Part shown: piece by piece, positions 1-16,844 of the stretch
Position numbering within the stretch: the first letter of the stretch is position 1
How the letters are laid out: each line of letters starts with the position of its first letter
NCBI RefSeq assembly: GCF_002803295.2
Contig: NZ_PGGB02000016.1
Location: forward strand, 1 to 16,844
DNA from: Caedibacter taeniospiralis
GTDB lineage: Bacteria > Pseudomonadota > Gammaproteobacteria > Francisellales > Francisellaceae
Direction: 5' to 3'
DNA: 16,844 nt
Notes under the pieces: generated by a model
The model's database searches: none
The model's input: the letters and a program-made list of their open reading frames with translations, nothing else
What the model was told of the DNA's origin: nothing
Position numbers and translations under genes: made by a program

Positions 1-167
1 GCTGAGAATGTTCGGTACAGGTGCCCAGGTAGTGGGTTTTTGAAGATGTTTAAAGGATATAAGATGTAGATACTTGAATACTTTGAGCGAAGAATATTGC
101 GGATTGTAGTCACTGTGTTAGTTTTGAATTTTAAATGTTTAATTGTGTGTTGAGTTATTTTAAATTT

Positions 168-195
168 AACATTCATAATTAAACATTCAAAATTG
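168..195 (+). other. 5' half of the 16S processing (RNase III-type) stem
   Basis: aacattcataattaaacattcaaaattg matches the reverse complement of 1871-1898 (tgatgttgaatttttaatgttgaatgtt) at 22 of 28 positions. The two segments bracket the 16S gene. Confidence 0.45.
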
Positions 196-222
196 ATATA
201 AGTGGTTATGATCTAAGGATTT

Positions 223-1858
<1,636 letters not shown>

Positions 1859-1870
1859 AAGGTACGAGTA

Positions 1871-1898
1871 TGATGTTGAATTTTTAATGTTGAATGTT
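1871..1898 (+). other. 3' half of the 16S processing stem
   Basis: Complementary to 168-195 and lies immediately downstream of the 16S 3' end. Confidence 0.45.
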
Positions 1899-1975
1899 GA
1901 ATTTTTGATGTTTGAAGTACGAAAGAAATTAAGAAAGAGCGAGAAGTATTTGAGTGTTTACAAATGATGTTTTTT

Positions 1976-2088
1976 CTAGAGACTAGAAACTAGAGACTAG
2001 AAACTAGAAACTAGAAACTAGAGACTAGAGACTAGAGACTAGAAACTAGAATACTTCTAGAAACTAGTCTCTAGTCTCTAGTATCTAG
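1976..2088 (+). repeat. Core-less heptamer array/hairpin in the 16S-tRNA-Ile spacer
   Basis: 11 consecutive forward units (ctagaga/ctagaaa/ctagaat, 1976-2052) are followed by acttctag aaactag tctctag tctctag tatctag (2053-2088). The distal part folds back around the palindrome ctagaa-tac-ttctag. Confidence 0.9.
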
Positions 2089-2089
2089 T

Positions 2090-2166
<77 letters not shown>

Positions 2167-2308
2167 TCTAGAGACTAGTGTCAAGAGACTAGAAACTAGG
2201 GATTGAATCTTGCTGTGCGAGATGATTTTTTAAATGAATCATCGCGAAGCGATTCGAGTCTGGTTTCTAGTTTCTAGAGTAAGCGCAGCGAGCGTTCTAG
2301 TATCTAGA
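2167..2308 (+). repeat. Heptamer-armed element with conserved core, spacer copy A
   Basis: Left arm tctagagactag..gagactagaaactag (2167-2199). Core 2200-2263. Right arm tttctagtttctag...ttctagtatctagag (2264-2308). Identical by eye to 2385-2526. Confidence 0.9.
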
Positions 2309-2384
2309 GGGGCCATAGCTCAGCTGGGAGAGCGCCTGCTTTGCACGCAGGAGGTCAGGAGTTCGATCCTCCTTGGCTCCACCA
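2309..2384 (+). tRNA. tRNA-Ala (anticodon TGC), CCA encoded
   Basis: Acceptor ggggcca/tggctcc with the G3:U70 identity pair. Anticodon arm cctgc-ttTGCac-gcagg. T-arm ggagttcgatcctcc. Confidence 0.96.
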
Positions 2385-2526
2385 TCTAGAGACTAGTGTC
2401 AAGAGACTAGAAACTAGGGATTGAATCTTGCTGTGCGAGATGATTTTTTAAATGAATCATCGCGAAGCGATTCGAGTCTGGTTTCTAGTTTCTAGAGTAA
2501 GCGCAGCGAGCGTTCTAGTATCTAGA
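2385..2526 (+). repeat. Heptamer-armed element with conserved core, spacer copy B (direct duplicate of 2167-2308)
   Basis: The same 142-nt string follows the CCA of tRNA-Ala, offset 218 nt from copy A. Confidence 0.9.
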
Positions 2527-2531
2527 GCCGA

Positions 2532-2543
2532 GATCTTTAACAA
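2532..2543 (+). promoter_or_regulatory. boxA-like antitermination element upstream of 23S
   Basis: gatctttaacaa versus the rrn boxA consensus gctctttaacaa, at the usual position in the spacer just 5' of 23S. Confidence 0.6.
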
Positions 2544-2566
2544 TTTATTATAGAGTAATGACCAAG
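2535..2566 (+). other. 5' half of the 23S processing stem
   Basis: ctttaacaatttattatagagtaatgaccaag pairs over all 32 nt with 6617-6648: 28 Watson-Crick pairs and 4 G-U pairs. Confidence 0.8.
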
Positions 2567-2726
2567 AGAATAAGCGCAAACGGCGGATGCCTTGGCAGTC
2601 AGAGGCGAGGAAAGACGTGATAGCCTGCGAAAAGCTTCGGGGAGCTGGCAAATAAGCATTGATCCGAAGATATCTGAATGGGGGAACCCACCTCACTCAT
2701 AAAGTGCTCAGCACTTTATTCATTTC

Positions 2727-2759
2727 GAGAAACTAGAGATTGGAAACTAGAAACTAGAG
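2727..2759 (+). repeat. Orphan one-armed heptamer tract inside an expanded 23S helix 9 region (expansion ~2691-2769)
   Basis: gagaaactagagattggaaactagaaactagag has no complementary arm nearby. It sits between cctcactc (2691-2698) and gagtgag (2757-2763). About 95 nt are extra relative to E. coli here. Confidence 0.7.
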
Positions 2760-2834
2760 TGAGTAGAGGGTGTAATTTGTGCATGAATGAGTATTTTAAG
2801 AGTGGGGTATCACTGACGTAAGTTAAGTGAGGCG

Positions 2835-2865
<31 letters not shown>

Positions 2866-3197
2866 TAGGAAAAGAAATCAACCGAGATTCCCTAAGTAGC
2901 GGCGAGCGAAGGGGGAAGAGCCTGGTATACTTTAGCATGTGAGTTAGTCGAACATTCTGGGAAGGATGACCATAGCAGGTGATAGTCCTGTAGACGAAAG
3001 CTTGGATGTGGAACTAGGTATACGAATAAGTAGGGCGGGACACGAGAAATCCTGTTTGAAGAAGGGGGGACCATCCTCCAAGGCTAAATACTACTGACTG
3101 ACCGATAGTGAACCAGTACCGTGAGGGAAAGGCGAAAAGAACCCCGATGAGGGGAGTGAAATAGAACCTGAAACCGTTTGCGTACAAGCAGTCAGAG

Positions 3198-3342
3198 CTA
3201 GAAACTAGAGACTAGAAACTAGAGACTAGAGATTAGGGGTTGAAGCGCTTCGCGATGATTAATTTACAAAAATAAATCATCTTGCAAAGCAAGATACGAC
3301 TCCTGGTTTCTAGTCTCTAGTTTCTAGTTTCTAGGAGACTAG
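3198..3342 (+). other. 23S intervening sequence at helix 25 (E. coli ~545): heptamer arms plus conserved core
   Basis: Insert lies between gcagtcagag and tgatggcgtaccttttgtataatggg. Left arm is ctagaaa ctagaga ctagaaa ctagaga ctagaga. The core starts ttaggggttgaagcgcttcgcgatgatt. Right arm is tttctag tctctag tttctag tttctag. Confidence 0.88.
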
Positions 3343-3762
3343 TGATGGCGTACCTTTTGTATAATGGGTCAGCGAGTTACTTTTAGTGGCGAGGATAACT
3401 GAATAAGGGATCCGTAGCGAAAGCGAGTTTTAATAGAGCGGACAGTCGCTAGGAGTAGACCCGAAACCGACGCGATCTATCCATGACCAGGTTGAAGGTT
3501 GGGTAACACCAACTGGAGGACCGAACCCGGTAATGTTGCAAAATTATGGGATGAGTTGTGGATCGGAGTGAAAGGCTAATCAAGCGCGGAGATAGCTGGT
3601 TCTCCCCGAAAACTATTTAGGTAGTGCCTTGTGAATGACTCGTTGGGGTAAAGCACTGTTTCGACTAGGGGGATTTTGCGATCTTACCGACTCGATGCAA
3701 ACTTAGAATACGACGAAGTTGAATCACGGGAGACACACGGCGGGTGCTAAGGTCCGTCGTGG

Positions 3763-3800
<38 letters not shown>

Positions 3801-3835
3801 GTTATCGCTAAGTGGGAAACGATGTGGGAAGGCAT

Positions 3836-3899
<64 letters not shown>

Positions 3900-3954
3900 G
3901 AGTCGGCCTGCGCGAAAGATTTAACGGGGCTAAGCGATACACCGAAGCTGCGGG

Positions 3955-4389
3955 ACTAGAGACTAGAGACTAGAAACTGGAGACTAGAGGAGATAAGATG
4001 CCGTATCACAATTTATCAGTATATCAGAAGGCATATCAGTTAGCGCTGGAGCTACACGTGGAGAGTATGAAGTGGCCGCGGATAGAACAGTGTGAGATTG
4101 GGAGTCAATTAAGGCGAGCGAGCAAATCCATATGTGCGAACATAGCGGAAGGGATGGGCAAGCAAGCGAGTGAAAAGGAAGTAAGAAGGTTTGTTCAGAT
4201 AGCGATAGGCTCTTGCGATGAATGCCGGGTGTGGCTGGATTTTGCAAGGGACTTAGGGTATATCGATCAGGAGAGTCATAGGGGCTACGATGAGAGGTAT
4301 TGCGAAGTTGGGCGAATGTTAAGAGGTATACAGAGAAGATATAGCTGATGTCTATTCTAGTATCTAGTTTCTAGTATCTAGTTTCTAGT
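3955..4389 (+). other. 23S intervening sequence at helix 45 (E. coli ~1170) carrying an ORF
   Basis: Insert lies between caccgaagctgcgg and ggtaggggagcgttctgtaagc. Left arm is actagag actagag actagaa actggag actagag. Right arm is ttctag tatctag tttctag tatctag tttctag. Confidence 0.9.
3998..4348 (+). CDS. Four-helix-bundle protein of the '23S rRNA intervening sequence protein' family (misnamed S23 ribosomal protein; Avd-like fold)
   Basis: Intact 116-aa ORF with SD gaggag 5 nt upstream of the ATG. Motifs Y..A..L......K.P....IG.QL.R.A.SI.ANIAEG and E....L....GYI are typical of this family. Its position in the helix 45 IVS matches known Leptospira/Coxiella cases. Confidence 0.85.
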   Translation: MPYHNLSVYQKAYQLALELHVESMKWPRIEQCEIGSQLRRASKSICANIAEGMGKQASEKEVRRFVQIAIGSCDECRVWLDFARDLGYIDQESHRGYDERYCEVGRMLRGIQRRYS

Positions 4390-4942
4390 CGGTAGGGGAG
4401 CGTTCTGTAAGCTTATGAAGGTGCATTGAGAAGTGTGCTGGAGGTATCAGAAGTGCGAATGCTGACATGAGTAACGATAAATAAGTGAGATTCTTATTGG
4501 CCGAAAACCCAAGGTTTCCTACGCAATGTTAATCAACGTAGGGTAAGTCGGCGCCTAAGGCGAATCCGAAGGGAGTAGTCGATGGGAAACAGGTTAATAT
4601 TCCTGTACCGATGGTAGTTGCGATGGAGAGACGGAGAAAGCTAGGTCTGCCTGGCGGATGGTAGTCCAGGTGAAAGCGTGTAGGTAGTGCACTTAGGCAA
4701 ATCCGGGTGTATGATGATCTGAGGCGTGAGAGGGAACAGGGCTCTACGGGGTTCTGCCAAGAGATTGATGCTCGGCTTCCAGGAAAAGCTTCTAAGCATA
4801 AATTACCATTGACCGTACTGTAAACCGACACTGGTGGGTGGGTAGAGAATACCAAGGCGATGAGAGAACCCAGGTGAAGGAACTAGGCAAAATGACACCG
4901 TAACTTCGGGAGAAGGTGTGCCTCATTAGGGTGAAGGACTTG

Positions 4943-5042
4943 CCTGACCACTAAATTCTATGATGGATGAAAGCTGTTGAGAGTTGTAGAGATAGACAAT
5001 TTGTTGATAGCCTGTTGTAGGACGTGGAATTTAGTGGTCAGG
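4943..5042 (+). other. Expansion hairpin in 23S helix 63 with no heptamers
   Basis: 16-nt perfect inverted repeat cctgaccactaaattc (4943-4958) / gaatttagtggtcagg (5027-5042). The segment is absent from the corresponding E. coli region. Confidence 0.7.
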
Positions 5043-5182
5043 TGAACGTCTGGAGCGTGAAGAGGTTGCAAATACCAGGTGGCTGCGACTGTTTACTAAA
5101 AACACAGCACTCTGCGAACTCGGAAGAGGAAGTATAGGGTGTGACGCCTGCCCGGTGCTGGAAGGTTAATTGAAGGGGTTAT

Positions 5183-5483
5183 CCTACCACTTAATTATTT
5201 TGGAGTTTGATATGTATTGTGTATACGTGATTTATTCGAAAGAATTAGATAGTTTTTACTTGTGGGTTATAGTGAAAACCTAAGGAAAAGGATTGATTCG
5301 CATAAGTCGGGTAGAAGTAGATATACAAGCCGAACGAGAGATTGGATTCTTGTCTACTACGAAGCTTACGCAAGTGAAAAGCTTGCTAGGTTAAGAGAAG
5401 CTAAATTAAAGCGAGCGAATCGAATGAGGAGTTTGTTGTATAAAGGCTTAAGAGAAGAAATATCAGAGTAATTAAGTGGTAGG
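5183..5483 (+). other. 23S insertion at the helix 68 tip (E. coli ~1870) bounded by a 15-bp stem and carrying a GIY-YIG ORF
   Basis: ggggttat | cctaccacttaatta ... taattaagtggtagg | agaagctctggatcgaagcccc. In E. coli the same hairpin is closed by gcgcaagc. The inverted repeats are 5183-5197 and 5469-5483. Confidence 0.85.
5212..5471 (+). pseudogene. Small GIY-YIG (URI-domain, YhbQ/COG2827-like) nuclease, frameshifted
   Basis: ATG at 5212 with ggag 6 nt upstream encodes MYCVYVIYSKELDSFY and stops at 5281. The rest (GYSENLRKRIDSHKSGRSRYTSRTRDWILVYYEAY...) is in another frame (5262-5471). One extra T in the T5 run at 5253-5257 would give a continuous 87-aa ORF. Confidence 0.8.
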
Positions 5484-5506
5484 AGAAGCTCTGGATCGAA
5501 GCCCCA

Positions 5507-5588
<82 letters not shown>

Positions 5589-6007
5589 CGATGGCCACAC
5601 TGTCTCCATCTGGGACTCAGTGAAATTGAAATCGCTGTGAAGATGCAGCGTACCCGCGGTTAGACGGAAAGACCCCGTGAACCTTTACTATAGCTTTGCA
5701 CTGGACTTTGAGAATATTTGTGTAGGATAGGTGGGAGACTAAGAGATTCGTACGCTAGTATGGAAGGAGTCGACGTTGAAATACCACCCTGATATTTTTG
5801 GAGTTCTAACTCAGACGAGAGTCGAGGACAGTGTATGGTGGGTAGTTTGACTGGGGCGGTCTCCTCCTAAAGAGTAACGGAGGAGTACGAAGGTGCACTC
5901 GGCGCGGTCGGAAATCGCGCCAAGAGTATAAAGGCAAAAGTGCGCTTAACTGAGAGAGTGACGGCTCGATCAGGTACGAAAGTAGGTCTTAGTGATCCGG
6001 TGGTTCT

Positions 6008-6063
<56 letters not shown>

Positions 6064-6089
6064 TCCTCCCAAGAGTTCATATCGACGGA

Positions 6090-6170
<81 letters not shown>

Positions 6171-6338
6171 TGGTACGCGAGCTGGGTTTAGAACGTCGTG
6201 AGACAGTTCGGTCCCTATCTGCCGTGGGCGTAGGAGATTTGAGAGGGTTTGTTCCTAGTACGAGAGGACCGGAATGAACGAACCGCTGGTGTTTGGGTTG
6301 TCTCGCCAGAGGCATAGCCCAGTAGCTACGTTCGGAAT

Positions 6339-6371
<33 letters not shown>

Positions 6372-6394
6372 AGCCTCAAGATGAGATCTCCCGT

Positions 6395-6526
6395 CTAGAG
6401 ACTAGAAACTAGAGACTAGAAACTAGGAGTTGAGTCTTGCTTTGCAAGATGGGTTGTTTTTTATAAATCAATTCATCGCGAAGCGATTCAAGCTCTAGTT
6501 TCTAGTCTCTAGTTTCTAGTCTCTAG
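6395..6526 (+). other. 23S intervening sequence at helix 98 (E. coli ~2795): heptamer arms plus conserved core
   Basis: Insert lies between gatgagatctcccgt and cttaagggttgttgaagactacgacgttgatagg. 6395-6426 is the exact reverse complement of 6495-6526 (32 bp). Confidence 0.9.
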
Positions 6527-6616
6527 CTTAAGGGTTGTTGAAGACTACGACGTTGATAGGCTGGCTGTAGAAGTGCAGTAATGTATGAAGCTAACCAGTA
6601 CTAATTGCCCGAGAGA

Positions 6617-6648
6617 CTTGGTTATTACTCTATGATAGATTGTTAGAG
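6617..6648 (+). other. 3' half of the 23S processing stem
   Basis: cttggttattactctatgatagattgttagag is complementary to 2535-2566. Confidence 0.8.
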
Positions 6649-6664
6649 CTTTCTGCTCGCAGGT

Positions 6665-6782
6665 TACCTGATGAAAATAGCGACTGTGAACCACCTGATT
6701 CCATTCCGAACTCAGAAGTGAAAACAGTTAGCGTCGATGATAGTGTGGCATTCGCCATGTGAAAGTAGAACATCATCAGGTA
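6665..6782 (+). rRNA. rrf: 5S ribosomal RNA
   Basis: Helix I tacctgatga/tcatcaggta. Conserved ccgaactcagaagtgaaa and gtagtgtgg-like blocks. Confidence 0.93.
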
Positions 6783-6791
6783 TTTTATTTG

Positions 6792-6816
6792 AAAGGCACC
6801 TCAGGGTGCCTTTTTT
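6792..6816 (+). terminator. Rho-independent terminator of the rrn operon
   Basis: ggcacc-tcag-ggtgcc hairpin (6795-6810) followed by tttttt. Confidence 0.8.
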
Positions 6817-7031
6817 CGTTTCTGTAACTTGAGAATTGTCTTTTGTTCTATGATCTCATCTGTGAATCTGGGACATACTCTTTGCATTATCGACTGAGGA
6901 TGTTGTAACATTGACCCTTAAGTTGCGTAATCGGTTTTTGCTTTCATTAGCTTCGGTTGCTAAATACTGAATCCTGAATCCTTTGCTACTCAATGTAGTA
7001 AGTAAAAGAACAACATAAAAGCGGAGTATTG

Positions 7032-7649
7032 ATGTCACCAGAGCATATCGCACTTATTCAACAATGGGGGTATTGGCTGATGTTTGGCGCAGCCATTATT
7101 GAGGGTGAAACTTTTTTGGTGTTGGGTGGTGTGGCTGCATCTGCTGGGATGCTTGATTTAGGGTGGATTATTTTACTGTCAATCATTGGATGTTTGCTTC
7201 ATGATAGTGTTTTATTTTATTTAGGGCGTTATATTGGCCCAAAAATACTAATACGCAAACCTAATTGGCAACCTATGGTTGATCGAATTAGTGTGATGAT
7301 TGATAAATATAATTTCTGGCTCATTCTTGGGTTTCGCTTTGCCTATGGTTTGAGAACAATTATTCCTTTTGCCTTGGGGATGAGTAAGATTTCTAATATG
7401 AAATTTTTCATTTTTGATACGTTTGGGGCAGTTGTCTGGGTGTTGGTTTTTCTGCTTGGTGGGTATTATTTTGGGAGTGTGCTTGAAATTGTCTTGCATA
7501 AGTTGGCACTCACACACTTAGCTAGAAAACACTGGGTTATTTCAATTATTGTTTTGTTTAGTATAATCTTTGCCATCAGTTTCTTGTTCGTGAGATTGTG
7601 GAAAAGACAAGCACGAAAGAGACAACTTAAGACCGAGCTGGAAGTGTAA
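7032..7649 (+). CDS. dedA: DedA/SNARE-associated family inner-membrane protein
   Basis: Multi-TM ORF with the family N-terminal pattern WGYWLMFGAAIIEGETFLVLGG...DSVLFYLGRYIG and F.YGLRT. ggag lies 5 nt before the ATG at 7032; a TTG at 7029 is also possible. Confidence 0.8.
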   Translation: MSPEHIALIQQWGYWLMFGAAIIEGETFLVLGGVAASAGMLDLGWIILLSIIGCLLHDSVLFYLGRYIGPKILIRKPNWQPMVDRISVMIDKYNFWLILGFRFAYGLRTIIPFALGMSKISNMKFFIFDTFGAVVWVLVFLLGGYYFGSVLEIVLHKLALTHLARKHWVISIIVLFSIIFAISFLFVRLWKRQARKRQLKTELEV

Positions 7650-7650
7650 C

Positions 7651-7959
7651 ATGTCGGATATTCAAATCCATTTGGATTCTAAACAAGTCGGATTGGAGAA
7701 GTATTTACCGTTTGTCAAACAAGGTGCTTTAATGACGAGCATTGATCAGCCATTAAAGTTTGGTGAGGAGCACAGGCTAACGGTTAAATTGCCAGAGTTA
7801 AAGCAGGAGATTTCCTGTGATGTGCGTGTTGTCTGGATAAGCGGTGATGGTCATCAGGAAAAGAAAAAATATGGGCTTCAGTTTTTGGGCGATGAAGGGT
7901 TTGAACTAAATCAGGTATTAGAAAATTATCTGGTTGGGTTGCTAAAACATAATGAATAG
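7651..7959 (+). CDS. pilZ: PilZ-domain protein (type IV pilus assembly PilZ-like)
   Basis: 102 aa, start coupled to the dedA stop (taacatg). Resembles Pseudomonas PilZ: YLPFVKQGAL (YMPFI..GGLF), VRVVWIS, YGLQF, LENYLVG. Confidence 0.65.
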   Translation: MSDIQIHLDSKQVGLEKYLPFVKQGALMTSIDQPLKFGEEHRLTVKLPELKQEISCDVRVVWISGDGHQEKKKYGLQFLGDEGFELNQVLENYLVGLLKHNE

Positions 7960-7988
7960 CAGTCATTGCGGCAAGGGAATATAAAAAA

Positions 7989-9347
7989 ATGGCAAAAGCG
8001 AAAACAAATTATGTTTGTCAATCCTGTGGGGCGGTGTCACCAAAATGGCAGGGTCAGTGCTCTGATTGCCTCGAGTGGAATACTTTGATTGAAACCCAGC
8101 TCAATCTCATAAAGTCGCAAAGCACTAAGGTTGGTTATGCAGCGGTGGAGGCGAAAGTCCAAAGGCTCAATGAGGTTTCATTAGCTGAATATCCCCGCAT
8201 TCACTCTCCTTTTGATGAATTTGATCGAGTGATGGGAGGCGGTATTGTGCCAGGTTCCGTCACTCTTATCGGTGGAGATCCAGGGATAGGTAAGTCTTCA
8301 ATTTTATTGCAGATTATGACGGTTCTATCTTTAAAATACAGTGCGCTTTACATTACAGGCGAGGAATCACTAGAGCAGGTGGCATTAAGGGCCAGGCGAA
8401 TGCAGTTGCCAAATGAACATCTTTTACTAATGAGTGAAACCAATGTTGGCGCAATATGCAGGTATATTGAAACCCATCGCCCGCAACTTGTCGTGGTTGA
8501 CTCCATTCAAACGATGCAAATCGAAGATTTACAATCTGCGCCAGGCGGTGTGGCACAAGTTAGAGAATCTGCAAGTTTATTGACGCAAACAGCAAAGCAT
8601 TTAAACTGTGCAGTATTTCTAGTAGGACATGTCACTAAATCTGGTGAAGTGGCAGGACCTCGCGTCCTTGAACATATTGTTGATAGTGTGGTCTTTATCG
8701 AAGGACAGACCGATGGGCGCTATCGGATGGTCAGAGCAATGAAAAATCGCTTTGGAGCGGTGAATGAGCTGGGTGTGTTTGCGATGACGGATAAGGGCAT
8801 GCGTGAAATAAAAAACCCTTCTGCTATTTTTTTGAATCGCGCCGAAGATGATATTTCTGGGAGTGTGATCATTGCTATATGGGAGGGTACAAGACCCATT
8901 CTTGTGGAAGTTCAGGCGTTAGTCAGTGAAAATGGATATGGTCAGCCCAGACGTTTGGCACTTGGTTTGGATCCAAATCGTGTGTCTATGCTTTTAGCAA
9001 TTATGCAGCGTCATTTAAGTGTGCAACTTGGAAATTATGATGTTTTTATCAACATCGTAGGCGGGATTAAGGTCAATGAAACCAGCATTGATTTGGCTAT
9101 TATTGCAGTTATCCTGTCAAGTCTATATAACCGACCGATTGCAAAAGACTGGATTATTGTGGGTGAGGTTGGTTTATCTGGTGAAATTCGTCCAGTGCCT
9201 TACGGTCAAGAGCGATTGCTCGAGGCGCAAAAGCATGGCTTCAAACAGGCGATCGTGCCTTACAGTAATTTACCGAAAAAAGATATTGGGATGAAGGTTC
9301 ATGCGATTAAAAAGCTTAATGAATTAAAAGAAATGATTGCACATTAG
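7989..9347 (+). CDS. radA: DNA repair protein RadA/Sms
   Basis: N-terminal zinc finger YVCQSCG...CSDC, Walker A GGDPGIGKSS, the RadA motif KNRFG, and a Lon-protease-like C-terminal domain. 452 aa. Confidence 0.95.
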   Translation: MAKAKTNYVCQSCGAVSPKWQGQCSDCLEWNTLIETQLNLIKSQSTKVGYAAVEAKVQRLNEVSLAEYPRIHSPFDEFDRVMGGGIVPGSVTLIGGDPGIGKSSILLQIMTVLSLKYSALYITGEESLEQVALRARRMQLPNEHLLLMSETNVGAICRYIETHRPQLVVVDSIQTMQIEDLQSAPGGVAQVRESASLLTQTAKHLNCAVFLVGHVTKSGEVAGPRVLEHIVDSVVFIEGQTDGRYRMVRAMKNRFGAVNELGVFAMTDKGMREIKNPSAIFLNRAEDDISGSVIIAIWEGTRPILVEVQALVSENGYGQPRRLALGLDPNRVSMLLAIMQRHLSVQLGNYDVFINIVGGIKVNETSIDLAIIAVILSSLYNRPIAKDWIIVGEVGLSGEIRPVPYGQERLLEAQKHGFKQAIVPYSNLPKKDIGMKVHAIKKLNELKEMIAH

Positions 9348-9369
9348 TGCCATTAATTAGTGACTCCAG

Positions 9370-11451
9370 TCAGTGAGTGACGGCAGCATGGCTTGTTTCA
9401 CTAAGCGCCTGCTCAATGATTGCTAATGCTTGAGATAGCTCAGCGTCGCTAATATTCAGCGGACTCAGTAAACGTAGCACGTGTTTATGACTACCTGAGC
9501 TAAGTAGAATAAGACCATGGTTTAGGGCTTTACTGATAAAGCTTTTGAGTAGATCAGGATTAGGATTTTGATCACGGTCAACAAACTCAACACCGAGCAT
9601 CGCACCCAGACCACGAATTTCGCCAATGAATGAATGATTCAATTTCTGTTTGGTGAAAAAATCCCTGAATGTTTGCCCAAGTTTAAGCGCTTTGTCTGCG
9701 AGTTTCTCCTCTGCGAAAACTTCAAGTGATGCAATAGCTGCAGCACAGGTAACTGGGTTGCCTGAGTTTGTTCCTCCCAAAGAAGCAGGTGGCATGCCAT
9801 TAAACAAAGACTTTTTGACAGTCAAAGCGCTCAGTGGTAAACCAGATGCCAGAGATTTACCCATCACCAGAATGTCAGGCGCACAATGATAATACTCCAT
9901 CGCAAAAAGTTTTCCTGTGCGGCAAAAGCCACTTTGAATTTCATCGGCAATGAGCACAATACCATGTTGATCGCATAAGGTGCGTAATTATTGCATCGCT
10001 TCAATACTGGCAGGGATAAAACCGCCTTCACCAAGCTCAGGTTCAATGATAATAGCCGCAATATCACTAAATGAAACCTGGTTGATATTTAACGCCTCTA
10101 AAGCATGTTTAAAGCTTTCCAAATCACAACCTGCGTCAGGGTAAGCCAAGCGATAGATGTTATTAAACAGCTCACCAAAGCCTGCCTTATAAGGTTTAAC
10201 TTTAGCAGTCAGCGTCATGCTCATAAAAGTGCGCCCATGAAAAGCCCCATCAAAGCACACGACTGCAGAGCGTTTTGTTGCAAAGCGTGCCACTTTAATG
10301 GCATTTTCAACGGCTTCAGTGCCACTGTTGCATAGCATCGTTTGTTTTTCAAAATCACCAGGTGTCAGTTGATTAAGTTTCTCTGCAAGCCTTAAGTAAG
10401 GTTCATGAATCATGACATGAAAGCACGGCTGGATATAGCGTTTCGCTTGTTCAATAATGGCATGGACCACTTTAGGATGGTTGTGACCAATATTCATGGC
10501 TCCAATGCCAGCTGCGAAGTCAATATAAGTTTTACCACTGATATCTGTTAGTGTGGCGCCACGTGCCTTATCGACGCAAATCCTAGTGTTGTTAGCAAGT
10601 CCGGGAGGCACTTCAGTTTCGCGCAAATGCCATAAAGAATTACTGTCCATCACGTTGACATTGGTGCTTTCAAAGATTTTATCAGCAGAAGCCGCGACAA
10701 ACCCTTGATAAAGTTTACCTGTGTGATCAGGGTAGCGCTTGGCAAATTCATAATAGCAGCAAGGAATTTCTTTGGAGCCTTCAACAAATTCAACTTTGAT
10801 CGTGCCTGACTTGGTGCTGGATTGCTCCAGTAGTTCTTTTGCCGTGCCTTTAATTTCACCGCCGGAGCTGTTTAAGGCAAAGCCATGTTGCTTTAAAAAA
10901 GTATTGACTTCATGCACCTCACTGAATTGGTCAAGTGCATTAATAAACACAGTGAAGTGATTGGCGCGATAGCCAAAGACGTAAAACCATGCGGCATACT
11001 CAGACTCTGCTAACAGCTTCTGATACACGTCGTAACCTGGTTTACCCCAGCAATTACCAGAGATGAGAAGTTTTTCGGGATTATGAAGCAGTGATTGTGG
11101 GATCTGATCAATGCAGGCTTTAATAGTTTTTTGCGCAAAGGGGCTTAGCTTTTCTAGTAGCAGTTGACTAATAAAAACCTTGGGTTCCATGGGGTCATTC
11201 TGCTCATAGTGCTTAGCGAATAACTTTTTCGCTTCAAAGTGATACTGTCCTTTTTCAAGGTAGCCTTCGGCAATAAAGGGTCTGGCCAGGACATCAACGC
11301 TGATGCGAGGATCATTAATCGTGCGAAGGGCGATGTGATCGTTAATAACCGTGGCATTGTGGTCGCAAAAAAGATCATAAATCTTCTGCACATGTCGGTT
11401 AGCCGTAACATATTGCTGCCATAGCTGGTCTAAAACTGCGATTTGCGTCAT
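9370..11451 (-). pseudogene. DUF1338/HglS-like 2-oxoadipate dioxygenase-decarboxylase domain fused to a class-III (GabT-like) aminotransferase, interrupted by an in-frame TAA at 9988-9990
   Basis: N-terminal ~290 aa carry DUF1338 motifs (INDHIALRT, ANHFTV, YYEFAKR, IFEST). The rest aligns with GabT: ...[45 protein letters not shown]...MGKSLASGLP. The PLP lysine lies downstream of the stop. aggag lies 7 nt before the ATG at 11451. ORF-track pieces are 9988-11508 and 9370-9957. Confidence 0.8.
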
Positions 11452-11453
11452 CT

Positions 11454-12953
11454 TTACTCTCCTAATGAAAATTTGATTCCTTGTGCAAGGGGTAAGTCCT
11501 TGCTCCAATTCATGGTAACGGTTTGGCGACGCATGTAAGCCTTCCAGGCGTCGGAGCCAGCTTCCCGACCACCACCTGTGTGCTTCTCGCCACCAAAGGC
11601 ACCACCGATTTCAGCACCTGAAGTGCCAATATTCACGTTGGCAATGCCACAATCACTGCCAGCGTAAGATAAAAATTTCTCAGAATGATCAATGCGTTGG
11701 GTAAAAATTGCTGATGACAACCCGTGATCAACCTGGTTATTAATGGTAATGGCATGCTCAATGTCTTCAAAGGGCATCACAAATAAAATGGGGCAGAAGT
11801 TTTCCTGGTTGACAATATCCCAATCAGGTTTTACTTCAATTAAAGTCGGTTCAACATAATTACCTGGTCTATTAATGACATTGCCACCAAACAGGACTTT
11901 GCCGCCTAGTGTCTTAGCGCGAGAGATAGCCTTTTTGTAAACTTCCACAAGACCTTGATCAATCAAAGGCCCCATCAGGTTTTTAGTATCTAAAGGATCA
12001 CCGACAGTAATTTGCTTATACGCATTTTGTAAACGTTTGATAACATCCTGATATATGTTTTTATGGACAAGCAGGCGACGCAAGGAAGTACAGCGCTGTC
12101 CCGCGGTACCAACGGCACCAAAAACCACAGCAGGAATCGCCAGCTTTAAATCAGCAGAGTCATCAATAATTGCTGCATTATTGCCACCTAACTCTAAAAG
12201 CGATTTACCAAAACGCTCGGCAACACGCGCACCAACCTCGCGACCAACTGCCGTTGAACCTGTGAAGGATAATAATGCCACGCGCTTATCAGCAACAAGT
12301 GCCTTAGAAACCTCAACACTTTTGGAAACAACAGAAGTGAAAACCAAAGGAAAGTTGTGCTCTTTAGCCACGCGATCACAAATCTCCTGAATGGCTAGTG
12401 CGCAAAGTGGCGTCTTGGGCGATGGGTTCCAAACGACTGTGTTGCCACAAATTGCCGCAATGAACGCATTCCATGACCAAACGGCAACAGGGAAATTATA
12501 AGCGGAGATGACACCAACGACGCCAAGTGGATGCCATTGCTCAAACATCCGATGATCTGGGCGTTCAGAGTGCATCGTTTTGCCGTAAAGCATGCGCGCC
12601 TGACCCACCGCAAAATCTGCCATGTCGATCATCTCCTGCACTTCGCCATCGCCTTCCTGTTTTGATTTGCCCATTTCTAATGAAACAAGGCTGCCTAGCT
12701 GGTCTTTGTTTTTTCTCAACTCTTCACCAATAAGTCGCACAAGCTCAGCACGTTTAGGGGCGGGGATTTTGCGCCATTCATAAAATGCCTGTTGTGCTTC
12801 AGTAATTGTTTGCTCAAGGTGAGAGACTCCAAGGCTTGGTACCTTTGCCAGAAGCGTATTATTGGAGGGATTAAAACTCTCAATATATTCGCCTGTATTA
12901 TGTTTGGCGGCGTATTGTGTCAGCTTTTCGGTGTAGTGTGTCATACAAGTCAT
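11454..12953 (-). CDS. amaB: ALDH7-type L-2-aminoadipate-6-semialdehyde (piperideine-6-carboxylate) dehydrogenase
   Basis: Long near-collinear similarity to ALDH7A1/AmaB as recalled: [99 protein letters not shown]. ggag lies 9 nt before the ATG at 12953; the ORF track extends to a TTG at 12971. Confidence 0.9.
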
Positions 12954-12974
12954 CGCACTTTTCTCCGTCAATTT

Positions 12975-13268
12975 TTAGATATATTCAGTTTTGTTGCGCC
13001 TGGTTGTGGCAACTTGCTTTGGGTCATTCATAAAACCATCCAGGAAGTTATAACGATAATATTGACCAAAACGATTGTCCATCATTTGCTGTAAAGAAAT
13101 GTTCTCTTGCTTAGCAAAGCCTGCCTTGAAATGTTTTTCCTTCAGTGGGACTAGTGTTAAGGTCCGTGCGCTGAGCCGCCACTTGACAGATTTACAAAGT
13201 GCCGAAAAATAAAATATTTGCACTTTTTGTGGTTTTTGACTGTTCAGGCATTCCAAAATGAGTCTCAC
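12975..13268 (-). CDS. Hypothetical 97-aa ORF; possibly the 3' remnant of a gene upstream of amaB
   Basis: Only positional evidence: its stop is 21 nt upstream of the amaB ATG. No recognisable motifs. Confidence 0.2.
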   Translation of the reverse strand: MRLILECLNSQKPQKVQIFYFSALCKSVKWRLSARTLTLVPLKEKHFKAGFAKQENISLQQMMDNRFGQYYRYNFLDGFMNDPKQVATTRRNKTEYI

Positions 13269-13302
13269 CTTGTATAATACACCTCATTTTACTACCGACA
13301 CT

Positions 13303-13318
13303 AGTTCTTATAAGAACT
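13303..13318. promoter_or_regulatory. Perfect 16-bp palindrome immediately upstream of tnpA
   Basis: agttctta|taagaact, ending 7 nt before the tnpA ATG. A tataat hexamer lies at 13273-13278. Confidence 0.35.
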
Positions 13319-13325
13319 TTAAACC

Positions 13326-16325
13326 ATGGATGAATCTCCAATTTTATCTGCTAAAGAAATTGTCTTTTGTATGACAAAGAAAAGTCCGTTAAACCAAATT
13401 GCATGCGCAATTATGCTAGGGTATTTTAAGATACACCTTAGATTCCCATTGTCTGATGAAGTTTTTTTACTTCTCAAGTTGTCTTCAAAAGTTGCAACTG
13501 AATTAGAGCTAGAACAACAGAATATTTTTGAGTTTGATTGGAGTAGTCGTACTGTAGAAAGATATCGCAACAATATTAGACAGCTGCTAGGCTATAGGGA
13601 AGCTACAAATGAGGACGCTTCACCATACATTAATTATTTGCAAAATGAGGTATTACCAAAATTCCCTTCCAAAGAGATTATATTAGCGCAGTCACGTTTA
13701 TATTTTAAAAGGCATAAAATTGAGCAATTCTCCGTAAAACAAATAAACCGTTATATAACTTCAGCACAGCAACAATTTGAGCAATCCTTCTTTCAAAGTA
13801 TTTTTGATAACTTAACTCCAGACGATTGTTATTTGATTGATCAAATTCTCACAACCAGTACTGAGAAAATTGAGAAGGTAAAGGGTGATGATATTATTGC
13901 CTTGGTTGATCTTAAAAAGGATATTCCTGGTGCACGGTTAAAAAATGTCAATTTAGCCATAAAAAAGATTGAGCAACTCATTAAAATAAAGCTCTCCAAA
14001 GATCTATATATCAATAAAAATCGCAAGCTTTTAATAAAGTATTATGATCGAATTATGGCTTTGGCTCCAAGCAATATACTTGAGTTTAGTACCATTGCAA
14101 AATATGCAACTATGGCGATATTTTGCCACATCAGACTACAATATATGCTCGATGATTTAACAGACACTTTTACTAAGTTAATTCATAGCATGCGAACCAA
14201 TGCTGAAAAAAGTGTGCGTGATTATGTACTTGGAGAAGTGGAACGTGTTGGCGGAAAGTTTAATATTCTAAAACAGATTGCCATGATAGCAGTGAATCAC
14301 CCTAAAGGGGTGATTGAAGATAAAATATACCCAGAAGTCTCAAAAGAGAAGTTGATAGAAATTATTGAGGATTTAGAAAAGCGAGGATCATGGTTTAATG
14401 AGCAAGTTCAAGACAAAATTAAATCAACGTATTCGCATGGTAATCGTACCGTTTTACTGGCAATTTTAAGGGCTTTATCATTTAGAGAAGAACATCTTGA
14501 CTACAAGCCAATTATTAAGGCTATTGAGTTTATTAATAAACATTGGGATTCGTCGGATACTGAAAGCTATCTAACTATGCCGCCTATTGAAAATATCATA
14601 CCAGAAATTTGGCAAGCGGCTTTGTTATCAGATGGCAAACAAAATAGTATGAATAAGTACAAATATGAGGTTATCGTCTTGGAGCAGCTTAAAGCTTTTT
14701 TAGGATATAAGGCTATTTGGATTGAAAATAGTTACCGTTACCGCAATCCAAAAGATGATCTGCCTTTGGATTTTAAAGAAAACAAGCAAAAATATCTCGA
14801 AATGCTAAATTTGCCTAATCAAGGCAATTCATTTACAAAGCAATTGAAAAAACTGCTGTCAGATAGTTTATCGAGTTTAAATACCAATATTGTGAATAAT
14901 GATAAAGTAACCATTAAATCAAGTAAGGTGAATAAAAACTTCTCCGTCAGTCCTTCAGATGCTCAAAAAGAACCACAAAATATTGTAGAGCTGCAGAAAG
15001 AAATTATTAAACGGTGGTCAAGCATTAATTTAATCGATATTTTGAAAGAGTGTGATTTATTAATCAACTTTACTCAAGAAATGGATACGATTGGTAAAAA
15101 CAGCAATATTAATGCCACTGATCTAAGAAAAAGACTTTTACTTTGCTTATATGGCATAGGTAGTAACACGGGGCTAAAAAGAATTAGTATTGCCAATGGT
15201 GATGTTAGCTATAGTGATTTGCGTTATGTAAAGAGCAGGTTTATCAATAAAATCAATGTCAGAAATGCCATTCGTGCCGTGGTGGATAAGGTGCTAGAGA
15301 TTCGAGACCCAGAAGTTTGGGGAGTTGCGACTACCTCTGTTGCCTGTGACTCAACTCAAATCAGTGCCTGGGATCAGAATTTAATGAATGAATGGCATCA
15401 TCGTTATAAAGGCAAAGGTGTGATGATTTACTGGCATGTTGATAAAAAAGCCCTCTGTATTTACTCACAACTAAAAACATGTTCTTCCTCTGAAGTGGGG
15501 TCAATGATTAAGGGCGTCATAGATCATGATACTAAAATGAACATGGATCGTGTTTTTGTAGACACTCATGGTCAGAGTGTTCTTGGGTTTGCCGTTGGGT
15601 ACATGCTTGATTTTGACTTGTTGCCAAGGTTTAAAGCTATCAATAAACAAAAGATATGTGGCGTCACTTCATCAGATAAACAAAAGTATGAAAATATATC
15701 ACTGATAATGAAAGGTACAATCAACTGGAAAATAATAGAGGAAAACTATGAAGAGGTTGTTAAACACATCATAGCCTTGAAATTAGGTATCATAGAGCCA
15801 TCTGTTTTAGTTAAGCGCTTTAGTAAAGATAACTTTAACCACCCTGTCTACAAGGCGTTGATGGAAATAGGCAAAGCTAATAAAAGTATATTCCTGTGTA
15901 AATATCTTCAAGATGAGAATCTGAGAATTGAAATTAATGAAGGTTTAAATGTTGTTGAACGCTTAAACCATGTCATGGATTTTATTTTTTATGGGAAGCT
16001 AGGAGAGCTAAAGACTAATCAGACAGATGATCAGGAACTGTCAGTGCTCTGCTTACATTTATTACAAGCTTGCATGGTGTATATCAACACTTTAATTATT
16101 CAGCAGGTATTATCAGAGCCTCATTGGAATGGAAGACTTACACCAGAAGATTACCGTGCACTTACTCCATTACTCTCAACGCATATTAATCCTTATGGCC
16201 TATTCCCGATTGATTTTAATGAGCGTTTAGCAATTTATACCAACTTACTCAAAGAGGCAGAAAATGACTACCATTCAACGAACACCTGTGAGAGAGAAAG
16301 CAAAACAGCTCTCGAAACAGCTTAA
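13326..16325 (+). CDS. tnpA: Tn3-family DDE transposase (DUF4158 N-terminal region plus DDE_Tnp_Tn3 catalytic domain)
   Basis: 999-aa intact ORF. Catalytic-region signatures are VACDSTQ, FVDTHGQS, LN.VERLNH. KGTINWKIIEENYEEV matches the family pattern KGKIN..LI.ENW. Confidence 0.9.
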   Translation: MDESPILSAKEIVFCMTKKSPLNQIACAIMLGYFKIHLRFPLSDEVFLLLKLSSKVATELELEQQNIFEFDWSSRTVERYRNNIRQLLGYREATNEDASPYINYLQNEVLPKFPSKEIILAQSRLYFKRHKIEQFSVKQINRYITSAQQQFEQSFFQSIFDNLTPDDCYLIDQILTTSTEKIEKVKGDDIIALVDLKKDIPGARLKNVNLAIKKIEQLIKIKLSKDLYINKNRKLLIKYYDRIMALAPSNILEFSTIAKYATMAIFCHIRLQYMLDDLTDTFTKLIHSMRTNAEKSVRDYVLGEVERVGGKFNILKQIAMIAVNHPKGVIEDKIYPEVSKEKLIEIIEDLEKRGSWFNEQVQDKIKSTYSHGNRTVLLAILRALSFREEHLDYKPIIKAIEFINKHWDSSDTESYLTMPPIENIIPEIWQAALLSDGKQNSMNKYKYEVIVLEQLKAFLGYKAIWIENSYRYRNPKDDLPLDFKENKQKYLEMLNLPNQGNSFTKQLKKLLSDSLSSLNTNIVNNDKVTIKSSKVNKNFSVSPSDAQKEPQNIVELQKEIIKRWSSINLIDILKECDLLINFTQEMDTIGKNSNINATDLRKRLLLCLYGIGSNTGLKRISIANGDVSYSDLRYVKSRFINKINVRNAIRAVVDKVLEIRDPEVWGVATTSVACDSTQISAWDQNLMNEWHHRYKGKGVMIYWHVDKKALCIYSQLKTCSSSEVGSMIKGVIDHDTKMNMDRVFVDTHGQSVLGFAVGYMLDFDLLPRFKAINKQKICGVTSSDKQKYENISLIMKGTINWKIIEENYEEVVKHIIALKLGIIEPSVLVKRFSKDNFNHPVYKALMEIGKANKSIFLCKYLQDENLRIEINEGLNVVERLNHVMDFIFYGKLGELKTNQTDDQELSVLCLHLLQACMVYINTLIIQQVLSEPHWNGRLTPEDYRALTPLLSTHINPYGLFPIDFNERLAIYTNLLKEAENDYHSTNTCERESKTALETA

Positions 16326-16844
16326 GCAAGAAAATCCAGATTATAATTACTTGAGGGAGCTCTTTAGGCATATACGCAAAGAACTTCATGTTGAAGTTGA
16401 TAAAGGGACGACAAACAAGCTGCCTTACGTGCCCACTGAAGAGGAGATCAGTCAATACTATAAAGTTGTGTGGCAATCAAGAAATATGAAGTATGTTGTA
16501 ATCGTTAAAACACTGCTTTATACAGGAGTAAGAGTATCTGAACTCATTAATATTAAGCTAAACGATATTGATTTGGACAGCTGCCAAATTCGTATTAATA
16601 AAGGCAAAGGCGATAAAGACAGAATAGTTCCTTTTCCAAAATCATTTATGGAAGTATTGGCTGTATGCATAAATGTTGTGGAAAGAAAATCAACTCCATC
16701 TATTGTACTGAGCTGAAAAGCTCCCATTCAGATCGTATCTGTAAAATTAGAAAAAGACTTGAATGAAGGGGCTTGAGTATCCATTTCACCTCTTGGTTAA
16801 ACTCCAGATATTTCCTTCTGACCCACTTGGATGGCATTAGTGTT
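16264..16844 (+). pseudogene. Tyrosine (phage-integrase family) site-specific recombinase, decayed by several frame disruptions
   Basis: Frame 0 gives the box I region LLYTGVRVSELINIKLNDIDLD...INKGKGDKDRIVPFP, then stops at 16716. Fragments matching the following segments switch frames: IYCTELKSSHSDRICKIRKRLE* (16683-16766, +2), EGA*VSISP (frame 0), SRYFLLTHLDGISV (+2). The start overlaps the tnpA 3' end by 62 nt. Confidence 0.7.

Follow-up and report, generated by a model that had tools for sequence, protein, structure and literature searches.

The 23S rRNA gene in the 16,844-nt stretch of Caedibacter taeniospiralis DNA analyzed here (the window) is interrupted in helix 45 by an intervening sequence (IVS) that carries an open reading frame between two arms of tandem heptamers, and the same arms recur at other sites of the rRNA operon. 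This raises the questions (i) whether the ORF is a functional gene or a passenger of the insert; (ii) whether the arms serve RNA processing or are a target of the encoded protein; and (iii) how the coding element is related to the others that share its arms. The insert type as such is already known, with Leptospira and Coxiella having helix 45 IVSs that code for a protein of the same family. We conclude that the locus is probably a helix 45 intervening sequence of 23S rRNA carrying a functional gene.

A protein-coding insert in place of the helix 45 hairpin

The 23S rRNA gene occupies positions 2560-6625 of the window, as delimited by an Rfam LSU match of 4066 nt, compared with the 2925 positions of the model. 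Alignment with E. coli 23S rRNA located the IVS at E. coli positions 1162-1170, and direct comparison of the junctions revealed that the terminal hairpin of helix 45 (E. coli about 1164-1185) has been swapped for it, the sequence GCTGCGG[...]GGTAGGGGAGCGTTC bracketing the IVS exactly at the position of the E. coli hairpin. An earlier reading of this DNA, made from its letters only (the sequence-only reading), had placed the insert in helix 45, and both comparisons bear this out. The parts of the insert and its borders are as follows:

3947..3953, + strand: 5' strand of the helix 45 base, GCTGCGG, abutting the arm and identical to the E. coli pre-hairpin sequence
3954..4390, + strand: whole IVS, 437 nt (E. 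coli 23S alignment, junction comparison, Rfam LSU match)
3954..3993, + strand: 5' arm, purine-rich, with the units CTAGAGA, CTAGAGA, CTAGAAA, CTGGAGA and CTAGAGG followed by AGATA (repeat and inverted-pair searches)
3987..3992, + strand: Shine-Dalgarno sequence GAGGAG, 5 nt before the ATG (sequence)
3998..4348, + strand: ORF of 116 aa with an ATG start, encoding a 23S_rRNA_IVP / TIGR02436 four-helix-bundle protein (HMM, fold)
4351..4390, + strand: 3' arm, the pyrimidine-rich complement, with TCTATTC, TAGTATC, TAGTTTC, TAGTATC, TAGTTTC and TAGTC (repeat and inverted-pair searches)
4391..4405, + strand: 3' strand of the helix 45 base and conserved 23S sequence, GGTAGGGGAGCGTTC, identical to the E. 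coli post-hairpin sequence

In the minimum-free-energy fold, the GCTGCGG strand at 3947-3953 is paired with 4391-4394, 43 of the 50 positions in 3948-3997 are paired with the 3' side, and the complementary termini of the IVS form a stem that continues helix 45; compared with shuffled sequences, 3940-4405 folds with a z-score of -7.1. Neither a sigma-70-like promoter nor an intrinsic terminator was found in 3700-4600.

Heptamer arms and their strand bias

As the sequence-only reading had stated, the arms are built of heptamers: five CTAGARA units per arm, for which Tandem Repeats Finder reported a period of 7, with 5.1 copies at 3954-3989 and 4.9 copies at 4356-4389. The arms, each 40 nt long, are 85% complementary, are separated by 357 nt and form a stem of about 37-43 bp. 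Allowing no more than one mismatch, the double heptamer CTAGARACTAGARA has 45 matches in the window, all within 300-6526, compared with 0.03 expected from shuffles.

In all of the elements, including those described below, the purine-rich arm comes first in the rRNA sense. For the helix 45 IVS, the arm duplex is more stable when formed by the sense strand (-51.1 kcal/mol, 37 bp including 3 G-U pairs) than when formed by the antisense strand (-42.0 kcal/mol), and the sense duplex is the stabler one in five of six elements, nearly all G-U pairs belonging to the sense strand. This strand bias favors RNA pairing and suggests selection at the RNA level.

The same arms around other cargo

The claim that identical arms enclose a homologous non-coding core elsewhere in the operon was confirmed by alignment and nhmmer at five sites besides helix 45, where the arms surround a structured core of roughly 70 nt. 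The sister elements, including a hairpin without cargo and a partial array, are:

292..419, + strand: 16S rRNA sister with five-unit heptamer arms and a non-coding core of ~70 nt (inverted pair, alignment, nhmmer 5.2e-17)
1976..2089, + strand: cargo-free heptamer hairpin in the 16S-tRNA spacer, its 5' strand having 11 units and its 3' strand about 5 (repeat and pair searches)
2163..2281, + strand: ITS copy a, right after the first spacer tRNA (2090-2163) (alignment, nhmmer)
2381..2499, + strand: ITS copy b, right after the second spacer tRNA (2309-2381) and a duplicate of copy a (alignment, nhmmer)
2726-2760: helix 9 insert, a partial, one-sided heptamer array
3198..3334, + strand: 23S helix 25 sister, inserted past E. 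coli position 541 (inverted pair, alignment, nhmmer)
6395..6526, + strand: 23S helix 98 sister, E. coli 2786-2802 (inverted pair, alignment, nhmmer)

The nhmmer matches of the non-coding core were confined to the window and to locus L124, which is from the same organism, and pairwise alignment identified one homologue, the core of L216. As the core is limited to this lineage and one other genome, the arms are a better candidate for a target of the protein than the core is. Derivation of the cores from the coding IVS by deletion was rejected, since the two have unrelated sequences immediately within the arms.

The sequence-only reading had further suggested that cargo is exchanged within one element family. 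New, if indirect, support for this suggestion comes from the related genomes L003, L064 and L216, in which the same arms are found with different cargo at different sites, and from L124 (JACCEA011279781.1), a near-identical strain: its helix 25 element contains the type of core found at helix 98 in the window, although this swap could be a metagenome mis-assembly via the shared arms. L124 also has a 218-nt spacer deletion, which may likewise be an assembly artifact. Operons of this kind are prone to mis-assembly through their shared arms. Within one genome, a single arm variant occupies all sites, as CAAGARA does in L216.

The operon also carries several other large helix extensions. A 295-nt insert at 5184-5478 was considered as a group I intron and discarded, having no Rfam match up to E = 1 and folding as a long helix extension. 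In ribosomal RNA operons of this kind, the 23S rRNA is predicted to be heavily fragmented, and the 16S rRNA may be fragmented as well.

The encoded protein and its translation signal

The product of the ORF matches both PF05635 (23S_rRNA_IVP; E = 7e-32, 110.2 bits, cut-off 33.8) and TIGR02436 (E = 1.9e-30, 105.3 bits, cut-off 24) well above the cut-offs, so that the HMM search proposed in the sequence-only reading upheld the assignment to the IVS-protein family. The protein is basic, and the AlphaFold2 model (mean pLDDT 96.4, pTM 0.89) predicts a four-helix bundle, for which Foldseek gave TM-scores of 0.92 to 2GSC, 0.84 to 2RLD and 0.76 to 4DWL, the Avd protein; sequence matches were also obtained to 2GSC (4.1e-16) and 2RLD (4.4e-9), PDB entries that comprise five chains apiece. 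Of the published family motif GxxRxxxSxxxNxxE (PMC3936711), R40, S44, N48 and E51 are present, and the leading glycine is replaced by Q37, which is invariant in a 60-sequence alignment. The stop codon lies 2 nt ahead of the 3' arm. An 87-aa ORF on the opposite strand (3984-4247) was treated as a by-product of the plus-strand gene.

The Shine-Dalgarno sequence GAGGAG overlaps the last unit of the 5' arm, CTAGAGG, and is therefore formed in part by the repeat, as had been noted from the sequence alone; in the relatives L125, L064 and L003, GGAG is found at the equivalent place. The description of the ORF as equipped with a Shine-Dalgarno sequence holds insofar as GAGGAG is strong and spaced 5 nt from the ATG, but translation is less simple than this implies: the predicted probabilities of being unpaired are 0.00, 0.01, 0.33, 1.0, 0.05 and 0.00 along the six positions, the partner being the 3' arm. 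With nearly all of GAGGAG predicted to be locked in the arm stem, the folded RNA would be a poor template for translation.

Selection on the ORF and conservation of the arms

Relaxed selection on the ORF would speak against a functional gene, but the helix 45 IVS homologues are under strong purifying selection, with dN/dS values of 0.04-0.09 (0.039-0.056 in three pairs with saturated dS, 0.086 in L131/L134 with a dS of 0.8) that are, owing to the saturation of dS, only approximate for most pairs. The homologues at E <= 1e-10 number 905, and an alignment of 60 homologues has 30 invariant residues. At least one relative, L137, is a frameshifted pseudogene, which indicates that the IVS protein can be lost.

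Across nine helix 45 hosts, the mean identity of the 5' arm (first 33 nt) is 0.90, a value partly inflated by the low complexity of tandem repeats, while identity within the ORF is 0.38 at third codon positions and 0.72 at first and second positions. In domain V/VI of 23S rRNA, the nine hosts are 78-88% identical to the window (E. coli: 86%). Furthermore, the 5' arm is about five units long in all nine loci (9/9). Judged by these identities, the arms are the best-conserved part of the element, above the gene and the surrounding rRNA, and their sequence is conserved beyond the needs of pairing.

Repeat arrays around relatives of the protein

The sequence-only reading had named modularity as its new point. 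Heptamers around an IVS-protein ORF are in themselves no novelty, as GACAGAT heptamer repeats had already been described in the IVS of C. burnetii (Warrier et al. 2016; PMC4990558), and the arrangement extends well beyond this element: of 81 relatives chosen on protein similarity alone, most of which lie outside rRNA, 76 score above the 99th percentile of control ORFs for inverted complementarity of the flanks, which have a period of 7 or 8. The flank score was based on local alignment, which separated the relatives cleanly from the control ORFs; duplex free energy was dropped as a measure of the flanks, as GC-rich control ORFs reached equally low values. Relatives outside rRNA are co-oriented within operons (sucD-ndk, cas6-cas4, cmr2-cmr3). 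In three separately drawn samples, members of the family lie between complementary arrays. Generally, the IVS-protein family sits between complementary arrays of 7-8-nt repeats, in rRNA and ordinary operons alike. Full-text literature searches for a general association of the family with tandem repeats at its flanks retrieved the C. burnetii paper only.

Conversely, CTAGARA arrays and cargo-free hairpins occur at more than 120 loci in many phyla and are not always accompanied by the gene: an IVS-protein ORF lies within 8 kb in 7-8 of 120 loci, as determined by four iterative HMM rounds. With only ~6% of the loci having the gene nearby, the arms do not need the protein in cis. Nor is the repeat unit strictly tied to a protein clade, as the distant family members L026, L050 and L110 have the same heptamer.

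Proposed mechanism and alternative explanations

The most likely mechanism, we infer, is excision of the IVS by RNase III. The IVS would be transcribed within the rRNA precursor, and its arms, of about five CTAGARA units each, would pair to give a double-stranded stem of 37-43 bp that continues helix 45. RNase III would then cut inside the stem, as it does in C. burnetii, thereby freeing an RNA of ~400 nt and leaving the 23S rRNA as pieces held together in the ribosome. For this enzyme, a near-perfect duplex of 37-43 bp is a typical substrate. The protein would be made from the nascent precursor, in the time window before the 3' arm exists and covers the Shine-Dalgarno sequence; alternatively, it may be made from the excised RNA after the stem opens. 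Among the elements that share these arms, the IVS is the one that codes for a protein; the others carry a small structured RNA core or short hairpins and occupy other tips of the 16S, spacer and 23S RNA.

Three other explanations are considerably less probable than a functional gene in an excised IVS. The ORF could be an unexpressed, decaying passenger, as proposed for C. burnetii, with only the IVS RNA being of importance; there, the native IVS was not translated in vitro unless a ribosome-binding site was added, strains differ by non-synonymous changes and a 176-bp deletion, and the authors call the ORF dispensable (PMC4990558). The frameshift of L137 and the predicted pairing of the Shine-Dalgarno sequence point in the same direction, but the intact ORF with its strong GAGGAG 5 nt from the ATG, the low dN/dS among helix 45 homologues, the large number of homologues, their 30 invariant residues in the alignment of 60 and the confidently predicted fold do not, and we regard a decaying passenger as improbable. 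We give a similarly small chance to the IVS being an expansion segment that is retained, unexcised, in the mature ribosome. The other large helix extensions of the operon would be in keeping with retention, as would the fact that ribosomes can function with 23S rRNA interrupted at certain sites, the tip of helix 45 among them (PMC4990558), but in the other bacteria studied RNase III excises the helix 45 IVS (PMC4990558), the near-perfect arm duplex is the kind of substrate that this enzyme cuts, and a translated ORF within the mature ribosome is hard to square with selection on the protein. Finally, the ORF might be taken for the Avd accessory protein of a diversity-generating retroelement (DGR), in view of weak matches to bAvd (PF22296; E = 4.3e-4, 21.2 bits) and NF033474 (DivGenRetAVD; 24.6 bits) and the similarity of its fold to 4DWL. 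The structural relation to Avd proposed in the sequence-only reading is indeed real, as the TM-score attests, but both HMM scores are below the curated cut-offs (40 bits for PF22296, 80 bits for NF033474), the window has neither a reverse transcriptase among its eight other ORFs nor a template/variable repeat pair, and the gene sits inside an rRNA helix. A DGR Avd is thereby effectively refuted at this locus, leaving it hardly any likelihood. The other genes of the window encode DedA, PilZ, RadA, an aminotransferase, an aldehyde dehydrogenase, a Tn3 transposase and an integrase fragment.

A stronger contender, though still short of an even chance, is that the arms are a signal for processing or insulation only and that the protein acts on an unrelated target. 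The arrays would arise by replication slippage, be kept uniform by gene conversion between sites and persist because RNase III cuts long, regular double-stranded RNA well. Several observations are consistent with this explanation: most CTAGARA loci have no IVS-protein gene within 8 kb; the distant members L026, L050 and L110 share the heptamer; unit number differs among near-identical strains, the spacer hairpin of L124 having 8 units fewer (1976-2031 region), and likewise among C. burnetii strains (PMC4990558); and the single variant in the L216 genome is what gene conversion would be expected to produce. However, pairing alone does not account for the persistence of the unit and of the five-unit length despite rRNA identities of 78-88% and saturated synonymous sites, nor does it account for the position of the IVS-protein family in particular between arrays in three samples.

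A more far-reaching proposal, which we consider unlikely but worth stating, is that the IVS protein is a trans-acting partner of the arms: a five-subunit ring would read the five CTAGARA units and control folding, RNase III processing or propagation, with the helix 45 IVS as the autonomous member and the core inserts as non-autonomous members of a family of undescribed mobile cassettes. The TRAP protein, which binds repeated triplets, is a model for such a ring on repeats. If the proposal is true, the cassettes colonize highly transcribed RNAs, including rRNA helix tips and operon spacers such as sucD-ndk and cas6-cas4. The function of the IVS protein has been in question since the early 1990s; the ORF is under strong selection in many lineages, and our results offer the testable hypothesis that the protein recognizes the repeat arms. 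Since a single operon combines one coding element with five or six non-coding ones that share its arms, it constitutes a natural experimental system.

Comparison with known systems

The closest counterpart, and the best-studied case, is the IVS of Coxiella burnetii with its S23p ORF (CBU_2096; Afseth 1995; PMC4990558), which occupies the same helix 45 site, encodes a protein of the same family and is of similar size (428-444 nt, 437 nt here). Like the IVS of the window, it has terminal inverted repeats that form a stem and tandem heptamers upstream of the ORF. RNase III excision, which we propose here by analogy, has been demonstrated in C. burnetii, where the mapped cuts fall midway along the terminal stem, at the heptamers (PMC4990558). 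The two differ in that the C. burnetii unit, GACAGAT, is present in 2-3 copies plus one degenerate copy within a 28-bp stem, compared with five CTAGARA units and 37-43 bp here, and in that its Shine-Dalgarno sequence is weak (AGAAGA) and lost on cleavage, whereas that of the window is a strong GAGGAG 5 nt from the ATG. Moreover, the C. burnetii ORF was judged dispensable, whereas homologues of the ORF studied here are under strong purifying selection, and sister elements with the same arms, present in the operon of the window, have not been reported in Coxiella.

Xcc0516 (2GSC) and BT_0352 (2RLD), of the 'S23 ribosomal protein' family, have the same fold as the 116-aa protein and belong to the same family. 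Avd of the Bordetella phage DGR (4DWL) is a four-helix bundle of similar size with 14% sequence identity to it; it forms a pentamer of positive charge and acts together with a structured RNA beside the template (bioRxiv 10.1101/2023.10.23.563531). The Leptospira IVS (Ralph & McClelland 1993, cited in PMC4990558) likewise lies in helix 45, is bounded by inverted repeats, has a conserved ORF for a protein of the same family and is associated with fragmented 23S rRNA. In Salmonella, Yersinia and Campylobacter, the tips of helices 25 and 45 are replaced by IVSs in the form of extended stem-loops, which RNase III removes (PMC4990558). At about 100 nt, these non-coding IVSs lack an ORF, whereas the IVS of the window carries one. 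To our knowledge, tandem-heptamer arms have not been reported for them, nor have shared heptamer arms at several rRNA sites been described for the IVSs of Leptospira.

With their shared ends, differing cargo and one coding member, the elements of the operon also resemble pairs of autonomous transposons and MITEs. A transposon/MITE family was nevertheless rejected, as the 116-aa product has no nuclease or recombinase match and no target-site duplication was recognized at the junctions; the Tn3 transposase of the window (13326-16325), at a distance of 7 kb from the IVS, is unrelated. As short tandem heptamers dispersed in transcribed intergenic regions, the arrays also resemble the STRR repeats of cyanobacteria. 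Relative to these known systems, what goes beyond prior knowledge is the purifying selection on the ORF, the conservation of the arms, the sharing of the arms with other cargo and the arrays that flank relatives of the protein.

Heptamer arms enclose an IVS-protein gene at the tip of helix 45

The window begins with a complete rRNA operon whose 23S rRNA gene is 4066 nt long, compared with 2925 model positions. Alignment to the E. coli 23S rRNA (L001) was used to place the surplus sequence, which is accounted for by six sites.

rRNA genes of the window and extensions of its 23S rRNA
223-1858: 16S rRNA
2090-2163 and 2309-2381: two spacer tRNAs
2560-6625: 23S rRNA
2690-2825: 23S extension, helix 9 region (E. 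coli 130-171), about 135 nt
3200-3327: 23S extension, helix 25 (E. coli 541)
3954-4377 (alignment span): 23S extension, helix 45 (E. coli 1162-1170)
4945-5049: 23S extension (E. coli 1731), 105 nt
5184-5478: 23S extension (E. coli ~1865), 295 nt
6393-6526: 23S extension, helix 98 (E. coli 2786-2802)
6667-6781: 5S rRNA

The helix 45 insert is flanked by GCTGCGG on its 5' side and GGTAGGGGAGCGTTC on its 3' side, both being the E. coli sequence that borders the helix 45 hairpin; the insert (3954-4390) thus stands in place of the helix 45 tip, a classical site of intervening sequences (IVSs) (PMC4990558). Its two arms (3954-3993 and 4351-4390) measure 40 nt each, show 85% complementarity, and consist of about five copies of a period-7 repeat, the 5' units being CTAGAGA, CTAGAGA, CTAGAAA, CTGGAGA, and CTAGAGG. 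Between them lies a single ORF (3998-4348; ATG start, 116 aa), the stop codon of which is 2 nt from the 3' arm, while GAGGAG (3987-3992), 5 nt upstream of the ATG, overlaps the last heptamer unit. Coordinates, flanks, and periodicity thus bear out the sequence-only reading, which had described heptamer arms around an intact ORF with a Shine-Dalgarno sequence partly formed by the last repeat unit.

In the predicted fold of 3940-4405 (z-score -7.1 versus shuffles), the arms form one long stem extending helix 45: 43 of the 50 positions in 3948-3997 pair with the 3' side, and four of the six bases of the Shine-Dalgarno sequence are almost always paired (unpaired probability ≤0.01). Neither a sigma-70-like promoter nor an intrinsic terminator was detected in 3700-4600, which fits transcription solely within the rRNA precursor.

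The encoded protein matches PF05635 (E = 7e-32) and TIGR02436 (1.9e-30), both far over the cut-offs, as expected from its earlier assignment to the IVS-protein family; models of Avd, the accessory protein of diversity-generating retroelements (DGRs), matched below cut-off only. A profile of 60 homologues matched PDB entries 2GSC (4.1e-16) and 2RLD (4.4e-9), which contain five chains apiece. The AlphaFold2 model is a four-helix bundle (mean pLDDT 96.4) with Foldseek TM-scores of 0.92 to 2GSC, 0.84 to 2RLD, and 0.76 to the phage DGR Avd 4DWL, the last supporting the structural kinship to Avd that had been proposed. The protein is mildly basic (pI 8.3; relatives 8.4-9.7). As the window encodes no reverse transcriptase, interpretation of the locus as a DGR was rejected.

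The gene is under selection, and its arms are the best-conserved part of the element

A protein database search returned 905 homologues at E ≤ 1e-10, mostly on short contigs. DNA was retrieved for 13 relatives whose proteins are 55-72% identical to that of the window; blastn comparisons or inspected flanks placed all 13 between the two 23S sequences bracketing helix 45, and every one has CTAGARA-type arm units. Two further contigs (L002 and L124) belong to the window's own organism and encode a 99% identical IVS protein. Helix 45 relatives at 42-50% identity, including one on Azospirillum lipoferum plasmid AZO_p2, carry other heptamers (GTCAGAT, NTCAGRA, GGACRGA).

Pairwise dN/dS among the helix 45 ORFs was 0.039-0.056 in three pairs with saturated dS, and 0.086 in the L131/L134 pair of loci, where dS is 0.8; relaxed selection, which the sequence-only reading had named, in combination with a lack of expression, as evidence against its view, is not indicated. 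At locus L137, the IVS-protein gene (3082-3405) is frameshifted, its first ~82 aa matching the product of locus L130 before diverging, and the heptamer arms of this helix 45 IVS are intact. Taken together, the low ratios and the frameshifted copy indicate that the IVS-borne gene is maintained by selection in most lineages, yet able to decay.

The arms are the best-conserved part of the element. Across nine helix 45 loci, mean identity is 0.90 for the first 33 nt of the 5' arm, 0.72 for first and second codon positions, and 0.38 for third codon positions; low complexity raises identity between repeat arrays, but does not explain why the unit is kept across different genomes. Over 23S domain V/VI, by comparison, identity of these hosts to the window is only 78-88% (E. 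coli 86%, Azospirillum 82%). The 5' arm is near five units long in all nine loci and, because pairing alone would permit compensatory drift, unit sequence and arm length themselves appear to be constrained. Moreover, the purine-rich arm comes first in the rRNA sense in every element, the sense arm duplex is more stable than the antisense duplex in five of six elements, and nearly all G-U pairs of the arm duplexes are on the sense strand, all of which point to selection acting on the transcribed RNA.

Sister elements share the arms and carry other cargo

We counted 45 occurrences of the double heptamer in the window, all of them within the operon (0.03 expected). Like arms around a non-coding core had been claimed for at least four sites; we found five such elements (16S, spacer twice, helix 25, and helix 98), which have in common a homologous core of ~70 nt (nhmmer E-values 1e-13 to 1e-18).

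Copies of the core in the window
324-392: core copy
2199-2265: core copy
2417-2483: core copy
3232-3306: core copy
6422-6500: core copy

Read by eye, the core appears to fold as a closing stem with three hairpins, a cloverleaf-like four-way junction. Compensating changes occur between copies (e.g., TCGC/GCGA versus TCTTGC/GCAAGA), RNAalifold identified five pairs changed on both sides, and no Rfam family matched the core at gathering score. The hairpin at 1976-2089 has arms without cargo. The 16S insert (292-419, 128 nt), near the 5' end of the gene, combines five-unit arms with the structured core; were RNase III to cleave here, the outcome would be a 16S rRNA in fragments, a rare condition. 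The helix 9 extension has heptamers on one side only (2726-2760). The insert at 5184-5478 has long non-heptamer arms (5174-5202/5464-5492), a strongly structured fold (z = -6.3), and no Rfam match down to E = 1.

Similar armed elements with different cargo are present in other genomes.

Armed elements in three comparison loci
L003: spacer, CTGGAGA units
L064: helix 25, spacer, and a 560-nt hairpin adjoining rRNA genes
L216: helix 25, helix 45, E. coli ~1865, and 3' trailer

L216 uses its own variant, CAAGARA, at all its sites, and the cargo it carries at E. coli 1865 is a homologue of the window core; this site thus holds a heptamer-armed core element in L216 and a non-heptamer-armed insert in the window. 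L003 also has a 161-nt helix 25 insert and two 23S inserts at E. coli ~1928 and ~1948 (7078-7756 and 7786-8051), the first of which matches an Rfam group I intron model and contains a LAGLIDADG ORF (7314-7730), a layout resembling C. burnetii 23S introns L1917 and L1951.

Near-identical L124 (contig JACCEA011279781.1) differs from the window by eight heptamer units, having fewer at 1976-2031, and lacks a 218-nt spacer duplication of element and tRNA (window 2161-2378); either may represent true polymorphism or a collapse of repeats during assembly. Its helix 25 element is of the helix 98/spacer core type, the difference that most directly signals inter-site exchange. The proposed exchange of cargo therefore gains indirect support from this difference and from the other cargo in L003, L064, and L216, although mis-assembly via the shared arms may explain the L124 case. 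A cluster of differences at L124 ~3900-4300 (window 5712-6092), in an otherwise conserved domain V region, points either to chimerism in the metagenome assembly or to a divergent second rRNA operon.

Elsewhere in the window, ~7 kb downstream of the operon, a Tn3-family transposase (13326-16325, 999 aa) is followed by a phage-integrase-family fragment (16264-16716). A class III aminotransferase is split across adjacent minus-strand ORFs (9370-9957 and 9988-11508), which could reflect a frameshift or pseudogene; the upstream one of the two also carries a fused HGLS (2-oxoadipate dioxygenase/decarboxylase) domain.

The gene family is generally flanked by complementary repeats, also outside rRNA

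Among 81 loci picked on protein similarity alone, 76 have flanks of period 7 or 8 that score higher for inverted complementarity than the 99th percentile of 331 control ORFs. In soil metagenome relatives (~40% identity; L135-L203), the gene lies between sucD and ndk (e.g., L167 4064-5856, L178 2400-5846), reads in the direction of the operon, and has complementary octamer arrays (GAAGTAAN, GGAAGTAA) on its two sides, many of these loci being one genomic position in related bacteria and hence not independent. L178 and L193 have a second copy, similarly oriented and flanked; in L178, whose neighbours were examined, this second copy lies between sucC and sucD. Cyanobacterial plasmid copies (including L208, L210, and L215) are found within cas6-cas4, cmr2-cmr3, and further runs of co-oriented genes. 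Most have short purine-rich tandem repeats upstream and their complement downstream; L208 instead has direct AAAAGCT/AAAAGCC heptamer arrays on both sides.

Conversely, a scan for three CTAGARA units in one genome per species gave at least 120 loci (L004-L123) in many phyla, including Acidobacteriota, Bacteroidota, Planctomycetota, Chloroflexota, Cyanobacteriota, Vibrionaceae, and CPR, with several loci in some genomes (e.g., Phycisphaerales CSMAG_1569). This arm type is not always accompanied by the protein gene: among the matches listed, a family member lies within 8 kb at 7-8 of 120. In four loci (L026, L050, L095, L110) the ORF of the family member directly abuts the array, and many of the remaining loci are cargo-free hairpins or single arrays.

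Discussion

Since cleavage has been mapped in the C. burnetii IVS stem (PMC4990558), RNase III would be expected to excise the insert. Translation would most plausibly occur during precursor transcription, while the Shine-Dalgarno sequence is not yet covered by the 3' arm, or else once the stem has been cut. Binding of the protein to the arms is an attractive hypothesis, because arm sequence and length appear constrained and the link between gene and arrays is family-wide; the phage homologue Avd works with structured RNA (bioRxiv 10.1101/2023.10.23.563531). The arms might instead be only a processing and insulation signal unrelated to the protein and, as heptamer arrays also occur without the gene and distant proteins use the same heptamer unit, we give this explanation somewhat less than an even chance.

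In the literature searched, we found no prior description of five-unit arm conservation across distant hosts, of arms shared with non-coding inserts in 16S, spacer, and 23S, of strong purifying selection on an IVS-borne ORF, or of members of this gene family lying, as a rule, between mutually complementary arrays of 7-8-nt repeats. Earlier work covers the IVS site and the protein family, processing by RNase III, and the occurrence of heptamer repeats in one species. The element belongs with the helix 45 IVSs of Leptospira and Coxiella, and the heptamers of its relatives at 42-50% identity are similar to GACAGAT, the repeat reported from the C. burnetii IVS by Warrier et al. (PMC4990558).

Follow-up and report, generated by a model that had tools for sequence, protein, structure and literature searches.

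A hairpin-bounded GIY-YIG gene at the tip of 23S rRNA helix 68 in Caedibacter taeniospiralis and its relatives in bacterial stable-RNA genes

INTRODUCTION

Classical IVSs of 23S rRNA, in helix 25 or helix 45 (H25, H45) of Salmonella, Campylobacter, Leptospira and Coxiella, are excised by RNase III without religation. T4-like phages for their part carry free-standing GIY-YIG homing endonucleases, of which SegB, in the T4 tRNA gene cluster, is an example.

The H45 IVS of Coxiella, one of those excised by RNase III, carries an ORF that is apparently untranslated and decaying, the IVS RNA itself being quickly degraded (PMC4990558). Tsurumaki et al. 2024 (PMC11270868) described 30 GIY-YIG ORFs in rRNA insertions of CPR bacteria, sparse, with no preferred site and ‘outside the context of homing’, and they cite Brown et al. 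2015 for GIY-YIG ORFs in non-intron rRNA insertions of CPR. Prokaryotic Slx1-like proteins consist of the minimal GIY-YIG domain only (PMC1564403). A search of the literature on helix 68 (H68) or non-CPR GIY-YIG IVSs, on RNase P RNA together with GIY-YIG, and on Caedibacter 23S IVSs turned up nothing on point, and what had been described comes down to the sparse GIY-YIG ORFs in CPR rRNA insertions.

The DNA considered here (the window, a stretch of 16,844 nt) holds a complete rrn operon of Caedibacter taeniospiralis (Table 1). A first-pass annotation, made from the letters alone, saw in its 23S gene an unusual element, an IVS-type insert with a nuclease gene as passenger. The insert stands, but as a singular oddity it does not: there is a large family of its kind in many phyla, and GIY-YIG genes in non-intron rRNA insertions had already been noted for CPR (PMC11270868). 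This family of hairpin-bounded GIY-YIG cassettes is widespread and almost undescribed.

THE INSERT AT THE TIP OF HELIX 68

The Caedibacter 23S is 4066 nt long, compared with ~2900 nt in Escherichia coli, and six insertions were mapped in it against the E. coli 23S. The one at issue shows up, in a MAFFT alignment to the latter, as 295 extra nt following E. coli position 1865 (window 5184-5478). It substitutes an insert of ~300 nt, 5182-5484, for the apical GCGCAAGC mini-hairpin of H68, and the stem-bounded replacement of the H68 loop that had been claimed is seen both in that alignment and in the fold; the alignment also confirms that the site is ~40 nt upstream of an intact H69. The perfect 15-bp inverted repeat described earlier (CCTACCACTTAATTA at 5183-5197 and TAATTAAGTGGTAGG at 5469-5483) is real and is brought to 16 bp by one further pair, T5182-A5484, while with G.U allowed the stem extends to 22 consecutive pairs (arms in Table 1). 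In the predicted fold this stem stacks coaxially on H68 via the native A/GA internal loop, and the insert folds with a z-score of -6.65, none of 100 shuffles folding equally well. The register of the insert at the H68 tip is the same across 25 carriers, and the flank bases T10, T11 and A12 of the helix are invariant in the 20 carriers compared.

Table 1. Features of the C. taeniospiralis rrn operon and its helix 68 cassette (window coordinates)
Feature	Position	Strand	Details
16S rRNA gene	223-1858		
Two tRNA genes			in the rrn operon of the window
Host 23S rRNA gene	2560-6625	+	Rfam LSU_rRNA_bacteria, 2531 bits, full length
Possible ORF-less relative, helix 63 insertion, 100 nt	4943-5042	+	arms CCTGACCACTAAAT resemble L026 GIY-YIG arms CCTCACCACTAAAT
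Distal helix 68, 5' strand	5170-5181	+	TTGAAGGGGTTA, last base is the conserved unpaired A; alignment to E. coli, fold
Cassette stem, 5' arm	5182-5203	+	5182-5197 perfect, 5198-5203 with G.U; family motif CC..CCAC
GGAG Shine-Dalgarno	5202-5205	+	6 nt before ATG 5212, in upper part of stem
GIY-YIG ORF, N-terminal part	5212-5264	+	MYCVYVIYSKELDSFYL; frame stops at 5281-5283
GIY-YIG ORF, shifted-frame remainder	5265-5471	+	GYSENLRKRIDSH...YYEAY...REEISE; ORF 5262-5471
Cassette stem, 3' arm	5463-5484	+	pairing, covariation
Distal helix 68, 3' strand	5485-5506	+	unpaired GA, then AGCTCTGGATCGAAGCCCCA; alignment, fold
5S rRNA gene	6667-6781		

Comparison across the H68 cassette family shows that the stem is selected as RNA, and on the rRNA-sense strand. 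Stem cells are paired in 92.3% of instances versus 38-53% in slid controls, double-sided changes are present at 24 of the 31 stem pairs (a level that none of 500 shuffles matched), and the non-Watson-Crick cells comprise 27 G.U as against a single A.C. Among the window and its relatives L002 and L003 the stem and its flanks are 100% conserved, whereas synonymous sites of the ORF between them are near saturation (dS 1.16), which again means that the RNA structure is under selection. In these respects the insert has what is expected of an IVS: its termini form a long duplex (22 bp) that covariation shows to be kept as RNA structure, and what it displaces, at the H68 tip, is the apical loop of a peripheral helix of the rRNA. 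With no ribozyme inside (see below), the IVS-type architecture originally proposed is upheld.

The window has IVSs of its own at H25, H45, H98 and 16S h6, all with long perfect stems, and at 3998-4348 there is an ORF-bearing IVS of the 23S_rRNA_IVP / S23p kind (PF05635).

THE GIY-YIG ORF AND ITS FRAMESHIFT

The ORF said to fill the insert is real, but its reading frame is not intact. By comparison with intact 85-aa orthologues at H68 (P0001 at L002 and P0003 at L003) it has a 2-nt insertion (TTG-TG-GGT) at ~5261-5264 that falls between Y16 and G18 and so splits the catalytic YIG motif. The TAA at which it stops (5469-5471) is also the triplet that opens the 3' arm of the perfect repeat. Two explanations that would have spared the gene were rejected. 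An assembly or sequencing artefact is contradicted by a second assembly, GCA_013573075.1 (L153), whose helix 68 element is identical and has the same TG insertion, and programmed frameshifting by the lack of a slippery site, every orthologue being in a single frame. As judged from its sequence, then, the C. taeniospiralis ORF is a pseudogene whose local product would not be functional; being frameshifted, the window copy cannot itself drive anything now. Since the ORF has no further lesion beyond the 2-nt insertion, the inactivation is recent.

Repaired, the ORF has 85 codons, encodes 85 aa and fills the insert, of which only ~45 nt are non-coding. The repaired product matches Pfam PF01541 at E 2.7e-16 (60.1 bits, cut-off 22.6), its downstream piece alone does so at E 2.4e-9, and all 26 family members match the same profile, so that the GIY-YIG assignment has come through the profile search with a score far over the cut-off. 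The residues Y5, Y16, G18, R26, H30 and E50, invariant in the 26 sequences, are the GIY-YIG catalytic set. An AF2 model (pLDDT 85.4) has the topology E-E-H-E-H-H, which fits the GIY-YIG fold of a three-stranded sheet with helices, and Foldseek matches it to 1zg2, to the I-TevI catalytic domain and to Slx1 (7cq3, TM 0.66). Among solved structures its nearest relatives are the UPF0213 proteins BH0048 and EF2693 (1ZG2 at E 8.3e-5 and 1YWL at E 8.1e-4). Sequence and structure searches thus agree with the earlier description of the protein as YhbQ-like, that is, as a minimal GIY-YIG domain of YhbQ/UPF0213/Slx1 type. Similarity to UPF0213 is modest, 29-35% identity (E 8e-5), which makes the cassette proteins a sister clade of UPF0213 and not a proven subfamily member. 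Most relatives are stand-alone minimal domains of 80-110 aa, and at 85 aa with no extra domain the Caedibacter protein has, as had been noted, no DNA-binding tail of the I-TevI type.

The cassette protein is under purifying selection, with dN/dS of 0.10-0.16 at dS of 1.2-1.4 or saturated among H68 cassette ORFs. No promoter was found upstream of ATG 5212, and the ORF is therefore transcribed along with the rRNA. The GGAG Shine-Dalgarno with which it had been credited is present (Table 1); a strong Shine-Dalgarno is found in about half of the H68 cassettes, while most gammaproteobacterial cassettes are without one. In about 9 of the 22 H68 cassettes the ORF meets no stop before the cassette ends and terminates in 23S sequence, yet these ORFs are under purifying selection. 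Possible read-through product forms would read …GEGEALDRSPGKRR.

A FAMILY IN STABLE-RNA GENES

A scan of 185,579 species genomes by length only, made with the single gap N{320,350} and thus confined to inserts of full cassette size, gave 22 helix 68 inserts, and all 22 are cassettes. L002, L003 and L006 are three further H68 cassettes. Occupation of the site extends to about 20 species in 8 or more phyla, the hosts belonging to Gammaproteobacteria, Bacillota, Synergistota, Planctomycetota, SAR324, Desulfobacterota, Acidobacteriota and CPR, the last with one carrier (Peribacteria, L029). Of 5,426 E. coli genomes none has an H68 cassette. Besides the window there are degenerate copies in L020, L021 and L010. 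Among the carriers are strains in culture, namely Methylomicrobium sp. wino1, Lagierella massiliensis SIT14 and the Pasteurellaceae isolate LIM206.

Relatives are not confined to H68. Cassettes with related arms are found at 23S ~270, H25, H45 and H98, at 16S h6 and at P3 and P12 of RNase P RNA, with further ones in intergenic DNA, while relatives that lack arms are found upstream of tRNA genes at a distance of 3-27 nt. The wider clade was searched with a hand-made degenerate DNA pattern: in a metagenome sample 31 of 112 members directly adjoin tRNA genes, and 64 of the 112 (~57%) are neither in an rRNA gene nor within 100 nt of a tRNA gene, though RNase P RNA contains or abuts at least three of the 64. 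When 20 ‘other-context’ loci were run through cmscan no known RNA was found at gathering score; the RNase P RNA of L061 was recognised under the cmscan threshold. The arm motif CC.{1,4}CAC, present in 74% of 61 arms versus 17% of shuffles, recurs at unrelated sites. The two copies in L148, considered as a possible transposition, are explained by segmental duplication. Within the window itself, the arms of the 100-nt insertion at helix 63 give 2 matches to GIY-YIG cassette arms versus 0.07 expected, which does no more than suggest a relationship.

SIGNS FOR AND AGAINST MOBILITY

In L026 and L024 the host 23S sequences are 93% identical but the cassettes only 49%, and their arms differ. At H68 the flanks of L026 are identical to the flanks of L024, which is the nearest host to it in the set, and unlike the window-type flanks; no signal of flank co-conversion was seen when the H68 flanks of L026, L024 and the window were compared. 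From the patchy distribution, the divergent cassettes in near-identical hosts and the invariant catalytic residues we infer that spread may be driven by the nuclease.

The identities of cassette protein and host rRNA correlate (Spearman 0.49), and GC3 of the ORF, from 0.21 to 0.79, tracks that of the hosts. Inheritance is therefore in good part vertical and long-term, and not a matter of rampant homing. In a tblastn search of 50,697 phage and 72,556 plasmid records the sole matches were of ~34% identity, and the clade pattern had 0 matches in 2.9 million viral contigs, so that these collections yielded no close relative that might have served as a vector.

A PROPOSAL AND ITS RIVALS

The explanation that we favour, with moderate confidence, is that the insert is a mobile hairpin cassette of the IVS type which encodes an Slx1/UPF0213-like nuclease and is excised by RNase III and spread by the nuclease. 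The portable unit would combine a pair of complementary arms of 17-29 bp with a short leader and a minimal GIY-YIG gene of 80-90 codons. By analogy with the classical H25 and H45 IVSs, RNase III would cut the long perfect duplex and the cassette would leave pre-23S, giving a fragmented but functional 23S; its removal at that stage is what, we propose, would make insertion at the mobile, L1-stalk-facing tip of H68 harmless. Either the precursor or the released RNA would be translated into the nuclease, and for those ORFs that end in 23S sequence the unprocessed precursor fits better as translation template than a fragment released by RNase III. The nuclease would then cut cassette-less DNA. It would probably recognise the arm motif, or else a structure such as the hairpin or cruciform that palindromes at helix tips can form, and not a long sequence, and recombinational repair would copy the cassette into the cleaved site. 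Such cleavage and copying would account for upkeep across rrn copies as well as for occasional horizontal spread. As a counterpoint, the protein is a catalytic domain only, though at least 10 different targets would have to be found by it. The missing Shine-Dalgarno of most gammaproteobacterial cassettes also speaks against the proposal, and so does the fate of the Coxiella IVS, with its apparently untranslated ORF and short-lived RNA. The Caedibacter cassette would be a decaying relic, its stem kept, on this proposal, because the rRNA still depends on it.

Might the insert instead stay in the ribosome? A retained expansion segment would be a long H68 extension in mature ribosomes, with the ORF translated only from nascent pre-rRNA or never, and is in our judgement unlikely. 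H68 is on the subunit surface, the coaxial stacking through the A/GA internal loop would suit such an extension, and the many ORFs that run through the 3' arm to stop in downstream 23S need uncut RNA. However, the tip of H68 (1862-1885) is turned towards the L1 stalk, against which it shifts 40-50 Å, and an antisense PNA bound to these nucleotides inhibits translation (PMC9040758); keeping 300 nt there is probably harmful. Perfect duplexes of 17-26 bp are, moreover, the hallmark of RNase III-processed IVSs, and the same cassette occupies the classical IVS sites H25, H45 and 16S h6 as well as RNase P RNA.

The long-term purifying selection and the host-like GC3 could be read as marks of a domesticated gene that serves its host in rDNA repair, recombination or defence, with stable-RNA operons as sites of strong constitutive expression and with ordinary recombination as its means of spread. 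The characterised members of the Slx1/UPF0213 lineage do serve repair, not homing, and the 64 clade members away from rRNA and tRNA genes, leaving aside the three or more at RNase P RNA, would sit comfortably with such a role. Against it are the rarity and patchiness (about 20 of 185,579 species at H68), the repeated inactivation (window, L020, L021, L010), the divergent cassettes at the same site of near-identical hosts and the TIR-like arms that travel with the ORF, which together are the signatures of a selfish element and not of a housekeeping gene, and we think a host-serving gene improbable.

That the Caedibacter copy is inert debris, a dead relic in the degrading genome of an obligate endosymbiont whose stem persists by chance or through recent origin, is a more doubtful proposition still. 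It is in keeping with the frameshift in the catalytic motif in two assemblies, but not with stem and flanks that are unchanged between the window, L002 and L003 despite the dS of 1.16, nor with an ORF whose sole lesion, the 2-nt insertion, points to recent inactivation. The idea of an ordinary intron of group I or II that carries a homing endonuclease gene can be dismissed, even though introns are the usual home of nuclease genes in rRNA genes and the NCBIfam model TIGR01453 (‘group I intron endonuclease’) gives a weak match, since that match reaches 19.7 bits against a cut-off of 56.05, cmscan of 5100-5560 finds no group I or II intron or other Rfam family in the insert even at E <= 10 (nor any intron family across the whole window at gathering score), as the first-pass annotation had anticipated in seeing no room for a ribozyme, the ~45 nt of non-coding sequence leave little to work with, the boundaries are a continuous helix and not P1/P10, and the CPR GIY-YIG insertions match no intron model either (PMC11270868).

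To return to the mobile cassette, the Caedibacter locus may be one representative of a previously unrecognised class of mobile element, an idea that we advance tentatively and would not yet press. Its members would be TIR-like hairpin units with a minimal Slx1/UPF0213-type GIY-YIG nuclease. In many phyla they would settle specifically in genes for structured RNAs, where a peripheral helix ends in an apical loop (16S h6, P3 and P12 of RNase P RNA, and no fewer than six sites in 23S), and also in tRNA 5' leaders. They would be kept phenotypically silent by host double-strand-RNA or tRNA processing rather than by a ribozyme, would spread by structure- or arm-directed DNA cleavage, and would be a functional analogue of the mobile intron that works on another principle.

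If the mechanism is true, then self-splicing introns and inteins are joined by a third means by which a selfish nuclease gene can reside in an essential, conserved RNA gene and do it no harm, with the element's removal handed to host RNase III. It would explain the origin of some rRNA IVSs, a question open since their discovery, and the recurrence of IVS sites at the same helix tips, and it would give a testable role to the large and functionally obscure family of stand-alone bacterial GIY-YIG proteins. Helix 68, P3 and P12 of RNase P RNA and tRNA leaders are added to the niches. There are practical aspects too: annotation pipelines that forbid a CDS inside rRNA genes systematically miss such ORFs, and the cassettes break rRNA assemblies and lengthen 16S and 23S amplicons. 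With cultured carriers to hand the question is directly testable.

COMPARISON WITH KNOWN SYSTEMS

UPF0213/YhbQ and Slx1 (1ZG2, 1YWL, 4XLG, 7CQ3) are closest to the cassette proteins by both sequence and fold and share the minimal domain, but the clade-specific YYEAY motif and the stable-RNA-gene context have not been described for UPF0213. With I-TevI-type intron enzymes the cassettes share the catalytic residues and the placing of a nuclease gene in a conserved rRNA gene in such a way as to spare host function; unlike these they have no ribozyme, linker or DNA-binding domain, their protein has 85 aa versus ~245 aa, and they sit at a variable helix tip and not in the conserved core. The LAGLIDADG enzymes of 23S introns are likewise encoded by nuclease genes in a conserved rRNA gene. 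The cassette differs in having no ribozyme, and its removal, if any, must therefore use a host RNase.

As with SegB, a GIY-YIG gene lies right beside tRNA genes in the 31 tRNA-adjoining members of the clade; Seg proteins, however, are larger and have DNA-binding domains, and the cassette clade was not found in the phage collections searched. The CPR rRNA insertions have a protein of the same family and, again, no intron, but the account of them (PMC11270868) is without the stem and arm architecture, the H68 site, non-CPR hosts, the link to RNase P RNA and tRNA, and an analysis of selection.

The S23p IVS of Coxiella burnetii (PF05635; PMC4990558) is alike in bearing, inside an rRNA gene, an ORF with its own ribosome-binding site. 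The protein folds are unrelated, and whereas Coxiella S23p is apparently untranslated the GIY-YIG ORFs are under clear purifying selection. In comparison with classical IVSs at large, the cassettes are at the H68 tip in domain IV, beside the L1 stalk, a place that the literature consulted does not list among IVS sites, and their cargo is a nuclease, not nothing or a four-helix-bundle IVP. Yet in replacing the loop of a peripheral helix, in their near-perfect terminal duplex, in the lack of a ribozyme, in patchy distribution and in the possibility of an ORF they resemble them, and relatives of the cassette are themselves present at the classical IVS sites H25 and H45, as well as at 16S h6.

The helix 68 insertion and its broken gene

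The tip of 23S helix 68 (H68) in Caedibacter taeniospiralis, a gammaproteobacterial 'killer' endosymbiont of Paramecium, holds a GIY-YIG hairpin cassette that was inactivated recently and belongs to a widespread, conserved and essentially undescribed family occupying helix tips of stable-RNA genes. The first-pass annotation, which read the insert as an IVS-type (rRNA intervening sequence) element with a nuclease passenger, was largely right but incomplete. On alignment to E. coli 23S, ~300 nt stand in place of the apical loop GCGCAAGC, and the 15-bp perfect inverted repeat that it described is there, with CCTACCACTTAATTA (5183-5197) complementary to TAATTAAGTGGTAGG (5469-5483). The duplex is 16 bp of perfect pairing once T5182-A5484 is added and 22 bp with G.U pairs (5182-5203 with 5463-5484); in the fold it lies stacked upon H68, with the native A/GA internal loop between the two, the region folding far better than shuffles (z = -6.65). 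The ORF has, as claimed, its own Shine-Dalgarno (GGAG 5202-5205, 6 nt before ATG 5212), and since no sigma-70-like promoter was found upstream of that ATG its transcription would be within pre-23S.

Two ordinary identities are ruled out. A group I or II intron would leave an Rfam intron match, and the insert has no match, intron or other, at E <= 10, in keeping with the proposed lack of a ribozyme; an I-TevI-type homing endonuclease would have the DNA-binding extension whose absence had been noted, and the protein indeed has none, with TIGR01453 (intron endonuclease) far below cut-off.

Intact 85-aa orthologues with an identical stem at exactly the same H68 site are P0001 (locus L002, GCA_052030555.1; 84% identity) and P0003 (L003, marine metagenome; 76%). 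Compared with these, the window ORF contains 2 extra nucleotides at ~5261-5264 (TTG-TG-GGT), inserted after the Tyr and before the Gly of the YIG motif; frame 1 ends at a stop at 5281-5283 and the other 69 codons are in another frame. The frameshift is real, because the identical H68 element recurs in a second assembly (L153, GCA_013573075.1) that differs from the window in the ITS, the H25 IVS and a cluster at 5700-6100, and recent, because the ORF has no other defect. Of the 155 differences between the two assemblies, 66 make up that cluster, a 400-nt stretch of domain V of the 23S, the remaining gene being identical; heterogeneity among rrn copies, recombination or a chimeric assembly might account for it.

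Features of the window and of compared loci
Feature	Location	E. coli position	Remark
16S rRNA gene	223-1858
16S h6 insertion	299-420		IVS-like
Two tRNA genes			same rrn operon as 16S, 23S, 5S
23S rRNA gene	2560-6625		4,066 nt
23S H9/10 insertion	2691-2802	~131-142
23S H25 insertion	3200-3327	541
23S H45 insertion	3954-4377	1162-1170
ORF in H45 insertion	3998-4348		116-aa 23S_rRNA_IVP (PF05635, E 7e-32)
23S H63 insertion	4943-5042	1731	100 nt, no ORF
23S H68 insertion	5182-5484	1865	GIY-YIG cassette
23S H98 insertion	6393-6526	2786-2802
5S rRNA gene	6667-6781
PilZ gene	7651-7959		product identical to WP_100551494
RadA gene	7989-9347		product identical to WP_100551495
Tn3-family transposase gene	13326-16325		999 aa, near contig end, downstream of rrn operon, RadA and PilZ; product identical to WP_100551500
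tRNA-adjacent ORF	L004:4001-4350
tRNA-adjacent ORF	L007:4001-4329
Cassette in RNase P RNA	L114:208-849		full-length class A, 642 nt, 304 bits; P12 region
Cassette by RNase P RNA	L061:393-980(-)		immediately 5' of conserved GGAGGAAAGTCC (P3 tip)
Cassette by RNase P RNA	L138:4122-4510(-)		same position
First ORF, 23S of L058	452-718	~268	21-bp flanking stem
Second ORF, 23S of L058	1177-1419	~652	runs to contig end
ORF at tRNA-Leu, L083	252-506
Extra 23S insertion, L006	4331-4815	~1928	485 nt, just after H69

Other insertions in the operon

The window, a whole contig of 16,844 nt, has one rrn operon, whose 23S aligns to that of E. coli with six insertions. The IVS-like insertions at 16S h6 and 23S H9/10, H25, H45 and H98 have stems of at least 30 bp built of one tandem heptamer repeat, CTAGAGA/CTAGAAA plus complement, and so represent a second stem family, which within a single operon has reached at least five helix tips. 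The arms of the H63 insertion (CCTGACCACTAAAT) closely resemble those of GIY-YIG cassettes (CCTCACCACTAAAT in L026; 2 matches versus 0.07 expected), and by this likeness it may be such a cassette minus its ORF.

A family at one site

One genome from each of 185,579 species was scanned with GGAAKGTTAA-N{320,350}-GTAAACGGCGGCC, a pattern that specifies conserved rRNA flanks and enlarged spacing and nothing of the cassette. It gave 22 loci, 22/22 with a GIY-YIG ORF on the same strand, stem-bracketed at the same register; the cassette is thus a family and not a curiosity of one genome. The hosts are gammaproteobacterial (Methylomicrobium sp. wino1 with two rrn copies, Methyloprofundus, a methanotrophic symbiont of Gigantopelta, Thiosymbion, Cellvibrionales, Marinicella, a Pasteurellaceae isolate), Bacillota (Lagierella massiliensis with two copies, one MAG), Synergistota, Planctomycetota, SAR324, Desulfobacteraceae, Saccharicenans and CPR (Peribacteria). 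In E. coli 0/5,426 genomes have the insert. A protein search reached a further carrier, the high-GC bacterium L006, whose additional 23S insertion matches no Rfam family at gathering score and lies near known intron sites.

All H68-family sequences match PF01541, and the first GIY-YIG assignment held on profile search (E 2.7e-16 for the window product with its 2-nt insertion undone) and on structure search, where an AlphaFold model (pLDDT 85) matches Slx1 and the UPF0213 proteins BH0048 and EF2693, with the I-TevI catalytic domain more weakly matched; those UPF0213 members are the nearest solved proteins (BH0048 at E 8e-5). The canonical catalytic set, Y5, Y16, G18, R26, H30 and E50, is invariant in 26 sequences, and dN/dS is 0.10-0.16 for pairs with measurable dS. 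By these marks the cassette protein, Caedibacter excepted, is a conserved predicted nuclease with a complete catalytic set, and outside the window its ORF is to all appearance a functional gene. Exhaustive HMMER searching gave 3,889 cluster representatives with E up to 1e-3, mostly of 80-110 aa; 114 reach 1e-10 or better.

The stem is also under selection, to judge from covariation. When 20 distinct carriers are aligned, without gaps, 92.3% of the cells of a 31-pair helix are paired, versus 38-53% with slid partners, and 24 of the 31 pairs have changes on both sides, values equalled in 0/500 shuffles. Non-Watson-Crick cells in the arms comprise 27 G.U and 1 A.C, an imbalance that fits a role for pairing in the rRNA-sense transcript and would not be expected of a palindrome acting purely as DNA. 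Neither stem nor flanks vary among the window, L002 and L003, while synonymous sites of the ORF are near saturation. What is selected is the RNA duplex.

Other sites and shared arms

Other close homologues from the protein search are likewise in stable-RNA contexts: the 23S H25 tip (P0009, P0007), 23S H98 (P0005) and 9-22 nt upstream of tRNA genes (P0004, P0008). A clade-specific DNA pattern, M[FY]YVY…YYEA, found at least 120 metagenomic loci. Among the matches listed are 112 near-intact ORFs, 14 of them within rRNA genes (23S ~270, ~540 (H25), ~650, ~1170 (H45) and ~1860 (H68); 16S 69-101 (h6)), 31 (~28%) within 100 nt of a tRNA gene (Trp, Ser, Cys, Glu, Pro and others; L042, L044, L059 and L107 are further examples) and 64 elsewhere. 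In these same matches the rRNA-embedded copies, the second L058 ORF excepted, have stems of 17-29 bp beginning ~35-40 nt before the ATG, and half of those elsewhere have similar stems. For the tRNA-adjacent ones no flanking stems were found, and the tRNA almost always starts 3-27 nt past the ORF stop on the same strand, an arrangement that suggests co-transcription with 3' ends defined by RNase P. Flank reading puts at least three 'elsewhere' copies (L114, L061, L138) inside or abutting RNase P RNA, the L061 and L138 matches being of 54.9 bits, under the Rfam gathering score of 100.

At all sites the arms share polarity and motif, the 5' arm being C-rich, 5'-(T/C)CCC(G/C)CAC(C/T), then an A/T-rich stretch; of 61 arms, 74% contain CC.{1,4}CAC, versus 17% of shuffles, and the window arm, CCTACCAC…, conforms. 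Independence of site implies that arms and ORF move together, in the manner of terminal inverted repeats.

Two loci deserve separate mention. In L083, taken in the orientation that puts the ORF at 252-506, the 5' arm includes a tRNA-Leu 3' end (GGCACCA), and past the cassette this end recurs twice, first inverted and then direct; this looks like insertion at the tRNA 3' end. L058 has two different GIY-YIG ORFs in one 23S gene, with no flanking stem found for the second.

Possible mobility and mechanism

The 23S of L026, labelled Desulfuromonadales, shares 93% identity with the 23S of Methyloprofundus L024, yet their cassettes at the same site are just 49% identical, with different arms. The L026 cassette is window-like, and the window cassette groups with it and those of SAR324, apart from other gammaproteobacterial ones. 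(L026 is JAVVDS010000142.1, a 1.6-kb high-coverage contig binned as Desulfuromonadales and probably a mis-binned rRNA fragment.) Degenerate cassettes recur (window, L020, L021, L010). The L010 cassette and that of L011, the two rrn copies of Lagierella, are identical outside a ~30-nt patch of many substitutions and a 3-nt deletion; the YIGYS motif is lost in one, so active and inactive copies coexist in one genome. Against rampant transfer are the correlation of protein with host rRNA identity (Spearman 0.49), ORF GC3 equilibrated to hosts (0.21-0.79) and the finding of no relatives in phage, plasmid and viral-contig collections. These comparisons portray a long-resident element that is now and then transferred or replaced.

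RNase III would cleave the terminal duplex and remove the cassette from pre-23S, as it cuts out H25/H45 IVSs and the ORF-bearing Coxiella IVS (PMC4990558), and such excision we consider fairly probable. Facing the L1 stalk, the tip of H68 (nt 1862-1885) moves through 40-50 A, and antisense agents find a sensitive target in it (PMC9040758); a 300-nt appendage kept there would probably be harmful. After excision the nuclease may aid maintenance or spread by cutting cassette-free DNA; spread driven in this way is quite possible, if a little short of what we would favour. A bare Slx1-lineage catalytic domain and many different helix-tip targets make cleavage guided by structure (hairpin or cruciform) or by the arm motif likelier than long-sequence recognition. 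Three observations are in tension with the scheme. An internal stop is missing from ~9/22 H68 ORFs, which end within 23S sequence yet are under purifying selection, and this argues for translation from uncut precursor. Many gammaproteobacterial cassettes lack a Shine-Dalgarno, and the Coxiella IVS ORF is seemingly untranslated (PMC4990558).

Relation to known systems

Already known are IVSs with ORFs and, in CPR bacteria, GIY-YIG ORFs in non-intron rRNA insertions, 15 in 16S and 15 in 23S, described there as sparse, with no favoured site and unlikely to be homing (PMC11270868); their first sighting is, in that account at least, credited to Brown et al. 2015. A literature search found no description of H68 as a site for such cassettes, of cassettes in Gammaproteobacteria, Bacillota, Planctomycetota or other non-CPR phyla, of their conserved arm architecture and selection signatures, or of RNase P RNA and tRNA-leader contexts. 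That they constitute a distinct class of mobile element is a real possibility, though the less likely reading. They differ from group I and II introns in matching no intron family, and architecturally the cassette is an IVS, as first read, replacing an apical loop and having a covarying terminal duplex.
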